Positions 1 to 64,000 of a stretch of 64,000 nucleotides of DNA are shown here, one piece after another. How positions within the stretch are numbered: position 1 is the stretch's first letter; every line of letters starts with the position of its first letter. Source of the stretch: Candidatus Saccharimonadales bacterium (GTDB taxonomy: Bacteria > Patescibacteriota > Saccharimonadia > Saccharimonadales > UBA10212). The DNA is taken from assembly GCA_035758565.1 (NCBI GenBank), contig DASTXL010000001.1, forward strand, positions 203,242 to 267,241. Direction: 5' to 3'. The notes under the pieces are model-generated. The model was given only the letters and a program-made list of their open reading frames with translations. It did not search any database and was not told where the DNA came from. Both the position numbers and the translations under genes were made by a program.

Positions 1-165
1 ACGCCCCCGCCCGGGGCACTTCCGCCATTTTGGATGTTAGTAAGATATTCAGTGCTCTAAAGCGGTGATTTTTTACGACATGCCGGTTAGTTAATCTACA
101 GAGGGCTAGCTCTGGCTCACTTACTATGGTAAGTGCCATTAATTAACGAAAAGAGGAGGGAATAT

Positions 166-375
166 ATGGCAGATTCTAAAAACCCAGGTCAATTTGGCAA
201 TCGTCCTGATACAACAGATGCGGCACGGGCCGGCGGTAAAGCGAGTAGCGGCTCGTTTGGCGACGCTAACAGCGCCGACCCCAGCGAAGCCGGTCGCAAG
301 GGCGCAAAAGCCCAGCCTATTGAGGCTAAGCGTGAAGGTGGCCGAAAGGGTGGTTCCGCTTCAAGAAGCAGCTAG
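166..375 (+). CDS. KGG-repeat general stress protein (YciG/GsiB-like)
   Basis: Start was moved to the ATG at 166, which follows a GAGGAGGG SD. The protein is Gly/Lys/Ala-rich with repeated GGKAS/GRKGA/GGRKGG motifs typical of KGG stress-protein repeats. Confidence 0.5.
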   Translation: MADSKNPGQFGNRPDTTDAARAGGKASSGSFGDANSADPSEAGRKGAKAQPIEAKREGGRKGGSASRSS

Positions 376-434
376 CCCCACGGCTGTAACTTGAAGAAGC
401 CCGGCTGTTTAACAAACTAGCCCTCACCGTTAAA

Positions 435-466
435 AGAGACCTGCTTGCCCCGGGTCTCTTTTATTT
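435..466. terminator. Bidirectional rho-independent terminator between convergent genes
   Basis: AGAGACC...GGTCTCT stem followed by a T-run, with an A-run upstream. Confidence 0.5.
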
Positions 467-1033
467 TGCCTGAATTACCTTATAGCCCGACCGCCAAGAA
501 ATTATTAGCAGTCTTTCCACCTCATTCCAGTCTGGCGGATTTTCTTGCCAATCACCCTCGTGGTTGGGCAGCATCATTGCTGCCGCCCTATATTTGGCGT
601 AGGTTTTTAAGCCAGAGGCGGGCACGTTATATATAGCAGCGGCGCTTTCGGCCAGACTGGCCTCTAAAGTCTTTTTATATTTCTCGGGGTAGCGGTGGAT
701 ATCCCACCACTCTAGTTCCAGTTCGGCGGCCTTTTTGTAGTCAAATGGCTCAGTGCAGTTATCTGATATAGCTTTATAGAATTTTGTTAAGTTTTTTAGT
801 GTTTTTTGATAGTTTTCACGGCCCTTTTTTAAACGGTAGTCAGTGGCCGCAGCAGCAGCGTAATAGGCTAACTTGAGTGTTGCGACCCAGTTTGTTCTGA
901 GCTGAGTCCTCATTAGCTGGATCAATTGTAAAAACATCTTAAAAAAACGGTGATTATAATAGGAACGCCACATTTGAGCGTCCAGGTGAGCAACTTTTTC
1001 CCAATCAAACCTTCTTAAGTTAGCCTTAGCCAT
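461..1033 (-). CDS. Hypothetical helical protein
   Basis: 190-aa ORF with no competing ORF; no motif recognised. Confidence 0.45.
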   Translation of the reverse strand: MAKANLRRFDWEKVAHLDAQMWRSYYNHRFFKMFLQLIQLMRTQLRTNWVATLKLAYYAAAAATDYRLKKGRENYQKTLKNLTKFYKAISDNCTEPFDYKKAAELELEWWDIHRYPEKYKKTLEASLAESAAAIYNVPASGLKTYAKYRAAAMMLPNHEGDWQENPPDWNEVERLLIISWRSGYKVIQAK

Positions 1034-1130
1034 AGCAAAAGTATTATAAAAGTGAGTTGATTCGGCAAGTAGCGCTAAGTGGTCTGGGGTGGCGGCCGTT
1101 GCCAGCTACCACCCCAGACTAAAAATCGTA

Positions 1131-1410
1131 TCACCCTCTCCGTCGTAATGCTTTACGAGGGAGAAGCTCCTCGAGGAACTCCAACACCGATGTCGGTGTG
1201 AAGTGGATGACGAAGAGCCAGATGTAGCGGGCGGGGGCGAACGCGTAGCCGACGAAGGTCATCAGGCCGTGGTTGAAGCGTGCCCGTGCCCTGCTGGGAG
1301 TCCAGACGGGCCAGACCACCTCACAGGCCCCAGATGGAGATCGTGAGGATGGCGGTGAGGGCAATCGCGGCCAGCGCGAGTCCCCCAAGCCACTTGAGCT
1401 CGTTGAGCAT
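1131..1410 (-). pseudogene. High-GC, frame-disrupted membrane-protein fragment (foreign origin suspected)
   Basis: After an AGGAAGGA SD, the ATG at 1410 opens a 29-aa TM-like peptide (MLNELKWLGGLALAAIALTAILTISIWGL) that stops at 1321. A second frame continues through 1388-1131 with a hydrophobic segment (NHGLMTFVGYAFAPARYIWLFVIHF). G+C is clearly above the flanks. Confidence 0.35.
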
Positions 1411-1609
1411 TAACGTTCCTTCCTGCCTCTTCTCTCGAGGCGGTCGCTAGGGTCAGTTGCTACTTGCCGAAAGGTTCCCGTCGATAAGGTTGTAGGCAAT
1501 AAAGCGAACCTTATGACGAAGGGTTTATTATAACATTTTTACTCAACTATGTCTACAACTATGTAATGGAGTCTCGAATAGGCTCTTTGTAATATTCTCA
1601 ACAGACCTG

Positions 1610-1678
1610 CCCAGCACCTAGCTCCAAGAACGTCCGTCTTAGCGGACGTTTATGAAATACTTGGAGCTAGGTGCTGGG
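1610..1678. repeat. Nested perfect palindrome (19-bp arms enclosing a 7-bp hairpin)
   Basis: CCCAGCACCTAGCTCCAAG (1610-1628) is the exact reverse complement of 1660-1678. The inner hairpin is ACGTCCG...CGGACGT, and the same inner stem recurs in the terminator at 11233-11263. Confidence 0.8.
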
Positions 1679-1903
1679 TTGGCAGCTGCAAAATCAACCG
1701 TTATTGTAGAATTAACTTCGCATTGACCGGTGTTAGGGTTTTGTGATAATCTGTTTTGGTAAAAGCAGCTTTAGATCTTGGTTCCTGAGTCAAGTCTGCC
1801 CTAATAACAGAGGTAGAAACTGCCAGGACCAAGAATTTTTAAAGTGCGGACCCATTAATTATGGGCGTTGCTTTTTACGCTAACAATGAAAAGGAACCAC
1901 TAA

Positions 1904-2521
1904 GTGAAGGCCCTTATAACAAGAAAAGTAGGCATGACAAGCGTGATCAACGAAGATGGCGCTGCTGTTGCCGTTACCCTACTTTCGGCTACTCCCAACG
2001 TTATAACTCAAATCAAAACCGACGAAACAGACGGTTATAAGGCCTTAGCTTTTGGTTTCGAAGAAAAAAGTGCTGACAAGGCCGGCAAGACAGCCAAGGG
2101 TCAATTTAAACTCGCTGGTATTATGCCAAAGATTGTCCGCGAGTTCCGCATTAATGAATTACCAGAAGAAACAAAAGTCGGCGATAAAATAAGCGCCGAC
2201 GTTTTTAATGTTGGAGACACAGTAGATGTCACTGGCACCAGCAAGGGCAAGGGCTGGGCCGGCACAATTAAGCGCCACAACTTCCATCGCGGCCGCAAGA
2301 CGCACGGTGGTCGCAGCTATCGTCGCCCAGGTTCTATTGGCTCTATGTATCCACAGCATATCTTTAAAGGCACAAAAATGGCTGGCCGCATGGGCCACGA
2401 CCAAGTTACGGTCAAGCGCCTAAAGGTTGCTCTAGTTGATACTGATTTGAATGTTATTGGCGTCGAGGGTTCTGTGCCAGGCCCCCGTAAAAGCATAGTT
2501 CTTATAAAGGAGGCCAAATAA
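1904..2521 (+). CDS. rplC: 50S ribosomal protein uL3
   Basis: GTG start. RKVGMT and KGKGWAGTIKRH motifs; first gene in the conserved rplC-D-W-B order. Confidence 0.95.
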   Translation: MKALITRKVGMTSVINEDGAAVAVTLLSATPNVITQIKTDETDGYKALAFGFEEKSADKAGKTAKGQFKLAGIMPKIVREFRINELPEETKVGDKISADVFNVGDTVDVTGTSKGKGWAGTIKRHNFHRGRKTHGGRSYRRPGSIGSMYPQHIFKGTKMAGRMGHDQVTVKRLKVALVDTDLNVIGVEGSVPGPRKSIVLIKEAK

Positions 2522-3159
2522 TGTCGGTTGCTACCTACACCAAGGGTGGCGCTAAAGCCACTACTCCAGCCAAGCTGAATAAAGCCGTGTTTGGCGTAGA
2601 AGTAACCAATCACGAATTATTAAAAGATGCTTATCTGGCTTATCTGGCTAACGCTCGTCCTAACTTGGCTGTTGCCAAGAAACGCGGTGAAGTAAGTGGT
2701 GGTGGCCGCAAGCCGTGGCGCCAGAAAGGTACTGGCCGGGCCCGCTTTGGTTCAAGCCGTAACCCGATTTGGACTGGCGGTGGCGTGGCTTTTGGCCCAA
2801 ATGGCAATGAAAACTATAGCCGCAAGTTGAACACGGCTGCTAAGCGCACGGCTATTCGTCAAGCTTTGAGCATGGCTAACAAAGAAAATCGTATTAAAGT
2901 TATTGAAAAATTTGTAAGTGACGGCAAGGTTAAGCCGGCCGTAGCTTTGCTGGCCAAGATCGAAGCTAATGGAAACGTTTTGTTGGTGGTGGCCAACAAA
3001 GATGAAGCAGCCGTTCGTGCTACCCGCAATATCAAGAACGTTAGAACAGTTGCCGCTAACTACTTAAATGTTTACGATCTTATGAACGCTGACGTTATCG
3101 TTATGGAAAACGAAGCCTTAAAGGCAGTACACGGTTGGCTGGGAGGCAATAATGAGTAA
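2521..3159 (+). CDS. rplD: 50S ribosomal protein uL4
   Basis: WRQKGTGRAR motif. ATG overlaps the rplC stop (TAATG). Confidence 0.95.
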   Translation: MSVATYTKGGAKATTPAKLNKAVFGVEVTNHELLKDAYLAYLANARPNLAVAKKRGEVSGGGRKPWRQKGTGRARFGSSRNPIWTGGGVAFGPNGNENYSRKLNTAAKRTAIRQALSMANKENRIKVIEKFVSDGKVKPAVALLAKIEANGNVLLVVANKDEAAVRATRNIKNVRTVAANYLNVYDLMNADVIVMENEALKAVHGWLGGNNE

Positions 3160-3478
3160 GTCAGTATTCTTAAAGCCGCGCTTGAGCGAGAAAGCCTATG
3201 CAACCAGCGAGGTCACCAATACTTATGTTTTTGATGTTCCAGCTGATATGAACAAGCATGCCATTGCTGACGCCGTAGCTGCTCAGTATGAAGTTACGGT
3301 TACCAATGTTCGGATTACCAATATTCCTGGTAAGGCCAAAAAGCTTTATCGTAAGCGCACCCGTGGTATTGAAACCAAGCGTAATGATGTCCGTAAGGCT
3401 TACGTAACTTTAAAGCAAGGCGATAACCTGCCATTCTTTGCCGGCAGCGAAGCTGAAGCAGGCGAGGAGGCTAAGTAA
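3152..3478 (+). CDS. rplW: 50S ribosomal protein uL23
   Basis: Position between rplD and rplB, with size and sequence typical of uL23. Confidence 0.9.
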   Translation: MSKSVFLKPRLSEKAYATSEVTNTYVFDVPADMNKHAIADAVAAQYEVTVTNVRITNIPGKAKKLYRKRTRGIETKRNDVRKAYVTLKQGDNLPFFAGSEAEAGEEAK

Positions 3479-3479
3479 T

Positions 3480-4316
3480 ATGGCTATCAAGGCTTACAAT
3501 CCAACTACTCCAGGTCGCCGTGGTATGAGCACGCAGGATTTTGATGCTATCACTACTAAAAAGCCTGTTAAGAGCTTGCTGCGCATCAAAAAATCCACTG
3601 CTGGTCGCAACAACCAAGGCCGCATCACTACTCGCCACAAGGGCGGCGGGGTTAAGAACTACTATCGTTTAGTTAACTTCAAACTACCTGTCGGTACGGA
3701 GGCTACTGTTGAGCACATTGAATACGACCCAAATCGTAGTGCCCGAATTGCCCGCGTCAAAGACCAAAATGGCGCTCTGCACTATATATTAGCCGTTCGT
3801 GGCATGCGCCCAGGTCAGAAGTTTACTGTTGCCGAAGAAACCAGCATTGAGTCTGGCAATCGTTTGCCGCTCAAGAGCATTCCAACCGGTACTGTTATCC
3901 ACGCTATCGAACTGCAACCGGGCCGTGGTGCTCAGCTGGTCCGCACCGCCGGCGCTGGTGCCCAGCTAGTTGCTAAAGAAGAAGATTACGCTCAGGTTCG
4001 CCTGCCAAGCGGTGAGGTTCGCATGATTAATGTTGAGTGCATGGCTACCATAGGTGTAATTGGTAATGAGCAGCATCAAAATATCCAAGTTGGTAAAGCC
4101 GGCCGCAACCGCTTAAAGGGTAAACGCCCAACTGTTCGCGGTGTAGTAATGAACGCCGCCGACCACCCTCACGGTGGTGGTGACGGTGGTCGTCACCGTA
4201 TGGCCCGCCCGCCCGTAACTCCGTGGGGTCAGAAGACTTTGGGCTATAAGACTCGCCGCCGAAAAGCAAGTAGCAAGTTTATTGTAAGAACACGTCATCA
4301 AGGAAAGAGGAGATAG
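3480..4316 (+). CDS. rplB: 50S ribosomal protein uL2
   Basis: Starts [15 protein letters not shown] at 3480. HPHGGGDG motif present. Confidence 0.95.
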
Positions 4317-4317
4317 T

Positions 4318-4587
4318 ATGAGCCGCTCACTGAAAAAAGGTCCATATGTTGACCCTAAACTAGCTAAGAAGATTGCCGCCCTGAACTCGGATGACCGCAC
4401 GGTCGTTAAAACCTGGGCCCGTGCCAGCACTATCTCTCCTGATTTTGTTGGTCGCACTGTTGCTGTTCATAACGGCCGTGTGCACGTACCGGTCTTCATT
4501 ACCGAAAACATGGTTGGTCACAAGCTTGGCGAATTCGCTCCAACCCGTAAGTTCCGCTCGCACGGTGGAAAGTTAGCCAAAGGTTAA
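4318..4587 (+). CDS. rpsS: 30S ribosomal protein uS19
   Basis: [11 protein letters not shown] start and [11 protein letters not shown] motif. Confidence 0.95.
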
Positions 4588-4597
4588 GGATTAAATT

Positions 4598-4984
4598 ATG
4601 CCAGTTAAAGCAATTTCAAAAGGAGTTCGCATCAGCCCGCGCAAAGTCAGCGTGGTGGCGGCGTTGGTTCGTGGCCGAACTGTTGAGGATGCCATCGTAA
4701 TTCTTGACCACACACCGCGTCGCAGCGCTAAAGCCGTTAAGGAAACCATTAAGAGCGCGGCTGCTAATGCCGAGCACAACCATAATTTTAAGCCAACTAG
4801 CTTGTTTATCTCTGAGATTTCCGTAACTCCGGGTCCACGCCTTAAGCGCTATCGCCCAGCTGCTCGTGGCCGCGCCCTGCCATTTGAGCGAAAGACCAGC
4901 CACATCCGCGTTGTTGTTGACGGAGATCAGCGTGAGATTAAAAAGACGACCACCAAAGTCACTACCGAGAAGGAGGCCAAATAA
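4598..4984 (+). CDS. rplV: 50S ribosomal protein uL22
   Basis: ISPRKVSVVAALVRG motif and operon position. Confidence 0.9.
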   Translation: MPVKAISKGVRISPRKVSVVAALVRGRTVEDAIVILDHTPRRSAKAVKETIKSAAANAEHNHNFKPTSLFISEISVTPGPRLKRYRPAARGRALPFERKTSHIRVVVDGDQREIKKTTTKVTTEKEAK

Positions 4985-5106
4985 TGAGTGAATTTGGAAG
5001 AGGGGTTCCTGTGGGAGAGGCTTTAGAATTCGATCGCACCAATGAAGGCGACAGAGCTGTTGTTAGCATCGAAAATATTGACCCACGCACTTTGGCGGCT
5101 GTTCTG

Positions 5107-5193
5107 AGGGAAAAGAAAAGCACCGGTTCGCCGGATGGCGAATCTGGATTTATTCCAGAAGGTGCGATAGGAAAAACCGTAGGTTTGTCCTAT
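5107..5193 (+). repeat. Structured intergenic repeat, copy 1 (three-way variant), rplV|rpsC junction
   Basis: AGGGAAAAGAAAAGC box. CACC...GGTG closes two sub-hairpins (GGTTCGCC/GGCGAATC and TGGA/TCCA). Followed by GCGAT and hairpin ATAGGAaAAACC-gta-GGTTTgTCCTAT. Confidence 0.8.
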
Positions 5194-5216
5194 GAACGAC
5201 CGGAGGGAGTGTAGTT

Positions 5217-5846
5217 ATGGGCCAAAAAGTAAATCCAATCAGCATGCGTTTACAAGTCAACAAAGATTGGCGCTCTAAGTGGTTTGCCGGCAAGCGCGAA
5301 TACGCCAACTACCTCAAGCAGGATTTGGCTGCCCGCAAGCTCATTGCCGACAAACTTGGTTCTCGCGCCGCTGTATCTAAGGTTGATATCGAACGCTCGC
5401 CAAACCTAGTCACCGTAACTATCCAGACTGCTAAGGCCGGTGTTGTTATTGGCCGTGGCGGTTCCGGCGCCGCTGAACTCAAAGAGGCTATCGAAAAACT
5501 TTATGGTGTTCCGACCCGCGTAAACATCGAAGAGATTAAGCGCCCTGAGCTGCAGGCCAAGCTGGTTGCCGAAAATATTGCCCACCAGCTAGAACGCCGT
5601 ATTGCCTTCCGCCGCGCCATGAAAATGGCCGCTGCCGGCAGTATGCGTGCTGGCGCTAAGGGCATTCGCATAGAAGTTTCCGGTCGCCTAGGCGGTATGG
5701 AAATGAGCCGTCGCGAAAAAATTACTGAAGGCTCTGTGCCTCTGCACACGCTTCGCGCTGACATTGACTACGCTGCTGCCCGCGCTCTTTACCCGGGTGC
5801 CGGCATCATTGGTGTTAAAGTTTGGATCTACCGAGGGGAGACCTAA
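5217..5846 (+). CDS. rpsC: 30S ribosomal protein uS3
   Basis: MGQKVNP start, KH-domain sequence and operon position. Confidence 0.95.
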   Translation: MGQKVNPISMRLQVNKDWRSKWFAGKREYANYLKQDLAARKLIADKLGSRAAVSKVDIERSPNLVTVTIQTAKAGVVIGRGGSGAAELKEAIEKLYGVPTRVNIEEIKRPELQAKLVAENIAHQLERRIAFRRAMKMAAAGSMRAGAKGIRIEVSGRLGGMEMSRREKITEGSVPLHTLRADIDYAAARALYPGAGIIGVKVWIYRGET

Positions 5847-5849
5847 GCC

Positions 5850-6266
5850 ATGTTAATGCCATCCCGAACTAAGTACCGCAAAGTGCGCAAAGGCAAGATC
5901 CACGGCGGCAAAGCTACCGCCCTATCTACTATTGCCTACGGCCGCTACGGACTGGTTAGCCAAGACAAGGAACGCATTAATAGCCGCCAGATCGAGGCTG
6001 CCCGCCAGGCTATGACCCGTTACGTTAAACGTGGCGGTCAGATCTGGATCCGTATTTTCCCGCACACCCCAGTTACCCGTAAGCCACAAGACGTGAAGAT
6101 GGGTAGCGGCAAAGGTAATCCAGAATTTTTTGTTGCCAAGGTTAAGCCAGGGACCATCATGTTTGAGATGGACGGCGTGCCAGAAGAAGTAGCTCGCGAA
6201 GCTATGCGCCTTGCTGGTCACAAACTACCTGTTAAGACCAAGTTTTTAGTTAAGGAGGAGGCGTAA
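5850..6266 (+). CDS. rplP: 50S ribosomal protein uL16
   Basis: [11 protein letters not shown] start and KMGSGKG motif. Confidence 0.95.
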
Positions 6267-6283
6267 TGGTTTCTTTTGCTAAA

Positions 6284-6357
6284 AGGGAAAAGATAGCCCA
6301 GGCAAAAACCACGCTTTTTGCCTGGCGCGATAAGAAAAACCGCAGGTTTGTCTTATC
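6284..6357 (+). repeat. Structured intergenic repeat, copy 2, rplP|rpmC junction
   Basis: AGGGAAAAGATAGC box; hairpin CCAGGCAAAAA/TTTTTGCCTGG; CGCGAT linker; hairpin ATAAGAaAAACC-gca-GGTTTgTCTTAT. Confidence 0.8.
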
Positions 6358-6380
6358 TGAAGTTAAGGAGGAGGCATAAG

Positions 6381-6581
6381 ATGAAAATTGCTGAAATCCG
6401 CAAGCTAAAAACAGAGGAACTGACCAAGCAAAGCAACTCATTGCGTGAAGAAATTGCCGAATTAAAGCGCCGGCTATATAGCGGCGAAGTATCTAACACC
6501 CGTGTTATCCGCTCTAAGCGCAAAGATTTAGCCCGAGTATTAACAGTTTTACAAGAACAACTAACCAAGGAGGCCCAATAA
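6381..6581 (+). CDS. rpmC: 50S ribosomal protein uL29
   Basis: The ATG at 6381 follows an AAGGAGGAGG SD. Sequence MKIAEIRKLKTEEL... is typical of uL29. Confidence 0.9.
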   Translation: MKIAEIRKLKTEELTKQSNSLREEIAELKRRLYSGEVSNTRVIRSKRKDLARVLTVLQEQLTKEAQ

Positions 6582-6599
6582 ATGACCTCTTCCATTTTT

Positions 6600-6671
6600 A
6601 GGGAAAAGACAGCCCGACAAAATGTATTCCATTTTGCCGGCGCGATAGGAAAAACCGTAGGTTTGTCCTAT
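6600..6671 (+). repeat. Structured intergenic repeat, copy 3, rpmC|rpsQ junction
   Basis: Identical over 72 nt to copy 7. Hairpins are CCGaCAAAATG/CATTTTGcCGG and ATAGGAaAAACC-gta-GGTTTgTCCTAT. Confidence 0.85.
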
Positions 6672-6694
6672 GAACGACCGGAGGGAGTGTAGAT

Positions 6695-7000
6695 ATGGCC
6701 CGTTCAATTACCGGCACTGTGACTAGCGATAAAGGCGACAAGACTATCGTCATTACTATGCGCGTCCGCAAAACCCACCCCCTATATAAGAAGCAGTACA
6801 CAGTCGATACCAAATTTATGGCCCATGACGAAAAGAACGAGGCTAAAGTTGGCGATCTAGTCATGATCACCGAATGCCGCCCTTTGAGCGCCCGCAAACG
6901 CTTCCAGTTGACCAAAGTGTTGGAGCGCGGCGGGGTTCGCTTTGAAGAATCTGACGCTACAGCTGATATCCCGCAAGAAGAGAAAGAAGGAGAAGCTTAA
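6695..7000 (+). CDS. rpsQ: 30S ribosomal protein uS17
   Basis: GTVTSDKGDKTIVI motif and operon position. Carries an acidic C-terminal tail. Confidence 0.9.
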   Translation: MARSITGTVTSDKGDKTIVITMRVRKTHPLYKKQYTVDTKFMAHDEKNEAKVGDLVMITECRPLSARKRFQLTKVLERGGVRFEESDATADIPQEEKEGEA

Positions 7001-7372
7001 ATGATTCAGCAAGAATCCCGCCTGCTTGTTGCCGATAACAGTGGCGCCCGCTCACTTCTTTGCATTCGTGTTCTAGGCGGTTCGCGCCGCCGATACGCCC
7101 GCGTTGGCGACATTATTGTTGCTAGCGTCAAAACCGCTAACCCAGCTGGCGGCGTAAAGCGCAAGAGCATCGTTAAGGCGGTAGTAGTGCGTACTCGTAA
7201 TCCGATTCGCCGCGCTGATGGCAGCACTATTCGCTTTGATGACAACGCCGCTGTAGTACTCGCCGAGGATGGCAAGAGTCCACGTGGTACCCGTATCTTT
7301 GGCCCGGTTCCACGCGAACTGCGCGAGCAAGGTTACAGCCGAATTATTTCACTAGCTCCGGAGGTACTGTAA
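7001..7372 (+). CDS. rplN: 50S ribosomal protein uL14
   Basis: [16 protein letters not shown] start. Confidence 0.95.
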
Positions 7373-7701
7373 TGGATAAGATCTTTAAGATCCGGCTAAA
7401 AAAAGGCGATACTGTTATGGTTCGCTCAGGTAAATATAAGGGTAAAACCGGTAAAATCACGGCCGTTCATCCCAGAGAAAACAAAGTAACAGTCGAAGGC
7501 ATCAATGTGGTTAAGCGCCACCGCAAACCCACTCAACTTCGGCCTCAAGGCGGTATTTTTGAGATTACAAAGCCGATTGACGTTAGTAAGGTTGGAGTTT
7601 TGGACTCAGTAGCCAAAAAGCCTTCGCGAATTGGCTTTAAGATCGACAAAGATGGCAAAAAAGTTCGTGTTTTAAAGACCAGCGGAAAGGAGATTAAGTA
7701 A
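7372..7701 (+). CDS. rplX: 50S ribosomal protein uL24
   Basis: KOW motif (KKGDTVMVRSGKYKGKTGKI) and operon position. Confidence 0.9.
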   Translation: MDKIFKIRLKKGDTVMVRSGKYKGKTGKITAVHPRENKVTVEGINVVKRHRKPTQLRPQGGIFEITKPIDVSKVGVLDSVAKKPSRIGFKIDKDGKKVRVLKTSGKEIK

Positions 7702-8366
7702 TGGCTACGTCTCCTGATGTAAGGAAAAAGAGCAGCCCGAGCGGCGATTCACTCGACGCCCGGCGCGATGAGAAAAAACCATCGGTTTTGTCTCATAAGG
7801 CCGAAGGCCGCAGTTACGAATCTCGCTTGAAAGTGGCCTACAACACTAAATTCGCTCGTGAACTCAAAGACGAGCTTAAGCTAGATAACATCAACCAGGT
7901 TCCAAAGTTAGAGAAGATTACAATTAACGTTGGCCTGGGTCGTGCCAAAGACGATAAACGCTTGCTGGAAGTTGCTGCCAATACTATCCGCAAAATTACT
8001 GGTCAGCAACCAATCGAAACTGTGGCCAAACAGTCAATCGCAACCTTTAAGCTGCGCGAAGGTAACAAAATCGGTATGAAGGTTACCTTACGCGGCGACC
8101 GTATGTACGATTTTGCCGATCGCTTGATCAACATTGTTCTCCCACGTCTGCGCGACTTTCACGGCACTAGCAACCGGGCTTTTGACCGCCAAGGCAACTA
8201 CAGTATTGGCCTAACCGACCAGTCGGTCTTCCCCGAACTTAGTTACGAAGATACAGCTACCGCTCACGGGCTTCAGGTAGTGTTTACTATCCGGACCCAA
8301 GAGCCAGATCACGCTAAAGCACTGCTGAAGAAATTCGGCATGCCATTTGAGAAGGAGAATTCCTAA
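7701..8366 (+). CDS. rplE: 50S ribosomal protein uL5 with an N-terminal extension encoded by repeat copy 4
   Basis: The conserved uL5 core starts near RLKVAYNTKF...QVPKLEKITINVGLG. The only ATG is at 7701, overlapping the rplX stop. In-frame TTG 7827 and GTG 7833 lack a well-placed SD. Confidence 0.85.
   Translation: MATSPDVRKKSSPSGDSLDARRDEKKPSVLSHKAEGRSYESRLKVAYNTKFARELKDELKLDNINQVPKLEKITINVGLGRAKDDKRLLEVAANTIRKITGQQPIETVAKQSIATFKLREGNKIGMKVTLRGDRMYDFADRLINIVLPRLRDFHGTSNRAFDRQGNYSIGLTDQSVFPELSYEDTATAHGLQVVFTIRTQEPDHAKALLKKFGMPFEKENS
7722..7796 (+). repeat. Structured intergenic repeat, copy 4, inside the 5' end of the rplE ORF
   Basis: AGGAAAAAGAGCAGC box; imperfect hairpin CCGAGCGGCGA/TCGACGCCCGG; CGCGAT linker; hairpin ATGAGAaAAAACC-atc-GGTTTTgTCTCAT. 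Confidence 0.7.
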
Positions 8367-8382
8367 AATGTTGAATTTAGTA

Positions 8383-8455
8383 ATGGAAAAGAGCAGCCAG
8401 AGTTTGGATTCACTCCAAACCCTGCGCGATGAGAAAAACCGCAGGTCTGTCTCAT
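8383..8455 (+). repeat. Structured intergenic repeat, copy 5, rplE|rpsN junction
   Basis: TGGAAAAGAGCAGC box; hairpin CAGaGTTTGGA/TCCAAACcCTG; CGCGAT linker; hairpin ATGAGAaAAACC-gca-GGTcTgTCTCAT. Confidence 0.8.
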
Positions 8456-8477
8456 GCTCTGATAAGGAGGATAAATA

Positions 8478-8747
8478 ATGGCCAAGAAATCAATCCTCGC
8501 GCGTGATGCGAAACGAGACAAAATGATCGCTAAATACGCCGCTAAGCGCGCCGAACTCAAAGCAGTCGGTGATTACGAAGGCCTAGCCAAATTGCCTCGC
8601 AATTCTAGCCCGACCCGTCACACTAACCGCTGCGCCGAGACAGGCCGCCCACGCGGATTTATGCGTCAGTTTGGTTTATCTCGCATTGCTTTCCGCGAGC
8701 ACGCCAGCCGGGGCGAAGTTCCAGGCGTAACAAAGAGTAGTTGGTAA
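8478..8747 (+). CDS. rpsN: 30S ribosomal protein uS14 (long, non-zinc form)
   Basis: [13 protein letters not shown] start, [18 protein letters not shown] motif and a ...KSSW end. Confidence 0.95.
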
Positions 8748-8774
8748 GAATATATGAGTACATTCCATTTAATA

Positions 8775-8861
8775 AGGGAAAAGAGTAGCACCGGTCCGGC
8801 AATTGCCGGATTTGGATTCATTCCAAAAGGTGCGTTGAGGAAAACCGTAGGTTGTCCTCAA
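8775..8861 (+). repeat. Structured intergenic repeat, copy 6 (three-way variant), rpsN|rpsH junction
   Basis: AGGGAAAAGAGTAGC box. CACC...GGTG closes TCCGGC/GCCGGA and TTGGA/TCCAA. Followed by hairpin TTGAGGAaAACC-gta-GGTTgTCCTCAA. Confidence 0.8.
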
Positions 8862-8878
8862 AAGCCGGAGGCGCAAAT

Positions 8879-9283
8879 ATGAAGCAAATAGTAAATACAG
8901 ATCCAATCGCAGATATGCTCACTCGTATCCGCAACGGCATTGCCGTCGGCAAGAGTGAGGTCAGGATGCCGCATTCTAAGGTCAAAGAGACCGTTGCCAA
9001 GATTTTGGCCGATAACGGTTTTCTTTCGAGTGTCAAAGCTTCAGAAGAAGGCGGTCGCAAAGTTCTGACTGTTGTGATTACCGGCAGCGACGAACCGGCT
9101 AAGATTACCGAAATTTCCCGCATTAGCCGCCCGGGTCGCCGTGTTTATGTTAAGGCCGCCGATATTCCATCGGTTAAGCGCGGCCGGGGTATTGTAGTTG
9201 TTTCAACTTCCCACGGTGTTATGAGCGGTAAAGAAGCCGTCAATCAACACCTTGGCGGAGAATTAATCTGTCAGGTTTATTAA
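8879..9283 (+). CDS. rpsH: 30S ribosomal protein uS8
   Basis: Start at the ATG at 8879. DPIADMLTRIRNG motif. Confidence 0.95.
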   Translation: MKQIVNTDPIADMLTRIRNGIAVGKSEVRMPHSKVKETVAKILADNGFLSSVKASEEGGRKVLTVVITGSDEPAKITEISRISRPGRRVYVKAADIPSVKRGRGIVVVSTSHGVMSGKEAVNQHLGGELICQVY

Positions 9284-9293
9284 GGAGTAAATA

Positions 9294-9830
9294 ATGAGTC
9301 GAATAGGAAAACTACCGATTTCAGTTCCATCCGGTGTGACAATCACTGTCGACGACGACTTTGTGAGCGTTAACGGCCCCAAAGGCAGTTTGAAGCAATT
9401 CACTATGCCGGGCGTTAAGGTTGCTGCAACTGGCGATCAAGTGTTGGTTACCCGCGAAAATGATGAGCGAGCTAACCGTGCCCGTCACGGACTAATGCGC
9501 TCATTGGTTGCTAATATGGTTCAGGGCGTCAGCCAAGGGTTTGAAAAGAAGCTAGAGCTAAACGGCGTAGGCTACCGCGTGCAAACGCAAGGTGCCGATC
9601 TCAAATTTAACCTCGGCTTTTCTCATGACGTTGTCTATAAAGTGCCGGCGGGTGTTAATGTGACTGTCGAGCAGAACGTCATCACCGTTAGCGGTATTGA
9701 TAAGCAACAGGTTGGCCAAGTGGCCGCCGAAATCCGAGCGCTTAAGAAGCCAGAGCCATACAAGGGCAAAGGTATCAAATATGTCGATGAGCGCATTATC
9801 CGTAAATCAGGTAAGAGCGGTAAGGAATAA
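9294..9830 (+). CDS. rplF: 50S ribosomal protein uL6
   Basis: MSRIGKLPI start and operon position. Confidence 0.95.
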
Positions 9831-9831
9831 G

Positions 9832-10185
9832 ATGAATAACTTAAAGCACAAACAAATGATGAGTGAGCGCCGAGCTAACCGTGTCCGCGCTAAGGTTTCT
9901 GGCACTTCTGAGCGCCCGCGCTTGGCTGTCAGCATTAGCAACCTGCACGTTACGGCCCAAATCATCGACGATACAACCAGCAAAACTTTGGCCTACGCGA
10001 CAACCGTCGGACAAAAACTAACTGGCACAATGACCGAAAAGGCTGCCGTTATTGGCGAACAGATTGCTAAAAAAGCCGCCAAAGCCAAGGTGAGTAAAGT
10101 TGTTTTAGATCGCTCAAGCCGTAAATATCACGGCCGCGTCAAGGCTTTAGCTGACGCCGCGCGCAAGTCAGGATTGGAGTTTTAA
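9832..10185 (+). CDS. rplR: 50S ribosomal protein uL18
   Basis: The ATG at 9832 follows a [28 protein letters not shown] motif. Confidence 0.9.
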
Positions 10186-10186
10186 T

Positions 10187-10741
10187 ATGGCCGAAAATCA
10201 GCAAAATCAACCACAACGTCGCAATCCACGAGCCCAAGCTGTCGAAGAAAAGCAGTTCGACGAGCGCGTCGTTTACGTTAACCGCGTTGCGCGTGTCGTT
10301 AAAGGAGGCCGTCGTTTTCGCTTCCAAGCTTTAGTCGTAATTGGCGACCACAAAGGTCAAGTCGGTATCGGTGTTAGTAAGGGTGCCGACGTTCAGGCTG
10401 CCGTTACCAAAGCTACGGATGTGGCCAAAAAACATCTAACGAGAATCCCGATGCACAACGCGACTCTTACCCATGAAGTCCAGGCTAAAGTTGGTGGTTC
10501 CAAGATTTTGATTATGCCGGCTGCACCAGGTACTGGTTTGATCGCCGGTGGTGTTGTGCGTATTGTTCTAGAGGTTGCCGGTATCGAAAACGCTCTCTCT
10601 AAGTCGCTAGGCTCTTCTAACCGCATCAATACGGCTTACGCCACGCTAGCTGCGTTATCTCAGATGGAGCCAGCTGACAAATGGGTTCCGAACCAGACGA
10701 GTAAGCCAGCTTCAAAAGCTAAAGCAAAGGCGGAGGCTTAA
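10187..10741 (+). CDS. rpsE: 30S ribosomal protein uS5
   Basis: VNRVARVVKGGRRFRF motif and operon position. Confidence 0.95.
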   Translation: MAENQQNQPQRRNPRAQAVEEKQFDERVVYVNRVARVVKGGRRFRFQALVVIGDHKGQVGIGVSKGADVQAAVTKATDVAKKHLTRIPMHNATLTHEVQAKVGGSKILIMPAAPGTGLIAGGVVRIVLEVAGIENALSKSLGSSNRINTAYATLAALSQMEPADKWVPNQTSKPASKAKAKAEA

Positions 10742-10744
10742 ACT

Positions 10745-11212
10745 ATGAAATTTAATGAACTTACAGTATCTAAGCAGACTAAGCCAACTCGCGTTGGACG
10801 CGGTATTAGTGCCGGTCGCGGCAAGACTGCCGGTCGCGGCACCAAAGGCCAGGGTTCGCGTAAAAGCTCCGGCCGAGCCGGATTCGAGGGCGGTCAGATG
10901 CCGATTTATATGCGCCTGCCTAAACTTCGCGGCTTTAAGAGCCACCGGGTGGCCGCCGAAAATGTTTACACCGGTCAGCTGAACGACGTTAAGGGCGTCA
11001 CTGTTGATCCAACCTCGCTAGCCGAAGCCGGATTGATTAGCAGCCCCTACGTCAACGTGAAGCTGGTTGTTAAGGGCGAGTTAACCGCTAAAAAGACAGT
11101 TAAGCTGCAATCTGCCAGCAAATCAGCCGTTGAGACGGTCGAAAAAGCCGGTGGCAAATTTGAGCGCATTGACCGCCTGGCGCGAACTAAAAAAGCCAGC
11201 GAATCAAAATAA
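10745..11212 (+). CDS. rplO: 50S ribosomal protein uL15
   Basis: RVGRGISAGRGKTAGRGTKGQ motif. It follows rpsE directly, with no L30 gene between them. Confidence 0.95.
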   Translation: MKFNELTVSKQTKPTRVGRGISAGRGKTAGRGTKGQGSRKSSGRAGFEGGQMPIYMRLPKLRGFKSHRVAAENVYTGQLNDVKGVTVDPTSLAEAGLISSPYVNVKLVVKGELTAKKTVKLQSASKSAVETVEKAGGKFERIDRLARTKKASESK

Positions 11213-11232
11213 AGCAACTCTCTGTTTAAAAA

Positions 11233-11267
11233 ACGTCCGTTAAAGTGTTACGCTAGCGGACGTTTTT
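11233..11267 (+). terminator. Rho-independent terminator/attenuator after rplO
   Basis: ACGTCCG...CGGACGT stem followed by TTTTT, with an A-run upstream. Confidence 0.55.
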
Positions 11268-11284
11268 CTGTATAATTATTACGA

Positions 11285-12817
11285 ATGAACTGGGGCATAA
11301 TTTTAAAGTCTCTTGGCCACAAAGAGATGCGAAACCGCATTTTGGCGGTGCTTGGCATGCTGCTTGTTTTTCGAATCTTAGCTCACGTTCCAGTTCCTCT
11401 AGCCGACCCGCACACTTTAAAGCAGGTCCTCAATAACCTCTTTACGCAGACAAATTCCAACCAACTTCTCGGGTTTCTTAATGTTCTTTCTGGCGGCGCG
11501 CTAGCTAACTTCTCGATCATGCTAGTGGGCTTGGGCCCTTACATTAACGCCAGCATTATTATGCAGCTGCTCACCAAAGCTATTCCAAAATTGGAAGCTA
11601 TGAACAAAGAGGGAGAGTACGGCCGCAAAAAGATTAACCAGTACACCCGCATGCTTACATTTCCGCTGGCCATCGTTCAGTCAATCGGCACCATTTATTT
11701 AATCCGCCAAGAGGCCTCAAGCATTGGTGGTTTGGGCGATATCACGGCCAATACTTCATTTTTGCAGTGGGCTTTAATGATCGCCACACTCACCGGCGGC
11801 TCTATGGTATTGATGTGGCTGGGTGAACTTATTACCGAACGTTCTATCGGCAACGGTATTAGCTTGCTGATTACCGTGGGCATTGTTAGTCGCCTGCCGA
11901 CCCTATTTACCGAGCTTTGGAGTGGAGCCTACTGGGTTAAGGGCACTAACGCGGCCAATGATAAATTTATGCTGTTCCATCGCAATTTTTCTAAGCACGG
12001 CATGATTATTTTTTGGATAATCATGCTGGCCATTATTGCCATCACGTGGGCGGTGGTGAAGCTTAATGAAGCCAGCCGTAAACTTACGGTTAATTATGCT
12101 AAACGCGTGCAAGGCAATCGTACTTATGGTGGCGTAACCACTACTTTGCCGGTCAAACTTATTACGGCCGGTGTTATTCCAATTATCTTTGCCGTGGCCT
12201 TTCTTTCCGTGCCCAATTTCTTGGGCCAGTTGCTAACGCACGGGCAGGGAGTGAATCTGGCTAATCCAGTAGGCACTTGGCAGCATTTGGGCGTTAATTT
12301 GTCTACCTGGTTTCAGAGTCCTAGCCAGCTAACCTTTGCTACCGAGGGTTGGAAGGCCTGGATTTACCCGGTGACCTACTTCTTATTAGTGTTTATCTTT
12401 ACTTACTTCTATACCAGCGTAACGTTTAACTCTAAAGAGATTGCCGAGAACTTGCAAAAACAAGGCGGCTTTATCGCCGATGTCCGTTCTGGCAAGCAAA
12501 CCGAAAGGTATTTGTCTAAGGTAGTTAATCGCCTAACTTTGTTTGGTGCGCTAGCACTTGGTTTTTTGGCGATTTTGCCGATTGTCGCCCAAGTTAAGCT
12601 GAATGAGAACATTGCCATTGGCGGCACTAGCATTTTGATCTTGGTTTCCGTTTCGCTTGAAACCTTACGCCAAGTAGAATCACGCGCTTTGATGATTACT
12701 TACGATCAGTATGAGCAACCCGACTATTTTTACGAAGCTCCAGGAGTAGAGGGCGCTCCATCTAGCCGCACGGCTATTCTCTCGCGCCTGCCGCTGGTTG
12801 GCCGCCGCAAAAAATAG
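11285..12817 (+). CDS. secY: Preprotein translocase subunit SecY (long form, 510 aa)
   Basis: Multi-TM protein with LNVLSGGALANFSI, GISLLI and GGTSILI motifs. It sits after rplO. A TATAAT box lies 8 nt upstream of the ATG. Confidence 0.9.
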   Translation: MNWGIILKSLGHKEMRNRILAVLGMLLVFRILAHVPVPLADPHTLKQVLNNLFTQTNSNQLLGFLNVLSGGALANFSIMLVGLGPYINASIIMQLLTKAIPKLEAMNKEGEYGRKKINQYTRMLTFPLAIVQSIGTIYLIRQEASSIGGLGDITANTSFLQWALMIATLTGGSMVLMWLGELITERSIGNGISLLITVGIVSRLPTLFTELWSGAYWVKGTNAANDKFMLFHRNFSKHGMIIFWIIMLAIIAITWAVVKLNEASRKLTVNYAKRVQGNRTYGGVTTTLPVKLITAGVIPIIFAVAFLSVPNFLGQLLTHGQGVNLANPVGTWQHLGVNLSTWFQSPSQLTFATEGWKAWIYPVTYFLLVFIFTYFYTSVTFNSKEIAENLQKQGGFIADVRSGKQTERYLSKVVNRLTLFGALALGFLAILPIVAQVKLNENIAIGGTSILILVSVSLETLRQVESRALMITYDQYEQPDYFYEAPGVEGAPSSRTAILSRLPLVGRRKK

Positions 12818-12818
12818 C

Positions 12819-14135
12819 CTACTTTATTTTTGAACAATCAACGTCACCGCCAACTGGTAGCGGGCGTCCAGTTACACCAGCGTAATAACGGACTAGTCGT
12901 TCACCTAGATCTGATCCAGGATATGGTTGATCGTATAATCGGGCTAGCAAAAATTCTGTTTTGGCGCGGATAACCGGACGAGCAGGATCTAGTAGGTCTG
13001 GAAAATTACCGTTTGGCAAGGACATCATCCCGCCGAGAGCTTCCTTGTCGTCGGCAACGCTGGCAAATCCATCTGTATCGGCTACCACTTCTTTGCTTTC
13101 TTCAGCGGCGAAACCTTCTTGCACTCGACAATATTCTTTATAGTCTTTCTTTTCGTATGCTTTGAGACCCTTCTGGCCGTTCTTTATATCCGACGGTCGG
13201 CGGTATATATCGATTGAATTTAAAATGGTCAGTCCTTTATGATTGCCGGAGCCATAGATGTTTTTATGCGGGTTCAGAGCGACGTAGCCGGGGTCATTAT
13301 CGGCGGTAGTGTAGCACTCTTCGTTATCTAACCCATCGTAAAGCGCCTTGTCGATTTCGTCTGCGCTTCCATCACCGCTTATATCCCAATAAAGAGTGCC
13401 TGGACCGTAATAATAGTCGAAGGCATAGGCAGAGCTCTTCATAAGGATGATCTTTTTAAGTCCGCTCAGCTGTACGTATTCCGCAGGGATATTCCGAAGA
13501 CCTCGCGTAATTCTAGACAAGCTGGCCAAAGCCTCATCCTGAACGTCTAATTTGGTTGGGCTCTCGAAGTCATCAACCTGCTTTTTAGATCCAATCTGCA
13601 ACGATATGCCGTACTTACCCAGATATTCGCGCACAGCTTGTAAGTCTTCGTTAATCGAAGGTAAGATTTGGTCTGTGACGCCGAAATTTTTCTTATCCCA
13701 TTTTGCCCAAGCGGGCGTAACACCTTCTTGGGAGTTAAATGCAATGTCCTCTATGGCCGGCGACTGCTCAACGAATGTTAAATGATATTTTTTGGCGGCG
13801 ACTTTTTCTTGCCAGCTGGGATCGCTTAGAGTTTTGTCCACGTAGGCTTGGGTCGGGACAGGTAGTTTATTGGCATCGAACATGCCGCCAAATAGCTTAT
13901 CAACTGCTTTTGTCGCTTTGGCGGATGGCGCCGGACAACTCGTGGCAGGCATTAATGAGCTTTTGTTTTCATGTTTAGCAATTAAAAATAGCGACAACGC
14001 GGCGGTACCAATCGCTCCCCACTGAACCAGCCGTGTTTTGCGCCATCTAAAATCTGGATGATTAATAATGTCGCTAATAGTTTGAGAGCCGCGTGAGTCG
14101 GCACCTTCGGATTCATTAGGTGGCTTTTCTGACAT
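12819..14135 (-). CDS. Hypothetical membrane-anchored/secreted protein
   Basis: 438-aa ORF with one N-terminal TM helix (WGAIGTAALSLFLIA). No family recognised. Confidence 0.5.
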   Translation of the reverse strand: MSEKPPNESEGADSRGSQTISDIINHPDFRWRKTRLVQWGAIGTAALSLFLIAKHENKSSLMPATSCPAPSAKATKAVDKLFGGMFDANKLPVPTQAYVDKTLSDPSWQEKVAAKKYHLTFVEQSPAIEDIAFNSQEGVTPAWAKWDKKNFGVTDQILPSINEDLQAVREYLGKYGISLQIGSKKQVDDFESPTKLDVQDEALASLSRITRGLRNIPAEYVQLSGLKKIILMKSSAYAFDYYYGPGTLYWDISGDGSADEIDKALYDGLDNEECYTTADNDPGYVALNPHKNIYGSGNHKGLTILNSIDIYRRPSDIKNGQKGLKAYEKKDYKEYCRVQEGFAAEESKEVVADTDGFASVADDKEALGGMMSLPNGNFPDLLDPARPVIRAKTEFLLARLYDQPYPGSDLGERLVRYYAGVTGRPLPVGGDVDCSKIK

Positions 14136-14282
14136 TTTATAACTATACCATCTTTTTGAATTTTTTAAATAATTAATCGACTGTAGCTTTCTAAGCGTAA
14201 GCGTTTGCCATAATACCCTCAGTAAAAGGATAATCAGGCCACGAGCTTTAACGAGGCTTTAGAGAAGAAACGTCTAAAGGAA

Positions 14283-14822
14283 ATGCCGCGCGAGGATCTT
14301 TTGGCGGCAGTTGATGACACTATTGAACTCCATGGCGAATACCTTCGGCTTTACGACTATTACGAGAATACCGACGGCACGCTAAATTATTGGGCCGGTC
14401 ATGTTGCCGCTAGGGATGTGGCGCACTATGTTTTGACCGGCGAAAACGAACACATTGCTTGGATTGATTATTTAATCGCCGAAGGATTGGCCGAAAGTAG
14501 GCAAAACTGGCAAGATTGGGCGCGACCGCACCCGCATTCAGTTTATGAAAGGGCTATTCACGATTTTTCTAGATCAGAACATTCTTTGAATAGCACGTAT
14601 TTTCTGATGAGTTCTATGGCCGCAGCCTTAAGGCGCTTAAGGAATCAAACTGGCTGGATTGAGCGAGATGGTGATTACGGCTGGCGCTTAACACCCTCTG
14701 GCATAGCCGTGGCCGATGCTCTTGCCGAGGACATGGTTGAAGAAATCGGCCAAAAGTCACAGATTACTTTCAAGAACACGCAGTATAATCTCCTTGAACT
14801 AAATAAAGGAGGCACGCTATGA
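14283..14822 (+). CDS. Hypothetical protein
   Basis: 179-aa ORF with an AAAGGAA SD. Its end overlaps the next gene by 4 nt. Confidence 0.45.
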   Translation: MPREDLLAAVDDTIELHGEYLRLYDYYENTDGTLNYWAGHVAARDVAHYVLTGENEHIAWIDYLIAEGLAESRQNWQDWARPHPHSVYERAIHDFSRSEHSLNSTYFLMSSMAAALRRLRNQTGWIERDGDYGWRLTPSGIAVADALAEDMVEEIGQKSQITFKNTQYNLLELNKGGTL

Positions 14823-15238
14823 ATCCAGTTGTTCATTTCGAAATGGGATATTTCGATCGAGATCGGATGAAAGAGTTTTACCAGACGGCTTTTGGCTGGA
14901 AGTTGCAGCAATACGGTGAAGATATGGGTAATTATGTAGTAGCCCAAACGGCTGAAACCGACGAAGACGGCATGGTCAAAACTCCTGGCGCTATTAACGG
15001 CGGTTTTTATGCCAAAAGCGACAGTCCAGATTCGCATGCGCCATCAGTAGTTATATCTGTTAAAGATATTAATAAAGCTATCGAGGATGTTAAGTCTGCC
15101 GGCGGCAAAATCAAAGGTGGCATGACTCCAGAAGGCGAACACACCATGGAGCCGACGATGATTCCGGGTGTTGGTCTTTGGATTTCTTTCGAAGACACCG
15201 AGGGCAACCGCGTAAGCCTTATGCAGCCAAAACGGTAA
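14819..15238 (+). CDS. VOC/glyoxalase-bleomycin-resistance family protein
   Basis: MNPVVHFEM start followed by AFGW, and a C-terminal FEDTEGNRVSLMQP, both typical of VOC-fold proteins. Confidence 0.55.
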   Translation: MNPVVHFEMGYFDRDRMKEFYQTAFGWKLQQYGEDMGNYVVAQTAETDEDGMVKTPGAINGGFYAKSDSPDSHAPSVVISVKDINKAIEDVKSAGGKIKGGMTPEGEHTMEPTMIPGVGLWISFEDTEGNRVSLMQPKR

Positions 15239-15300
15239 AGTTCAATTATCATTTGCTCTCCGGTCATTGAATTTTTAGTAAATAGTGGTACGGTTGGGCT

Positions 15301-15678
15301 ATGGCACACAATGAATATCCGTCAGAAATACCGCAGTATTATTTTTCTGAAGATATAGAAGTGCCAGTAGCGACCGTCTATTTACCTCAAGAGTCCGATT
15401 TATATAGCGAACCTGCTGTTAGACCAGTCGTTCTGGGCCACATCGCGAATGACGAGATAGAAAGATTAGTGCTGGACTTTGAGCATGTTGAGTATATAGA
15501 CTCCACGTTTTTGGGCATGTTCGTTGGGGCCGCTAAGCGAGTTAGGGCAGCTCAACGCCGAACAATCAAAGAGTTAATTTTACAGGGCCCGGCTGCCAAT
15601 AAGTCCATTCCAAAAATATTTGAGGTCACCGGACTTGACCGAGTCTTTAAGATGGAGGGCTTCAAGGGTCGTGTATAG
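15301..15678 (+). CDS. STAS-domain protein (anti-sigma-factor antagonist-like)
   Basis: VEYIDSTFLGMFVGA and FEVTGLDRVF resemble the SpoIIAA/STAS signature. Confidence 0.5.
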   Translation: MAHNEYPSEIPQYYFSEDIEVPVATVYLPQESDLYSEPAVRPVVLGHIANDEIERLVLDFEHVEYIDSTFLGMFVGAAKRVRAAQRRTIKELILQGPAANKSIPKIFEVTGLDRVFKMEGFKGRV

Positions 15679-15748
15679 AATTCTTGGCCAAGCCCGCATA
15701 TAAAGCTTGTGCTTGCGTTTAAAGGATTCTGGTGGAAGAATTACTCAG

Positions 15749-16045
15749 ATGAGCGAGCACATGTCAGAAAATGAGAAATTTATCTTAAGCATTCCCGAAT
15801 CGGTTACTTACACTGCCGATGGCAGGCGGATAGTCGAAGGCGTGGGTTATGCTAGCCCAGGTTTGAGCGAGGGTGAAACTCGAGAGATGCTGGCCAATGG
15901 CTATGGGTTTGATCCAGATTCGATAGAAATAACTGGGTTACAGGAAGCCACAGCATCCAGGGGACGCCGCTTGAGTGTCGGTTTTAGACGGTGGAATTCC
16001 AGCTGGGACCCTGATGCGACCCGCCAAAACGCCAGCCTGAATTAA
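15749..16045 (+). CDS. Hypothetical protein
   Basis: ORF trimmed to the ATG at 15749, downstream of GGTGGAAG. No motif recognised. Confidence 0.35.
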   Translation: MSEHMSENEKFILSIPESVTYTADGRRIVEGVGYASPGLSEGETREMLANGYGFDPDSIEITGLQEATASRGRRLSVGFRRWNSSWDPDATRQNASLN

Positions 16046-16102
16046 TTTATCAAAACCCTTTACAACTCCTTACCGCTCTGGTATATTGAACAGGTTGTAT
16101 TT

Positions 16103-16324
16103 ATGGCCAAAGACAAGGAAGTAATCGAACTCGCCGGAACGGTAGTCGAAGCATTACCAGGAACGCAGTTTCGTGTCGAGCTTGAAAACGGCCATCAAAT
16201 CATAGCTCACGTTGCAGGGAGGATGCGGAAACATTATATCCGTTTAGTCCCAGGCGACCGCGTTAAGGTAGAATTGACACCTTACGATCTGACGAAGGGT
16301 CGGATAACTTACCGCGAGAATTAA
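16103..16324 (+). CDS. infA: Translation initiation factor IF-1
   Basis: [31 protein letters not shown]...KGRITYR is typical of IF-1. Confidence 0.95.
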
Positions 16325-16377
16325 TAAATTAGTTCTATAAGAGCAGTGTGTCACCCAGGATAAGGAGGATGATCCGC

Positions 16378-16494
16378 ATGAAAGTGCGTGCCAGCGTAAA
16401 GAAAATCAGTCCAGATGATAAAATCGTCCGCCGTAAAGGACGAGTTTACATTATTAATAAATTAAAGCCTAAGCACAAGCAGAGGCAAGGTTAA
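16378..16494 (+). CDS. rpmJ: 50S ribosomal protein bL36
   Basis: 38-aa ORF absent from the ORF track: [38 protein letters not shown]. It follows a TAAGGAGG SD and lies between infA and rpsM. Confidence 0.9.
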
Positions 16495-16497
16495 TAT

Positions 16498-16884
16498 ATG
16501 GCAAGAATTTCTGGTGTAACTATTCCAGATAATAAGCAGGTGTTAGTAAGTCTGACCTATGTTTATGGTGTCGGTCCTAAATTCGCCAGCGAAATTTTAG
16601 ATAAGGCTAAGATTGAGCCAACTGTCCGCGTAAAAGACCTGACGGATGCGGAAATTGGCCGCATTCAGGATGTTATTAACGCTGATTACATTATTGAAGG
16701 TGAGCTGCAGCGGATTATTACTGGTAATATCAAGCGTTTGCGAGACATCAAAGCCTACCGAGGCGAGCGTCACGCTCGTAACCTGCCAAGTCGAGGGCAG
16801 CGCACCAGAACTAACGCCCGCACTCGCCGCGGCAAGAAAATGACCGTTGGCGGCACAGCTAAGAAAGCCCCGAGCAAGACCTAA
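16498..16884 (+). CDS. rpsM: 30S ribosomal protein uS13
   Basis: MARISGVTIP start and operon position. Confidence 0.95.
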   Translation: MARISGVTIPDNKQVLVSLTYVYGVGPKFASEILDKAKIEPTVRVKDLTDAEIGRIQDVINADYIIEGELQRIITGNIKRLRDIKAYRGERHARNLPSRGQRTRTNARTRRGKKMTVGGTAKKAPSKT

Positions 16885-16892
16885 GGATTAGT

Positions 16893-17372
16893 ATGGCAGA
16901 CGAAATTACACAAGAAAAGGCCAAGCAAACAACTCCAGAGCAGCCAGAAGTTACCACTCAGGCCGCCGAACAGCCAGAGGCAACTGCAGCCGCTCCCAGT
17001 CGCCGTCGTAAGGCTAAACGTACAGTTAGCGCGGCGCACATCCACGTTTTGGCAACTTTTAATAACACCATCGTTACCGTGACTGATGACAAGGGTAATA
17101 CCCTGACTACCGCTAGCGCTGGCGCTTCTGGTTTTCGCGGATCCAAGAAGGGTACAGCCTATGCCGCTCAAGTAGCCGCCGAGAAGGCCATTGGTGATGC
17201 CAAGAGCGCTTACGGAGTAACTAAGGCCGACGTATTTGTAAAAGGTGTTGGCTTGGGCCGCGACGCAGCCGTTCGTTCGTTGATCAACCAAAAGATTACC
17301 GTCGAGAGCGTTCGTGACGTAACCGGCGTACCACACGGTGGCGTACGTCCAAGAAAGCCGAAGAGGAACTAA
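16893..17372 (+). CDS. rpsK: 30S ribosomal protein uS11 with an N-terminal low-complexity extension
   Basis: HIHVLATFNNTIVTVTD and GFRGSKKGT motifs. About 40 aa of Q/E/A/T-rich sequence lie at the N-terminus. Confidence 0.9.
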   Translation: MADEITQEKAKQTTPEQPEVTTQAAEQPEATAAAPSRRRKAKRTVSAAHIHVLATFNNTIVTVTDDKGNTLTTASAGASGFRGSKKGTAYAAQVAAEKAIGDAKSAYGVTKADVFVKGVGLGRDAAVRSLINQKITVESVRDVTGVPHGGVRPRKPKRN

Positions 17373-17395
17373 AAATGATGTATTTGCAGCTAAAT

Positions 17396-17467
17396 AGGGA
17401 AAAGACAGCCCGACAAAATGTATTCCATTTTGCCGGCGCGATAGGAAAAACCGTAGGTTTGTCCTAT
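17396..17467 (+). repeat. Structured intergenic repeat, copy 7, rpsK|rpsD junction
   Basis: Its 72 nt are identical to copy 3 (6600-6671). Confidence 0.85.
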
Positions 17468-17486
17468 AAGGACGGAGTCCGCTAAG

Positions 17487-18107
17487 ATGGCACGAGATAC
17501 TCAAAGTATAGTTAAAATGTCTCGCCGTGAAGGCTACGCTCTTCACCCTAAGGCTCACAAAGCCCTGGTTAAGCGCAGCGCCCTACCTGGCCAGCAGAAC
17601 ACCGGCGGCTACAACCGCACTAAGTCTAGTCAGTATTCATTGCAGTTGCGCGAAAAGCAGAAAGTGAAGAGACTTTACGGCCTATTAGAGCGTCAATTCG
17701 CTAAATTAATGACCGAGGCCAGCAAAGCCCGCGGTCAATCCGGCGCAACTTTATTGCAGTACCTAGAGCGGCGCTTAGACAATGTTATTTACCGGGCTGG
17801 TTTAGCGCCAAGCCGCCGCGCCGCGCGCCAAATGGTCACTCATGGCCACTACATGCTCAATGGCCGCCGAGTTGATGTTCCCTCTATCCGTGTTAAGGAA
17901 GGTGATGTAATCGTCGTGCGGGATCACAGCAAAGGCAGTGATTATTTCAAACGCCTGGAAGATACCAGCCCAGCACCGGCCGCTTATCCTGCCTGGTTGA
18001 AGGTTAATCGCAAAAAGCTGGAGGTTACTATTACAGGTATTCCTACCCGTGACGATGCCGAACCAGACATCAAAGAACAGTTAATCGTAGAATATTATTC
18101 ACGCTAA
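17487..18107 (+). CDS. rpsD: 30S ribosomal protein uS4
   Basis: SRREGYAL motif, an S4 domain (RLDNVIYRAGLAPSRRAARQMVTHGH) and operon position. Confidence 0.95.
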   Translation: MARDTQSIVKMSRREGYALHPKAHKALVKRSALPGQQNTGGYNRTKSSQYSLQLREKQKVKRLYGLLERQFAKLMTEASKARGQSGATLLQYLERRLDNVIYRAGLAPSRRAARQMVTHGHYMLNGRRVDVPSIRVKEGDVIVVRDHSKGSDYFKRLEDTSPAPAAYPAWLKVNRKKLEVTITGIPTRDDAEPDIKEQLIVEYYSR

Positions 18108-18128
18108 AAGGAGGCGAGGAGTAAAAGT

Positions 18129-19079
18129 ATGAGCAAATTAATTCACACCCCAGCGCTGGCATCGGTCAACGATCATGGCGCTACCAGTGCGACGTTCGTT
18201 ATCGAACCGTTGCATCCTGGTTACGGTATGACGCTCGGTAATTCTCTGCGCCGCGTTCTGCTATCCAGCATTGCTGGGGCCGCAGTCACGGGCTTTAGAG
18301 TCGAGGGCGTTAGCCACGAATTCACTACTGTAAAAGGCGTTAAAGAAGACGTCGTGGCCATTATGCTAAATCTAAAGGGTTTGCGCTTTAAGGTTTATAG
18401 CGACGAGCCACAAACCATTCGTTTGAGCAAAAAAGGCAAAGGTGCCGTGACCGGCAAAGACCTAGAACTCAATTCTGATATTGAAGTCGTCAACCCAGAG
18501 CAGGTTATTTGTCACATAGACGACGACAAAGCCAGCGTTTCTATGGAGCTTACCGTTGAGACTGGTCGCGGTTATCGTCCAATCGACGAAACCGGCAGCG
18601 GCCGCAAAGTTAGCGATATGATTATGCTAGACGCCTTGTTCACTCCAGTTTTACGTGTTCGTTACAAGGTAGAAAATACTCGTGTTGGCCAGGCCACCGA
18701 CCTTGACCGCTTGCTTTTAACTGTTGACACCGACGGCTCAATCAGCCCACGCGAGGCTTTTGAAGAAGCCGCCGCGCTTTTGGTTAATCAATACACTGCT
18801 TTGGCCGGTCAAACTCGTGTAGAGGCCAGCCCAGCACCTGTTAGCGGTTCTAGCGACAGCGCCACCGCTTTAGAAGACGGTGACGAACCAGCTGAACTCA
18901 TGACCTCTATCGAGGACCTAAACCTTAGCGCTCGTACTACTAACGCTTTGATCAACAATGATATTCACACCATTCGCGACTTGTTGAGCCTGTCAGAAGC
19001 GGAATTACGCGACCTCAAAGGTTTTGGCAACAAAGCCTTAGATGAAGTTAAAGATAAAATAGCCGAATTGGAACTCTAG
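18129..19079 (+). CDS. rpoA: DNA-directed RNA polymerase subunit alpha
   Basis: GYGMTLGNSLRRVLLSSI motif and a C-terminal domain (LNLSARTTNAL), positioned after rpsD. Confidence 0.95.
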   Translation: MSKLIHTPALASVNDHGATSATFVIEPLHPGYGMTLGNSLRRVLLSSIAGAAVTGFRVEGVSHEFTTVKGVKEDVVAIMLNLKGLRFKVYSDEPQTIRLSKKGKGAVTGKDLELNSDIEVVNPEQVICHIDDDKASVSMELTVETGRGYRPIDETGSGRKVSDMIMLDALFTPVLRVRYKVENTRVGQATDLDRLLLTVDTDGSISPREAFEEAAALLVNQYTALAGQTRVEASPAPVSGSSDSATALEDGDEPAELMTSIEDLNLSARTTNALINNDIHTIRDLLSLSEAELRDLKGFGNKALDEVKDKIAELEL

Positions 19080-19091
19080 GAGACTCACTAA

Positions 19092-19589
19092 ATGCACCGC
19101 CACGGATACCAAGGAAGAAAATTCGGCCGCGAACGCGACCAGCGCCGCGCTTTGCTCAAGGGCTTAGCGGAGTCTTTGGTTATTCGTGAGTCGATCGAGA
19201 CTACCTTACCCAAGGCTAAAGAAGTTGTAACTTACACCGAAAAGTTGATTACCAAAGCTAAAAAGGGAGATTTACACTCCCGTCGCCAGGTTATTGCCAG
19301 CCTTTCTACCGTGGAAGCCGCTAACAAGCTGGTTAACGAGTTAGCGCCAAAGCTAGCCGGTCGCAACAGTGGTCACCTGCGCGTAAAACGCACCGGCTTG
19401 CGACGCGGCGACAACGCTCAGATGGCCCGTGTTAGTTTTGTAGATGATTTGTCAAAGAAAGCCGCAAAAGCTGCCGAAGCCAAAAAGGCAGAAGCAAAGC
19501 CTGCAGATGCAAAAGCACCAGCTAAAGCTGCCAAGAAGCCTGCTGCGCCCAAAAAGCCAGCCAGTCGCACCAAGAAAGAGGATAAATAA
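19092..19589 (+). CDS. rplQ: 50S ribosomal protein bL17 with a Lys/Ala-rich C-terminal tail
   Basis: GRKFGRERDQRRALLKGLA motif. The tail reads AKAAEAKKAEAKPADAKAPAKAAKKPAAPKKPA. Confidence 0.9.
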   Translation: MHRHGYQGRKFGRERDQRRALLKGLAESLVIRESIETTLPKAKEVVTYTEKLITKAKKGDLHSRRQVIASLSTVEAANKLVNELAPKLAGRNSGHLRVKRTGLRRGDNAQMARVSFVDDLSKKAAKAAEAKKAEAKPADAKAPAKAAKKPAAPKKPASRTKKEDK

Positions 19590-20020
19590 TGAAGACTTAT
19601 AGTCAAAAACCGGCTGAGGTTACCCGCAAGTGGTACGTTTTGGACGCTTCGCAGGCCAGCATGGGCCGTGTGTCTACTGTGGCTGCATCATTATTGATCG
19701 GCAAAGGGAAACCAACCGTAACTGCCCACGTAGATGGTGGCGACTACGTCATTGTTATCAACGCCGATAAGCTAGTTGTAAGCGGTGGCAAAGAAGAGAA
19801 AAAAGTTTATTACAACCACAGTGGTTTTCCTGGCGGTTTACGTGAGCGCCCGCTCAAAGAAGTTTCCGGCACCGAGGCTTTGTACGCTGCTATTCGCGGC
19901 ATGCTGCCAGTTAATAAACTACGCGATGGCCGCTTGGCTCGTCTTAAGATTTACGCTACCGAAGCACACAATCACAACGCCCAGCAGCCCGACGTTTACG
20001 AATTGAAAGGTAATAAGTAA
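19589..20020 (+). CDS. rplM: 50S ribosomal protein uL13
   Basis: RKWYVLDA and GDYVIVINA motifs. Confidence 0.95.
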   Translation: MKTYSQKPAEVTRKWYVLDASQASMGRVSTVAASLLIGKGKPTVTAHVDGGDYVIVINADKLVVSGGKEEKKVYYNHSGFPGGLRERPLKEVSGTEALYAAIRGMLPVNKLRDGRLARLKIYATEAHNHNAQQPDVYELKGNK

Positions 20021-20418
20021 TGGCAAATAACTACTTTTACGCCCTAGGTCGCCGCAAAAGCGCCACTGCCCGAGTACGCTTGCAGTCTGGCAAAGGCGAA
20101 TTCAGAATCAACGACAAGACCTCCGATGAGTACTTCGCCGGCAGCAAAACCTTTACTACTGAGCTTTTCCGCCCGTTCAACGTACTGGAACTAGATCCTG
20201 AGAAGTACGCTGTCAGCGCCAAGGTTTCCGGCGGCGGCCACGCCAGCCAGGCTGACGCTATCCGCCTCGCTATTTCTAAGGCTTTGGTTGAACTTAACGA
20301 AGATTACCGTGGTACTTTGCGCCGAGCTGAGCTACTGGGCCGCGACCCGCGCGAGAAAGAACGCAAGAAGTTTGGCCTTAAAGGCGCGCGCAAGCAACGC
20401 CAGTTTACTAAGCGCTAA
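20020..20418 (+). CDS. rpsI: 30S ribosomal protein uS9
   Basis: GRRKSATARV motif, GGG..QA, and the C-terminal RKQRQFTKR. Confidence 0.95.
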   Translation: MANNYFYALGRRKSATARVRLQSGKGEFRINDKTSDEYFAGSKTFTTELFRPFNVLELDPEKYAVSAKVSGGGHASQADAIRLAISKALVELNEDYRGTLRRAELLGRDPREKERKKFGLKGARKQRQFTKR

Positions 20419-20440
20419 ACAGCCAAAATTATAAGAAAAG

Positions 20441-20465
20441 GAGCCTTAAAAACAAGGCTCTTTTT
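20441..20465. terminator. Bidirectional terminator between rpsI and the convergent gene
   Basis: GAGCC...GGCTC stem followed by TTTTT. Confidence 0.45.
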
Positions 20466-21425
20466 CTATTTTCGACTCTGAGAACGCGTTCTAGTAACTT
20501 GCGTGGTTGCCAGTAGAAGTTCGTCCAGAGCAGTAATGTAATCATCGACGCTTTTTGTTCCGACAGCCATGCTTTTACGAACGTAAGTTAGGTATTCTTT
20601 ACGTTTGTCTTCTGGAATTTCTGGGTTTTTAAGCTCAGTTAGTGCATAGCTCATCCAGGCTTGAGAATTGCTGTCGATAGTCGTGAACCTGAGCACTCTG
20701 TCGACGCTATTCTCGTCTTGGCCTTCTTGTTCAGTCACGCGCTTGCCATAAATCTCCCGGCCGGTAAGATCTTTGCCGATAGGTTGCATGTCGCTGCCTT
20801 CTGGTTTTTGATCTACGCCAGCAACATAAAAAACATCGTAGCTATCAAAATGAAACACATCAAAAAAATCTCGACCGCTAGACCTCTCTCCAAAGTGCAG
20901 AGTTGGAGTGTAGACAGATTCTCTGCCGGCGTCTCCGCCCCTAAAAATTCCCCATAGCCGCAGCGCACCAAAAGTTTCAATGCCTGTTTCGCCGACACCT
21001 AGCGGAATGAGTAGAGAGTCAGCGTAAACCCGCTCTACCTCTGCTTCGCCTTTGCCGGGGCGGTTTTCACCGTCTTGAATACGGCTGGCCTTATCTACGT
21101 TTCTTGGATCGCCAAACAATTTATCACTGGCTTCAACCGCGAATTGATTCCTATCTAAAACACTTTGCCACCTCTCGTGCAGGGCTTCAATGCTTCTGGC
21201 TCTTTGAGCATTACGCCTTTGTTCGCGACGCAGCTCCGCGGCTTGTTCGCGGACTCGAGCTACATGCTCTTCTTCTAGCTGCATGCCAGCTTTAACCGAT
21301 TCTCTGGTTTCTTCTAGTCGCTGATTAACTCTTTCTGTGCTCATAAATCCCTTTGGTTTCGATTGTATGCCAGAGGAGTAAGAATGCAAGCATAGGCGGC
21401 TTAATAGCTCGGCTATCGTTGACAT
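20466..21425 (-). CDS. Hypothetical protein
   Basis: 319-aa ORF; an alternative start is M28 at 21344. It has a coiled-coil-like N-terminal half. No family recognised. Confidence 0.45.
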   Translation of the reverse strand: MSTIAELLSRLCLHSYSSGIQSKPKGFMSTERVNQRLEETRESVKAGMQLEEEHVARVREQAAELRREQRRNAQRARSIEALHERWQSVLDRNQFAVEASDKLFGDPRNVDKASRIQDGENRPGKGEAEVERVYADSLLIPLGVGETGIETFGALRLWGIFRGGDAGRESVYTPTLHFGERSSGRDFFDVFHFDSYDVFYVAGVDQKPEGSDMQPIGKDLTGREIYGKRVTEQEGQDENSVDRVLRFTTIDSNSQAWMSYALTELKNPEIPEDKRKEYLTYVRKSMAVGTKSVDDYITALDELLLATTQVTRTRSQSRK

Positions 21426-21606
21426 AAGGTTTTTGTTGAGATAAGGTCATTGTTATGAACTTTGTTAAGACCGTCTTGAAGTATTGGTTCACACCCAGAA
21501 AGCTGGCGGTTTCTCCTGTGCGTATTAAAAAGTAAATAACTTAGTAACCACGAGTGAGGCCGCCAAGCTGGCGGCTTTTTAAATTAATTAGAATTGGAGA
21601 AAAACA

Positions 21607-21897
21607 ATGAACCGTCAACACGGGCCAGAGCAAGCTTCTGGCGAACAAATATCGTCCGAAAGATTAAGATTACACGAGCTTGGCCAACTTGCCCTAAGTG
21701 GTCGCGAACAGCGAATTTTAGAAGCAAGACAAACCAGAGCGGCTCGAAACTTTGTGGAACGTTTCCACTTTATGGAGGTCTTCGGCTTTGATCCACACTT
21801 TGGTATTGCAGATAGCGGCGAGGAGGCGCCAGAAAACGACTATAAGCCTCGGCTTAAGACAACCCCGGCCGTAAGGCCGCTTTTAGTCGCACTATAG
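21607..21897 (+). CDS. Hypothetical protein
   Basis: 96-aa ORF following a GGAGAAAAA sequence. Weak call. Confidence 0.3.
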   Translation: MNRQHGPEQASGEQISSERLRLHELGQLALSGREQRILEARQTRAARNFVERFHFMEVFGFDPHFGIADSGEEAPENDYKPRLKTTPAVRPLLVAL

Positions 21898-21929
21898 AAA
21901 ACTAAAAGAATACCGATATAATGAAAGTA

Positions 21930-23006
21930 ATGAAAGAAACAATTTTAACTGGCATTAGGGCCAATAATGATCTTCATATTGGCAATTATTTTGGCGCGCT
22001 ATTGCCTATGATTGATATGGCCAAAAAACACTCTGACGAGTACGAAATCAATTTGTTCGTGCCAGATCTACACAGCTTTACGACGCCGATTGACCATAGC
22101 AAACTGCAAGCCCAAATCTTACATAATCTTAGGCTATTTGTAGCTGCTGGATTACCGCTGGATAATGATTCGATTCATATTTACCGCCAAAGCTATATTC
22201 CAGCGCATTCCGAGCTGACTTGGATACTAGACTGCTTCACCGGCTTCGGTGAAATGCGAAGAATGACCCAGTTTAAAGATAAAGCGCAAAAAGCAACTCT
22301 CGACGTAGCGGAGGCGGATAATCCAGAGCATATTCGCTCCATCGCTCAAGATTTATTTGCATCTGTCTCTGTAGGGCTGTTCAACTATCCCGTCCTGATG
22401 GCGGCGGACATTCTGCTTTATGGCGCTAAATATGTGCCGGTTGGCGACGACCAAACACAACACCTGGAGTTTACGCGCGATATTGCGACCCGAATGAATA
22501 ATCAGTTTGGAGAGCTTTTTGTGGTGCCAGAACCAGTGGCGAAGCAACATGAATTCTTCGGTAAAGACCAGGGCTTGCGTATCAAAGACTTAGTTGATCC
22601 AACTAAAAAGATGAGCAAGTCCGACGAATCCGGCCGCGGAATTATATTCCTTGGCGATAATCCTGACGACGCCGCAAAAAAGATCATGAGCGCCACAACT
22701 GACAGCGAAAGCAGCGTTGGCAATCCGGATATGCAGACTCGCCCGGGTGTTGCCAACCTGGTTCAAATTCTTAAGCTGTTGGATCCAAACATTGGTGATG
22801 TCAGCAACCTAGGATATAAAGATTTTAAAGAGAAAGTCGCGAACTCAGTCAAAGATTTCCTTAATGATTTTCAAGCCAAGCTAGCAAGCGTGGACGAACA
22901 AGCGATAATGCAGAAACTCGAAGCCGACGAGTCAGCTATGACTAAGATTGCTGGCGAAACCTTGCTGAGCGTACAAAGAGCTGTAGGATTAAGACCAAAA
23001 GAATAG
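21930..23006 (+). CDS. trpS: Tryptophan--tRNA ligase
   Basis: GIRANNDLHIGNYFGA (HIGH-type) and KMSKS motifs. The start was placed at the ATG at 21930 because the TATAAT box at 21917-21922 overlaps the upstream ATG at 21921. Confidence 0.85.
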   Translation: MKETILTGIRANNDLHIGNYFGALLPMIDMAKKHSDEYEINLFVPDLHSFTTPIDHSKLQAQILHNLRLFVAAGLPLDNDSIHIYRQSYIPAHSELTWILDCFTGFGEMRRMTQFKDKAQKATLDVAEADNPEHIRSIAQDLFASVSVGLFNYPVLMAADILLYGAKYVPVGDDQTQHLEFTRDIATRMNNQFGELFVVPEPVAKQHEFFGKDQGLRIKDLVDPTKKMSKSDESGRGIIFLGDNPDDAAKKIMSATTDSESSVGNPDMQTRPGVANLVQILKLLDPNIGDVSNLGYKDFKEKVANSVKDFLNDFQAKLASVDEQAIMQKLEADESAMTKIAGETLLSVQRAVGLRPKE

Positions 23007-23870
23007 ATGCAAGAGTTTACAGTTGATCAAGGCAGCGTAGGGGTACGGGCTGATAAGTTCGTGGCGGCCCAGTATCCGCAGTTCACCCGTTCGGCGTTAG
23101 AAGCATTATTCGACCAAAGTCTAGTGAAAGTCAACGATAAGACAGCCAAACCAGCTCATAAGGTTAAAAGCGGCGATAGGGTCATCGTGGATGAAACCTT
23201 GATAAAATTAGATCCACCCAAAATTGATCTGCCGATAATCTATGAAGACGAAAACGTAGTTGTTATCGATAAACCGCCCGGCGTTCTAACGCATTCTAAA
23301 GGCGCCCTAAACTTAGAGGGTACAGTGGCGAGCTTTGTTAGGCCAAAAGTCAAAGAACTTGAAGGAAATAGGGCAGGGATTGTACACCGTCTAGATAGAG
23401 CCACCAGCGGTGTGATTATCACCGCCAAGAACCCGCAGACGCTATCCAAGCTACAAAAACAGTTTTCTAATCGCAAAGCTAAAAAGGTTTATTTGGCACT
23501 CGTAGAAGGCAGTTTAGACCCGCCAGAAGCTATTATTGACGTGCCGATTGCCCGCAATCCAGCTCGTCCGCAGACATTTAAAGTATCAAGCAGTGGCAAG
23601 CCAGCCATTACCCAATATAAAGTTCTAAAGACTTTTGCGGATAAAGATAAAACGTATTCATTAGTGGAGCTCAAGCCCCAAACCGGCCGCACTCATCAGC
23701 TAAGGCTGCATATGGCTTATATCGGCCATCCGATAGCGGGCGACCCAATATACGGCCACAGCAACGATGATCGCCTGATGCTGCACGCTAGTAGTCTGGA
23801 AATAACTTTGCCTACTAGCGAAAGAAAGGTGTTTGAGGCTAAGCTGCCAAAGGAGTTTAGAGATGTTTAA
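23007..23870 (+). CDS. rluD: RluA-family 23S rRNA pseudouridine synthase (RluD-like)
   Basis: N-terminal S4-like domain, plus HRLDRATSGVII and RTHQLR motifs. Confidence 0.8.
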   Translation: MQEFTVDQGSVGVRADKFVAAQYPQFTRSALEALFDQSLVKVNDKTAKPAHKVKSGDRVIVDETLIKLDPPKIDLPIIYEDENVVVIDKPPGVLTHSKGALNLEGTVASFVRPKVKELEGNRAGIVHRLDRATSGVIITAKNPQTLSKLQKQFSNRKAKKVYLALVEGSLDPPEAIIDVPIARNPARPQTFKVSSSGKPAITQYKVLKTFADKDKTYSLVELKPQTGRTHQLRLHMAYIGHPIAGDPIYGHSNDDRLMLHASSLEITLPTSERKVFEAKLPKEFRDV

Positions 23871-24738
23871 CGATCTTTTGCTGCACGAAGCTACTCGTCA
23901 ACAATTGGATGGTTTTATGAAAAGACCGTCACATGCTCTATTGCTTAGCGGTCTGCCCGGTAGCGGCAAATTAACTGTTGCTCGAGCACTAGCCGCGCAG
24001 CTGCTTTCACTTGAACCAGAAGTATTAGAAAATTATCCTCATTTCTTAATAATCAGTCGCTCTGGCGGTAAGCAAGATATAAGTATCGATTCGATTCGGC
24101 AAATTCCTCGTGCTTTATACCTACAAATTCCTGGAAACGCAGCCGTAAAGAGAGTGATTTTGATAGAAGATGCCCAACTCATGAACCCAGAGGCTCAAAA
24201 CGCACTTTTAAAATCGTTAGAAGAACCCGGCGGCGGCACGATCTTTATACTAACTGCCACGGACAAAGCAGAGCTTTTGCCAACCGTCGCCTCTAGAGCA
24301 ACCAGCATTTCTATCAATCCGGTAGGGCAGGAATTAGCCGTTAAATTCTTTAATCAGTTCCCTCAGAACAAAGTTCTATCGGCTTGGGCGCTTAGCCAGG
24401 GCGCCCCTGGACTGCTAGCAACATTACTGGGCGAAGAAGACAGTGAACTTAGATCAGCAGTTGATCAGGCCAAAACTTTCCTTACCATGGACCGCTACGA
24501 GCGGTTAGTAGAACTAGATCGGTTAAGCAAGAACAAAGCAGACCTCTCTAATCTGTTAGAAGGTCTAAAGCGCGTACTCAACGCTTTATATAGAAATGCG
24601 GCCAAAACCAATAACAAAGACAGGCTAAAGAGGTTTTTAGAGGCTACGAAGCTAGTGAGTCAATCTCAGCAAGATTTAAATAACAGCGTTATGCCGCGTT
24701 TAATTATCCTAAAATTAGCCCTGAGCTTACCGGTATAG
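23863..24738 (+). CDS. holB: DNA polymerase III subunit delta-prime
   Basis: The ATG at 23863 overlaps the rluD end. HALLLSGLPGSGKLTVA P-loop-like motif and a clamp-loader fold pattern (LLKSLEEP, SR). Confidence 0.7.
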   Translation: MFNDLLLHEATRQQLDGFMKRPSHALLLSGLPGSGKLTVARALAAQLLSLEPEVLENYPHFLIISRSGGKQDISIDSIRQIPRALYLQIPGNAAVKRVILIEDAQLMNPEAQNALLKSLEEPGGGTIFILTATDKAELLPTVASRATSISINPVGQELAVKFFNQFPQNKVLSAWALSQGAPGLLATLLGEEDSELRSAVDQAKTFLTMDRYERLVELDRLSKNKADLSNLLEGLKRVLNALYRNAAKTNNKDRLKRFLEATKLVSQSQQDLNNSVMPRLIILKLALSLPV

Positions 24739-24759
24739 ATTTGTTATAATTAAGCCGAA

Positions 24760-25413
24760 ATGTATTCACTACTCTTATTAGTTGTACTTTGGTTGGTTGT
24801 TTATCGGCACGGTCACCGCTCCGAACAAGAAATGGTGGTGATTCCGCAGCGAATTGGTAACCGTTTAACCAAACTTTGGGAAATAGCGCATATGGGTATG
24901 CGTGAGAATCGTTTATTACGCGCCGAAAAGGCCCTTTTGACCATTCTTAAAATCGACGAAAAGAACGCCGCCGCTTATAACCGCTTAGGCATTTTGTACG
25001 CTAAACAGCGTGAATACCGAGACGCTATCGACTGTTTTGAAATTGCTAGCTCCATCGAGCCAAGCGCTTCCAGCCTGCACAACCTGGGACTGATCTATTA
25101 CGAAACAGAGAATTATCAAAAGGCCGCTACCGCTTTCGAGCAAGCCCTTAAACTGGAAGATGAGCTGGCTGCCCGCCATATTGCCTATGCCAAAGTTCAG
25201 GAAAAATTAGGCAATGAGAAACTGATGATTCAGGAGCTGGAAAAATCCGCCGAACTTGAGCCAAACCGCGAAACGTATGCCTTGCTCACCAAAGCCTATG
25301 AAGCTCAAGGCATGGAAGACGAAGCCAAAGCCGCCCAAAAGAAACTTGATAAAATGTTGCTGCCGGCAGCAAAGCATAAACGAATCTTACGCCCCAAACG
25401 GGTGGTTATCTAA
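24760..25413 (+). CDS. TPR-repeat protein with an N-terminal TM helix
   Basis: N-terminus MYSLLLLVVLWLVVY. TPR-like AYNRLGILYAKQREYRDAIDCFEIA repeats. TGTTATAAT promoter upstream. Confidence 0.6.
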   Translation: MYSLLLLVVLWLVVYRHGHRSEQEMVVIPQRIGNRLTKLWEIAHMGMRENRLLRAEKALLTILKIDEKNAAAYNRLGILYAKQREYRDAIDCFEIASSIEPSASSLHNLGLIYYETENYQKAATAFEQALKLEDELAARHIAYAKVQEKLGNEKLMIQELEKSAELEPNRETYALLTKAYEAQGMEDEAKAAQKKLDKMLLPAAKHKRILRPKRVVI

Positions 25414-25865
25414 AAACACAACCTTACTACAGACAAATAAACCCAAATTATAACAAAACCAAAAACAAACAGGCTAAATAGAGTTAACGCAAAAGTTGCT
25501 TCAATCCTCACGCGCCTAATTTCAATTTTTGAAGCTAATTTATGAATCGAAAGCAAAAGCGTCGACGCTAATAAGACAATGGTTGCTAAACTAGAGATAA
25601 TCAGATAGGGATAGTACTTGGACGCTCCACAGGTGTCAGAAGATGGGTCGAGGTAGTTGGATAATAAAGTGAGTGCTGTAGCTACCAGCAGGCTGATAAA
25701 GGACGATCGTAGCCTGTGTCTGGCTACTGTCGACCAGGCCGTTTCTACTATCATTGCATAAGTATAGTACGGTTTAGATTTTTTACCGCAATATCTGGCA
25801 TTTTTACCTCTGTTTTGATAAACTAACTTCGAGCTTAACAAATAAGCTCTTTTTCTTGCCGACAT
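25410..25865 (-). CDS. Hypothetical multi-TM membrane protein (start uncertain)
   Basis: Hydrophobic ORF. The annotated ATG lies 8 nt inside tRNA-Thr, so the internal M at 25754 is an alternative start. Confidence 0.35.
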   Translation of the reverse strand: MSARKRAYLLSSKLVYQNRGKNARYCGKKSKPYYTYAMIVETAWSTVARHRLRSSFISLLVATALTLLSNYLDPSSDTCGASKYYPYLIISSLATIVLLASTLLLSIHKLASKIEIRRVRIEATFALTLFSLFVFGFVIIWVYLSVVRLCF

Positions 25866-25933
25866 AGCTCAGTGGCTAGAGCGGCTGTTTTGTAAACAGC
25901 GGGTCGTGGGTTCGAATCCCTCTGTCGGCTCCA
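25858..25933 (+). tRNA. tRNA-Thr (anticodon UGU)
   Basis: Manual cloverleaf: acceptor GCCGACA/TGTCGGC, D arm GCTC...GAGC, anticodon stem GCTGT/ACAGC with loop TTTGTAA, T-loop TTCGAAT, encoded CCA. Confidence 0.85.
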
Positions 25934-26085
25934 TGATTTTGAGCCCGCCTTTTGGCGGTAGCAAAATTATCTAGTCGATACGGATGAGAACCCGGGTGAG
26001 TGAGCGAAAGCGAACAAGGGTTCGTACAGGAATGAGCGTGCAGGAATTTATTCCGAACAAGCGAATTCCGTGCAAGCGTAAGCGC

Positions 26086-26103
26086 ATCCCTCTGTCGGCT
26101 CCA
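26086..26103 (+). repeat. Direct repeat of the tRNA-Thr(UGU) 3' end (18/18 nt)
   Basis: ATCCCTCTGTCGGCTCCA is identical to 25916-25933, and lies 152 nt after the tRNA end. Confidence 0.9.
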
Positions 26104-26197
26104 TTTTTTGAACGTGTTTGCGAGGGCGTTCAAGGTGAGGAAAGTTCAGGTGGGTGTTACATTGCTAACCGCACTATACTCTGCTATAGTGCGGTCT

Positions 26198-26602
26198 ATG
26201 CAGACTAAACAAAAGGGAGATCTAGCCCTAGCATCCGCAATTCAATATTTTGTCAGCCAGGATTACGAGGTCTGTCTGCCGATAGGAGACAAGCGTGACT
26301 ATGACTTAATAATTGAGAAGGGTGGCCAGCTGTCTAGGGTTCAGGTAAAGTACGCTGGCTTATACCTGCGCGGCAATCAATGTAAGGTGGGACTACGCAT
26401 AACTGGCGGAAATCAATCATTTCATTATGCAAAGAAATACATGGACGATGCCTTTGACGAGCTTTTTGTTTATACTGCTAAGGGTGAAATGTTCCTTTTG
26501 CCATGGAGTAAAGTAACCGCAAGAAATGAAATCAGTATCGAACATAAAAAATATGAAGTTTTTCGACTGCGCGGAGGTAGTGAAGCGGTCAAACACGTCT
26601 GA
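26198..26602 (+). CDS. PD-(D/E)XK endonuclease, I-Ssp6803I-like (PDDEXK_5-type) homing-endonuclease candidate
   Basis: Start at MQTKQKGDLALASAIQYF. The DYDLIIEKGGQLSRVQVKY core gives a D...(Q)VK motif. The last 32 nt, including the stop, overlap tRNA-Tyr. Confidence 0.55.
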   Translation: MQTKQKGDLALASAIQYFVSQDYEVCLPIGDKRDYDLIIEKGGQLSRVQVKYAGLYLRGNQCKVGLRITGGNQSFHYAKKYMDDAFDELFVYTAKGEMFLLPWSKVTARNEISIEHKKYEVFRLRGGSEAVKHV

Positions 26603-26656
26603 CTGTAAATCAGATGGCATTCGCCTTCGGGGGTTCGAATCCCTCCCTCCGCACCA
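26571..26656 (+). tRNA. tRNA-Tyr (anticodon GUA), class II with long variable arm
   Basis: Acceptor GCGGAGG/CCTCCGC, anticodon stem TCTGA/TCAGA with loop CTGTAAA, 14-nt variable arm, T-loop TTCGAAT, encoded CCA. Confidence 0.85.
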
Positions 26657-26832
26657 TGAAATATGGCTAGTCATTTGACCGGCCATATTTCATCTTGTAG
26701 AGTGGGCTGAACCACCGGCGACAGCTTTAGCTGGCGCAAAAGGGGTTCGGCGTAGCAAAGGCACGCGCAAAAGCTCAGCTTTGAGCATGTCTGAGGCGGA
26801 GAAGCGACGAGCCGCAAGGCGAGGGAAGCGCT

Positions 26833-26850
26833 ATCCCTCCCCCTGCACCA
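26833..26850 (+). repeat. Imperfect direct repeat of the tRNA-Tyr 3' end (16/18 nt)
   Basis: ATCCCTCCCCCTGCACCA here compared with ATCCCTCCCTCCGCACCA at 26639-26656, 176 nt after the tRNA end. Confidence 0.75.
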
Positions 26851-26861
26851 AGTACAGCAAA

Positions 26862-27293
26862 ATGAATGATTTGAAACCTAAAGTTGGCGTCGGTATATTC
26901 CTCATCAAAGAAGGTCAATTATTGATGGGTAAAAGAAAGGGGTCTCACGGAGAGGGCGAGTATGCCTTGCCTGGCGGCCACCTGGAACAAGGCGAGTCTT
27001 TTGAAGAATGTGTTTTGAGGGAGCTAAAAGAGGAGGCTGGTCCAGATCTCAAGGTTGATCGGATCAAATTTCTGTGCGTGACTAATCTCCGCAAATATGC
27101 CCCTAAGCACTACGTAGATATAGGTATGTTAGCCGAGTATGTGTCAGGAGAACCGATAGTTGCAGAACCGGACGAAAAAGACTCCTGGGAATGGTACGAC
27201 ATGGATAAGTTGCCCGAACCTTTGTTTGGATGCACGGAAAACTATATTGAATCCTATCGGACTGGCAAGAGTTACTTTGAAGGCAACTTATAA
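26862..27293 (+). CDS. NUDIX hydrolase
   Basis: Nudix box GGHLEQGESFEECVLRELKEEAG. The start was trimmed to the ATG at 26862 so that the pseudo-tRNA end is not translated. Confidence 0.8.
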   Translation: MNDLKPKVGVGIFLIKEGQLLMGKRKGSHGEGEYALPGGHLEQGESFEECVLRELKEEAGPDLKVDRIKFLCVTNLRKYAPKHYVDIGMLAEYVSGEPIVAEPDEKDSWEWYDMDKLPEPLFGCTENYIESYRTGKSYFEGNL

Positions 27294-28310
27294 ATGGACA
27301 AGTTTAAAGAGATTCTCGAAAAAGCAGCAAGTGTTTTGATTATTACCCATGTCGGGCCGGATCCTGACGCTTTTTGCTCTTTGCTTTTGACCGGAACTAC
27401 TTTAGAGGCAAACTATCCAGATAAAAAAATAGTTATGAGCTCAGAAGAACAAACCGGCGGGCTTAACTTCTTAACCGGTTATGGCAAGATTAAGCTTCAA
27501 AAACTCGCTGATGCTATCCAGAATGACCAACCGGACCTAATAATTATGGTCGATGCCATGAATTTTAAGCGCTGCACGCGTGGCGACGATCAAGAGATCG
27601 CCAAACTTGTCAAAGAAAAGCGCATCAAGCTAGCCATTATCGATCATCACGAAAGAGTCAACATTGAAGAAAATAACGTTTATATCAACCAAGACAGCCC
27701 AGCGGCCGTGCAAGATGTCTATGAGGTGATGTTTAGCGGCATAAAACTCAATAAACCAGTGGGTTATGCCCAAACCACTATGCTTGGTTTATACTCTGAC
27801 ACCGGCGGATTTGCCTACGAGAATAAACGCTACCGTGACACCTTGAAACTTGTAGGTGATTTGATAGAAGCCGGCGCCAGCGTGGAAAAGACCAGAAACC
27901 TACTCGATCGCTACAGCACCGACAGTATGCTCGCTCTAAGCGAACTGGCCCGCAACCTTAGCCATAAAGATGATTATTCGTTCAGCTTCGTGGGCGATGA
28001 TTTCACTAAAAACTGGCAAAATCAGGGAAAGAATTTTGACGAGCTCAAGATTGCTTGCGGCCATTTTGCTAATGACTACATTCGAAATATAGATGGCCGA
28101 GTCTGGGGCTTTGTGGTCTATAAGGATTTAGCCGGCGGAGACGATATTTACGGGGTTTCATTGCGCGCTATGGGCGGAACCAAGAACGTAGCTTTAATCG
28201 CCAACGCGCTTGGCGGTGGCGGCCACATTGCTGCTGCCGGAACGAAAATCAAAGCCAGTAGCGTGCAAGAAGTGATTAAAGCCGTACAATCTACCATTTC
28301 ACAGATGTAG
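27294..28310 (+). CDS. DHH-family phosphoesterase (NrnA-like)
   Basis: HVGPDPDA, IDHH and GGGGH motifs. Confidence 0.65.
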   Translation: MDKFKEILEKAASVLIITHVGPDPDAFCSLLLTGTTLEANYPDKKIVMSSEEQTGGLNFLTGYGKIKLQKLADAIQNDQPDLIIMVDAMNFKRCTRGDDQEIAKLVKEKRIKLAIIDHHERVNIEENNVYINQDSPAAVQDVYEVMFSGIKLNKPVGYAQTTMLGLYSDTGGFAYENKRYRDTLKLVGDLIEAGASVEKTRNLLDRYSTDSMLALSELARNLSHKDDYSFSFVGDDFTKNWQNQGKNFDELKIACGHFANDYIRNIDGRVWGFVVYKDLAGGDDIYGVSLRAMGGTKNVALIANALGGGGHIAAAGTKIKASSVQEVIKAVQSTISQM

Positions 28311-28329
28311 TTTGTGGTAAACTACTTCC

Positions 28330-28932
28330 ATGTCAAAAGATAGGACTACCATAAACAAAGTCACCCTAGAGACCTTGTATGTAAAAAAGGGGATGTCCAT
28401 GAGCACCATAGCCAAAGAGTTAGGGTGCTCGGTTAACAGGGTGGTCTATTGGATGGATCAACATGGTATTAAAAGGCGCAGCATTAGTGACGCCATTTAC
28501 TTGCACAAAAATCCCAATGGAGACCCGTTCAAAATAATAACGCCCACCACACTAGAAGAAGCCAAGCTTTTAGGCTTAGGAATCGGCCTCTACTGGGGTG
28601 AGGGCACGAAGGCAAATAAGCACTCTGTGCGTTTAGGAAACTCAAATCCACATTTAATCATCGCTTTTATAAAATTTCTTACTATAATATGCGGTGTCAA
28701 TAAAGACCATCTGAAATTTGGGTTGCAACTTTTTTCAGACGTCAGTAAGAATGAAGCCTTGAATTTCTGGACAGAAGCTCTTAGCGTAAAACCCTCGCAA
28801 TTTTATAAGATAACAGTTACTATATCTGGTGCGATTGGAACATACCGGATAAAAAATAAATACGGAGTGTTAACAATCTATTACCACAACAAGAAGCTAC
28901 GAGACGCTTTAGTCTCGATGTTGCCGACATAG
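28330..28932 (+). CDS. HTH + single-motif LAGLIDADG-like homing-endonuclease candidate
   Basis: N-terminal HTH (MSTIAKELGCSVNRVVYWM). LLGLGIGLYWGEGTK resembles a LAGLIDADG motif. The last 10 nt, including the stop, overlap tRNA-Thr(GGU). Confidence 0.45.
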   Translation: MSKDRTTINKVTLETLYVKKGMSMSTIAKELGCSVNRVVYWMDQHGIKRRSISDAIYLHKNPNGDPFKIITPTTLEEAKLLGLGIGLYWGEGTKANKHSVRLGNSNPHLIIAFIKFLTIICGVNKDHLKFGLQLFSDVSKNEALNFWTEALSVKPSQFYKITVTISGAIGTYRIKNKYGVLTIYYHNKKLRDALVSMLPT

Positions 28933-28997
28933 CTCAGGGGTAGAGCACGATCATGGTAAGATCGGGGTCATGGGTTCAAATCCCATTGTCGGCTCCA
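28923..28997 (+). tRNA. tRNA-Thr (anticodon GGU)
   Basis: Acceptor GCCGACA/TGTCGGC, anticodon stem CGATC/GATCG with loop ATGGTAA, T arm ATGGG-TTCAAAT-CCCAT, encoded CCA. Confidence 0.85.
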
Positions 28998-29196
28998 GAA
29001 AATTATCACAAAAACTGTGTGATAAAAATTACAGTGCGTATCTCGCCTATGAGCTTAAATGTACTTGTGTTTGTTGGGAGGTAAGCCTGAATGATTTATA
29101 GGCGCAAACACCAGTGAGTCCCGTCCGTTAGCTCGGAGCGGGGCTCTTTATTTTAGAGTTGTTTAATAGTCCCGTATCTGTTAATATATTTTCGAT

Positions 29197-29403
29197 ATGG
29201 CAAAAAAAGGTGATAAACGCAAAGTTGTTGGGCTGGTGTGCGAGGCTTGCGGCCAGCGCCACTACTACACCACCAAGAACACTATGAATACCCCAGAAAA
29301 GCTGGAGCTTAAAAAGCTATGCCCGGTTAAAAGGGTTATAGCTGTTCAGTCAGAAACCAAAAAAAGCCTAGGTCGCAACGAAGTCAAACCCCGCAAACAC
29401 TAA
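29197..29403 (+). CDS. rpmG: 50S ribosomal protein bL33 (with C-terminal extension)
   Basis: [28 protein letters not shown]...LELKKLCP. Conserved neighbour of tRNA-Trp, secE and nusG. Confidence 0.85.
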
Positions 29404-29476
29404 AACTAGCGGTTAATTTAAAACTGTTCTAAAATACTGGGGTCCCCGCAAATTTTAATTTGTGGGGTAATTCAAA

Positions 29477-29551
29477 GGGGAGTAGCTCAGTTGGTAGAGC
29501 ACCGGTCTCCAAAACCGGGTGTCGCAGGTTCAAGTCCTGTCTCCCCTGCCA
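29477..29551 (+). tRNA. tRNA-Trp (anticodon CCA)
   Basis: Acceptor GGGGAGT/CTCCCCT, anticodon stem CCGGT/ACCGG with loop CTCCAAA, T-loop TTCAAGT, encoded CCA. Confidence 0.85.
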
Positions 29552-29702
29552 AAATAAAGTAGTCTGTCGTAAAGACAGGCTGTTTTATTTTGATATGAGT
29601 TAGGACTTGAACCGATAGGCATGAATGGCCAGTAGGCTATTCATGTTTTCTTTGCTTGGCCGGCTCGGCCAATGCTTGCATTTTGGCCAGCCGCAGAATA
29701 AC

Positions 29703-29724
29703 TCAAGTCCTGTCTCCCCTGCCA
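29703..29724 (+). repeat. Direct repeat of the tRNA-Trp 3' end (22/22 nt)
   Basis: TCAAGTCCTGTCTCCCCTGCCA is identical to 29530-29551. An inverted copy of the T-arm (AGGACTTGAACC) lies at 29602-29613. Confidence 0.9.
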
Positions 29725-29758
29725 AGACGACCGCCTAATTATAGACGGTCGTCTTTTT
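29725..29758 (+). terminator. Rho-independent terminator after the duplicated tRNA-Trp end
   Basis: AGACGACCG...CGGTCGTCT stem followed by TTTT. Confidence 0.6.
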
Positions 29759-29796
29759 ACTTTATTAGCTAATCTGACAGTGGTAAAATCAAGAGG

Positions 29797-30459
29797 ATGA
29801 GTAAAACGGTTCTAGATAAACCGGTTCTATTATGTCTTTATGGCTTCCCGGGAGCGGGCAAGAGTTATGTGGCCCGCAACATGGCTAGTGAGGTCCAGAT
29901 GGCTCACGTCAGCGCCGATCGCATTCGCAGCGAGCTATTCCAGCAGCCACGCTATGACGCCCAAGAAAACGCAATAGTTTTACACCTTATGAATTACATG
30001 ACCGCCGAGTTTTTAGAAGCTGGTGTCAGTGTTGTTTACGATATTTGTGCTGCTCGCCTAGGGCAGCGCAGGGCACTGCGCGAACTAGCCAAAAAACACA
30101 GAGCCGAGTATTTGCTGGTTTGGCTGCAAATTGATCAAGATAGCGCCTTTAACCGGACTCAAGCTCGCGACCGCAGAACCAGCGATGATCGTTTCGCCCA
30201 GCCGCAAACCCAAGAATCCTTTGGCAAAGTGGTTGGCGACATGCAGAATCCTAACCCCAACGAACCTTACATGGTTATCAGCGGCAAACACTCCTTCGTA
30301 ACTCAGAAAAACGCCGTGGTTAACAAGTTCTACCAACTAGGTCTAATCAACAGCGAGATGGTCCAGCAACATGTGGCTAAACCGGAATTGATCAATCTTG
30401 TCCCTAATCCATACAGCGGCCGCGTGGATATGAGCCGCCGAAACATAACCATAAGATAG
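29797..30459 (+). CDS. P-loop kinase-like ATP-binding protein (AAA_33/zeta-like fold)
   Basis: Walker A GFPGAGKS near the N-terminus; the size fits small P-loop kinases. Confidence 0.45.
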   Translation: MSKTVLDKPVLLCLYGFPGAGKSYVARNMASEVQMAHVSADRIRSELFQQPRYDAQENAIVLHLMNYMTAEFLEAGVSVVYDICAARLGQRRALRELAKKHRAEYLLVWLQIDQDSAFNRTQARDRRTSDDRFAQPQTQESFGKVVGDMQNPNPNEPYMVISGKHSFVTQKNAVVNKFYQLGLINSEMVQQHVAKPELINLVPNPYSGRVDMSRRNITIR

Positions 30460-30460
30460 A

Positions 30461-31186
30461 ATGTCGCAAAAACGAGTTGAAATACCTGGCATAGGCGAGG
30501 TCGTTTTGTCTAAACGACGCGGCACCACACACTTGCGGCTTAGCGTTAATGCTAAGGGCATAGTCCGAGTCGGTATGCCTTATTGGACTCCTTATGCCGC
30601 CGGCATAGCTTTTGCCCGCGAGCGCACTGACTGGATCAACAAACACCTGTCAAGTCACACCAAGGCCACTTTTAGAAGCGGCGATAGGATTGGTAAGGCT
30701 CATGTTTTGAGCATTAATCAGGATGTAGCGTTGGATAGACCAAAATCCAGACTAACAAAGACCGAGGTAATAATTAGCAGTCCTTTGCCGATTGATCACA
30801 AATTCACTCAAGAGAAAATAGTTGAGGCGTCGATCCGTGCGCTAAAACAAGAGGCTGAGACACTGTTGCCGCAACGGCTGCAATATCTAGCCCGCCAACA
30901 CGGTTTTAACTATAAAGAGGTAAGGATTCGCAGTCTAACATCCAGGTGGGGTAGTTGCTCGACCCACAAGGTCATTACTTTGAGTTTTTATCTTATGCAA
31001 TTGCCCTGGGAATTAATAGATTACGTTCTTTTGCACGAGCTGGTTCATACCGAGCAAATGAATCACGGCCCGGATTTTTGGCGACGCTTTGAAAGCGTAC
31101 TGCCAGGCGCCAAAAAATTAAGAAAGCAGGTTAATGCTCACAAACCCAGAGTTATCGCCACTAACCTCGGTGAAATGCTTGCTTAA
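30461..31186 (+). CDS. YgjP-like metallopeptidase (DUF45/M48 family)
   Basis: RWGSCS motif and the zinc motif LLHELVHTEQMNHGPDFW. Confidence 0.65.
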   Translation: MSQKRVEIPGIGEVVLSKRRGTTHLRLSVNAKGIVRVGMPYWTPYAAGIAFARERTDWINKHLSSHTKATFRSGDRIGKAHVLSINQDVALDRPKSRLTKTEVIISSPLPIDHKFTQEKIVEASIRALKQEAETLLPQRLQYLARQHGFNYKEVRIRSLTSRWGSCSTHKVITLSFYLMQLPWELIDYVLLHELVHTEQMNHGPDFWRRFESVLPGAKKLRKQVNAHKPRVIATNLGEMLA

Positions 31187-31245
31187 TTTGAAAATTTAAG
31201 ATAGTATTGACTCTAGACACCTACTTATCATAAGTAGGTTTTTTA

Positions 31246-31677
31246 GTGTCAAAGGGGACAAAAGTGGCAGAGCAACCAAGTAGAGCCAGAAAACCGCGTA
31301 TTCGAAAGACTGCGCCGACCGTTAGAGAAAGGGCAGCTGCTGCCCAAGAAAAAGCTCAAAAAGAAAAGCCCAAACGGCTGAAGAAAGTTTTTGTCAAAGT
31401 CCCAGTACCTAAAGTAAAGCGTCCGCACCTTCCGCAAAACCAGTTCTTCAACACTCTGCGAAAGATCTTTCAGCCAATTGGCAGAGTTCTTTCCAAGCTA
31501 GCCCCTCGCTATTTTGCGAACGCTTGGCGCGAACTAAGACAAGTTACTTGGCCGAACAGGGGTGAAACCTGGCGCTTAACGCTGGCTGTTTTTGTCTTTT
31601 CAGTAGTGTTTGGAGCGTTGGTAGCTGGAGTAGACAAAGGTCTAGACGAAATATTTAAGCACGTAGTTCTAAAGTAA
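31246..31677 (+). CDS. secE: Preprotein translocase subunit SecE with a long Lys-rich N-terminal extension
   Basis: The C-terminal LRQVTWPNRGETWRLTLAVFVFSVVFGALVAGVD matches the SecE TM segment. GTG start. It lies directly upstream of nusG. Confidence 0.8.
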   Translation: MSKGTKVAEQPSRARKPRIRKTAPTVRERAAAAQEKAQKEKPKRLKKVFVKVPVPKVKRPHLPQNQFFNTLRKIFQPIGRVLSKLAPRYFANAWRELRQVTWPNRGETWRLTLAVFVFSVVFGALVAGVDKGLDEIFKHVVLK

Positions 31678-31689
31678 AGGGAAGAAATA

Positions 31690-32232
31690 GTGAGCAAACG
31701 TTACGACTCAACCAAACAGTGGTATGCCATTCATACTTATAGTGGCTACGAAGAGAAAGTTGCCGAATCAATCCGTCAGCGCGCGGAAAGTCTTGATATG
31801 GGCGACAAGATCTTCCAGGTTCTAGTACCCAAAGAAAAGATGATAGAAATCAAGAACGGCAAGCGCAAGATTGTCGAAAAGCGTATTTTTCAGGGCTACG
31901 TATTAGTAGAAATGAAACTATCAGAAGATGCTTGGTACATCGTGCGTAATACGCCGAATGTAACTGGTTTTGTAGGCACAGGTACCGAACCAACCCCTGT
32001 TAGCGACGATGAAATTTCCAAGATTATGAAGCGCATGGGCCGTGAAGAGCCAAAGCATAAGTTCGATTACGCCGTGGGCGAGGTTGTAAACATTGTTGAC
32101 GGACCGTTCAAAGGCTTTGATGGTGCAATTAACGAAATCGACGCCCAAAAAGGCAAACTTAAAGTGTTGGTCAACATGTTCGGCCGCGAAACTCCGGTTG
32201 AGCTCGACGGCCTTCAGGTAAAGCGAGTTTAG
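31690..32232 (+). CDS. nusG: Transcription termination/antitermination factor NusG
   Basis: WYAIHTYSGYEEKV (NGN domain) and a KOW motif (GEVVNIVDGPFKGFDG). Confidence 0.9.
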   Translation: MSKRYDSTKQWYAIHTYSGYEEKVAESIRQRAESLDMGDKIFQVLVPKEKMIEIKNGKRKIVEKRIFQGYVLVEMKLSEDAWYIVRNTPNVTGFVGTGTEPTPVSDDEISKIMKRMGREEPKHKFDYAVGEVVNIVDGPFKGFDGAINEIDAQKGKLKVLVNMFGRETPVELDGLQVKRV

Positions 32233-32241
32233 GAGAGATTT

Positions 32242-32673
32242 ATGGCAACAAAACCAATTAGAGCAAGTTTAAAGATGAAAATCCGCGGCGGCCAGGCCAG
32301 CGCGGCGCCTCCCGTAGGTAGCACTCTTGGTCAGTACGGCGTAAACATGATGGATTTTATCAATCCGTTCAACGATCAAACCAAGGACAAGATGGGTCAA
32401 AATCTGACAGTTCATATCACTATTTATGAAGATCGGACTATGGACTGGCGCATTGTAGGCACACCAACTGACGAACTTATCTTAAAGGCACTCGGCGTTG
32501 ATAAGGGTTCTGGCAAGCCTAACAGTGAAAAGCTTTCTAAGAAGCTTAGCCAAGCCCAACTGACCGAAATCGCTGGGGCCAAGATGGCCGACATGAACGC
32601 CGACGACATCGAATCAGTCAAAAAGATGGTTGCCGGCACTGCCCGCAGCATGGGCATTGAGGTGGAGGCTTAG
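32242..32673 (+). CDS. rplK: 50S ribosomal protein uL11
   Basis: GGQASAAPPVGSTLGQYGVN motif, positioned after nusG. Confidence 0.95.
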   Translation: MATKPIRASLKMKIRGGQASAAPPVGSTLGQYGVNMMDFINPFNDQTKDKMGQNLTVHITIYEDRTMDWRIVGTPTDELILKALGVDKGSGKPNSEKLSKKLSQAQLTEIAGAKMADMNADDIESVKKMVAGTARSMGIEVEA

Positions 32674-32674
32674 T

Positions 32675-33046
32675 ATGTCAGCATCCGCAGCAGAGGTGGG
32701 CGTTGACTGGTTTGACGATGGTGAGCGCCTAGGTCGCAATCGCAGCAAGGGCATCGCGCCAGAGGTCTCTACCGGCGAATCTACCGAGGGGTTTGAACCA
32801 ACTCCAGGCATCCACGAACGCGAGACATTTAGAGTCCGCACAGCACCCGAGATTGACTTATACTTTGGCGCCGTCAAAGAGCTGGGAAAGGCAAGAATAG
32901 CTGCGAACCTGGCACTGTTAGACGGCTCCAGCGCGACAAATCGCCTAGGCACCCATCCACCGAGCGCCCAAGAAATTAAAGAGCTAGAAGATCAGGCTAG
33001 AAGTTTAGCTTACAGAGCCTCGGATATTCAGCAAGGAATTCAATAA
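32675..33046 (+). CDS. Hypothetical protein inserted between rplK and rplA
   Basis: 123-aa ORF starting at the ATG at 32675, 2 nt after the rplK stop, using the GGTGGAGG sequence inside the rplK end as SD. No family recognised. Confidence 0.4.
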   Translation: MSASAAEVGVDWFDDGERLGRNRSKGIAPEVSTGESTEGFEPTPGIHERETFRVRTAPEIDLYFGAVKELGKARIAANLALLDGSSATNRLGTHPPSAQEIKELEDQARSLAYRASDIQQGIQ

Positions 33047-33103
33047 TTAACTAACGTGGGAGGCGCTAAGAAACGCCGCATGCACCACGAAAGGAGAGTA
33101 ACC

Positions 33104-34015
33104 ATGGCAGAAGCCAAGAAAAAGCAAGTCAAAAAGGCAGACGTAGTTGCCGAGACCGTAGTTGAGGGCAATGTGCCCGAAGTCAAGGTAGAAAAAGAAG
33201 TCGTTCAGACCCCAGCCGAGCCAAAAACTACTGCTAAAGCCGGCAAGCGCAGCGCCAAAGCTGCTCGCGAAACCGAAGAGAAGGAAGCCAAAGAAGCCCG
33301 CAAGGCAGAAACACCGGCAGAAGCCACTAAGCCAGCGGCCAAACCGCAGCAATCTCGCACCAAAGCTGAGCGTGCCGGTAAAAAATACCGCGAAGCCGCC
33401 AAGCTCGTAGACAGAGAAAAGTTTTATACTCAAGAGGACGCCCTAGAGCTTGCTACCAAGACCAGCCCGTCCAAGTTCGACGCCACTGTCGAACTTCATA
33501 TTAACCTAGGTGTTGATCCGCGCCAGGCTGATCAGAACGTCCGCGATACTGTTAGTTTGCCAGCCGGTACCGGTAAGGACGTCCGCGTTGCCACTCTAGC
33601 CAGTGACGACGACGCCGAAAAGCTGTTTGCTAAGTTAGACAAAGAAGAAATCGACTTTGATATCCTGGTCGCTACACCTGGCATGATGCCTCGTTTGGGT
33701 AAATATGCCCGCTTGCTCGGCCCGCGCGGCTTAATGCCTAACCCCAAGAGCGGCACCATTACTAACGACGTAGAGGCGGCTGTAAGCGAAGCCAAAGCCG
33801 GCCGTGTTGAATATCGCGTAGATCAAAGCGGCATCATCCACATTGGCATCGGCAAGGTAAGCTTTGGCAAAGACAAGTTGAATCAAAATGCCGAGGCTGT
33901 AATGTCATCTATCCGCGCCGCCCGTCCTGCCAGCCTTAAAGGTAACTACATCAAGGCCATTACTGTCAGCACCACCATGGGCCCTGGCATAAAAGTAGAG
34001 GTTAGCGGCCGCTAA
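33104..34015 (+). CDS. rplA: 50S ribosomal protein uL1 with a ~100-aa Lys/Glu/Ala-rich N-terminal extension
   Basis: The ATG at 33104 follows an AAAGGAGAG SD. The uL1 core includes [23 protein letters not shown]. Confidence 0.9.
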
Positions 34016-34497
34016 GCTCGCTCGTAAACTTCCATCTTAAAATCGTAAGGATTTTTTTGATCTTTAGCCCGTGTTTCGCTCGAAATTAGCCTCCAATCTC
34101 GGGGATCAAACTCAAAAAACCGGTCGCCTTTGGGCAAAAATTTGACAGTGTTTAAGTAAAGCCTTGTCGCTTGCGGCAGGGCTTGCTTAAATATCGACTC
34201 GCCACCGATTATAAACACCTGGTCTTCGTCGTCGACCAGGCTAAGTGCTTCTTCTAGCGAATGGGCCACTTCAGCACCCGGGCTGGGCGTGTAGCTTTGG
34301 TTGCGCGTAATAACAATATTGCGACGTTCTTTGAGTGCCCGGCCGATATTCTGGTGTGTTTTGCGGCCCATTATTATGGGGTGGCCAGTGGTAATTCTCT
34401 TAAAGTAGACCAGGTCAGCCGGCAAATACCAAGGCGTGCCTTTGGAGCTTCCAATGACATTATTTTGCGCTCGTGTAACTATTATCGAGATGTTCAT
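34012..34497 (-). CDS. folA: Dihydrofolate reductase
   Basis: [15 protein letters not shown]...[26 protein letters not shown] is typical of DHFR. Confidence 0.85.
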
Positions 34498-34563
34498 TTT
34501 ACAACCTTAAAAAATATTATCCTGCATATGTTAACTGGTATTATGGAGGCAAAGGAGGCATTC

Positions 34564-36198
34564 GTGCAAAAAGATAAAAATCCTCTTGTGGAATACAAGA
34601 TGCAGATTTCACCTGCCGGATATGTCTTCTTGGGCGATCGCGTTACTGACGTCGAGGGCAATATTTACGCTTTTAACGGTAAGACTTCTCCGCTACTGAT
34701 TGCCGCCGCTATGGCCCGTCTTAGCCGTCGAGGCAGCGATTTACGAGAAATTTTTGTTGATGAATTCGGCATGGCCGGTGAAAAAGATGCTTCGGGCCTA
34801 ATTCACCGCGTGGTTACCGCATATGGCGACGACAGCGTGCAGCAGCTCACCGGTTTGCATTTTGTGGTAGAGGACGCCTCTAATCTATTAACCAAAATGC
34901 TGGAATGGGGACGGTTTGCTGCCTACCTAGAACAATCTACCCGCTACATTTACTATGACGAAAAAGATAAAAATGGACAGTACAAATATTACGTTCCAGC
35001 CGATTTAGACCCAGAGACAGAAGCTCAATATTGCCGAATTCACGACCAGATTTTTGATCTTTATTCTGGCATGGTCCACAAGTTGACTCGCCATGTGCGC
35101 AAAGCTAATCCCGCACCTGAAGACGTCCGCGAAAAAATTGCCTGGAGAGGCGCCACCAAAGCCCAAGCCTGCGACACCATCAGACCAGTCTTGCCCGTGT
35201 CTACAAGATCGACTGTGGGCATTTATGCTTCGGCTCAGGCCGTTGAAAGTCTTATTTTGCACCTTCTCAGCGAAGATTTGCTAGAAGCCCGCTTAGCCGG
35301 TCAAAAGATCTTAGAAGAAGCTCGCAAAGTTATTCCGGCCTTTTTAGAGCGAGCCGACAAGCCAGATCGTGGCGGCGCTACCACGGCTTACCGAGCCAAT
35401 ACCCGCGCGGCCATGTCTAAACTCGCTAAAAAATATCTGCCAAAAGAATCTAAAGATTTTGATAGCGAAGTAAAGCTTATAGATTACTGGCCAAAAAATG
35501 AGTCAGAAATTATCAATCACCTGCTGTTCGCCGAAAGCAATCTATCAACCGCAGAGCTAGAAAAGGCGGTTAGAAAACTCAAGAAAGCCGATAAGCGAAG
35601 GATCTTTGATACTTATATGGGCAAAAGACTTAATCGCCGCCATCGTCCTGGCAGGGCCCTGGAGTTTCCGCACTACTTATGGGAAGTCACGGCCGATTAC
35701 GGCACTTTTCGTGATCTGCAGCGCCATAGGGTTATCGACGGTTTTGAGTGGCAAGATTTGAGCACCGCTTACGGTTACGAGGTGCCGGAGCTTGTTCGAG
35801 AAGCAGGCTTGGAGCAAGATTTTCATAAGTGTTTTGAATTATCAGAAGAACTCCATCAACTGATGCTTCAAAAAAAATACGTAGAAGAAGCCCAGTATGC
35901 AACTTTGTTCGGGCACAGGATGCGCTACCGATTTATGCTAAACGCCCGAGCAACTTTTCATTTCTTAGAACTAAGATCGAGTCCGCAAGGTCATCCAGGC
36001 TATCGCCGCATTTGCATGCAGATGCATGAGCAACTCAAAAAAGTCCACCCCATGCTAGCTAGCGCCATGCGTTTTGTAAATCAAGACGAAGACCCCAAAC
36101 TAACTAGAATGGCGGCCGAACTGGCCACTCAATATAAGCTAGAAAAGCTCGACAACCTAGAAAAACAGGCCGAGGCCGAGATGGAGAAGAACCAGTGA
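34564..36198 (+). CDS. thyX: Tandem-domain (pseudo-dimeric) ThyX-type FAD-dependent thymidylate synthase
   Basis: GTG at 34564 lies 5 nt after an AAGGAGG SD (alternative in-frame ATGs at 34528 and 34543). The first half has LEQSTRY (the S-x-RY part of the ThyX motif) but WGR in place of RHR. The second half has LQRHR but lacks the RY. Confidence 0.65.
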   Translation: MQKDKNPLVEYKMQISPAGYVFLGDRVTDVEGNIYAFNGKTSPLLIAAAMARLSRRGSDLREIFVDEFGMAGEKDASGLIHRVVTAYGDDSVQQLTGLHFVVEDASNLLTKMLEWGRFAAYLEQSTRYIYYDEKDKNGQYKYYVPADLDPETEAQYCRIHDQIFDLYSGMVHKLTRHVRKANPAPEDVREKIAWRGATKAQACDTIRPVLPVSTRSTVGIYASAQAVESLILHLLSEDLLEARLAGQKILEEARKVIPAFLERADKPDRGGATTAYRANTRAAMSKLAKKYLPKESKDFDSEVKLIDYWPKNESEIINHLLFAESNLSTAELEKAVRKLKKADKRRIFDTYMGKRLNRRHRPGRALEFPHYLWEVTADYGTFRDLQRHRVIDGFEWQDLSTAYGYEVPELVREAGLEQDFHKCFELSEELHQLMLQKKYVEEAQYATLFGHRMRYRFMLNARATFHFLELRSSPQGHPGYRRICMQMHEQLKKVHPMLASAMRFVNQDEDPKLTRMAAELATQYKLEKLDNLEKQAEAEMEKNQ

Positions 36199-36896
36199 GC
36201 GTATATAGCAACAAGCAGATCTTTGAAGCCATCAAAACCGGGCATATTGTTTGCTACCCATTGGTGAAAGACAACGTGGCCGGTAGCAGCGTAGATGTTA
36301 CGCTTGGCGAGTGGTTTTACCGCACCGAACGCACCGGCAGCAGCGGTTTTTATAACCCCTTTGACATCAAAGACGTGGATCGCTACTTTGCCGGACCCTA
36401 TAAAGCCGAGATTCATAGCAAATGGGCTAAAGCTAACGGGCGCCAACTGTTCGAGGGCATTCCGGCCAATCACCCAATTATTGTCTTGCGACCTGGCGAG
36501 CGCATTTTGGGCCACACGCACGAGTTTGTAGGCATTAAGGCCCCTGGCACCAGCACCATGCAGGCCCGCAGCACCTGGGGCCGAAACGGCGTGGCTGTTT
36601 GCCTAGACGCCGGCTGGGGCGACCCCGGTTACATTAACCGCTGGACCATGGAGATATATAATATGAACCAGCACGAGAGTGTTGTTTTGCCCGTAGGCGA
36701 GCGTGTCGCCCAACTTGTTTTTTACGAAACCGGACCCGTAGACGGCGAATATAAGAAACTTAGCGGCAAATACCAATCGGATAAGAGCTCGGATCTAGCC
36801 ACTATAGTTAAGAACTGGCGACCCGAACAAATGCTGCCTAGGGCTTATAAAGACGAGCGGCGCAAGCCAAAAAATGTTAAAGGGTTAGAGGTTTAG
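36195..36896 (+). CDS. dcd: dCTP deaminase-family protein (long form)
   Basis: The N-terminal SNKQIFEAIKTGHIV...AGSSVDVTLG and later GWGDPGY...TMEIYN resemble the Dcd/dUTPase fold. Confidence 0.6.
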   Translation: MSVYSNKQIFEAIKTGHIVCYPLVKDNVAGSSVDVTLGEWFYRTERTGSSGFYNPFDIKDVDRYFAGPYKAEIHSKWAKANGRQLFEGIPANHPIIVLRPGERILGHTHEFVGIKAPGTSTMQARSTWGRNGVAVCLDAGWGDPGYINRWTMEIYNMNQHESVVLPVGERVAQLVFYETGPVDGEYKKLSGKYQSDKSSDLATIVKNWRPEQMLPRAYKDERRKPKNVKGLEV

Positions 36897-36921
36897 AGGT
36901 GGGCATGCGGAAAGGATCAAA

Positions 36922-38838
36922 ATGCAGAACCCATCTGGCACATTTATAGTCATCGAGGGTGCCGACGGCTCCGGCAAATCCACTCAGTTCAATATCCTAA
37001 AAGCCCGTCTAGAGGCGATAGGGCACGAGGTAGATGTTTTTAAATTCCCGCAGCACCACGAACCATCGGGCTATTTCGTGCATAAGTACCTGAACGGCGG
37101 ATACGGCCCGATTGATAAAATAAGCCCCTACACAGCCTCTTTGTTTTATGCGCTAGACAGATTCGAAGGAGCGCCGGCCATACGTCAATCAATGCAAAGC
37201 GGACATATAGCGTTAAGCGACCGCTATGTGGGCGCCAACATGGCTCACCAGGGGTCCAAATTTACAAATCCGGCAGAACAAAGAGGTTTCTTTGTGTGGG
37301 AAGACGGCTTGGAGTTCGAACTCTTAAACATACCTCGACCAACTCTGACTATTTTTTTGCACGTTCCAGCCGAAATATCTCAAAGACTGTTGGCTGAACG
37401 CGCCAAAAAAACTGGCGTAGCCTTAGACGAGCACGAAAAAAATGTCGAGCACCTTAGAACAACCGTCTCAACATATGAAAAACTTTGCCAGTTGTTTCCG
37501 AACGATTTTAAGTTGGTAGATTGCACCGAAAATGGCAAGCTGCTGAGCGTACCGCAAATCAACAATAAGATTTGGGATGTTGTTAAGCCTATTCTGCCCG
37601 ATAAGCCAAGCAAACCAGCTCACAGCGTAACGGTAAAACTCAACGAGACTGCTCAGTCTAAATCAGCGCCCAAGACCGATACGTCTGAGGTTCCAAAGAA
37701 GGCGGTCAAAGAAGCGGTAAGCACAAAATTAAGCCTGGCGGCCATATTAGAGGCTCGCCTGGCCGGATTAGACATTCAGCCTGAGCTAGATTGGTCAAAA
37801 GCCGGCTACGAGTACTTTAAACCACAGGATTTGCCTAAGAAAACAGCAGCTAAGTACGAGCAGTTTATGGAAGGTTTTGTGGTGTTTCACCGGGCCATGA
37901 AAGGCAAACTCAAAAAAACCGGTGCTAGCGAGGCTTTGCTCTATGACGCCTTGCCGCTAGCGGCGCAATTCGAAGTTAAGGTCCCTTTGCCAGAGAATGA
38001 ACAAGGCCTGTTAGAACAGTTTTCTGGTAGTCAAAATGTGGAGCTGCGCCAACTTGCAGGCCAGCTAAACGGCAATTCTAAGAGTAAAGCCAGCGTCCGC
38101 GACTCTAATCCGCCAGAATCTATCGATAAAATCCTTGCCCGAATCGCCGGTGAACATTTGCCGCAAGCTTTGGCACAACAACCTGAGACAGTAGAGCTGG
38201 TAGAAGCCCAGCCACGCAATGAATTTAAGGTTTTGGCCGATGTTTTATACCCGTATAGTAACTTGCCCAAACTAGACCTAGAGGCCGAGATAGACCAGTG
38301 GGGCTACCAGCAAAAAACAAAGGCCTTAGAAACCGCGCTAAAAAACTCGCCGTCAGAGGTAATGCCCAAACTTCAGTATCGGTTTGACCTAACGCTTGAC
38401 TACCGGCTCTTAAGTCACGTGGTTGGCCTGGTTAAAGATATTAAGCTACAGCCGGCCACGCCACGCTATGGCTACGACGTTCCTCACGCGGTTGACGAAG
38501 CCGGCATAACAGAAGAGTATTTAGAGTGTTTTGACAAAAGCCTGGAGCTATTTAGCACCTTGCAAGCCGCTAGCCGTGACGACTTGGCTGTTTATGCCAC
38601 CTTAACCGGGCACGAGAACCGCTGCCACGTTACTTGCAGCTTGGCGGACCTAAAGACCATTAAAGATAAAAGTCTGTCTAGCGAACTTAACCAACTGATT
38701 GATCAATTGCTAGAAAAGATAAGCGAACACCACCCAATAGCTGCCGCCAGCCTGGGTGAACAATTGTCGGAGGAAGCGCCAAAGTCAGCACGCAAAAAAC
38801 GCCCTCGCCGCCGGGGCGGCAAATCCAAGAAGTCCTAA
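36922..38838 (+). CDS. tmk: Thymidylate kinase fused to a degenerate ThyX-like C-terminal domain
   Basis: The N-terminus has FIVIEGADGSGKSTQ and DRY (Tmk). The C-terminal ~200 aa (PRYGYDVPHAVDEAGITEEYLECF...YATLTGHENRC) parallel thyX residues AYGYEVPELVREAGLEQDFHKCF...YATLFGHRMRY but lack RHR. The tail is basic. Confidence 0.65.
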   Translation: MQNPSGTFIVIEGADGSGKSTQFNILKARLEAIGHEVDVFKFPQHHEPSGYFVHKYLNGGYGPIDKISPYTASLFYALDRFEGAPAIRQSMQSGHIALSDRYVGANMAHQGSKFTNPAEQRGFFVWEDGLEFELLNIPRPTLTIFLHVPAEISQRLLAERAKKTGVALDEHEKNVEHLRTTVSTYEKLCQLFPNDFKLVDCTENGKLLSVPQINNKIWDVVKPILPDKPSKPAHSVTVKLNETAQSKSAPKTDTSEVPKKAVKEAVSTKLSLAAILEARLAGLDIQPELDWSKAGYEYFKPQDLPKKTAAKYEQFMEGFVVFHRAMKGKLKKTGASEALLYDALPLAAQFEVKVPLPENEQGLLEQFSGSQNVELRQLAGQLNGNSKSKASVRDSNPPESIDKILARIAGEHLPQALAQQPETVELVEAQPRNEFKVLADVLYPYSNLPKLDLEAEIDQWGYQQKTKALETALKNSPSEVMPKLQYRFDLTLDYRLLSHVVGLVKDIKLQPATPRYGYDVPHAVDEAGITEEYLECFDKSLELFSTLQAASRDDLAVYATLTGHENRCHVTCSLADLKTIKDKSLSSELNQLIDQLLEKISEHHPIAAASLGEQLSEEAPKSARKKRPRRRGGKSKKS

Positions 38839-38865
38839 AGTGGCCCTTAGTGTTACGATAGAGCT

Positions 38866-39084
38866 ATGCAAAAAGTAGCTACTCGAGTATTTATTGGCGC
38901 GTCGATCGTTTTTGGTATTCTGGGCGTCATCCAGGTTATAACAATGCCAGACAATGACAACGATGCGTCAGATTTTAACAAGATAATCGTGCGGCTTCTA
39001 ATGGCAACCGTCTTTATCGTCTTGCCTTCATTCGCATTAAGCATTGCCGGCAAGTATTTAAACGATAGTTCCAGAGGTCGATAG
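38866..39084 (+). CDS. Small two-TM membrane protein
   Basis: 72-aa ORF with two hydrophobic helices. Confidence 0.4.
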   Translation: MQKVATRVFIGASIVFGILGVIQVITMPDNDNDASDFNKIIVRLLMATVFIVLPSFALSIAGKYLNDSSRGR

Positions 39085-39092
39085 GCAAGAAT

Positions 39093-39674
39093 ATGGGAAA
39101 GCTAATATATTTATTCACCACATCGCTGGACGGCTACGTCGCCGATAAAAATGGCGATTTTAGTTGGTCGAAACCAACCGAGGAGGTCCACTTTTTTGTC
39201 AACGACCAATTGCGTAACGTCGGCACGATTCTAATGGGTCGCAATTTGTACGAGACCTTAAAAGCTTGGGACGACATTCCTACTAAAGGGGTAGGCGGCA
39301 TCATGGACGGCCCAAGTCCAGCCATGAATGATTATTCTAAGATATGGCACGCCGCTAATAAGGTAGTTTATTCTTCTTCGCTTTCTGAGCTCGCGATAGA
39401 CAACGCGAAGATTGAGCGGTCATTTGATCCTGAAGCAGTCAAAAAGCAAGTGGCCGAATCGGCTCATGATTTTGATATCGGCGGTCCGCATCTGGCCGCC
39501 CAGGCCATCAAGGCTGATATTATCGACGAATACCACCAAATTATCGCTCCGCTAATCCTTGGCGAAGGTAATTTCTGGCTGCCCGGCGGGAACCGCAACA
39601 AGCTGGAGCTGGTAGATATGCGCAAGTTTGAAAACGGCTTCGTGCACCTGCATTATAGAAAGGCTGAAGAATGA
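39093..39674 (+). CDS. RibD C-terminal domain / dihydrofolate reductase-family protein
   Basis: TSLDGYVADKNGDFSW and ILMGRNLYE motifs are typical of RibD_C proteins. Confidence 0.6.
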   Translation: MGKLIYLFTTSLDGYVADKNGDFSWSKPTEEVHFFVNDQLRNVGTILMGRNLYETLKAWDDIPTKGVGGIMDGPSPAMNDYSKIWHAANKVVYSSSLSELAIDNAKIERSFDPEAVKKQVAESAHDFDIGGPHLAAQAIKADIIDEYHQIIAPLILGEGNFWLPGGNRNKLELVDMRKFENGFVHLHYRKAEE

Positions 39675-40231
39675 AGAAATTAATCATGTGGAATTTGGTC
39701 ACGCTCGATGGGTTTTTTGAGGGCGAGAAGCCGTGGGATTTATCTTTCCACGGCCTGGTTTTCGATAAAGAGCTAGAGGATTTTACGATCAAGCAGCTAG
39801 ATTCAGCCGACGCAGTTATTTATGGCGAGAATACATACAAAGGCATGGCCGAATACTGGACCGACCCCGACCAAGTAGACGATATTAAGACCGAACCTAT
39901 AAATAAAATTAAAAAATATGTTTGTTCGCCTACACTTAAGACTGCCGATTGGCAAAATACCACGGTTATTAAAGACGCCGTGAGCGAGATACCCAAATTG
40001 AAGCAGGAAGGCGACGGCAATCTGTTCGTTTTTGGCAGCGCCATCTTGAGCGAATCGCTTACGCGCGCGAACCTGTTCGATGAATACCGCTTGTGCGTAG
40101 TGCCGGTGTTCTTGGGCAAGGGCAGGCGGCTGTTCAACGACGGCCTGCCGTATCAAAAATTAAAACTACTAAAATCTCAACCCCTACAATCCGGCGCCAT
40201 CATCCTTACATACGCTCCAAGCTCAAGTTAG
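39671..40231 (+). CDS. RibD C-terminal domain / dihydrofolate reductase-family protein (paralog)
   Basis: VTLDGFFEG, VIYGENTY and LFVFGSAILS motifs. Overlaps the upstream paralog by 4 nt. Confidence 0.55.
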   Translation: MKKLIMWNLVTLDGFFEGEKPWDLSFHGLVFDKELEDFTIKQLDSADAVIYGENTYKGMAEYWTDPDQVDDIKTEPINKIKKYVCSPTLKTADWQNTTVIKDAVSEIPKLKQEGDGNLFVFGSAILSESLTRANLFDEYRLCVVPVFLGKGRRLFNDGLPYQKLKLLKSQPLQSGAIILTYAPSSS

Positions 40232-40262
40232 CGGGAGACCCAAAAACCCAGTTTGATATAGT
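40231..40262 (+). promoter_or_regulatory. Island cassette repeat R1 (GC box - A tract - extended -10)
   Basis: GCGGGAGACCCAAAAACCCAGTTTGATATAGT. Six nt separate the -10 box from the ATG at 40269. Confidence 0.6.
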
Positions 40263-40268
40263 GAGCCT

Positions 40269-40838
40269 ATGCGAACTCGAATAATTCTTCATGGCGGCAA
40301 CTCCGATAGAAGCACCGAAAAGAACGCCAAGTTCTTTAAAGAAATTGTCGATGGCGTGGGAACTAATACGGTAAAAGTCTTATGTGTCTATTTTGCCCGT
40401 CCGGAACACCGCTGGGATGATTCGTACGAAGAAGATAAATATATTTTCCAAAGAATAGATACCGACAAAGATGTAGAAACCGAATTAGCTACTTATGATT
40501 CATTCGTAGACCAAATAGCCGCTGCGGATATTGTGTTTATAAATGGCGGCCATAGAGGGCACTTAAAAGAAACTCTGCTTTCGATCGGTGTGGAGCGCTT
40601 TAGACAGATGGTTGAAGGCAAAACTCTAGTGGGCATAAGCGCCGGAGCGAACATTCTTTCAAAATATTATTATTCGTCGGTAGCTCAAGACATCCGAGAG
40701 GGAACTAACTTCTTGAACATAAAGCTGTTTACTCACTTCTCAGAAGATGAACCTGAACAGCTCAATGATTTAAAGTCGTATGCCGAAGATCTGCCTGTAG
40801 TCACGATTCCCGAAGAAGAGTATTTAGTTATCGAGTAG
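40269..40838 (+). CDS. Peptidase S51 (dipeptidase E-like) family protein
   Basis: ILHGGN, FINGGH and GISAGAN motifs. Confidence 0.5.
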   Translation: MRTRIILHGGNSDRSTEKNAKFFKEIVDGVGTNTVKVLCVYFARPEHRWDDSYEEDKYIFQRIDTDKDVETELATYDSFVDQIAAADIVFINGGHRGHLKETLLSIGVERFRQMVEGKTLVGISAGANILSKYYYSSVAQDIREGTNFLNIKLFTHFSEDEPEQLNDLKSYAEDLPVVTIPEEEYLVIE

Positions 40839-40855
40839 GCACCCGCAGAAAATCA

Positions 40856-40893
40856 GGCGGAGCGGACCCAAAAAATCCCCAGTTTGTTATAAT
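40856..40893 (+). promoter_or_regulatory. Island cassette repeat R2
   Basis: GGCGGAGCGGACCCAAAAAATCCCCAGTTTGTTATAAT. Six nt separate the -10 box from the ATG at 40900. Confidence 0.65.
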
Positions 40894-40899
40894 TCATTC

Positions 40900-41145
40900 A
40901 TGGCAGAGGATGAATTTACTAAACTTTTCAAATACATCACCGAACGTTTCGACAAGGTAGATGCAGAGCTTGAGAAAAAAGCCGATGCAGCTCTGGTAGA
41001 AAAAGTTCTGGCTTTGATTGATAAGATTGCCAAACAACAGGAAATCAACGACGAAGAACGCCTGGTCATGGGCCACCAGTTGGACAGAATGGACCGCTGG
41101 GTCCATGAGCTGGCCGACAAGATTGGTTATAAACTTTCAGTTTAA
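40900..41145 (+). CDS. Small coiled-coil hypothetical protein
   Basis: 81-aa ORF with a leaderless-type start. Confidence 0.45.
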   Translation: MAEDEFTKLFKYITERFDKVDAELEKKADAALVEKVLALIDKIAKQQEINDEERLVMGHQLDRMDRWVHELADKIGYKLSV

Positions 41146-41158
41146 GACTGTAGTGATT

Positions 41159-41287
41159 ATGAAGCTCAAAGGAAAAGTAGCAAAAATTGGCAAAGCGACG
41201 GTTGTTGTATTCGATAAAGCCATGTTCGAAAAGTCAGGTTTGAAGGTTGGTGATTTGGTAAGCCTAGCTGGTATCAAAAAGCTTTAA
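41159..41287 (+). CDS. Very small AbrB/MazE-like (SpoVT-AbrB fold) candidate
   Basis: 42 aa: MKLKGKVAKIGKATVVVFDKAMFEKSGLKVGDLVSLAGIKKL. The call is a weak pattern match only. Confidence 0.25.
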   Translation: MKLKGKVAKIGKATVVVFDKAMFEKSGLKVGDLVSLAGIKKL

Positions 41288-41296
41288 CGGCTAACT

Positions 41297-41557
41297 GCTC
41301 CATTTGTTCTGGCAAAACGGAATCTAAAAATCTCGAACCAAAGCTACGTTCTTTACCAAAGAACCAAATGTTTTTCATCCATTTCTTGGTCGCGAAGAAA
41401 CGGAAGCCAAAGAACGACAGGCAACTCACTCCCGCAGGACTGTTTCGTACGTTCATGAAAAGGGAAGACTGCGGAACTCGTGCTTTGGGCACTCAAACAG
41501 TCCTCGCTTCAGACTTTTCATAAACTTCTTTAGCAGCTCTGGTTCGCTCGAGCCTGG
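41297..41557 (+). repeat. Repeat family copy A (modules 1+2)
   Basis: Aligns with 43389-43604 (same strand) and with the reverse complement of 47505-47732. Ends in GGTTCGCTCGAGCCTGG. Confidence 0.8.
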
Positions 41558-41570
41558 GGTTTTTGAGCCG

Positions 41571-41609
41571 GGCGGGGCGGACCCAAAAAATCCCAAGATT
41601 GCTTATGCT
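41571..41609 (+). promoter_or_regulatory. Island cassette repeat R3 (divergent -10 part)
   Basis: GGCGGGGCGGACCCAAAAAATCCCAAGATTGCTTATGCT. The downstream gene has its own GGAGGAAGC SD. Confidence 0.5.
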
Positions 41610-41656
41610 TGCAATGTTGAATCGTTAAGAATATATTTCTGTTAATCGGAGGAAGC

Positions 41657-42016
41657 ATGGCAGAGAGAACACATCCAAATGAAAAGTACGTAGAAAATCT
41701 ATTTAACGACGCTATTAATTGGCTAGGTGTAGTTGGAGAATATGACCATAATATTCCAAAGGAAGATAATCCCTACAACCGGTCGGTAGATAAGGCCCTA
41801 AACTTCTTAGCTAGCCAAATCGCCGAAAGTTCAATAGATATAGCCATGCTACTATCTACCTTAGAACGACAAGCACAGACAGTAGTTGCCGAATCTGATG
41901 ACCTCTATGGGGACTTGGACAGAGTTATTAGGACCAATCAAATGTATGTGCTAGCCAGGACGATGAACGCATATTCTTCGCCAGAACGTATTGTTCACAT
42001 CCCGCTGGAAGTGTAA
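41657..42016 (+). CDS. Hypothetical protein
   Basis: 119-aa ORF with a CGGAGGAAGC SD. Confidence 0.45.
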   Translation: MAERTHPNEKYVENLFNDAINWLGVVGEYDHNIPKEDNPYNRSVDKALNFLASQIAESSIDIAMLLSTLERQAQTVVAESDDLYGDLDRVIRTNQMYVLARTMNAYSSPERIVHIPLEV

Positions 42017-42027
42017 ACCCTCAGCCG

Positions 42028-42065
42028 CTGAGGCAAACCCAAAAAATCCCAAGTTTTGATATAAT
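42028..42065 (+). promoter_or_regulatory. Island cassette repeat R4
   Basis: GCTGAGGCAAACCCAAAAAATCCCAAGTTTTGATATAAT. Six nt separate the -10 box from the ATG at 42072. Confidence 0.6.
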
Positions 42066-42071
42066 ATTCTT

Positions 42072-42167
42072 ATGAATAAAGTAGCAACAAAGCCGAACGT
42101 TCAGGTCTGGACAAAGAACTTCATCAAGAAGTACTCTCCGGCTTTAAAAGAGCTGTCCAAAAAATAA
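42072..42167 (+). CDS. 31-aa candidate antitoxin partner of Doc
   Basis: MNKVATKPNVQVWTKNFIKKYSPALKELSKK. It ends 6 nt before the doc start, in the usual upstream position of an antitoxin. Confidence 0.3.
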   Translation: MNKVATKPNVQVWTKNFIKKYSPALKELSKK

Positions 42168-42173
42168 AAATCT

Positions 42174-42560
42174 ATGAACCAAATATCGGTCGACGATGTT
42201 GTTTACATCCACGACCATATTATTGCCGCTTCTGGCGGTCTTACGGGACTAAGGGATAAAGGACAGCTCAAAGCTTGCCTAGCCAGGCCTTTTCAAAGCG
42301 CTTTTGGTGAAGAAACATATCCCGATCTGTTCGAGAAAGCAGCCGCCTTACTGGACTGCATTGCCAATGATCATCCGTTTGCAGATGGCAATAAACGAAC
42401 AGCCATGGCGTCGGCAGTTATCTTTCTGGTGTCGTACGGTATATCTACCGACTTCACGAACCAAGAATACGAAGATTTCATGCTCCACGTCGTTAATGAT
42501 AAGCCGAGCATCCAAGAGATTGCCAACTGGCTTCGCCAACACGGCGACATAATTATTTAA
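42174..42560 (+). CDS. doc: Fic/Doc-family toxin (death-on-curing type)
   Basis: HPFADGNKRTA matches the Doc variant of the Fic motif, and the 128-aa size fits. Confidence 0.8.
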   Translation: MNQISVDDVVYIHDHIIAASGGLTGLRDKGQLKACLARPFQSAFGEETYPDLFEKAAALLDCIANDHPFADGNKRTAMASAVIFLVSYGISTDFTNQEYEDFMLHVVNDKPSIQEIANWLRQHGDIII

Positions 42561-42566
42561 AACACA

Positions 42567-42603
42567 GGCGGGGCGGACCCAAAAAATCCCAGTTTGATAT
42601 AGT
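42567..42603 (+). promoter_or_regulatory. Island cassette repeat R5
   Basis: GGCGGGGCGGACCCAAAAAATCCCAGTTTGATATAGT. Seven nt separate it from the ATG at 42610. Confidence 0.65.
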
Positions 42604-42609
42604 TTTTAT

Positions 42610-43374
42610 ATGTACAAGTCATTTACAGCAGATGATTATCGCAAACACTTAAAGCTGCCGGCCGATTATGTTGTTGATGGTTTTTTAATTTACGGCACGT
42701 TTAGAAAGTTCCCATACGAACAGTTGGAGGATTCACTCAAAAAACAAAGGATAGAATATCAAACCGCAAAAATTGGCGACGAATATTTTGACCCAGTGCT
42801 TACGTTTAGGGTAGGCAATAATAATTATTGGTTCACTATTGCTTACGGCGGAACAATGCTAAGCGAATATCTACATTTAGCCTGCACGTTTGGCAGCAAG
42901 AAGAACCTTTTGATAGGTAGTTGCGGCGGGCTCAAAAAAGGCGCGTCGAGTTTGGACATCATAGTTCCGGACTGGAGCTATGGCGACGAAAGTTCCGCGA
43001 GGTCCTATCAGAACGAAAAAGATGGTAAGCAGTATTCGGACACTTCGATTTCTGATAGGTTGGCAGATAAACTAGCCGATAAATACAAGGTGCACCGTGG
43101 TCCAACCGTCACTCATCAAGCAATGCTTGGTGAAACCTGGGAAGACATTGAGCGCTGGGCACAACAGGGCTATATTGGCGTAGAGATGGAAGCATCTACT
43201 GTTTTTGCGGTATCGAATCATTTTAAAGTACCCTCGGCTGCCATTCTTCACATTGGCGATAACCTTATAGAAGAAGAAACGGTTATGGACATAAATTACG
43301 AAACCAACCGCGATTTACACAGGCAAGTTTCTCAAGACATCTTCGATGCAGCCGTTGAAGAATTACTTAAATAG
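42610..43374 (+). CDS. Nucleoside phosphorylase-superfamily (PNP_UDP_1-like) protein
   Basis: GSCGGL and GVEMEAS motifs. Confidence 0.5.
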   Translation: MYKSFTADDYRKHLKLPADYVVDGFLIYGTFRKFPYEQLEDSLKKQRIEYQTAKIGDEYFDPVLTFRVGNNNYWFTIAYGGTMLSEYLHLACTFGSKKNLLIGSCGGLKKGASSLDIIVPDWSYGDESSARSYQNEKDGKQYSDTSISDRLADKLADKYKVHRGPTVTHQAMLGETWEDIERWAQQGYIGVEMEASTVFAVSNHFKVPSAAILHIGDNLIEEETVMDINYETNRDLHRQVSQDIFDAAVEELLK

Positions 43375-43388
43375 CTTTTAGACGCAAA

Positions 43389-43604
43389 CTCAAAAATCCA
43401 TGTTCTTTAGCAAAGAACCAAATGTTTTCAACCATTTGATTCGGCAAACGGTTGACCAAAGCCGACAGGCATTCGCTCCGGCAGGGCTGGTTCGTACGTT
43501 TTTAAAAAGGGAAGACTGCGAAACTCGCGGATTGGCGCTTCAAACAGTCCTCGCTTCAGGCTTTTCATAAACTTCTCACCAATCTCTGGTTCGCTCGAGC
43601 CTGG
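43389..43604 (+). repeat. Repeat family copy B
   Basis: Shares GTTCTTTagcAAAGAACCAAATG...AAAAGGGAAGACTGCGaAACTCG...CAAACAGTCCTCGCTTCAG...GGTTCGCTCGAGCCTGG with copy A. Confidence 0.8.
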
Positions 43605-43641
43605 ATTTGATTAACGTAAAATTAAAGTCCCTATATTTGCT

Positions 43642-44550
43642 ATGATGAATCTCATGAAAACGGACTATTCTCTTGAATGGTTTCAGGAGAGAGCATTTAA
43701 ATCACTTAAGAAAATCAAAGAAGGCCAGTGGGACTATTCAGATCCATCATTGATCTACGTGCCTGACGAGGAAGAAAAATACGAAACAGTTCAGCAGAGC
43801 GGAAGTCGATACCACGAACTTATCACGGAACCAGAAAAGAAGTATCTGGAACAAATTGCACCAATAGTAGCAAATGCGCTGCCAAATGATTTTGAATATA
43901 TCGATCTCGGTCCTGGCAATGCACATAAAGAACAATATATTTTTGACGCGCTCAAAGCCCTGGGAAAAAAATTTAAGTACATCCCTGTAGACATAGATAA
44001 AAAATATCTTGATCTTGCTGCTCGGCATGCAGAGCGACAAGGTATCGAGGTTTCAGATGCTCAGCTACTCTTCGAAGAATTACCGTACAGATTGCCAGCA
44101 AGTCATACCCCGCGCTTTGTTTCCATCGGAATGACGTTTACGAACTATGCGCCTGACACGATCTTGCCGCTGTTGAAGAAGATTGCCGGTCAATCCGGAT
44201 ACGTCTTGACTAATTCACAGATCAGGGAACGGCTAGATATGGCCGCGGTCACGGATGTTTATCAGGATGAGGTTTATGCGTTACTGGAGACAAAGATAAG
44301 GTTGCTAGGACTTCGTCCCTCAGATCTTGAAAAGCAATGGTGCGACGACGGCATCAGAGCCTGGTTTAAGATAAAGAATGTCAGCCAAGATCTCAGCAAG
44401 CTCGGCGTCAGAGCTGGTGATGAGTTCTTAGCCTATTATTTCTTTAGGCCGACTATAAAATCGCTTTCAGAAAGCTTCAGCCGACACTTCGACAGCTTCA
44501 AACTGCTCGATATTAACGCCGCCTTTGTGGCCGGCCTACTCTTTACCTAA
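43642..44550 (+). CDS. SAM-dependent methyltransferase (EgtD/Methyltransf_33-like)
   Basis: YIDLGPGNAHKEQYIFDAL resembles the SAM-binding motif I of EgtD-type enzymes. This is the only supporting motif. Confidence 0.35.
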   Translation: MMNLMKTDYSLEWFQERAFKSLKKIKEGQWDYSDPSLIYVPDEEEKYETVQQSGSRYHELITEPEKKYLEQIAPIVANALPNDFEYIDLGPGNAHKEQYIFDALKALGKKFKYIPVDIDKKYLDLAARHAERQGIEVSDAQLLFEELPYRLPASHTPRFVSIGMTFTNYAPDTILPLLKKIAGQSGYVLTNSQIRERLDMAAVTDVYQDEVYALLETKIRLLGLRPSDLEKQWCDDGIRAWFKIKNVSQDLSKLGVRAGDEFLAYYFFRPTIKSLSESFSRHFDSFKLLDINAAFVAGLLFT

Positions 44551-44554
44551 AACC

Positions 44555-44596
44555 GGGCGGGGCAAACCCAAAAAATCCTCTTATTGTTAATATAGT
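44555..44596 (+). promoter_or_regulatory. Island cassette repeat R6
   Basis: GGGCGGGGCAAACCCAAAAAATCCTCTTATTGTTAATATAGT, followed by a second TGTTATAAT. Confidence 0.5.
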
Positions 44597-44671
44597 CATA
44601 TTATGTTATAATTTACTTATCTTTGGAAGCAATTCCTCAGATTGTAATGTCATCCTATTCTAGGAGGCATC

Positions 44672-45133
44672 ATGGACGATCAGACGGTGAGCCCCGAGGC
44701 TCGCACCGCTGCCAAGTGGTGGGCAGACCAGCTGCGTGGGCCGGCGAGGATGGACAACGGATCGCTTGAGTACTCCATGGAGACCGGCGACCCGAACCAC
44801 TTCGACCAGGCCATCACGACGATGGGTCTCGCAGGGATACTCAACGAGCGCGAACGCTCCGGCCTCAGCGACGAGCAGATCTCCGTGTTCGAAGAAGCGC
44901 TCGCAAGGCGCGTCCAGGAGCGGCTGCAGCAGTCCGGTGAGTTCGGCGTCACGATCGACGTCGACTACCACCCGGACTACCTGCTCGTCGACAGCGCGGA
45001 CGAGGCCGGCATTCGTGTCGGCATGACGCTCTTCCCCTGGAAGACGACCATGTGGATCGAGACCGGAAGCGTCAGGGTGAGCTGCGGCTACCGCGGCCCG
45101 ACCGAGGACCTGTCGATCGCCACCGCGTCATAG
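44672..45133 (+). CDS. High-GC hypothetical protein (horizontally acquired, actinobacterial-type codon usage)
   Basis: 153-aa ORF with a TAGGAGG SD. Codon third positions are almost all G/C (GAC, GAG, CTC, ACG, ATC), unlike neighbouring genes. A GC-rich terminator hairpin follows (GGGCGGGAGC...GCTCCCGCCC). Confidence 0.65.
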   Translation: MDDQTVSPEARTAAKWWADQLRGPARMDNGSLEYSMETGDPNHFDQAITTMGLAGILNERERSGLSDEQISVFEEALARRVQERLQQSGEFGVTIDVDYHPDYLLVDSADEAGIRVGMTLFPWKTTMWIETGSVRVSCGYRGPTEDLSIATAS

Positions 45134-45254
45134 GAGAAACAGCCCTCATTGCCGTTTCCACGGGCGGGAGCCGTAGAGCTCCCGCCCCAGCGCCATGAAC
45201 GCTTCTGCATTTGCAGTCAAGCGCCTTGGCGCTTTTTTCGATTCTAAAATCATC

Positions 45255-45286
45255 GGGGCGGACCCAAAAAATCCTGGTCTGTATTC
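45255..45286 (+). promoter_or_regulatory. Island cassette repeat R7 (divergent 3' part)
   Basis: GGGGCGGACCCAAAAAATCCTGGTCTGTATTC. A GATATAAT box lies at 45301-45308. Confidence 0.5.
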
Positions 45287-45331
45287 TTCGCTAAAACGAA
45301 GATATAATTGCGGTAAGGATGGTCTAAGAGT

Positions 45332-46507
45332 ATGAGCCGAGAAAATAGAGTTTTTAAATTAACCTTTCTTGTCGTCGCCAAGGACTGGGACGAAGTAATT
45401 ACTGTCTTCAAAAAAGAATTAGGAATCACAAAAGTTAAAGAGGACATTGGTGACTACAAGATGGCGGGTCACTATATTGTTGGATTAGATTTATCTGATA
45501 GAGACCTAAGCGACGGTTTCTATGGAAAGATTCATGCAAGTTCAACAATAACTCTGTTAAGCGACAAGGCATCTGATGAGCGAGCACAAAAGATCCTGGA
45601 CCTCGCAAGACCAATTGAGCTAAAGCTTAGAGAGTTAATTATCTATGCTCACGAGCTAGTTGACGCGTACTTCGACATTATTCAACCTAAAAGTCCTGTG
45701 GCGAAGAGGTTTATGGGCTCTAAGCAATTAGTGGGCAAGGAAGTTTTAGATTCGGCCGTTTCATTTCTCGACCTAGGGGAAATTATAAAAGTTCTGGGAA
45801 GTGATGGGAATGAGGTCGACACAACCAGACCCACAGACGACATAGTTAAACTGCTAGAGGCAACTTCGAACTTTGAACAATTTAAGGAAAAATTGATTAA
45901 GAAGTTTAAGCGCCTAACGGTCTGGGATGTTATTGCGAAGACGGTTTTGCAACAACCGATTTCTTGGTTAAGTATCAAAGATGACTTAAACGAGCTAAAA
46001 AACATCCGTAATGTAGCCGCTCATTTTAGAATCGCAACGCCGGATAATCTTAAGAGAGCGACCGAATTGTCAGGAAGTTTACTACCCCAGCTATCGAGAA
46101 AGCCGGACCCGGACCGAAAAGCAATTGAGGAGATGGCTCAAACTTTTTCTGTGTGGGCTAAAGAATACGAGTTGTTCAAGGAAGTAAATAAAGCCGCACT
46201 TGATGCTATAAAGGTTAATAATAGTTTTCTTACGCAGGCCACTAAAGACATTTCAAACTCTTTCAGATCTGCAATCCCAGACATAAATTCTTCGATATCA
46301 AACTTTAATACAGTTTCAGGTTCGATATATCCAGATTCTTTATTGCGAAGTATGGCGTTTCCTGATATTTCGTCGATAAATCCAGGAGCGGGTTTGCATA
46401 AGGCTAGTCCTGATATCGGGAAATTCTTGGGCAGTGAATACGATAGCGACCAGGGTGACAGCGAAGATGAAGATAGCACTTCTATGGCGCCTGTTAAGAA
46501 AAAATAA
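45332..46507 (+). CDS. HEPN-domain protein (Rx4H; Swt1/Abi-like)
   Basis: LNELKNIRNVAAHFR contains the R-x4-H HEPN signature in the usual helical context. The C-terminus is low-complexity and acidic. Confidence 0.5.
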   Translation: MSRENRVFKLTFLVVAKDWDEVITVFKKELGITKVKEDIGDYKMAGHYIVGLDLSDRDLSDGFYGKIHASSTITLLSDKASDERAQKILDLARPIELKLRELIIYAHELVDAYFDIIQPKSPVAKRFMGSKQLVGKEVLDSAVSFLDLGEIIKVLGSDGNEVDTTRPTDDIVKLLEATSNFEQFKEKLIKKFKRLTVWDVIAKTVLQQPISWLSIKDDLNELKNIRNVAAHFRIATPDNLKRATELSGSLLPQLSRKPDPDRKAIEEMAQTFSVWAKEYELFKEVNKAALDAIKVNNSFLTQATKDISNSFRSAIPDINSSISNFNTVSGSIYPDSLLRSMAFPDISSINPGAGLHKASPDIGKFLGSEYDSDQGDSEDEDSTSMAPVKKK

Positions 46508-46514
46508 AGACATA

Positions 46515-47477
46515 ATGAAACTGCCAAACCGCGACAAAATCATCAACGAGCTTACTCGCCGCTATGAAGAAGTGCTTAGGAGATCTGAGAGCAGATTGAA
46601 GAATGACGAGGACGCACGTCAATTTATATCGCTGATCGCCCACTATATTAACTACATTAAGCAAGACGAACTCACAGAGGAAGCCATAACAAAATTATTT
46701 AAAAATAAAGAGGCACTCGCGAGTGATCAAGTTCTTATTGATGAGGCAGATAAAATCATAGTTCAGTTAAGAAAAGATCGTAATAAGGTTGTTAAATTTG
46801 CAGCCAAACAAGGTATTGATACTGGACCGTATCAATTTAATACTTCCAGCACGGCTCAACAGATTACGCTAGACAAGGAGGTCTCTTTTAACCTTAGCTT
46901 CTTGGACAATTTCCTCAAACTTCCCAGCGACCATCAAAGAGTCAGTGATTTACCAAATCAAATAGGTCATTTCCGCTCAATTATTTTTGCCACCACGCAA
47001 TTAGCGGGCGAGACAAGAGCACTCACAAAGTTAAAGTCTGACTATAGCGATATATCTAACGAGTTTGCAAAGAAGCTAAAGATGCAGGGCGTGTATTTAA
47101 ATTATCTACGGATTGAAGATTATCAAGCCCTAGAGGTTGTTTGGCGAGAGGTTTATCAAGAGAGCGATCATGATGAGCAATTTATATTTCACTTTATGTA
47201 CGGAGATTTGTTTGAAAAAAACCGAACTTTTTCTCCCGGTCAACAAAATGATGCAAATGAATTTGTATCAAAATATATGAGCCACCTACAACGCGTGCAT
47301 AACTACCTAATCGATGGACTTGAGAATGCGCCCTCTTCTGAAAAATTTGTTAAGTGGCTTGTAGAACATTTTGGCCCAACTTTAGCTTCAGTAATAATCA
47401 TCCTAGTAATATATGTAATTCTCCGTCATCTAGGTCTGAAGATAGACATAAACTCACTAAAGAATTGGGTCGGGTAA
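46515..47477 (+). CDS. Hypothetical protein with a C-terminal TM anchor
   Basis: The ATG at 46515 is 8 nt after the HEPN gene stop. The C-terminal helix is LASVIIILVIYVILRHLGL. Confidence 0.45.
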   Translation: MKLPNRDKIINELTRRYEEVLRRSESRLKNDEDARQFISLIAHYINYIKQDELTEEAITKLFKNKEALASDQVLIDEADKIIVQLRKDRNKVVKFAAKQGIDTGPYQFNTSSTAQQITLDKEVSFNLSFLDNFLKLPSDHQRVSDLPNQIGHFRSIIFATTQLAGETRALTKLKSDYSDISNEFAKKLKMQGVYLNYLRIEDYQALEVVWREVYQESDHDEQFIFHFMYGDLFEKNRTFSPGQQNDANEFVSKYMSHLQRVHNYLIDGLENAPSSEKFVKWLVEHFGPTLASVIIILVIYVILRHLGLKIDINSLKNWVG

Positions 47478-47504
47478 GTCGAACGTCGACTTGTTCCTGA
47501 TATT

Positions 47505-47732
47505 CCAGGCTCGAGAAAACAGAGAGAGTGAGGAGCGAGTTCAAAAGTCTGAACCGAGGACTGTTTGAGCGCCAAACGGCGAGTTCCGCAGGTTCACTTT
47601 TGGCGATTGTGCGAGCGACCATCTAGTTTTCGAATGCCTGCCGTTTCTTGGCTTCCGTTCTTTCGCGGCCAAAGAATGGAAGAAAACATTTGGTACTTTT
47701 CAAAAGTACATTCTTGCCAGAACAAAATGGAA
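47505..47732 (-). repeat. Repeat family copy C (inverted orientation)
   Basis: Its reverse complement aligns with copy A. On the plus strand the core 47506-47640 is closed by CAGGCTCGAGAAAAC...GTTTTCGAATGCCTG. Confidence 0.8.
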
Positions 47733-47761
47733 CAAAAAATAGTTAAGCGTACAATAAAGTT

Positions 47762-48025
47762 ATGGCCTACGAACCGGACGAGGAAGACCTTAAATGGATG
47801 AAAACTCGCAAAAGCGGGCATACGTACGCAGAGCGCGCTAAATGGCGTGAAGAATACGCCAAAACCCACCCCGCTAAAGAAATTGAGAGCCATGGCTGGC
47901 GAGACTTCTTTATAGGTTTAGCTATTATGATAATCATTATTTTGATAGCTTTTGCTCTGGGCGGTAACGACCCTACTACTGACGGAAATTGTAATCAAGC
48001 TAACTTTTCGGGTTTGGGCTGTTAA
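47762..48025 (+). CDS. Small membrane protein
   Basis: 87-aa ORF with one TM helix (FFIGLAIMIIIILIAFALGG). Confidence 0.4.
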   Translation: MAYEPDEEDLKWMKTRKSGHTYAERAKWREEYAKTHPAKEIESHGWRDFFIGLAIMIIIILIAFALGGNDPTTDGNCNQANFSGLGC

Positions 48026-48265
48026 TCTGTTACCGTGTCTTAATGGGAGATATGCCCGCTTAGACTGTTGCCTAACAGAGTTAATTTTGCTAATATATCC
48101 AGGAACTTGAGCCAAAGACAGCGACGGGGAAACCTTAATAAAGTCGCCTAGGAACAAGAAAGTCTTATAGATTTTTACGTTAGTCTTTTGGCCATAATAG
48201 GCCATTTTTTATAGCTCAAGACACCTTAACAAATTGGTCGATATTGTTAAACAAGGAGAAAACTC
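48026..48265 (+). promoter_or_regulatory. Long untranslated leader upstream of rplJ (candidate L10 autoregulatory leader)
   Basis: 240 nt without a credible ORF, ending in an AAGGAGAAAA SD. L10-leader regulation is known in many bacteria, but no structure was verified here. Confidence 0.25.
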
Positions 48266-48790
48266 ATGGCTTTATCCAGAGAGAAAAAAGAAGAAGCCGT
48301 TAGTGAAGTTACGCAACTCCTGAAAGATTCCAAATTGACGGTCGTAGCCAAATACCAGGGCACGAGCGTTAAGTCTATGCAGGAGCTTCGCCGCGCTTCG
48401 CGCGATAACGGCACCCGAGTCCTCGTCGTCAAGAACCGCTTATTCAAAAAAGCGGCCGCTGGTGACGAACGATTTAAAGACACTGATCTAAGCGAACTGA
48501 ACGGACAGCTGATGTACGCCTTCAACAATGAAGACGAAGTCGCACCCGCCCAGAGCCTGGCCAATTTTGCCAAAAATGAGCCGCAGATCGAATTTGTCGC
48601 CGCCTTGACCCCAGAAGGTAAACTTCTACCTGCCGAGGAGGTCAAAGTCTTGGCCAGCTTGCCAAGCAAGAACGAGCTTATCGCTCAGACTGTCGCAATG
48701 CTTCTATCGCCCGTTAACGACGTTACAAACGCGCTTTCCGGCAACCTGTACGCTCTATTAGACGGCGTGGAAGCAAAGGCTACAGCGTAA
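48266..48790 (+). CDS. rplJ: 50S ribosomal protein uL10
   Basis: MALSREKKEEAV start and LRRASRDNGTRVLVVKN motif, upstream of rplL. Confidence 0.9.
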   Translation: MALSREKKEEAVSEVTQLLKDSKLTVVAKYQGTSVKSMQELRRASRDNGTRVLVVKNRLFKKAAAGDERFKDTDLSELNGQLMYAFNNEDEVAPAQSLANFAKNEPQIEFVAALTPEGKLLPAEEVKVLASLPSKNELIAQTVAMLLSPVNDVTNALSGNLYALLDGVEAKATA

Positions 48791-48816
48791 ATATTAATTA
48801 GGAAGGAATTGAAATC

Positions 48817-49200
48817 ATGGCAGATTTAAAGAATTTAGCTAAAGAACTCACAGGCTTAACTGTCCTGGAAGTCAACGAACTTAAGACCATCCTTAAGGAT
48901 GAATACGGCATCGAGCCGGCCGCCGCAGCTGTAGCTGTTGCCGGCCCAGCCGCTGGTGGCGCTGAAGGCGGAGCCGCCACGGAAGAGAAGAGCGAATACG
49001 ACGTCATGCTAAAAGACGCCGGTGCTCAGAAGGTTGCAGTCATCAAGGCTGTTAAAGATATCACCGGCCTAGGCCTGGGCGAGGCTAAGGCTATCGTAGA
49101 CGGCGCTCCTAAGGCTGTTGTCGAGAAAGTTAGCAAAGAAGACGCTGAAAACGCCAAGAAGGCTTTAGAAGAAGCTGGCGCTACAGTCGAACTCGCCTAA
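48817..49200 (+). CDS. rplL: 50S ribosomal protein bL12
   Basis: Ala-rich hinge, and the C-terminal domain [27 protein letters not shown]...[10 protein letters not shown]. Confidence 0.95.
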
Positions 49201-49416
49201 CAATAACGCAACGCCTAGCCCTGCCAACTGGCTTTAGCCAGCCGCACCGGCTAGGCTTCTGGCGTATTACGGCGTCAGAAGCTTACGGTACTCCTTAGCA
49301 GTATTTCGATACAGCTAGAGTCCGTTCCTCAGCTTCTTTCTTGTACTACGCTCAGATGCGTGAATTGTTTGATTCAAAGAGAAAAGGAAAAGTTTTAGAG
49401 AGACTTTTGCAAAGAA

Positions 49417-49441
49417 CTGCCCCGAAAAAGGGCAGTTTTTT
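49417..49441 (+). terminator. Rho-independent terminator downstream of rplL
   Basis: CTGCCC-cgaaaaa-GGGCAG followed by TTTTTT. Confidence 0.6.
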
Positions 49442-49462
49442 GTTGGGTTAAGTTAATAGTAA

Positions 49463-49552
49463 AGGGAAAGGTAGTAGCTCCGGTTCGGCTTTGGCCGAAT
49501 CCGGATTTACTCCGGAAGGAGCGTTGAAGGAAAACCGCAGGTTGTCCTTCAA
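49463..49552 (+). repeat. Structured repeat, copy 8 (three-way variant; orphan, outside any operon junction)
   Basis: AGGGAAAGGTAGTAGC box. CTCC...GGAG closes GGTTCGGC/GCCGAATC and CGGA/TCCG. Followed by hairpin TTGAAGGAaAACC-gca-GGTTgTCCTTCAA. It has no start codon, and stop codons occur in the frames used by the other copies. Confidence 0.75.
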
Positions 49553-49667
49553 ATTGGTTTATCCACAGAAAAACGCTATATTTTTGACACCATATATAAT
49601 AGTGTGTTAGGTTTGGGGTGAATATAGGGGATTAAATAAAAAACCTATAGGGAGATTTGGAAAACAA

Positions 49668-50180
49668 ATGACAGACATACCTGAAAAGCAGATAAAACGG
49701 CTTCGCAGCTTAATTGCAGAGGCTGAGACGGCTTTGGCCGCCACTAAAGAATTGTTAGTGAGCTTGGTTGGCGACGACCCAGTTTTAACCGAGAAACTTG
49801 TAGATAAGCAGCTGGGCAAAGTTATAGAAGGCGTCTTCGACGGCCAGAACATGGTCGGCAGCGACGGCAAAACTTACCCAGTACCGGCTAACTACGCCTC
49901 TAAATCTAAGTTGGTGCAGGGCGATATTCTTAAGCTGACAATCGCCGATGACGGCTCATTCCTTTATAAGCAAATCGGGCCAATTCCACGCAAGCAGGTA
50001 GTTGGCGTATTGCAGCAAAAAGACGGCCACTACTTTGTAGAAGTTGATGGCAAACAATACCGCGTACTGTTGGCCAGCGTAACCTACTTTAAGGCTAAGC
50101 CTGGCGACCAAGTCAGCGTGAATGTTCCAGAAGATTCTACCGTCGACGCCGAGTGGGCCGCCCTAGAAGCCGCCCTGTAA
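49668..50180 (+). CDS. Hypothetical protein
   Basis: 170-aa ORF following a GGGAGA sequence. No family recognised. Confidence 0.5.
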   Translation: MTDIPEKQIKRLRSLIAEAETALAATKELLVSLVGDDPVLTEKLVDKQLGKVIEGVFDGQNMVGSDGKTYPVPANYASKSKLVQGDILKLTIADDGSFLYKQIGPIPRKQVVGVLQQKDGHYFVEVDGKQYRVLLASVTYFKAKPGDQVSVNVPEDSTVDAEWAALEAAL

Positions 50181-50262
50181 GAAGAGTTTCTATTGTAAAA
50201 AGCACGCCGTACAGATGGCGTGCTTTTTGTTATTCTTTTAGAAGAAGAGAGGGCTAATAAAA

Positions 50263-50907
50263 ATGGCTAAAAACCTATATTTTCGCTACGGTGCGATGAA
50301 CTGCGGAAAGTCTACTCGCGTATTGCAAGAAGCGCACAACTACGAACAATACGATCACAAGGTGGTAGTTACCAAACCAGGAATTGACACCAAAGGCAAG
50401 GACCACATCGTTTCTCGCTTGGGCGTTCAACGAGAAGCTGATTTTGTAATTACTCCCGAAGACAGAGTATTGGAAAAGCTCGCGCCAGTTGTGGCTAGAC
50501 ATGAGATTAAGTGTGTTTTTATTGACGAAGCTCAATTCTTAACAGTGCCACAAGTGGAAGAGCTGGCTTGGGGCGTGGTGCCGCAAGACGGACTCAATAT
50601 AGCAGTTATAGCTTATGGGTTAAGATTGGATTTTCAGGCTAATGGTTTTCCGGCTAGCGAAAAATTAATGCTCGAGGCTGACAAGGTCGAGGAAATGCCC
50701 GCCATATGTCCATGCGGCGACCATAAAGCTAGATTCAACGCTAGGATGGTCGATGGGGAGTATACTTTTGAAGGAGATCAAGTGGCAATTGACGGCGAAG
50801 GCGTGAGCTACGTGTCGCTTTGCAGAGATTGTTTCCGTAGGGAAGCCTCGAAATCAGAAGCTGGGCGGACGGCGCTCATGAATGCGGGCAATTTGGTGCT
50901 TGTCTAA
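50263..50907 (+). CDS. tdk: Thymidine kinase
   Basis: GAMNCGKST P-loop, FIDEAQF motif, and zinc-ribbon cysteines (CPCG...C..C). Confidence 0.85.
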   Translation: MAKNLYFRYGAMNCGKSTRVLQEAHNYEQYDHKVVVTKPGIDTKGKDHIVSRLGVQREADFVITPEDRVLEKLAPVVARHEIKCVFIDEAQFLTVPQVEELAWGVVPQDGLNIAVIAYGLRLDFQANGFPASEKLMLEADKVEEMPAICPCGDHKARFNARMVDGEYTFEGDQVAIDGEGVSYVSLCRDCFRREASKSEAGRTALMNAGNLVLV

Positions 50908-50915
50908 AGGATTGT

Positions 50916-52394
50916 ATGGCGCAGGTTTTATATAGAAAATATCGCTCTAAAAGTTTTGCCGACGTAGTTGGGCAGGAGCATATTACCGACACCCTGCAAA
51001 AAGCCATTAAAAGCGGCCGCATTAGCCACGCCTATTTATTTACTGGCCCAAGAGGCGTAGGCAAGACATCCGTCGCCCGTATTTTGGCCCATGAGGTCAA
51101 TGGCTTGCCTTACGAAGACGAATCGATTCACCTAGATATTATCGAAATCGACGCGGCCAGCAACCGCCGGATTGAAGAAATAAGGGATTTGCGCGATAAG
51201 GTCCATATTGCGCCAACCAGCGCCAAATATAAGGTTTATATTATCGACGAAGTCCATATGCTAACCCGCGAGGCGTTTAACGCTTTATTAAAAACCCTGG
51301 AAGAGCCGCCAGAACACTGCATATTTATCTTGGCTACCACAGAGGCCCACAAACTGCCAGAAACGATCATTAGCCGCACTCAGCGTTTTGAGTTTAAATC
51401 TATTGCCAATGCTTCGGCAGTTGGGCATTTGGCTTACCTTGCCAAGAAAGAAAAGATAGATATAGATAAAGGCGCCCTGGAGCTGCTAGCCGAGCACGGC
51501 GCCGGCAGTTTCCGCGACAGCATTGGCTTGCTGGATCAACTATCGGCCAGCGGCCAGAAAATCACCGAGCAAACCGTACGAGAATTCCTAGGCTTGCCGC
51601 CGGCTAAGCTAGTTCAAGCCCTGTCGGCCGCTATAGAAAGCGGCGATAGCAAGGCCGCGCTAGCTTGCCTGGATGAATTAAGAGATCAGGGCATAAGTGC
51701 CGCCGCTACGGCCAAGCTGCTGGCTAAAAATCTTAGACAAGCCTATATTGCCTCGCCGCAAAGCTGGATGGGCAGAGCGCTGAAAGACCTGATTGAAGTT
51801 CCGGCCAGTACGCGCCCCTTAGAGAATCTGGAAATAGTTGTTTTAGAAGCTTGTGCCGCTAACCTGGAACTGGCCGTGCCACGCTCGTCTGCCGCCAGTG
51901 TTAAATCACCAGAAATCCAAGTTAAGGTAGCTGCTCCAAAAATCGAAATTGAATCACCAGCCAAAATCGAAGAAGTTAAAAAAGAGTTAATGACCGAAGT
52001 GGCTAAACCCAAAAAACCGCGTATAGTCAGTGAGTTAAACGATCAAGCCTGGGAAGAAATTGTCGCTAAGGTTAAAGAGCAGGCTGCATCGCTTTATACG
52101 GCACTTAGGCTAGCTACCCCAGAAGTAGCCGATGGCAAGTTAACCTTGGCTTTTCAGTTTCCGCTGCATCAGAAAAAAGTTAGCCAAGCCCAGCACCGCG
52201 AACTAATTGGTCAAATTGTCGCTCAGGTGACGGGCCAAGATCTAATCATAGAGTCAGTCGTGGATAAATCTAAGAAGCCACAGCCCAAACAAGAAAAGAA
52301 GCCAGAACCAAAACCAGTAAAAACCAAGCCGGATAACGGCTCTTTAGAAAGCATAAGCAATATCTTCGGCGAAGCCGAGGTGATAGAATCCTAA
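50916..52394 (+). CDS. dnaX: DNA polymerase III subunit gamma/tau
   Basis: YRKYRSKSFADVVGQEH, GPRGVGKTS, IDEVHML and SRTQRF motifs. Confidence 0.9.
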   Translation: MAQVLYRKYRSKSFADVVGQEHITDTLQKAIKSGRISHAYLFTGPRGVGKTSVARILAHEVNGLPYEDESIHLDIIEIDAASNRRIEEIRDLRDKVHIAPTSAKYKVYIIDEVHMLTREAFNALLKTLEEPPEHCIFILATTEAHKLPETIISRTQRFEFKSIANASAVGHLAYLAKKEKIDIDKGALELLAEHGAGSFRDSIGLLDQLSASGQKITEQTVREFLGLPPAKLVQALSAAIESGDSKAALACLDELRDQGISAAATAKLLAKNLRQAYIASPQSWMGRALKDLIEVPASTRPLENLEIVVLEACAANLELAVPRSSAASVKSPEIQVKVAAPKIEIESPAKIEEVKKELMTEVAKPKKPRIVSELNDQAWEEIVAKVKEQAASLYTALRLATPEVADGKLTLAFQFPLHQKKVSQAQHRELIGQIVAQVTGQDLIIESVVDKSKKPQPKQEKKPEPKPVKTKPDNGSLESISNIFGEAEVIES

Positions 52395-52414
52395 AGAAGA
52401 ACAGGGTTAGTTAG

Positions 52415-53779
52415 ATGCCAAAGCCTCCCGTCGAAACCGCTCCGCAAAGCCTCGATATTGAGGCCAGTTTACTGGGCAGCATTTTAATTGACAGCGAGAG
52501 CTTTATTAAGATCGCCGATATGGTTCAAGCCGACGATTTTTATGATGAGCGGCACAAGGCGATATTTGCCGCCATGCGCACGCTGCACGATCGCCGCAGC
52601 CCGATAGATATCTTAACTTTGAGCGAACAACTCAAATCACTTGGCCAGCTGGACGGCGTGGGCGGCGCCAGCTATTTAACCGAGCTAACTAACACCGTGC
52701 CCACGGCCACACACCTTGAGCAGTATGCTGAAATCGTAGCCGATAAGGCTATTCGCCGCCGCTTGATTAGCGCTTCGCGAGATATTGCCAACATTGGCTC
52801 AGACGAAAGCAAAACCTTGCAGGAGCTGATCGAAGAGGCCGAGACCAGGCTGTTTGAAGTCAGCCAGCGGCACGTGCGCCAAGACATTACCAGCCTGGAA
52901 TCAATCCTAGAGGCTAGTTTTGATAGAATTGACGATTTGCACAATAACAAGGGCGCCATCCGCGGTATTCCAACCGGCCTGCGCGATTTAGATAAACTAC
53001 TTGCCGGTTTGCAGCGCTCGGATCTTATAGTTATTGCCGCCCGCCCGAGCATGGGCAAGACGGCGCTGATGCTAAATATCGCCCTTAACGTGGCCACCAA
53101 GGCCAAGCAAGGCTCGGTGTTAATATTCAGCCTAGAAATGGGTAAAGAGCAGCTTGTAGACCGCTTATTGGCCGCTGAAGCCGGCGTTGACGCCTGGAAG
53201 CTCCGGACTGGCGAAGGCTTAGACACCAAGGATTTTGAACGGCTTAGCGCCGGCATGGGCGAGCTGGCCGAAGCGCCGATTTTTATTGACGACACTTCTG
53301 GTATTACGGTCAGCGATATGCGCACCAAAGCTCGCCGCTTGCACCACCAGCATCCACTGGCATTAATCGTGGTTGACTATTTGCAGCTGATGAGCGGCGG
53401 TTCACGCTTTGCGGCCACCGCTAATCGTGTGCAGGAAATATCTGAAATTAGCCGTAGTTTAAAGATTTTGGCCCGCGAATTAAATGTGCCGGTCGTAGCC
53501 CTAAGCCAGTTGAGCCGCTCCGTAGAAAACCGCACGCCGCAAATTCCGCAATTGGCCGACCTGCGCGAATCAGGATCAATCGAGCAAGATGCCGATATCG
53601 TGGCTTTTCTTTACCGCGAAGATTACTATAACCCCGATAGCGACAAGCAAAACATCACCGAAATACTGGTTAAAAAACATCGTAACGGCCCGACTAAAAA
53701 CATTGACCTCTACTTCGACAGAGTCAAGCAGCGGTTCCGCGACTTAGACGTCGCGCACGACCAACCGTTCGAGTCCTAG
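52415..53779 (+). CDS. dnaB: Replicative DNA helicase DnaB
   Basis: PQSLDIEASLLGSIL, ARPSMGKTA (Walker A), VVDYLQLM and LSQLSR motifs. Confidence 0.9.
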   Translation: MPKPPVETAPQSLDIEASLLGSILIDSESFIKIADMVQADDFYDERHKAIFAAMRTLHDRRSPIDILTLSEQLKSLGQLDGVGGASYLTELTNTVPTATHLEQYAEIVADKAIRRRLISASRDIANIGSDESKTLQELIEEAETRLFEVSQRHVRQDITSLESILEASFDRIDDLHNNKGAIRGIPTGLRDLDKLLAGLQRSDLIVIAARPSMGKTALMLNIALNVATKAKQGSVLIFSLEMGKEQLVDRLLAAEAGVDAWKLRTGEGLDTKDFERLSAGMGELAEAPIFIDDTSGITVSDMRTKARRLHHQHPLALIVVDYLQLMSGGSRFAATANRVQEISEISRSLKILARELNVPVVALSQLSRSVENRTPQIPQLADLRESGSIEQDADIVAFLYREDYYNPDSDKQNITEILVKKHRNGPTKNIDLYFDRVKQRFRDLDVAHDQPFES

Positions 53780-54072
53780 CAACTGCGTCGCGCAGGGCCT
53801 GTTTTCCGGCATAGCCGGAAATTCCGCCCGCGCTCTCGGCGAATCGCTGCGTTAGCTACGCTCTGTCGCTCGTTCAGAGTAGCAATTCTACACTTCACTC
53901 GCTCCTCACTGCTGCCTTGCGATTCATCCAAGCGCAGCGCTAGGATTATCGCTATGTTTCAGACGCAAAAATGATTGCTCATGATTATTTATCAGTCTTT
54001 GCACTACGCCCAAATGTAAAGCTAGGGAACTGTTATTAAGGTACAGAAAGAGGTTTTGCTATAATTGTGCTT

Positions 54073-55233
54073 ATGTATACAAGATGGCGGGAGTGGGTTA
54101 GCGACCGCTGGGAATTATCAACTTTGCTCGGCTTTGGCAGCGGCCTGTTGATTGTTATTGCCTACCTTTGGCGCTTGGGCGCTAAGCCGTTTGGAGCTAG
54201 CGAGACTAATTTAGTAAACAGCTTAAGTCTACAAAATATTAAAGACAACCCCTTAAACGCACCTCATAATTTGCTGCTGTTAGCTTTAAAACATTGGCAT
54301 CACGCCGGCCCAACAGGCGCTAGGCTAATATCTGTTATTTTTGCCTTGATCATAATTGTTTGCTTTTACCTGATGGTTAAGTTTTGGCTTGGACGATTTG
54401 GTGGCTGGCTAGGAGCTTTAATGCTGAGCTTTACACCGCTATTTATGCTTGCTGGTCGAAATGCAGGCAATAGTTTAATGGTTCTATTACCCATTGTGAG
54501 CATAGTTGCCTATATGTGGATGCTCAGAGGCGGCAAGGTTAGTTTGTGGAGACTGCTGGCCCTGACTTTAGCAGCCGTATTAAGCGCATATTCGCCAGGT
54601 GGTCTGATAGTACTGATTGTGGGCGCTATTTATGAACGTCACAACTTGGCCAAGCTATTTAAGGCAGCATCAACATTTAGTTTGGCGGTAAATATCGTGG
54701 TTCTTTTGGCCTTGCTAACTCCAATCGGCTGGGCTTCTGCCCGCCATGCGGCCACCCTAGAACAATTTTTCTTAGTTCCGGCGACTTGGCTTGGCGCGAC
54801 AGTTATAGTAAAAAGCATTGGTTGGTCGGTTCTGGCGTTGTTCTGGCACAGTAGCACGCACCACGTTTTGCAGGTTGGACAGTTGGCCATTCTTGACGCA
54901 ACCGAAATAGTACTAGCCCTGTTTGGCTTTTATGCCCTGTGGAGCAAGGCTCCAAAGAAACTTTATCCTTTAATTTTTATTGCTGCCTGCGGTGTTTTAG
55001 CGAGCGCCATAAACCAAAACTATGACCTACTGCTTGTTTGCATCATACCAATTCTAGTGGTCGCCGCTACGGGTCTTCGTTACCTGTATCTAGAGTGGAC
55101 CAGAGTGTTCCCGCGCAATCCTTTGCCGCGCGGCTTAGCCCTGATAATTTTAGTAACCGTAATAGTGGTGCATATAGCCTGGGGCGCGCATTATAGCCTG
55201 ACAGCCTGGCCGCACAGCCTACCGGTTAGATAA
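54073..55233 (+). CDS. Polytopic membrane protein, ArnT/PMT-like glycosyltransferase family suspected
   Basis: About 10 predicted TM helices. The ATG at 54073 is 7 nt after TGCTATAAT. The family assignment is tentative. Confidence 0.4.
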   Translation: MYTRWREWVSDRWELSTLLGFGSGLLIVIAYLWRLGAKPFGASETNLVNSLSLQNIKDNPLNAPHNLLLLALKHWHHAGPTGARLISVIFALIIIVCFYLMVKFWLGRFGGWLGALMLSFTPLFMLAGRNAGNSLMVLLPIVSIVAYMWMLRGGKVSLWRLLALTLAAVLSAYSPGGLIVLIVGAIYERHNLAKLFKAASTFSLAVNIVVLLALLTPIGWASARHAATLEQFFLVPATWLGATVIVKSIGWSVLALFWHSSTHHVLQVGQLAILDATEIVLALFGFYALWSKAPKKLYPLIFIAACGVLASAINQNYDLLLVCIIPILVVAATGLRYLYLEWTRVFPRNPLPRGLALIILVTVIVVHIAWGAHYSLTAWPHSLPVR

Positions 55234-55275
55234 GTGTTTTGCTAGAATATAGGTAACGAAAAGGAGTTTTTAAAA

Positions 55276-55569
55276 GTGAGTAAAGTAGACCAAGCTAAGC
55301 TAATTATGCGAGCACGCAAGCTGCAAAAAGAGCTGCAAAAAGAAATTATTACAGTTGAAGCCGGCGAAGGTGCCGTTAGGGTAGAAATCACCGGTGAGCA
55401 GAAGATCAAAAAGATCCATATCGACCCTGAATATATCGACCTGGATGACATCGGCCAGCTAGAAATGTGGGTCGAAGAAGCCGTAAAAGAAGCTATCAAT
55501 CAAAGCCAAAAGTTGGCCGCCGAAAAAATGCAGCCGATGATGGGAGCTCTTTCTGGTCTAGGCTTTTAG
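55276..55569 (+). CDS. ybaB: Nucleoid-associated protein YbaB/EbfC
   Basis: GTG start following an AAAGGAG SD. KLQKELQKE...VEAGEGAVRVEITGEQKIKKIHIDPE matches the family pattern. Lies upstream of recR. Confidence 0.8.
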   Translation: MSKVDQAKLIMRARKLQKELQKEIITVEAGEGAVRVEITGEQKIKKIHIDPEYIDLDDIGQLEMWVEEAVKEAINQSQKLAAEKMQPMMGALSGLGF

Positions 55570-55572
55570 TTA

Positions 55573-56184
55573 ATGAGCGCCGTTATCCCAGAACCGTTAC
55601 TGGACCTCATCGAGGCTCTTCGCCAGCTACCTGGCGTTGGACCGCGTTCGGCCGAGCGCTATGCCTACAGCCTATTTAAGGCCGATAGCGCCAAAGCTCT
55701 GAACCTGGCGCAACAACTGAACCGGCTGCATAAAAGCATTGGCTACTGTCCAAAGACTTTTGCGCTGATTGAGGAAGGGCAGGAGGTGAGTTCGCTCTAT
55801 GCCGACCCCAAGCGTGATAAAACCGTCGTAGCGGTAGTGGCCGAGCCTTTTGATATTGTGGCTTTAGAAAAAACCAATAGTTTTAACGGCACTTATCACG
55901 TACTGGGCGGCTTGGTGTCGCCAATTGATGGCGTGGGCCCCGAGAACCTGCATATAAGCGAACTCATCAACCGAATAGATGAAGACAATGTGCAAGAGCT
56001 AATATTGGCCACTAACGCCAGCGTAGAAGGCGAGAGCACAGCTTTACTAATCACCCAAGCCGTTGGCGATAAGCCGGTTAAAATTACTCGCCTGGCTCGC
56101 GGCTTGCCGGTTGGCGTGGATTTAGAGTACGCCGACCAAATTACCCTCACCCGAGCCCTAGAAGGCCGCCAAGCCTTACTTTAG
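55573..56184 (+). CDS. recR: Recombination protein RecR
   Basis: LIEALRQLPGVGPRSAERYAY (HhH) and a Toprim-like region (VVAVVAEPFDIVALE). Confidence 0.85.
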   Translation: MSAVIPEPLLDLIEALRQLPGVGPRSAERYAYSLFKADSAKALNLAQQLNRLHKSIGYCPKTFALIEEGQEVSSLYADPKRDKTVVAVVAEPFDIVALEKTNSFNGTYHVLGGLVSPIDGVGPENLHISELINRIDEDNVQELILATNASVEGESTALLITQAVGDKPVKITRLARGLPVGVDLEYADQITLTRALEGRQALL

Positions 56185-56194
56185 TATATAGTCA

Positions 56195-56327
56195 GCACTC
56201 GAGAAAACAGAGGGAGCGAGTAGCGAGGCAAAAGCAGTATCGAGGACTTGTCTGACGAACAAAGTGAGGAGTCCCGCAGATTCACTTTTGACGAGCAACC
56301 GAGCGACCATCTAGTTTTCGAATGTGC
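56195..56327 (-). repeat. Repeat family copy D (module 2 only)
   Basis: GCACTCGAGAAAACAGAGGGAGCGAG...CTAGTTTTCGAATGTGC parallels 47506-47640, with compensatory closing pairs (GCAC/GTGC compared with AGGC/GCCT). Confidence 0.7.
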
Positions 56328-56381
56328 TGAGAGCTTGGCGCCACCTTGTCGGCACAAGGTGGCAAAGGTACAATTATACTA

Positions 56382-57395
56382 ATGAAACTTGCTGAAATTA
56401 CCGACATTGATGAATTTGTTAAAACTCACCAGAAAATTCTAGTTGTCCAGGCCGACAACCCCGACGGCGATAGCCTGGCTAGCGCCCTTGCCTTAGAAGA
56501 AATTTTGTCCGAGCTGGGCAAGGATGTCTATTTATATTGCGGAGTTGATTTGCCATCGTATTTGCACTATTTTCCTGGTTCTGACCGCGTAACCTCTGAG
56601 GTTCCCAACGATTTTGAGGCCAGCATTATTGTAGACACCAGCAGCGATTCGTTGCTAGAGCAGCTGCGGTTAAAAAGCCAGCGCTCATGGTTGGCCGCCA
56701 AGCCGAGCTTAATCGTCGATCACCACGCCACAGCGCCAACAATAGACTTCGCCGAGCTTGCTTACGTCAAGCCGGCCGTCGCCACCTGTGAACTCATATA
56801 TGAAATTGCCAAAGGTTTAAACTGGCCCTTAACTCAGCAAGCTAAAGAATTCATTGCCATGGGAATTTTGAGCGACAGCCTAGGACTTACCTCTGAAGCC
56901 ACAACCGCCCGTTCAATCCATATTATTGCCGAGTTGGTTGAAGGCGGTGTGAGCCTGGCAGAGCTAGAAAACGCCCGCCGCGAAACCATGCGCCGCGAGA
57001 CCGAGCTAATTCATTACAAAGGCCGTTTATTAGAGAGAGTTGAATTCTATAGCGATAACCGCATTGCTACCGTAACTATTCCGTGGGAAGAAATCGAGCG
57101 CTATAGCCCGTTATACAATCCGCCAATGTTGGTTATTGACGACATGCGACTGGCCAAGGACACCGACGTAGCTATCTGCTTTAAGGTTTACCGCGACGGC
57201 AAAATTACCGGTAAAATTCGCTGCAATTACGGCAAGGGAATCGGCGATAAATTAGCCGAGCATTTTGGCGGCGGCGGCCACCCATACGCTGCCGGTTTTA
57301 AGCTAACCGACGGCCGAAATTTTGAAGACGTAAAAAGCGAATGCATCCAAGTAGCTACCAAACTTCTAGACGAGCTAGGTGGTGATAAGTCATGA
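56382..57395 (+). CDS. DHH-family phosphoesterase (NrnA/RecJ-like), second paralog
   Basis: ADNPDGDSLAS, VDHH and GGGGHPYAAG motifs. Confidence 0.65.
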   Translation: MKLAEITDIDEFVKTHQKILVVQADNPDGDSLASALALEEILSELGKDVYLYCGVDLPSYLHYFPGSDRVTSEVPNDFEASIIVDTSSDSLLEQLRLKSQRSWLAAKPSLIVDHHATAPTIDFAELAYVKPAVATCELIYEIAKGLNWPLTQQAKEFIAMGILSDSLGLTSEATTARSIHIIAELVEGGVSLAELENARRETMRRETELIHYKGRLLERVEFYSDNRIATVTIPWEEIERYSPLYNPPMLVIDDMRLAKDTDVAICFKVYRDGKITGKIRCNYGKGIGDKLAEHFGGGGHPYAAGFKLTDGRNFEDVKSECIQVATKLLDELGGDKS

Positions 57396-58804
57396 AATTG
57401 TTTAACACGCTCGGCCGCAAGCTAGAAGATTTCTCACCAATAAATGATAACGAGGCGCGTATCTACACCTGCGGGCCAACTGTTTACGACTATCAGCATA
57501 TTGGCAATTACAGCGGCTATATTTACTGGGACGTTCTGGTTAGATTACTTAAATTCAAAGGCTATGATGTAAACCGCGTCATGAATATAACAGACGTAGG
57601 GCACTTAGTAAGCGACGCCGATGAAGGCGAGGACAAGCTGGAAAAGGGCGCTCACCGCGAAGGCAAAACCGCCCGAGAAGTTGCCGACTTTTACACCGAA
57701 GACTTTAAGAAAAATTTCAAATCCTTGAACCTGCTTGAACCAAGTCAATTTGCTAAGGCTACCGATTATATTCCGCAGCAAGTAGAAATGGTTCAAACAC
57801 TAATCGATAAAGGTTTCGCCTATAAAACTAGGCAGGCAATCTACTTCGATGTTCAAAAGCTCGACGACTACGGCAAGCTGACCGGACAAAAGTTATCGGA
57901 TAAAGAAGTCGGCGCTCGAAGCGAAGTTGTAACGGACAGTGCGAAACACCACCCACAAGATTTTGCGTTATGGTTCTTTACGATAGGTAGATTCGCTAAC
58001 CATGAAATGCATTGGTCAAGCCCATGGGGCGACGGATTTCCTGGTTGGCATATCGAATGTTCGGCTATAATCCACGCCATCCTTGGCGATCCCATAGATA
58101 TTCACACTGGTGGAGTCGACCATATCGGCACTCACCACACTAACGAAATCGCCCAAACCGAAGCCGCCTTTAACAAACCGCTTTCTAGGTTCTGGCTGCA
58201 CAACAATCATATGATGGTCAACGGCCATAAAATCAGCAAGTCTTTGGGTAACGGCTTTACTTTGCAAGACTTAGAAAAACGCGGCTATTCGCCAATGGAC
58301 TTCAAAATGCTAGTTTTACAAAGCCATTACCGCAGCCAGTCTAACTTCAGCTGGGAAGCGCTCGAGGCTGCTAAAAATCGTTTAAAAAGGTTTCGAAATT
58401 TTGCTGTTAGGCGTTTCCAAGAAGCTCAACCAGCTGCTGGTTCCTTTTCGCCAGCTATGATAGTTGTGAGTAAGTTCAGCACCATTCCTGCATTAGAAAA
58501 TGACTTAAACACTCCTGAAGCACTAGAAAAGATCGAGCAATTCATAGAGGGCGTAGAGAATAAATCACTAGCTGATGAGAAATTTTTAATCGGACCATTT
58601 GTAAAGCAAATAGATGATCTTTTCGGACTTGACCTGATGAGCGCATCAGATATCAGCAGCGATGAAAAAGATCTAATAAATCAGCGCGAAATTGCGCGCA
58701 AGGATCAGGATTGGCAAAAGTCCGATGAGCTGCGTGATAAGTTAGCTGAGCAGGGAATTGGCATAAACGACACGCCGCAAGGCCCAGTTTGGTACCGACT
58801 CTAA
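57392..58804 (+). CDS. cysS: Cysteine--tRNA ligase
   Basis: YTCGPTVYDYQHIGN, WHIECS and KISKSLGN motifs. Confidence 0.9.
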   Translation: MKLFNTLGRKLEDFSPINDNEARIYTCGPTVYDYQHIGNYSGYIYWDVLVRLLKFKGYDVNRVMNITDVGHLVSDADEGEDKLEKGAHREGKTAREVADFYTEDFKKNFKSLNLLEPSQFAKATDYIPQQVEMVQTLIDKGFAYKTRQAIYFDVQKLDDYGKLTGQKLSDKEVGARSEVVTDSAKHHPQDFALWFFTIGRFANHEMHWSSPWGDGFPGWHIECSAIIHAILGDPIDIHTGGVDHIGTHHTNEIAQTEAAFNKPLSRFWLHNNHMMVNGHKISKSLGNGFTLQDLEKRGYSPMDFKMLVLQSHYRSQSNFSWEALEAAKNRLKRFRNFAVRRFQEAQPAAGSFSPAMIVVSKFSTIPALENDLNTPEALEKIEQFIEGVENKSLADEKFLIGPFVKQIDDLFGLDLMSASDISSDEKDLINQREIARKDQDWQKSDELRDKLAEQGIGINDTPQGPVWYRL

Positions 58805-59904
58805 ACAGCCTGGATGGTTTCGTTTTTGGTGGGCGGTTTTACGCCCGGATTTTTATGTTTGAAATAATCTTCTAGAAGGACTTTGACGGCGCTAGCAGCG
58901 GGTATGGCTACGATAGCACCCAGAAATCCTGCGAGGCCGACACCAAGCAGCGCCGCGACAAAAACCGACAGAGCAGTCAGTTTATTAAGCCGCGACTGGA
59001 TGAACGGCTGGAAGGTGTGGTTCTCTACGAAGAAATAAACGATGAAGTAAATCAGCATGACTATGGCCAGGCTCAGGGAGTTCAACAGGCAGACTAAAAT
59101 AACGACCGTCGAGGCGATCGGGTTACCGAACAGGGGTATCAGCCCGAAGACGGAGACTATGCCGGCCAGTGCGGCGGCATTGATGCTGACATCCATGACG
59201 TGACTGGCGATCTCGAGCGCCAAAAAGGCGAAAAATCCGGCGATCAGAGCAATTATAACTTGTCCGTTGACGAAGCCGCTGACACCTTTATACATCTGCC
59301 TGGCAAGATCTTTGCGGTGGGCGCGCTTGCTTGCGGGCACGATGCCCCAATAAAGATCGAGCCAGTACGGACCCTCGACCAACATCATGAACGTCATGAC
59401 CAAAACAGCTAAAATCGAGGTAACGATCTCGGCTATCCGTTTGCCGGTGTCCCAGACAGTCGTACCGAAATTGCCATAATTATTGGCAAAGTCGCGGGCC
59501 GAGCTGGAAAGCTTCTGATCGAGTTTATACTTACGCGCCTCCCGGGCGAGCGTGCTATCCTGGTGCTGAAAATTATCAACCAGATGCGGGACCTCATTGA
59601 TGAAGGTGCGAGTTTGTTTGACCAGCGGCGGAGTCACCAGAATAAAGAAGGCGGCCAAGACCGCAATCACCAGTACATAAGCTAGCGATGTGGCTTGCAC
59701 GCGGCCTTTTATGCCCGAGCGGCGCGATAACCAGCTAACTACCGGGTTGAGCGCCAGGGCTAAAAAGAACGACGCGAAGATAAGTATAAGGATATGACTG
59801 ACGCGGCCGATGACCTTGAAGGCAACGACTGTCGCGACCACCCAGAGAATAGAGCGGAAGATTGTCCGGTTTGTTACACTGACGACAATTTTGTCAGATT
59901 TCAT
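58801..59904 (-). CDS. AI-2E family transporter (PerM/UPF0118)
   Basis: 367-aa polytopic protein whose topology and sequence pattern are typical of the family. Confidence 0.55.
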   Translation of the reverse strand: MKSDKIVVSVTNRTIFRSILWVVATVVAFKVIGRVSHILILIFASFFLALALNPVVSWLSRRSGIKGRVQATSLAYVLVIAVLAAFFILVTPPLVKQTRTFINEVPHLVDNFQHQDSTLAREARKYKLDQKLSSSARDFANNYGNFGTTVWDTGKRIAEIVTSILAVLVMTFMMLVEGPYWLDLYWGIVPASKRAHRKDLARQMYKGVSGFVNGQVIIALIAGFFAFLALEIASHVMDVSINAAALAGIVSVFGLIPLFGNPIASTVVILVCLLNSLSLAIVMLIYFIVYFFVENHTFQPFIQSRLNKLTALSVFVAALLGVGLAGFLGAIVAIPAASAVKVLLEDYFKHKNPGVKPPTKNETIQAV

Positions 59905-59909
59905 TGATA

Positions 59910-61061
59910 TTAATTATGCTCGTTTTTATTTTTATTGGCAATCAGCGAGTGGTAGATAGATTCGATTTGTCTGCCGACCACGTTGACGTCGTATTGTTTG
60001 ACAGCTTGCTCCTGCCAGGTATGCAGATCCGCGGCCAGTTTGCTATTAGTCAATAGAGACATGAGTCTTTGACTGAAAATCTCTGAATCCCTGGGATCCA
60101 CGAGCAGCTCTTCTCGTTCGCCAAGCACGCTGCGATAGCCGGGATTGTCGCCGCCCAAAACCACACCTGAACCAGCCGCCATCGCTTCGATCAAGACAAT
60201 ACCAAAAGCTTCTCCGTAAAGCGCCGGAAAACAGGCAAGTCGCGCTCCGGCAAGCAGCTTGGCCTTTTCTTCTTCGCTAACAAAACCAAAAAATTCGACA
60301 TTAGAACCTAGCTTGTTCTCTTTGACATAGTTTTTGAGCATTGATTCCAGCCCGCCGGCGCCAGCAACTCTAACCTTTATCTTCGACATGCCAGGCTCTT
60401 TAACCAAAATATTGACGGCTTTGAGCAGTTCTAGGCAGCCTTTGCGCCCGACTAGTCTGCCAAGAAATACAATATCGCTTTTGCTGACAGCGCCATGAGA
60501 ACGGAATTTAGATATGTCTACGGCATTGGGCAAAATTTCGGTTTTGAACCCGTAAGCCACGCGAGCAAATTCGGCAGAGGCTCGGCTGACACTAACCATC
60601 GCGTCAAAACGATGTTTGCTGTTAGCCAGAGCAATTCTAAGCAGGCGCGACCCAAATTGCGAAAGCCACCCAGCTGGAAAGATATGAAATGTTCCAAGAA
60701 TAACCGTATTTTTAGGAGCGAGCCTAATTACGCGCGAAGCAAGCAGCGGCGAATAGGGAACTTGCACGTGCAGTACGTCGAATTTTTCTTCATGCAAAAT
60801 TTTCTTAATTTGGCGGCGGCTAGCCGGACCGGGAATTGTGAGCCTGTTGCCGTTGAAGCGGACCTTATAATTCTTAGAAAGGCTATAGATTTTGCCGCCC
60901 TGCCAGGATTCAAGTTTGGTTTCGCCGACCAAATACCTAACTTCGTGACCTTGGCCTGAAAGCCACGCACCTATAGTTTTGACATACTGGGCGACGCCAT
61001 CCGAGCTATCAAGGGTGTCGTCAAAGACAAACCCAATCTTAAGCTTTGGCGTGTTCTTCAT
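59910..61061 (-). CDS. Glycosyltransferase family 4 (GT-B)
   Basis: The start was trimmed to MKNTPKLKIGFVFDD. EAFGIVLIEAMAAG (E-x7-E region). Confidence 0.7.
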   Translation of the reverse strand: MKNTPKLKIGFVFDDTLDSSDGVAQYVKTIGAWLSGQGHEVRYLVGETKLESWQGGKIYSLSKNYKVRFNGNRLTIPGPASRRQIKKILHEEKFDVLHVQVPYSPLLASRVIRLAPKNTVILGTFHIFPAGWLSQFGSRLLRIALANSKHRFDAMVSVSRASAEFARVAYGFKTEILPNAVDISKFRSHGAVSKSDIVFLGRLVGRKGCLELLKAVNILVKEPGMSKIKVRVAGAGGLESMLKNYVKENKLGSNVEFFGFVSEEEKAKLLAGARLACFPALYGEAFGIVLIEAMAAGSGVVLGGDNPGYRSVLGEREELLVDPRDSEIFSQRLMSLLTNSKLAADLHTWQEQAVKQYDVNVVGRQIESIYHSLIANKNKNEHN

Positions 61062-62184
61062 GGCGCTTGATTGCCTGTTCGTAAATAGCCAGATACTGTT
61101 CGGCAACAATCGGATAGTCAAATTGCTTTACATAATTCAGAGCCCACTCGCGCCAAATCTGCCTGATCTTTTCGTCAAACATCATTATTTCTAGGCGGCG
61201 AGCAAAATCAACTGTGTCCTTAGGATTAACGAGTGAAATAGCGCCGGTATCGATTAATGTGCTCTGGTAGCCAGCATTGTCGCCCGCTACCAGCGGCAAA
61301 CCGGCCGCCATTGCTTCTAGAAGCACGATGCCGAAGCTTTCGCCGTAGACCGCCGGCGAGCAAAATAGATCGCTCTCATGAAGATAACGAACTTTGTCCT
61401 CTTCGCTAATAAAGCCCAGGAACTCCACCCTAGGGATAGATTGATCGGCTACAAATTCTTTTAGTTTTTTATCATCCACGCCACTACCGGCAATTACCAG
61501 ACGAACGTCCTTGCGCTTTTTAGTTAAATCATGAAAAGCCTGCAGGAGGTATTTAACACCTTTGCGGTTTTCTAGACGGCCCACATAAAAAATGGTTTTT
61601 GTATTGCTTTTTTTGCCTTTTGGCTTAGGAGTGTAAACTTGAAATTTAGCAAGATCTATACCGTTGGGCACAATGATGATCGGTCGGTGTGTAACGGCCC
61701 TGAACCAGTCAGTGGCCGGCTCCGAAACGGCAGTAAAAACATCAAAGTGTTTAACCATTGACTTAACGTATGGAGTTACCACCGTGGTGACAGTTTTGGC
61801 TGTCAGCGTTTCCCAAAATCGTCCATGCTGAGTGCCAACCGTCGCCATATTGGCCCTGCCTAGCAGTTGGCGGCTCCAAAACGGAATCCAGGGCTCGTGG
61901 AAGTGCAGTACGTCGAACTGCTCGCGCTGAAAGACCTCGTCGATCGCGTCATTATCAACGCTAAAAGACCATTGCCAAGCGCTACCGGCAAAGGCCGTGG
62001 TACTCATTGAGGTGCCTAAGGTAATGATATGCTCGGGCACTTCGCCCTCGTAATCCCTGGGCATCGGCGTAATGATTTTAGCGTCATGGCCGCGAGCAGC
62101 GTACTCTTGCCGCAAAGCCGTAACGCATTCCTGAACACCGCCGCCGCGAAACATATGATAAGGACAAATTAGTGCTATTTTCAT
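61039..62184 (-). CDS. Glycosyltransferase family 4 (GT-B)
   Basis: MKIALICPY...GGVQE start and ESFGIVLLEAMAAG motif. Confidence 0.75.
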   Translation of the reverse strand: MKIALICPYHMFRGGGVQECVTALRQEYAARGHDAKIITPMPRDYEGEVPEHIITLGTSMSTTAFAGSAWQWSFSVDNDAIDEVFQREQFDVLHFHEPWIPFWSRQLLGRANMATVGTQHGRFWETLTAKTVTTVVTPYVKSMVKHFDVFTAVSEPATDWFRAVTHRPIIIVPNGIDLAKFQVYTPKPKGKKSNTKTIFYVGRLENRKGVKYLLQAFHDLTKKRKDVRLVIAGSGVDDKKLKEFVADQSIPRVEFLGFISEEDKVRYLHESDLFCSPAVYGESFGIVLLEAMAAGLPLVAGDNAGYQSTLIDTGAISLVNPKDTVDFARRLEIMMFDEKIRQIWREWALNYVKQFDYPIVAEQYLAIYEQAIKRHEEHAKA

Positions 62185-63170
62185 TTTTTTACCGTCCGCT
62201 TAGATGATCTCTTGGAAGATTGCTGGCTCTTTTTTGCCGTAGGGTTTTTGGCAAACGCCTTTCGCAGCCCGTCGGGCACGAATGGCGCGGCAGTTTTTTC
62301 GTCGGCAATGATTGTCGGAGCGTGGTTAGGATCTTTAGTGAAGAATACGTTCACGTCTGTAAATATCTGGCGGAAATGCTCCTCGACCTTTACGTGGTTA
62401 AAGTATCGGTCGTGCTGAGAAGCCACGTGATAAACCGGAAGATTTATGTGCTTGCCGCAATTGTTCAGATTAAACATTTCTACATTAGTTTTCATTTGAG
62501 TGCGAATATCATTGATCCGCCAGAGCACAATTTCCATATCCATGGTCTTGTTAAATTCGTCGCCAGACATTTTAGCTAATTTTTCTTTGGCAAAACGGGA
62601 GTGCTTGTAGGCACGGCGAAGGTAAAATGGCTGCAAAAACACGCCCTGAAAAAACGCCGCTGGAAGGCGTCTCGAAAATAGGCCGCAGACGAGTTTGTAC
62701 ATGCGCATGCGGCTCTTGGGAAATATAAAGTCATCATGGTGCGAAAATCCAACCACGCTCACCAGCATTTCGACACGGTCAGTTAGTTCGGGATATTTCT
62801 GAAGCATTCGGGTGGCGGTGGCAAAGCCCAAGCTCATGGCGACTATCGTAACTTTGCGCCGTTTGTACTTAAGTTTCATGAAGGCGGCCAGATAATCAGC
62901 CAGCTCATCAATAGTAGCCGTATGCCCGATTTTATATAGGCTGGCCATGCCGCCAAAACCAGGCATATCCGGCATTGTTACGTTGCCGTAATGGCTAAAC
63001 ACTTTAATCAAACCCCACCAGCGTTCCAAGCTAGAATGCTGACCGTAGACAAAAAGAATATCTCGATCGTATTTTTTATTTTGAGTAGGCAGGTACAGCA
63101 TACGGCCTTCGAGACCGTTGATATTAAGCGGCTGGATATAATCTGCCGCATCTAAGTTACGTTTTGGCAT
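62181..63170 (-). CDS. Alpha/beta-hydrolase fold protein
   Basis: AMSLG nucleophile-elbow-like motif, with typical size. Has a Lys/Ser-rich C-terminal tail. Confidence 0.45.
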   Translation of the reverse strand: MPKRNLDAADYIQPLNINGLEGRMLYLPTQNKKYDRDILFVYGQHSSLERWWGLIKVFSHYGNVTMPDMPGFGGMASLYKIGHTATIDELADYLAAFMKLKYKRRKVTIVAMSLGFATATRMLQKYPELTDRVEMLVSVVGFSHHDDFIFPKSRMRMYKLVCGLFSRRLPAAFFQGVFLQPFYLRRAYKHSRFAKEKLAKMSGDEFNKTMDMEIVLWRINDIRTQMKTNVEMFNLNNCGKHINLPVYHVASQHDRYFNHVKVEEHFRQIFTDVNVFFTKDPNHAPTIIADEKTAAPFVPDGLRKAFAKNPTAKKSQQSSKRSSKRTVKK

Positions 63171-63372
63171 GTCCGTTTAATTATAAATTGTTAGAGCCTA
63201 TCTGTAAAAGCCTAGACTAAAGCTTGCGCAGCGTATAAAATAACCTCTGTTCTTCGTCTTGTTCTGCAAAACAAAATCATGAGAGGATTCATGATTTTGA
63301 GAGGAGGAATCTAGCGACAAGCCGAAGCTTTTGCCGATAGGCAAAACGAGGCCAAAGCGCAAGTTCCGACGA

Positions 63373-63447
63373 TGGGACGTCGCCAAGTGGTAAGGCACCG
63401 GGTTTTGGTCCCGGTATTCGGGGGTTCGAATCCCTCCGTCCCAGCCA
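63373..63447 (+). tRNA. tRNA-Gln (anticodon UUG)
   Basis: Acceptor TGGGACG/CGTCCCA, 3-bp D stem, anticodon stem CCGGG/CCCGG with loop TTTTGGT, T-loop TTCGAAT, encoded CCA. Confidence 0.85.
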
Positions 63448-63600
63448 AGGCCGATAAATGGATCTTTAGGATTCGTTTGTCGGCCTTGATTTTTTAGATG
63501 GGATTCGAACGGGTTTGCCGGGGGCAAACCCCGAACCTAGCCCGGCGACCATGGGAGCCGGGTCGCCTTGGCAAAAGTAATTTTTCTTTTGCCGGCGAGG

Positions 63601-63621
63601 CGAATCCCTCCGTCCCAGCCA
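63601..63621 (+). repeat. Direct repeat of the tRNA-Gln 3' end (21/21 nt)
   Basis: CGAATCCCTCCGTCCCAGCCA is identical to 63427-63447. An inverted T-arm-like GGGATTCGAAC lies at 63500-63510. Confidence 0.9.
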
Positions 63622-63630
63622 TACAAAAAA

Positions 63631-63655
63631 CCGGACCATACTGGTCCGGTTTTTT
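63631..63655. terminator. Bidirectional terminator after the duplicated tRNA-Gln end
   Basis: CCGGACCA...TGGTCCGG stem flanked by an A-run and a T-run. Confidence 0.6.
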
Positions 63656-63679
63656 GTATGTTGATGTATAATTCACTCA

Positions 63680-64000
63680 ATGAAATCGGTGGTAATGTGC
63701 GGCGCAAGGCGCTTTAAGTCCGAGATTAGAGAGTTTGCCAAAGAGCTAAAAGCACAAGGTGTGTTCGTTTATGAGCCTTTTTTAACCAATTTCGACTGGG
63801 CCGAACTAGAAAAGCAGGATCCTTTAATCTCAGTCCTGGTAGCCACCGGCTTGACCCTTCACCATATTGAATTTATTAGAAAAGCCGATGTTACCTTCGT
63901 CTATAACAAGGGCGGGTATGCTGGAAATAGCGTGACTCTTGAGGTAGGAGCGGCAGCCGCGCTGCACAAATCAATTTATGCATTAGAGCATGATGAGGAA
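63680..64000 (+). CDS. Hypothetical protein, truncated by the window end
   Basis: The ATG at 63680 opens a frame that stays open to the window end (MKSVVMCGARRFKSEIREFAKELKAQGVFVYEPF...). It possibly resembles nucleoside 2-deoxyribosyltransferase, but this is not established. Confidence 0.35.
   Translation, partial: MKSVVMCGARRFKSEIREFAKELKAQGVFVYEPFLTNFDWAELEKQDPLISVLVATGLTLHHIEFIRKADVTFVYNKGGYAGNSVTLEVGAAAALHKSIYALEHDEE

Follow-up and report, generated by a model that had tools for sequence, protein, structure and literature searches.

HEPN ribonucleases are recognized by an Rx4-6H motif, a polar residue (N, D or H) after its arginine and an Ex3[KR] motif, and one clade, that of the Abi2/AbiD/AbiF and Swt1-like proteins, has been described as "embedded in R-M operons" (PMC3710099). 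Membrane-associated members of this clade combine an all-α globular domain, a single TM helix and the HEPN domain in one polypeptide (PMC3710099). In PrrC/EcoprrI, and also in RloC, a type I R-M system restrains a latent HEPN anticodon nuclease, and in the type II/VII HEPN-MNT toxin-antitoxin systems the HEPN protein is encoded in a tight two-gene operon with a minimal nucleotidyltransferase (MNT). For the DNA considered here, a window of 64,000 nucleotides from a Saccharibacteria genome (the whole stretch that was analyzed), an earlier note had put forward a candidate two-gene defense module made of a Swt1/Abi-type HEPN RNase (ORF1) and a TM-anchored protein (ORF2), a combination that it did not recognize as a named system and that indeed matches no PADLOC system.

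ORF1 (45332..46507, forward strand) extends from an ATG at 45332 to a TAA that ends at 46507 and encodes a 391-residue protein of an unnamed HEPN-like family; the NCBI annotation has the same gene, with a hypothetical product (HEU5004736.1). ORF2 (46515..47477, forward strand) encodes a 320-residue, all-helical, tail-anchored membrane protein of an uncharacterized family. Seven intergenic nucleotides separate the two, the ATG of ORF2 at 46515 lying 8 nucleotides beyond the end of ORF1, as noted earlier. This start is supported by the NCBI call and by the N terminus M-x-LPNRDK, which is conserved in 14 homologues; an upstream GTG, which would give a protein of 347 residues, is supported by neither. 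The genes are located in a small, variable, low-GC island beside ribosomal-protein genes, just 5' of the rplJ leader, with a GC content of 40.9% for ORF1 and 38.7% for ORF2 as compared with 47.7% for the whole window. A Fic/DOC (Doc) toxin is encoded within the island, and a foreign gene with 65% GC lies directly upstream.

A terminator-like hairpin identified in a terminator scan (45219..45234, forward strand; AAGCGCC-TTGG-CGCTT followed by TTTTTC) closes the upstream gene for a 153-residue protein, for which a family search gave no match, and sets that gene apart from the ORF1-ORF2 unit. It is followed by a putative promoter module (45254..45308, forward strand) that comprises a copy of the island repeat (45254-45281), a -35-like hexamer, CTGTAT (45279-45284), an 18-nucleotide spacer and TATAAT (45303-45308), the hexamers being read from the sequence. 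The core 18-mer of the repeat, GGCGGACCCAAAAAATCC (45257-45274), has six copies within 40861-45274, as against 0.06 expected, and the remaining repeat copies have TTGTTA or TTGATA and then TATAAT downstream. The repeat copy that had been attributed to this pair (R7) is thus real; it precedes both genes, ORF2 has no separate promoter, and the two apparently form one operon. The downstream edge of the island is marked by an inverted copy of an intergenic repeat of ~200 nucleotides (47510..47711, reverse strand), which the earlier note had correctly given as the boundary (its copy C); further copies are at 41340-41557, 43394-43604 and 56198-56324. This repeat matches no Rfam family, its weak consensus fold (-8.7 kcal/mol) is unconvincing as that of a structured RNA, and no copies are present in the related loci that were fetched.

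The AlphaFold model of ORF1 (pLDDT 82.7) begins with an α/β domain (residues 7-78; 45350..45565, forward strand), predicted with a pLDDT above 90, in which the order of elements is strand-helix-strand-helix-strand. This is followed by a confidently all-helical, HEPN-like domain (residues 79-253; 45566..46090, forward strand), delineated from the model, the alignment and matches to HEPN models, that includes Trp198 and the predicted catalytic R-x4-H motif R226-N-V-A-A-H231 (46007..46024, forward strand; R226 at 46007-46009 and H231 at 46022-46024), which was identified in the family alignment. The motif has the context reported in the earlier note, LNELKNIRNVAAHFR (residues 219-233), and E96-x3-R100 (45617-45631) is part of the same domain. 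The remainder of the chain (46115..46504, forward strand), assigned from the model and from composition, is a long helix (residues 262-329) and a disordered Ser/Asn-rich region (residues 330-391); most of residues 329-391 have a pLDDT below 50. The acidic, low-complexity tail described previously is present, with 9 Asp/Glu as compared with 4 Lys/Arg in the last 31 residues and KKK at the end. Acidic tails are common across the family, and two members have a CHAP-like domain instead.

The N-terminal domain, which could serve as a sensor or regulatory domain, gave weak Foldseek matches only, to ferredoxin-like folds of the NapD, ACT and PII-like kinds (E 0.2-0.6), and the weak matches of ORF1 in PDB and BFVD fall on this domain. 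The structural similarity to HEPN proteins that the earlier note had proposed as a check did not emerge: Foldseek comparison of the ORF1 model with PDB or BFVD returned no HEPN structure (best E 0.08-0.15). Small helical bundles are a known weak point of Foldseek. At ~175 residues the helical domain is larger than a canonical HEPN domain, an all-α fold of 100-120 residues with a four-helix core, and PDB sequences searched with the full ORF1 profile, with a domain-only profile or with the domain alone gave nothing relevant.

Homologues of ORF1 were recovered only by exhaustive phmmer searching (E ≤ 1e-3), which gave 92 cluster representatives, mostly of full length; a k-mer-prefiltered search returned the query alone and, with a 71-sequence profile, only 4 proteins. 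In the alignment of 71 members, which are highly divergent (mean column identity 24%), Glu96, Trp198, Arg226 and His231 are invariant. The residue after Arg226 is Asn in 56 members and Asp in 15, in agreement with the polar residue of the HEPN signature, and R-[ND]-x-x-A-H, with an R-to-H spacing of 4, is found in all 71. Position 100 is Arg in 55 members and Lys in 15, so that E-x3-[RK] is present in 70 of the 71. Because R-[ND]-x3-H is expected by chance in 2.7% of shuffles of the ORF1 composition, the motif in a single sequence is weak evidence, and its weight comes from its invariance across the family.

Weak, sub-threshold profile matches from four libraries converge on HEPN/Abi models. 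In Pfam, the 71 relatives gave seven matches to HEPN_RiboL-PSP (best E 8.6e-5), seven to HEPN_Swt1 (4.9e-4), five to Abi_2 (1.8e-5) and one to Cthe_2314. PHROG 2158, "abortive infection resistance protein," matched 18 of the 71 (best E 2e-6), NCBIfam Csm6 matched one, and the PADLOC matches were PD-T4-2_B (9), AbiD (3), Cas13a (2) and Csx1, CARF_HEPN and DUF3644 (1 each). If PD-T4-2_B and DUF3644 are left aside, the recurrent matches are to HEPN, Abi or HEPN-bearing CRISPR models, and the best E values (1.8e-5 and 2e-6) are still significant once corrected for 71 queries. ORF1 itself has a weak match to HEPN_RiboL-PSP over residues 179-241, which include the motif, with a score of 15.2 bits against a curated cut-off of 28.4 bits; it has no match to Swt1 or Abi_2 in Pfam, and in PADLOC-DB v2 it matches HamA alone (E 0.0094), outside any meaningful region. 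The proposal of a Swt1/Abi-type HEPN RNase, for which the earlier note had called for HMM searches, is supported by the invariant signature motifs and the recurrent HEPN/Abi matches but gains nothing from curated cut-offs or known structures. Because the Pfam gathering thresholds are missed, ORF1 is placed in a separate family within the HEPN superfamily, and this family is predicted to be a new, lineage-specific one of the known restriction-linked, Abi-like kind.

Genome contigs searched with the single ORF1 protein gave no match, and the family was located with a degenerate DNA pattern that was constructed by hand to span W198...R-[ND]-x-A-A-H and is estimated to fit roughly a quarter of the family members. 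Among the 26 loci found, one from Armatimonadota (L022) was a chance match; the 25 true matches, from 25 species representatives, are all in Saccharibacteria, to which the family appears to be restricted. Neither the ORF1 nor the ORF2 family was found in viral contigs or plasmids, and a literature search found no paper naming both Saccharibacteria and HEPN. The genes for the three closest relatives of ORF1 examined (P0017, P0018 and P0019; 46, 40 and 43% identical to ORF1) all lie in type I R-M operons, flanked by hsdM and hsdS, with overlaps between genes of 4 nucleotides where the coordinates show them, and two of these operons also encode an AAA_13 ATPase. Another subclade adjoins DUF2130, Fic and HsdM, and the ORF1 homologue of one locus (L046) has two unrelated membrane proteins as its neighbors, one on each side. 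Many Saccharibacteria of the mouth and gut carry the homologue by itself between a two-component system and hisG, a response regulator/hisG position that is conserved in at least eight species-level genomes and that looks less like that of a mobile defense gene. Placement in an R-M operon, which holds for the three closest relatives, fails for ORF1 in the window, where tblastn with the HsdM, HsdS, HsdR, AAA_13, type IIG, type III and MvaI proteins of the related loci found no R-M genes. PrrC-like logic is therefore not directly applicable here.

The family of ORF2 is small, with 15 clusters at 90% identity. The AlphaFold model of ORF2 is all-helical (pLDDT 80.7), and hydropathy identifies a C-terminal hydrophobic segment at residues ~281-312 (47355..47450, forward strand; core LASVIIILVIYVIL), the only part of the chain in which Kyte-Doolittle 19-residue windows reach ≥1.6; the model has a helix at 274-305 in this TM region. 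The segment is preceded by a conserved W-x3-H-F-G-P-T motif and is the single hydrophobic segment, with no other TM segment or N-terminal signal, in all 15 family members, in accord with the helical protein and single C-terminal TM anchor of the earlier note. ORF2 matches no family in Pfam, NCBIfam or PADLOC, its one match in PADLOC-DB v2, to Cas11a (E 0.051), being outside any meaningful region. Its profile found nothing relevant among PDB sequences, and its model gave no significant Foldseek match to PDB folds. Likeness to the α-pore-forming toxins XaxB, SmhA/B and AhlB/C was set aside as generic helical-bundle noise (E 0.4-1.8, TM <0.2), and a profile-profile comparison shows no relationship between ORF1 and ORF2 (0.2% probability).

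The neighbors of ORF2-family genes include restriction systems, serine recombinases and a TIR protein, and some members are alone. The homologue abuts a CAP12/Pycsar-type TIR protein in L041 and adjoins large serine recombinases in L003, L039 and L043, in the last two of which it is monocistronic. In L004 and L005, it lies beside the gene for a 371-residue protein and overlaps the upstream gene by 4 nucleotides; this protein has no similarity to ORF1, and no family was found for it. ORF2 is intact where a type IIG enzyme gene has almost entirely replaced its 371-residue upstream partner, and in L038 a Zn-ribbon protein is a possible partner.

The pairing of ORF1 with ORF2 recurs once and is not obligatory. 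Outside the window, an ORF2 homologue is present in 1 of 29 ORF1-family loci and an ORF1-family gene in 1 of 9 distinct ORF2 contexts, in each case L045. The expectation that the genes would form a conserved pair, co-occurring in most genomes with either family, is thus contradicted by the 29 loci and 9 contexts. L045 has an ORF1-family gene (HMM E 3.8e-105) and, 12 nucleotides beyond it, a homologue with 70% identity to ORF2 of the window; the ORF1-family protein is 32% identical to ORF1 and has P0027 as its nearest relative (47%). The locus is syntenic with the window (the L10-leader region is 85% identical), and its island position also holds inserted HicA and Pol-β nucleotidyltransferase genes. 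Because the chromosomal position is the same, the second pair is not a fully independent observation, but its different ORF1 subclade argues against pure chance and implies that two distinct versions of the predicted nuclease have been paired with the same ORF2 clade. The suggestion of a defense module is strengthened by the type I R-M operons of the nearest ORF1 relatives and by the Doc toxin of the island and is weakened by a pairing that is not general; a two-gene system is only partly supported, and ORF1-ORF2 is a plausible, if unproven, anti-phage module.

The explanation that we favor, with a probability of about 0.5, is that ORF1 is a latent HEPN RNase that acts against phages and has ORF2 as a facultative membrane accessory. 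ORF1 would most likely be a metal-independent endoribonuclease of the Abi2/Swt1-like kind, with a predicted active site of Arg226, Asn227 and His231 supported by Glu96 and Arg100. Its RNase activity, latency and trigger are proposed by analogy with PrrC-type restriction-linked nucleases and Abi proteins: ORF1 would be inactive in healthy cells and, on phage attack, would cut cellular or phage RNA, so that translation stops and the infection is aborted. The gene may have left the type I R-M operon that is home to its closest relatives for the island, where it would share a promoter with ORF2. ORF2 seems not to be an obligate partner and may tether the nuclease to the inner membrane face or regulate it there; we infer both a physical or functional interaction between the two proteins and the anti-phage role of the pair. 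A more general scheme, which we consider unlikely, would be a modular Saccharimonadales defense system in which the membrane-anchored ORF2 family is the constant subunit and the partner gene is interchangeable. The partners would be the two divergent HEPN subclades of the window and L045, the TIR protein of L041, the 371-residue protein of L004 and L005 and possibly the Zn-ribbon protein of L038; the role of ORF2 would be to detect an envelope or injection signal or to localize the effector, and the effector cassette would be exchanged at the ORF2 start codon.

The two genes might instead be unrelated cargo of a hot spot for integration upstream of rplJ, their adjacency and co-transcription functionally meaningless, with ORF1 a HEPN nuclease that works alone or with a distant partner and ORF2 an independent island or mobile-element gene. 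This is a serious, although somewhat unlikely, alternative: it fits the absence of ORF2 at 28 of the 29 other ORF1 loci and of ORF1 in 8 of the 9 other ORF2 contexts, the monocistronic and recombinase-associated ORF2 homologues, and the variability of the locus as seen in the HicA and nucleotidyltransferase genes of L045 and the 65% GC gene of the window, but not the spacings of 7 and 12 nucleotides, the lack of a separate promoter for ORF2 or the two different ORF1 subclades that precede closely related ORF2 genes. The 4-nucleotide overlaps in L004 and L005 also suggest that translational coupling is usual for the ORF2 family. The tight operon, together with Doc in the island, HicA in L045 and the frequency of HEPN toxins in toxin-antitoxin systems (PMC3710099), would suit a constitutively active RNase toxin, ORF1, that ORF2 neutralizes and holds at the membrane, and a lone ORF2 would then be a harmless orphan antitoxin. 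We think this highly improbable because most ORF1-family genes are accompanied neither by ORF2 nor by a common alternative partner, and the stand-alone homologues of many genomes are impossible for an unneutralized toxin. ORF2 is, moreover, unlike typical antitoxins in its size (320 residues), its membrane anchor and its stronger conservation relative to ORF1 (70% as compared with 32% between the window and L045), and neither an MNT fold nor that of any other known antitoxin was detected.

RNA processing is another task of HEPN domains (PMC3710099), and ORF1 could process or bind RNA in a housekeeping or regulatory role, its restriction-operon contexts being incidental, as the conserved position beside hisG in at least eight species-level genomes and the confinement of the family to one phylum-level lineage would allow. 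Such a role has only a slim chance in view of the patchy distribution (25 species representatives, found with a pattern that fits roughly a quarter of the family), the 24% mean column identity, the location of three of three nearest relatives examined inside type I R-M operons and the low-GC, island-borne copy in the window. An unrelated helical fold, with an R-x4-H motif peculiar to the family, would place ORF1 outside the HEPN proteins altogether and would account for the scores below curated thresholds, the failure of Foldseek and PDB-sequence searches to find a HEPN structure and the ~175-residue domain. The weakness of Foldseek on small helical bundles counts against it. HEPN families with long inserts are documented (PMC3710099). 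With three independent HEPN signatures essentially invariant and sub-threshold matches from four libraries converging at E values (1.8e-5 and 2e-6) that survive correction, this explanation is improbable.

Under the favored reading, ORF1 would represent a lineage-specific HEPN family that lies outside every curated model and has repeatedly been built into type I restriction operons. The genomes of Saccharibacteria and other CPR bacteria are tiny and rarely contain CRISPR, and to our knowledge few of the means by which these bacteria resist phages have been described. Direct phage attack on a cultivated member of the Saccharibacteria has only just been shown (PMC13578794). The ORF1 family would be a concrete second-line defense gene for these bacteria, and ORF2 represents a further unannotated family that accompanies restriction enzymes, recombinases and effector-like proteins. 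Even if the two do not cooperate, annotation gains a model for a new HEPN family, and a variable hot spot has been defined 5' of rplJ.

Comparison with the described systems places ORF1-ORF2 at different distances from each. It resembles the HEPN-MNT systems in having a HEPN-like protein, a tight two-gene operon and a toxin-antitoxin-rich island, but ORF2 is not a nucleotidyltransferase (no NTase family or fold match), the HEPN partners of MNT are from another, classical clade, and ORF1 homologues often stand alone. The likeness to PrrC lies in the hsdM-hsdS-hsdR operons that contain the genes of the closest ORF1 relatives and in the second-line, suicidal RNase logic predicted for ORF1; in contrast to PrrC, ORF1 has no ABC-ATPase domain, the operons of its relatives encode a separate AAA_13 protein, and in the window there are no R-M genes nearby. 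With the Abi2/AbiD/AbiF-Swt1 clade (Abi_2 PF07751, HEPN_Swt1 PF18731 and HEPN_RiboL-PSP PF18735), ORF1 shares the R-N-x-x-A-H type of motif, the upstream E-x3-[RK], the all-helical domain and, for its closest relatives, a location inside type I R-M operons, and the models of this clade are exactly those that draw the recurrent sub-threshold matches of the family. It differs in its additional N-terminal α/β domain, long C-terminal helix and acidic tail, in its score of 15 bits, below the curated cut-off, and in belonging to a family seen so far only in Saccharibacteria. The membrane-associated HEPN fusions have the same three kinds of part as ORF1-ORF2, a likeness by type of part, but in ORF1-ORF2 these are split over two genes with HEPN first, the opposite order, and the partnership is facultative. 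If ORF1 and ORF2 cooperate, they would represent, divided between two genes, the type of membrane-associated HEPN nuclease that so far is known from domain fusions only.

The two genes lie on a 483.5-kb contig of a Candidatus Saccharimonadales MAG, and both products are annotated by NCBI as hypothetical (HEU5004736.1 and HEU5004737.1). ORF1 (45332–46507) encodes 391 residues, and ORF2 (46515–47477) encodes 320 residues from an ATG located 7 nt beyond the ORF1 stop; this start, rather than an upstream GTG, agrees with the conserved N terminus in 14 homologues. In the region 5' of ORF1, a terminator-like hairpin (45219–45234) is followed by an island-repeat copy and then by a −35-like CTGTAT separated by 18 nt from TATAAT. 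The two genes probably form a single transcription unit. The island repeat core, GGCGGACCCAAAAAATCC, is present in six copies in 40861–45274 as compared with 0.06 expected by chance; these precede six consecutive island genes and have promoter-like hexamers (−35-like TTGnnn and TATAAT) ~8 nt downstream. Because every copy directly precedes such hexamers, the repeat is read as shared promoter architecture and probably delimits a small regulon, whether as promoter, UP-element or regulator-binding module. An interpretation as a mobile-element end was rejected on the same grounds. The earlier note, which proposed a HEPN and TM-anchored defence or abortive-infection pair, described the genes, motif, acidic tail, TM anchor and repeats as they are found here, including the pair's own island-repeat copy and the inverted repeat downstream (47510–47711).

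We consider ORF1 to be a HEPN protein with a probability of about 0.85. A word-indexed homologue search returned the query alone. Exhaustive phmmer comparison with 1.84 billion cluster representatives identified 92 proteins at E ≤ 1e-3, 18 of these at E ≤ 1e-30, that are mostly 330–400 residues long and align over their full length. Only Glu96, Trp198, Arg226 and His231 are invariant in an alignment of 71 members. The latter two lie in residues 219–233 (LNELKNIRNVAAHFR) and belong to a family motif, R-[ND]-x-x-A-H, in which the residue after Arg is Asn in 56 sequences and Asp in 15; position 100 is Arg or Lys in 70 of the 71, giving E-x3-[RK]. Catalytic HEPN domains are characterized by Rx4-6H, a polar residue after the Arg and, N-terminal to these, an acidic residue within Ex3[KR] (PMC3710099), and, as judged from the alignment, the ORF1 family has all three of these features. 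The motif carries weight because it is invariant across the family, since R-[ND]-x3-H arises by chance in 2.7% of shuffles of one ORF1-like sequence.

Profile searches provide weak, convergent indications in the same direction. Pfam matches among the 71 relatives are to RiboL-PSP (7), Swt1 (7), Abi_2 (5, best E 1.8e-5) and Cthe_2314 (1), and PADLOC matches are to PD-T4-2_B (9), AbiD (3), Cas13a (2), Csx1 (1) and CARF_HEPN (1). PHROG 2158 ("abortive infection resistance protein") matches 18 family members with a best E of 2e-6, and NCBIfam Csm6 matches one; the best E-values remain significant when corrected for 71 queries. The HEPN assignment made in the earlier note therefore stands as regards the invariant R-x4-H and these matches, but ORF1 itself aligns with HEPN_RiboL-PSP (residues 179–241) at 15.2 bits (E 0.021), below the curated cut-off of 28.4 bits. 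ORF1 represents a new family inside the HEPN superfamily, outside every curated Pfam HEPN family.

The AlphaFold model of ORF1 has a pLDDT of 82.7, mostly >90 in residues 1–260, and comprises an N-terminal strand-helix-strand-helix-strand domain (residues 7–78), an all-helical domain (residues 79–253) and a long helix (residues 262–329) that leads to an acidic C terminus predicted to be disordered. The architecture of the family is thus an N-terminal α/β domain followed by the HEPN-like domain, with a long helix and an acidic tail after it. Four members match CHAP or peptidoglycan-hydrolase models; in the two inspected (P0068 and P0069), the helical or acidic tail is replaced by a CHAP-like domain that directly follows the HEPN-like one, and the usual catalytic Cys position appears from the sequence to be Ser.

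A search of 185,579 species-representative genomes with a degenerate DNA pattern spanning W198...R-[ND]-x-A-A-H gave 26 loci. All 25 true family members are from Saccharibacteria, to which the family is so far confined; the only locus from another group (L022) is a chance match. The nearest relatives of ORF1 that could be placed, P0017 (46% identical), P0018 (40%) and P0019 (43%), are all within type I restriction-modification operons, and their ancestry is that of restriction operons. In one such locus, L009, HsdM and then a 172-aa gene precede the ORF1 homologue, and HsdS, AAA_13 and HsdR follow it in that order; successive genes overlap by 4 nt up to AAA_13. L046 has this order with extra small genes inserted, and the short contig L008 shows only the homologue with HsdS next downstream, overlapping by 4 nt. 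The homologue in L046 (5764–7813) lies between two unrelated small membrane proteins, one of 157 residues with several TM segments and one of 189 residues with an N-terminal TM segment, which hints at a wider tie of this HEPN family to membrane partners. One subclade has a DUF167/YggU gene 13 nt downstream and is surrounded by DUF2130, Fic and HsdM genes. Members of another stand alone, with a two-component system on one side and hisG on the other, a position conserved in several oral and gut species.

ORF2 is all-helical (AlphaFold pLDDT 80.7) and has a single hydrophobic segment at residues ~281–312, as do all 15 family members. Its 14 homologous clusters are 40–74% identical, each of ~320 residues, and share numerous invariant polar and aromatic residues together with a conserved W-x3-H-F-G-P-T directly before the TM helix. 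Searches of Pfam, PADLOC, NCBIfam, PDB sequences and PDB folds did not recognise ORF2, and no relationship to the ORF1 profile was detected. In L004, which adjoins a type III system, and L005, which adjoins an MvaI/BcnI-type enzyme, a gene for a 371-aa unknown protein overlaps the start of the ORF2 homologue by 4 nt. In four other loci (L006, L007, L036 and L037), the homologue comes after a type IIG enzyme gene and a 43-aa ORF (2409–2540 in L006). The last 15 residues encoded by this ORF match the C terminus of the 371-aa protein, and it is therefore a remnant of that partner, nearly all of which was replaced by the type IIG restriction-methylase gene while the downstream ORF2 homologue remained intact. 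Other homologues follow a Zn-ribbon protein (L038) or small unknown genes (L001 and L003) or have no same-strand neighbour (L039 and L043), and large serine recombinases adjoin those of L003, L039 and L043. In L041 (3196–5019), a 50%-identical homologue is followed 25 nt downstream by a CAP12/Pycsar-type TIR protein (27.2 bits; cut-off 24.7), a further neighbour of effector type. Members of the ORF2 family thus live in mobile and defence neighbourhoods and in many cases, though not in all, are tightly coupled to a gene of effector-like kind. Both families are absent from the IMG/VR contigs and plasmids searched. A Methyltransf_33 (EgtD-like) gene is found near ORF2 in the window (43642–44550) and adjoining a 52%-identical homologue in L001 (7081–8313), perhaps left over from a neighbourhood that the two once had in common.

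ORF1 (40.9% GC) and ORF2 (38.7%) lie in a low-GC island (window, 47.7%) with a Fic/DOC-family toxin gene (42174–42560; Pfam E 4.3e-19) and a foreign-looking gene of 65% GC. The presence of the toxin gene indicates that the island carries toxin-antitoxin cargo; a preceding 119-aa ORF (41657–42016), which has no family match, may be the antitoxin. The GC-rich gene, directly upstream of ORF1, is a 153-aa ORF (44672–45133; HEU5004735.1, hypothetical) with 65.4% GC and 87.7% GC3, a singleton cluster with no family match that looks like a recent foreign acquisition of actinobacterial-type composition. This is of note since Saccharibacteria live on Actinomycetes. In contig L045, too, the island-repeat copy is directly preceded by the 3' end of a GC-rich gene, with which the contig begins. 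The island ends at a ribosomal protein L10 leader (48094–48218; Rfam RF00557, 44.1 bits, gathering score 44) immediately 5' of rplJ and rplL. A ~200-nt intergenic repeat with the conserved core …CTGCGGAACTCG…TCAAACAGTCCTCG…CTCGAGCC has four copies, 41340–41557 (+), 43394–43604 (+), 47510–47711 (−) and 56198–56324 (−). It matches no Rfam family, has a weak consensus fold (−8.7 kcal/mol) and has no copies among the 45 loci checked; a MITE-like element and a novel small RNA are both conceivable. Intergenic repeats of 55–79 nt (…GCGCGATAGGAAAAACCGTAGGTTTGTCCTAT…) form a second family at 5107–8853, 17395–17490 and 49464–49542, of which copies 6599–6671 and 17395–17467 are identical over 73 nt.

Co-occurrence of ORF1 and ORF2, which the earlier note proposed to check, is not general: outside the window, 28 of 29 ORF1-family loci lack ORF2 and eight of nine distinct ORF2 contexts lack an ORF1-family gene. 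The single exception is L045, in which an ORF1-family gene (HMM E 3.8e-105) is followed 12 nt downstream by a 70%-identical ORF2 homologue. This contig is syntenic with the window, and the DNA matches cover ORF2 with the 60 nt that follow it, the L10-leader region (85% identity) and an island-repeat copy (168–189) identical over 22 nt. Since the island ends at this leader, which L045 shares, the position 5' of rplJ appears to be a variable hot spot within the clade. The two ORF1-family proteins are only 32% identical; that of L045 is nearest to P0027 (47%) and the DUF167-linked subclade, and ORF1 to P0017–P0020, the subclade whose three examined members are all restriction-embedded. Thus, two nuclease versions precede the same ORF2 clade at one locus. 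This pattern is expected if cassette exchange replaces the upstream gene, with selection keeping that kind of partner. It is also compatible with ORF1 and ORF2 being unrelated neighbours, brought together by a hot spot that has more than once taken up a family frequent in these genomes. Functional coupling of the two is a tentative proposal to which we give somewhat less than even odds.

In the most likely mechanism, ORF1 would dimerise to form a metal-independent RNase site from Arg226, Asn227 and His231 with Glu96 and Arg100. The N-terminal domain, the acidic tail and/or a partner would keep it silent until infection activates it, and the resulting RNA degradation would abort the infection. 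The predicted part of ORF2 is to tether ORF1 to the cytoplasmic face of the membrane or to regulate it there, for which single polypeptides that join an all-α domain and one TM helix to a HEPN domain of Abi2/Swt1 type (PMC3710099) provide a precedent. Such a pair is less likely to be a toxin-antitoxin system, in keeping with the cargo of the island, although the same infrequent co-occurrence applies to it. A housekeeping RNase would be a similarly unlikely alternative for ORF1; the stand-alone subclade near hisG bears on this reading from one side and the restriction-operon relatives from the other. There is also a small chance that ORF1 lies outside the HEPN superfamily: its AlphaFold model is a confident one, but, contrary to the structural similarity sought by the earlier note, Foldseek gave no significant match in PDB and BFVD, and PDB sequence-profile searches with the family found nothing. 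The invariant motif leads us to favour the HEPN assignment. The finding should help annotation and bears on the means by which CPR bacteria withstand phages; a specialist would be unsurprised unless ORF2 proves to be the constant subunit of a modular system with interchangeable partners.

In line with the earlier note, ORF1 and ORF2 together do not correspond to any named system. A restriction-linked arrangement, of which PrrC-EcoprrI is an example, is described for at least 16 HEPN clades (PMC3710099). ORF1's three nearest relatives share this embedding in restriction operons; the 64-kb window has nothing similar to the restriction genes of those loci. ORF1 probably descends from restriction-linked Abi2/Swt1-type HEPN nucleases and is predicted to work in a like manner, but, in comparison with the named HEPN families, it falls below all curated thresholds and has an architecture of its own.

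Follow-up and report, generated by a model that had tools for sequence, protein, structure and literature searches.

The closest described system is a repeat associated with the tyrosine tRNA genes of Escherichia coli. This 178-bp repeat was reportedly described in 1978, and its rtT RNA is said to have been described in 1991 by Bosl and Kersten. To our knowledge, RtT is known only as a narrow enterobacterial Rfam family, and a literature search gave no report of RtT-like units outside enterobacteria. In the tyrT-tyrV locus of E. coli K-12, one unit separates the two genes and three further units follow tyrV. The E. coli units have the closing helix GGGGAAGGAT...ATCCTTCCCC and end in the last 19 nt of tRNA-Tyr, they are scored at 133-137 bits by the Rfam RtT model (RF00391), and the annotated sRNA rttR reaches from just after tyrV to the copied CCA. 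Trailers of tRNA operons can also yield other RNAs, for example 3'ETS-leuZ of E. coli, a stable sRNA sponge which is cut from the 3' external spacer of a tRNA operon and ends at the terminator region. At att sites of the T-loop type, a repeat running from inside the T loop to the tRNA end is expected. In papers that cite Bosl and Kersten, the rtT RNA is described as the processed product of one repeat unit which may modulate the stringent response, and the E. coli RNA is 171 nt long and ends exactly at the copied CCA.

Here, we analyzed a 64-kb stretch of DNA from a CPR bacterium of the Saccharimonadales, and this whole stretch is called the window below. Four of its five tRNA genes, those for Gln, Thr(UGU), Tyr and Trp, carry a unit in their trailer, and we regard these units as a variant of RtT. 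Based on its structure, we read the unit behind tRNA-Gln, with moderate confidence, as an RtT-type gene for a tRNA-derived trailer RNA that mimics an acceptor end. The layout points to a widespread class of tRNA-derived RNAs which imitate the acceptor end.

The unit behind tRNA-Gln and its sister units

The original prediction had described an exact 21-nt duplication of the tRNA-Gln 3' end 153 nt downstream, an insert which begins with a hairpin and a T run and carries an inverted T arm and two GC-rich hairpins, and a strong bidirectional terminator behind it, and had counted the locus as the fourth instance of the same architecture in 64 kb. All of these elements were recovered in our analysis (Table 1). 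The last 21 nt of tRNA-Gln, CGAATCCCTCCGTCCCAGCCA, are the template of the downstream copy and occur exactly at 63427-63447 and 63601-63621; by our own arithmetic, an exact 21-mer repeat within 600 nt has a chance probability of p ~1e-10. The copy consists of the 3' part of the T loop, the 3' strand of the T stem, the 3' strand of the acceptor, G73 and CCA. It extends into a degenerate T arm (GAGG-CGAAT-CCTC), which is separated from an acceptor-like 5' strand by the hairpins. The unit covers 63448-63621 on the tRNA strand, between the tRNA hairpin and the second terminator. The hairpin directly after tRNA-Gln looks like an intrinsic terminator, and this strong terminator-like structure separates the tRNA from the unit, for which no convincing promoter of its own was found. 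The only open reading frame over the 153-nt insert (63198-63527, minus strand) crosses the tRNA and was taken as spurious.

Table 1 Features of the tRNA-Gln unit, its sister units in the window and the ortholog of the Thr unit.
Feature	Position	Strand	Remarks
tRNA-Gln(UUG), CCA encoded	63373-63447	+	ARAGORN; Rfam RF00005, 63.7 bits
Hairpin 1, AAGGCCGA...TCGGCCTT	63446-63488	+	19-20 pairs, then ATTTTTT
Hairpin 1 with T run	63446-63495	+	terminator-like in terminator scan; leader of the Gln unit
5' arm of Gln unit	63499-63510	+	helix P1, GGGATTCG with CGAATCCC of the copy (alifold)
P2 hairpin, GGGTTTGCC-GGG-GGCAAACCC	63511-63531	+	arms 63511-19/63523-31
P3 hairpin, CCCGGC/GCCGGG or GGCGACC/GGTCGCC, loop GACCATGGGA	63541-63567	+	arms GGCGACC/GGTCGCC at 63544-50/63561-67
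P4 hairpin, GGCAAAAG-TAATTTTT-CTTTTGCC	63570-63593	+	arms 63570-77/63586-93
Degenerate T arm, then copy of tRNA-Gln 3' end	63597-63621	+	exact over 63601-63621
Terminator 2, ends the Gln unit	63620-63660	+	perfect 19-nt arms, A run before, T run after
Thr(UGU) sister unit	25934-26103	+	three inner hairpins, 18-nt 3' copy, motif GGATGAGAAC
Tyr sister unit	26657-26850	+	terminal minihelix-like hairpin GCAAGGCGAGGGA-AGCGCTA-TCCCTCCCCCTGC, then ACCA
Trp sister unit	29552-29724	+	hairpin with T run, arm AGGACTTGAACC, 22-nt 3' copy
Thr-unit ortholog	L141 7892-8061		

The inverted T arm, GGGATTCGAAC (63500-63510), is a perfect complement (11/11) of the tRNA-Gln T arm at 63424-63434, and over eight bases it is equally complementary to the downstream copy (63601-63608). 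It is one strand of a closing helix which is formed with the 3' copy. Since the 5' arm pairs with the duplicated T-stem/acceptor strand, the RNA would close into a mimic of the acceptor and T stem in which G-CCA is single-stranded, and the hairpins P2-P4, of which P4 was absent from the list in the original prediction, stand in place of the rest of the tRNA body. An alternative closing helix, TGGGAT/GTCCCA, is given by the MFE fold and leaves GCCA unpaired. The TGGGAT of the arm in this helix resembles TGGGAC, the 5' acceptor strand of tRNA-Gln.

All four units are built in the same order: a hairpin after the tRNA, a spacer of ~10 nt, the complementary arm, two to three hairpins and the 3'-end copy, with a unit length of 164-194 nt. 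Exact copies follow tRNA-Thr(UGU) (18 nt, 26086-26103) and tRNA-Trp (22 nt, 29703-29724), the 18-nt copy behind tRNA-Tyr (26833-26850) has two mismatches, and no 3'-end copy was found for the fifth tRNA of the window, Thr(GGU). The arm of each unit is complementary to the T loop, the T stem and, in some units, the 3' strand of the acceptor. The copies begin inside the T loop, at positions that vary among the units from ~55 to 60, and run through CCA, and arm and copy together make the closing helix. Structure prediction of the inserts, which had been suggested as a check in the original prediction, gave this closing helix together with the inner hairpins. When the four inserts were compared, no significant sequence similarity was found among them.

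Each sister unit has its own peculiarities. In the Thr unit, the closing helix is composed of the acceptor-like AGTCGATA/TGTCGGCT and GGATG/CATCC, and only CCA is left free. The first strand of this helix corresponds to the 5' acceptor strand of its tRNA, altered by two C-to-T changes which keep G-U pairs, and these G-U pairs fall on the + strand. The terminal hairpin of the Tyr unit has 13 pairs and a 7-nt loop. Its copy, ATCCCTCCCCCTGCACCA, is identical to the tRNA-Tyr 3' end of a relative (L142, 8510-8527), and the window's own tRNA-Tyr has a different acceptor stem which is internally compensated. The Tyr copy looks like a fossil of an older acceptor stem, and since it has ceased to match the tRNA in front of it, the mimicry does not stay exact in every unit. 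In the Trp unit, one hairpin is long and tipped by GCC-AGUA-GGC, and the unit is followed by a terminator (29726-29758).

Several other readings of the units were tried and rejected. They were not detected as tRNA genes or pseudogenes by ARAGORN or by the Rfam tRNA model, ARAGORN gave no minus-strand tRNA or tmRNA, and no Rfam tRNA-like family matched. Apart from tRNAs and the L10 leader, Rfam searches at the gathering threshold and at E<=10 gave nothing but noise over the units. Hammerhead, box C/D, attC, bridge-RNA and omega-RNA elements were dismissed for lack of a model match, an adjacent enzyme or a conserved scaffold across the units. An origin from a prophage attP was rejected as well, as the viral contigs with the Gln or Trp 3' end turned out to be an unrelated match, whole tRNA genes or different classical att sites.

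Some neighboring features of the window can be recorded here. The L10 leader (Rfam, gathering, 44.1 bits) lies at 48094-48218 (+), upstream of rplJ. In the tRNA cluster, an open reading frame at 26108-26602 (+), directly after the Thr unit, matches PDDEXK_5 (PF11645, E = 1.4e-20), the family that includes the intron homing endonuclease I-Ssp6803I, and the last 32 nt of this frame overlap tRNA-Tyr. A second one (28330-28932, +) is of endonuclease type, with an N-terminal HTH that resembles the DNA-binding domains found in HNH endonucleases of phages (phrog_7545, 1.5e-10) and with a motif that looks like LAGLIDADG but is not confirmed by Pfam. In the relative L141, a GIY-YIG gene (8328-8618) follows tRNA-Tyr.

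Distribution of the units

When species genomes were scanned for the 3' end of tRNA-Gln, most of the matches came from Collinsella, and eight Saccharibacteria were also found. The tRNA-Gln unit is present in three of these eight Saccharibacteria and absent in the other five, and it was found in 57 loci of the Collinsella group, about half of those sampled. In Collinsella, tRNA and hairpin are followed by CGGAGGGATTCGAACCC, which is exactly complementary to the T arm of the tRNA. GC-rich hairpins come next, and GAATCCCTCCGTCCCA stands last, ~171 nt behind the tRNA. About half of the Collinsella loci keep the 5' part of a unit that is truncated at its 3' side, a G-to-A change without compensation is common in the 5' arm, and some loci hold tandem arrays. 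Covariation was uninformative in this group, as the sequences are too similar.

When metagenomes were scanned for the double copy, 12 further contigs or loci were obtained, and their inserts belong to several body types. One of them, L127 (minus strand, oriented 1-550), carries an array in which at least four units, differing in body type, follow one another in tandem, and every unit has a separate hairpin and a separate 3' copy. The copy at the end of two L127 units is a variant, CCCTCATCCCCAGCCA, as would suit a tRNA-Gln whose acceptor stem differs. Type C bodies are found behind tRNA-Tyr in the window and behind tRNA-Gln elsewhere. Extra direct tRNA pieces stand upstream of the copy in some units, namely GGCATTCGGGG (variable loop and 5' strand of the T stem) in type B and GGGGTTCG both in type C and in the window units of Thr and Tyr, and the hairpins of such units are an insertion within the T loop. 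A related arrangement was seen in an uncultured bacterium whose tRNAs have no encoded CCA (L111, 1-440, minus strand), where part of tRNA-Gln is repeated directly behind the gene. This partial copy runs from the anticodon stem to TTC, has a T-loop insertion of ~65 nt and closes with the last 18 nt. A Logan contig of the same sample as the window (L001), the only other contig with the neighboring genes, breaks inside tRNA-Gln at about window position 63402, and loci with units may be hard to assemble from short reads.

A search of species genomes with the DHH protein for close relatives gave no match, and syntenic tRNA clusters of relatives were retrieved through the L33 protein, by which the window was also assigned to a Candidatus Saccharimonadales MAG. 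Across seven such loci, two of which (L144 and L145) are near-duplicates, a unit was found at 1 of ~25 tRNAs, compared with 4 of 5 in the window. As the units occur at so few tRNAs of the syntenic relatives, they are dispensable, and with close relatives mostly without units, the pattern is lineage-enriched and not general to CPR. One relative, L142, has an exact empty site for the Thr unit.

Two further conserved elements were observed at these tRNA clusters. First, a 5' leader of ~120 nt (63255-63372 in the window) precedes several Saccharimonadales tRNAs, including Thr(UGU) and Thr(GGU) in L140 and Thr(GGU) and Trp in L142. This leader has two hairpins, the motif GAGAGGAGGAAyCTAGCsACAAG and the end TTCCGACGA directly before the tRNA, and it has no Rfam match. 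Second, a conserved GTGTTTGTTGGGAGGTAAGCCTGAATGATTTATAGGCGCAAACAC followed by a terminator hairpin (window ~29078-29172) lies just upstream of the L33 gene. It also occurs in L140, L141 and L142, between tRNA-Thr(GGU) and rpmG, is not in Rfam, and is possibly a ribosomal-protein leader or attenuator.

The enrichment in the window genome would be explained if the units were small non-autonomous mobile cassettes, which insert at tRNA 3' ends, carry or regenerate their target and can pile up. This idea is compatible with our main reading, and it agrees with the L127 array with its different units and two copy variants, with the related type C bodies at tRNA-Tyr and tRNA-Gln, and with the homing-endonuclease-type genes in the same tRNA cluster. 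However, no enzyme is linked to the units, each tRNA has a unit with its own specific arms, none of the four window inserts is a copy of another, and two distant genomes share the Thr unit at one position, in agreement with vertical descent. We consider a mobile cassette unlikely.

Conserved pairing and proposed role

The predicted folding of the units is supported by several comparisons. The fold of the Gln unit beats 200 of 200 shuffled sequences (z = -4.05), and its homologs in L073 and L127 retain P1 and P2. Five of the nine pairs of P2 are changed on both sides (four homologs), and 93.8% of the cells in the Gln-unit alignment are paired, compared with 35-55% in slid-partner controls. The P3 loop is kept in the homolog L127_A, where the stem is changed to CTCGGC/GCCGAG, and the U-rich P4 loop is kept in L073 (TATTTTTT). 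The Thr unit and its ortholog in L141 share ~81% nucleotide identity, compared with 58% for the neighboring DHH protein. Six of the 41 predicted pairs differ between the two, and all six stay paired (four compensatory, two via G-U). In L141, the Thr copy has diverged from its tRNA (ATCCCTATGTCAACATCA), and the 5' arm has changed along with it so that pairing is retained, which indicates a constraint on pairing and not on identity with the tRNA. The energy difference between the strands is weak (mean -2 kcal/mol; 11 of 17 units are more stable on the + strand), and a duplex-energy test of the specificity of the 5' arm for its own copy was noisy.

These data bear directly on the view that each unit is a decaying partial tandem duplicate of the tRNA, which has no function and whose hairpins are terminators and leftovers. 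The further direct tRNA pieces (in types B and C, in the Thr and Tyr units of the window and in L111), the arrangement of tyrT, unit, tyrV and units in E. coli and the truncations in Collinsella would all be in line with decay. However, decay is at odds with the identity of the Thr unit relative to the neighboring protein and with the preservation of every changed pair, the P2 helix of the Gln unit covaries, and no tRNA model matches the units, so this account appears improbable.

Another possibility is an integration scar, in which site-specific integration at the T loop duplicated the tRNA 3' end as attL and attR, and a later deletion left ~150 nt. Copies that run from inside the T loop to the tRNA end, precise empty sites in relatives, tandem arrays and a Tyr copy that resembles a displaced older 3' end are features which such a scar could also leave. 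The 153-nt insert, however, holds neither integrase nor cargo, a Pfam search of selected window open reading frames near the tRNAs gave no recombinase, and the classical att blocks of viral contigs are longer and integrase-adjacent. Moreover, the similar size and internal layout of all units are not expected from random deletion, the 5' arm is complementary to the copy and changes along with it, and the insert is kept with compensatory changes. An integration scar is thus very unlikely. An assembly artefact or recent segmental duplication, for which one could cite only the short-read contig of the same sample that breaks inside tRNA-Gln, is refuted and has practically no chance, since inserts unrelated in sequence fit neither segmental duplication nor misassembly and the layout is found in many independent assemblies, including isolates and E. 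coli K-12; the occurrence of the layout in other Saccharibacteria, Collinsella and E. coli also bears out the original prediction of an architecture that recurs at independent loci. That prediction had made no mention of the RtT layout, of the pairing of the inverted T arm with the copy or of the scarcity of units in close relatives.

If the Gln unit is an RtT-type gene for an acceptor-end mimic, as we favor, its RNA would be transcribed by read-through from the tRNA promoter. Release and stabilization could be achieved by the enzymes of tRNA end-processing, with RNase P cutting at the foot of the closing helix and with 3' trimming and CCA repair at the copied end, for which the 171-nt E. coli RtT RNA offers a parallel. 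Its tRNA-like end may then make the RNA a decoy or competitor of proteins reading the acceptor end of the cognate tRNA, and acceptor-targeting tRNases, nucleotidyltransferase toxins, RelA-type sensing of uncharged ends and synthetases are candidate targets. This decoy role is our best guess at a function, and we hold it with low confidence. As for the origin of the units, the simplest history would be that a portion of the tRNA gene, at its 3' side, was duplicated and then remodelled. Gain, loss and array formation may proceed by recombination at the short repeat, which would explain both the arrays and the precise empty sites.

On a larger scale, RtT could be one member of a cross-phylum class, present in Proteobacteria, Actinomycetota and Patescibacteria, whose members are minihelix mimics of the acceptor end of their own tRNA, are retained by selection in reduced CPR genomes and serve as decoys or sensors of the cognate tRNA. 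We put this forward as a tentative proposal. The targets would then be acceptor-end toxins or stringent-type signalling, or the RNAs would be alternative carriers of acceptor ends. If the units are of the RtT kind, the defining principle of the class is an acceptor/T-stem mimic of the neighboring tRNA that ends in NCCA, and the class is broad enough for comparative analysis. In that case, purifying selection in a very small CPR genome also argues for a role. In practical terms, the units break assemblies and can pass for att sites or tRNA fragments in annotation.

Comparison with known systems

The window units share several features with E. coli RtT. First, each lies on the strand of a tRNA gene and in its trailer, with a size of ~175 nt compared with 178 nt. 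Second, they contain a direct copy of the last 18-21 nt of the tRNA, which starts in the T loop and includes CCA. Third, a 5' arm complementary to the copy closes the structure, leaving a single-stranded 3' tail and enclosing small GC-rich hairpins. E. coli RtT can likewise be read as a T-loop insertion (GGTTCGA, insert, ATCC...). In addition, the words GGATGAGAAC and GAGCGAAAGCGA are common to the Thr unit of the window and the E. coli units, and GGAGCGAAGCGACG is common to the E. coli and Collinsella units. The shared words are not derived from tRNA, and by our estimate their chance probability is ~0.01 for the 12-mer and ~1e-4 for the 14-mer. The two are, however, built from very stable mini-hairpins of the GCGAAGC type, for which convergence is possible. 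The RF00391 model gave no match over the Gln, Thr and Tyr units at E<=10 or over the Trp unit, which was searched at the gathering threshold (45 bits) only, and a covariance model of the Thr unit, run to connect it with the other units, Collinsella and E. coli RtT, matched only its two training sequences. What ties the units to RtT is therefore their architecture, their length and a few shared words.

There are also clear differences from RtT. The window units follow tRNAs for Gln, Thr, Tyr and Trp in a CPR bacterium, each is preceded by a terminator-like hairpin which is not found in E. coli, and the inner hairpins are unlike in number and order. While the closing helix in E. coli leaves an 8-nt tail, that of the Thr and Gln units can cover the whole acceptor strand and leave only (N)CCA. 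Furthermore, the E. coli unit is repeated in tandem 3.14 times, whereas the window units are single.

With the attL/attR pairs that integrases of genomic islands and prophages produce, the units have in common a second copy of the tRNA 3' part behind an intact gene, polymorphism of filled and empty sites, and arrays. They differ in that the window repeats are only ~150 nt apart and without an integrase, and in that the insert is structured, with an arm complementary to the repeat and with compensatory changes. By contrast, the att sites in viral contigs are longer blocks which start from the anticodon region and adjoin an integrase. With 3'ETS-leuZ, the units share the origin of an RNA in a tRNA-operon trailer, but 3'ETS-leuZ has no copy of the tRNA end. 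Finally, as in the tRNA-like domains of tmRNA, acceptor-T minihelices and viral 3' structures, the units mimic an acceptor/T-stem helix whose terminal NCCA is unpaired, and other structure takes the place of the remaining tRNA body. Unlike in those domains, there is no T loop, and the mimic copies the neighboring tRNA of its own locus.
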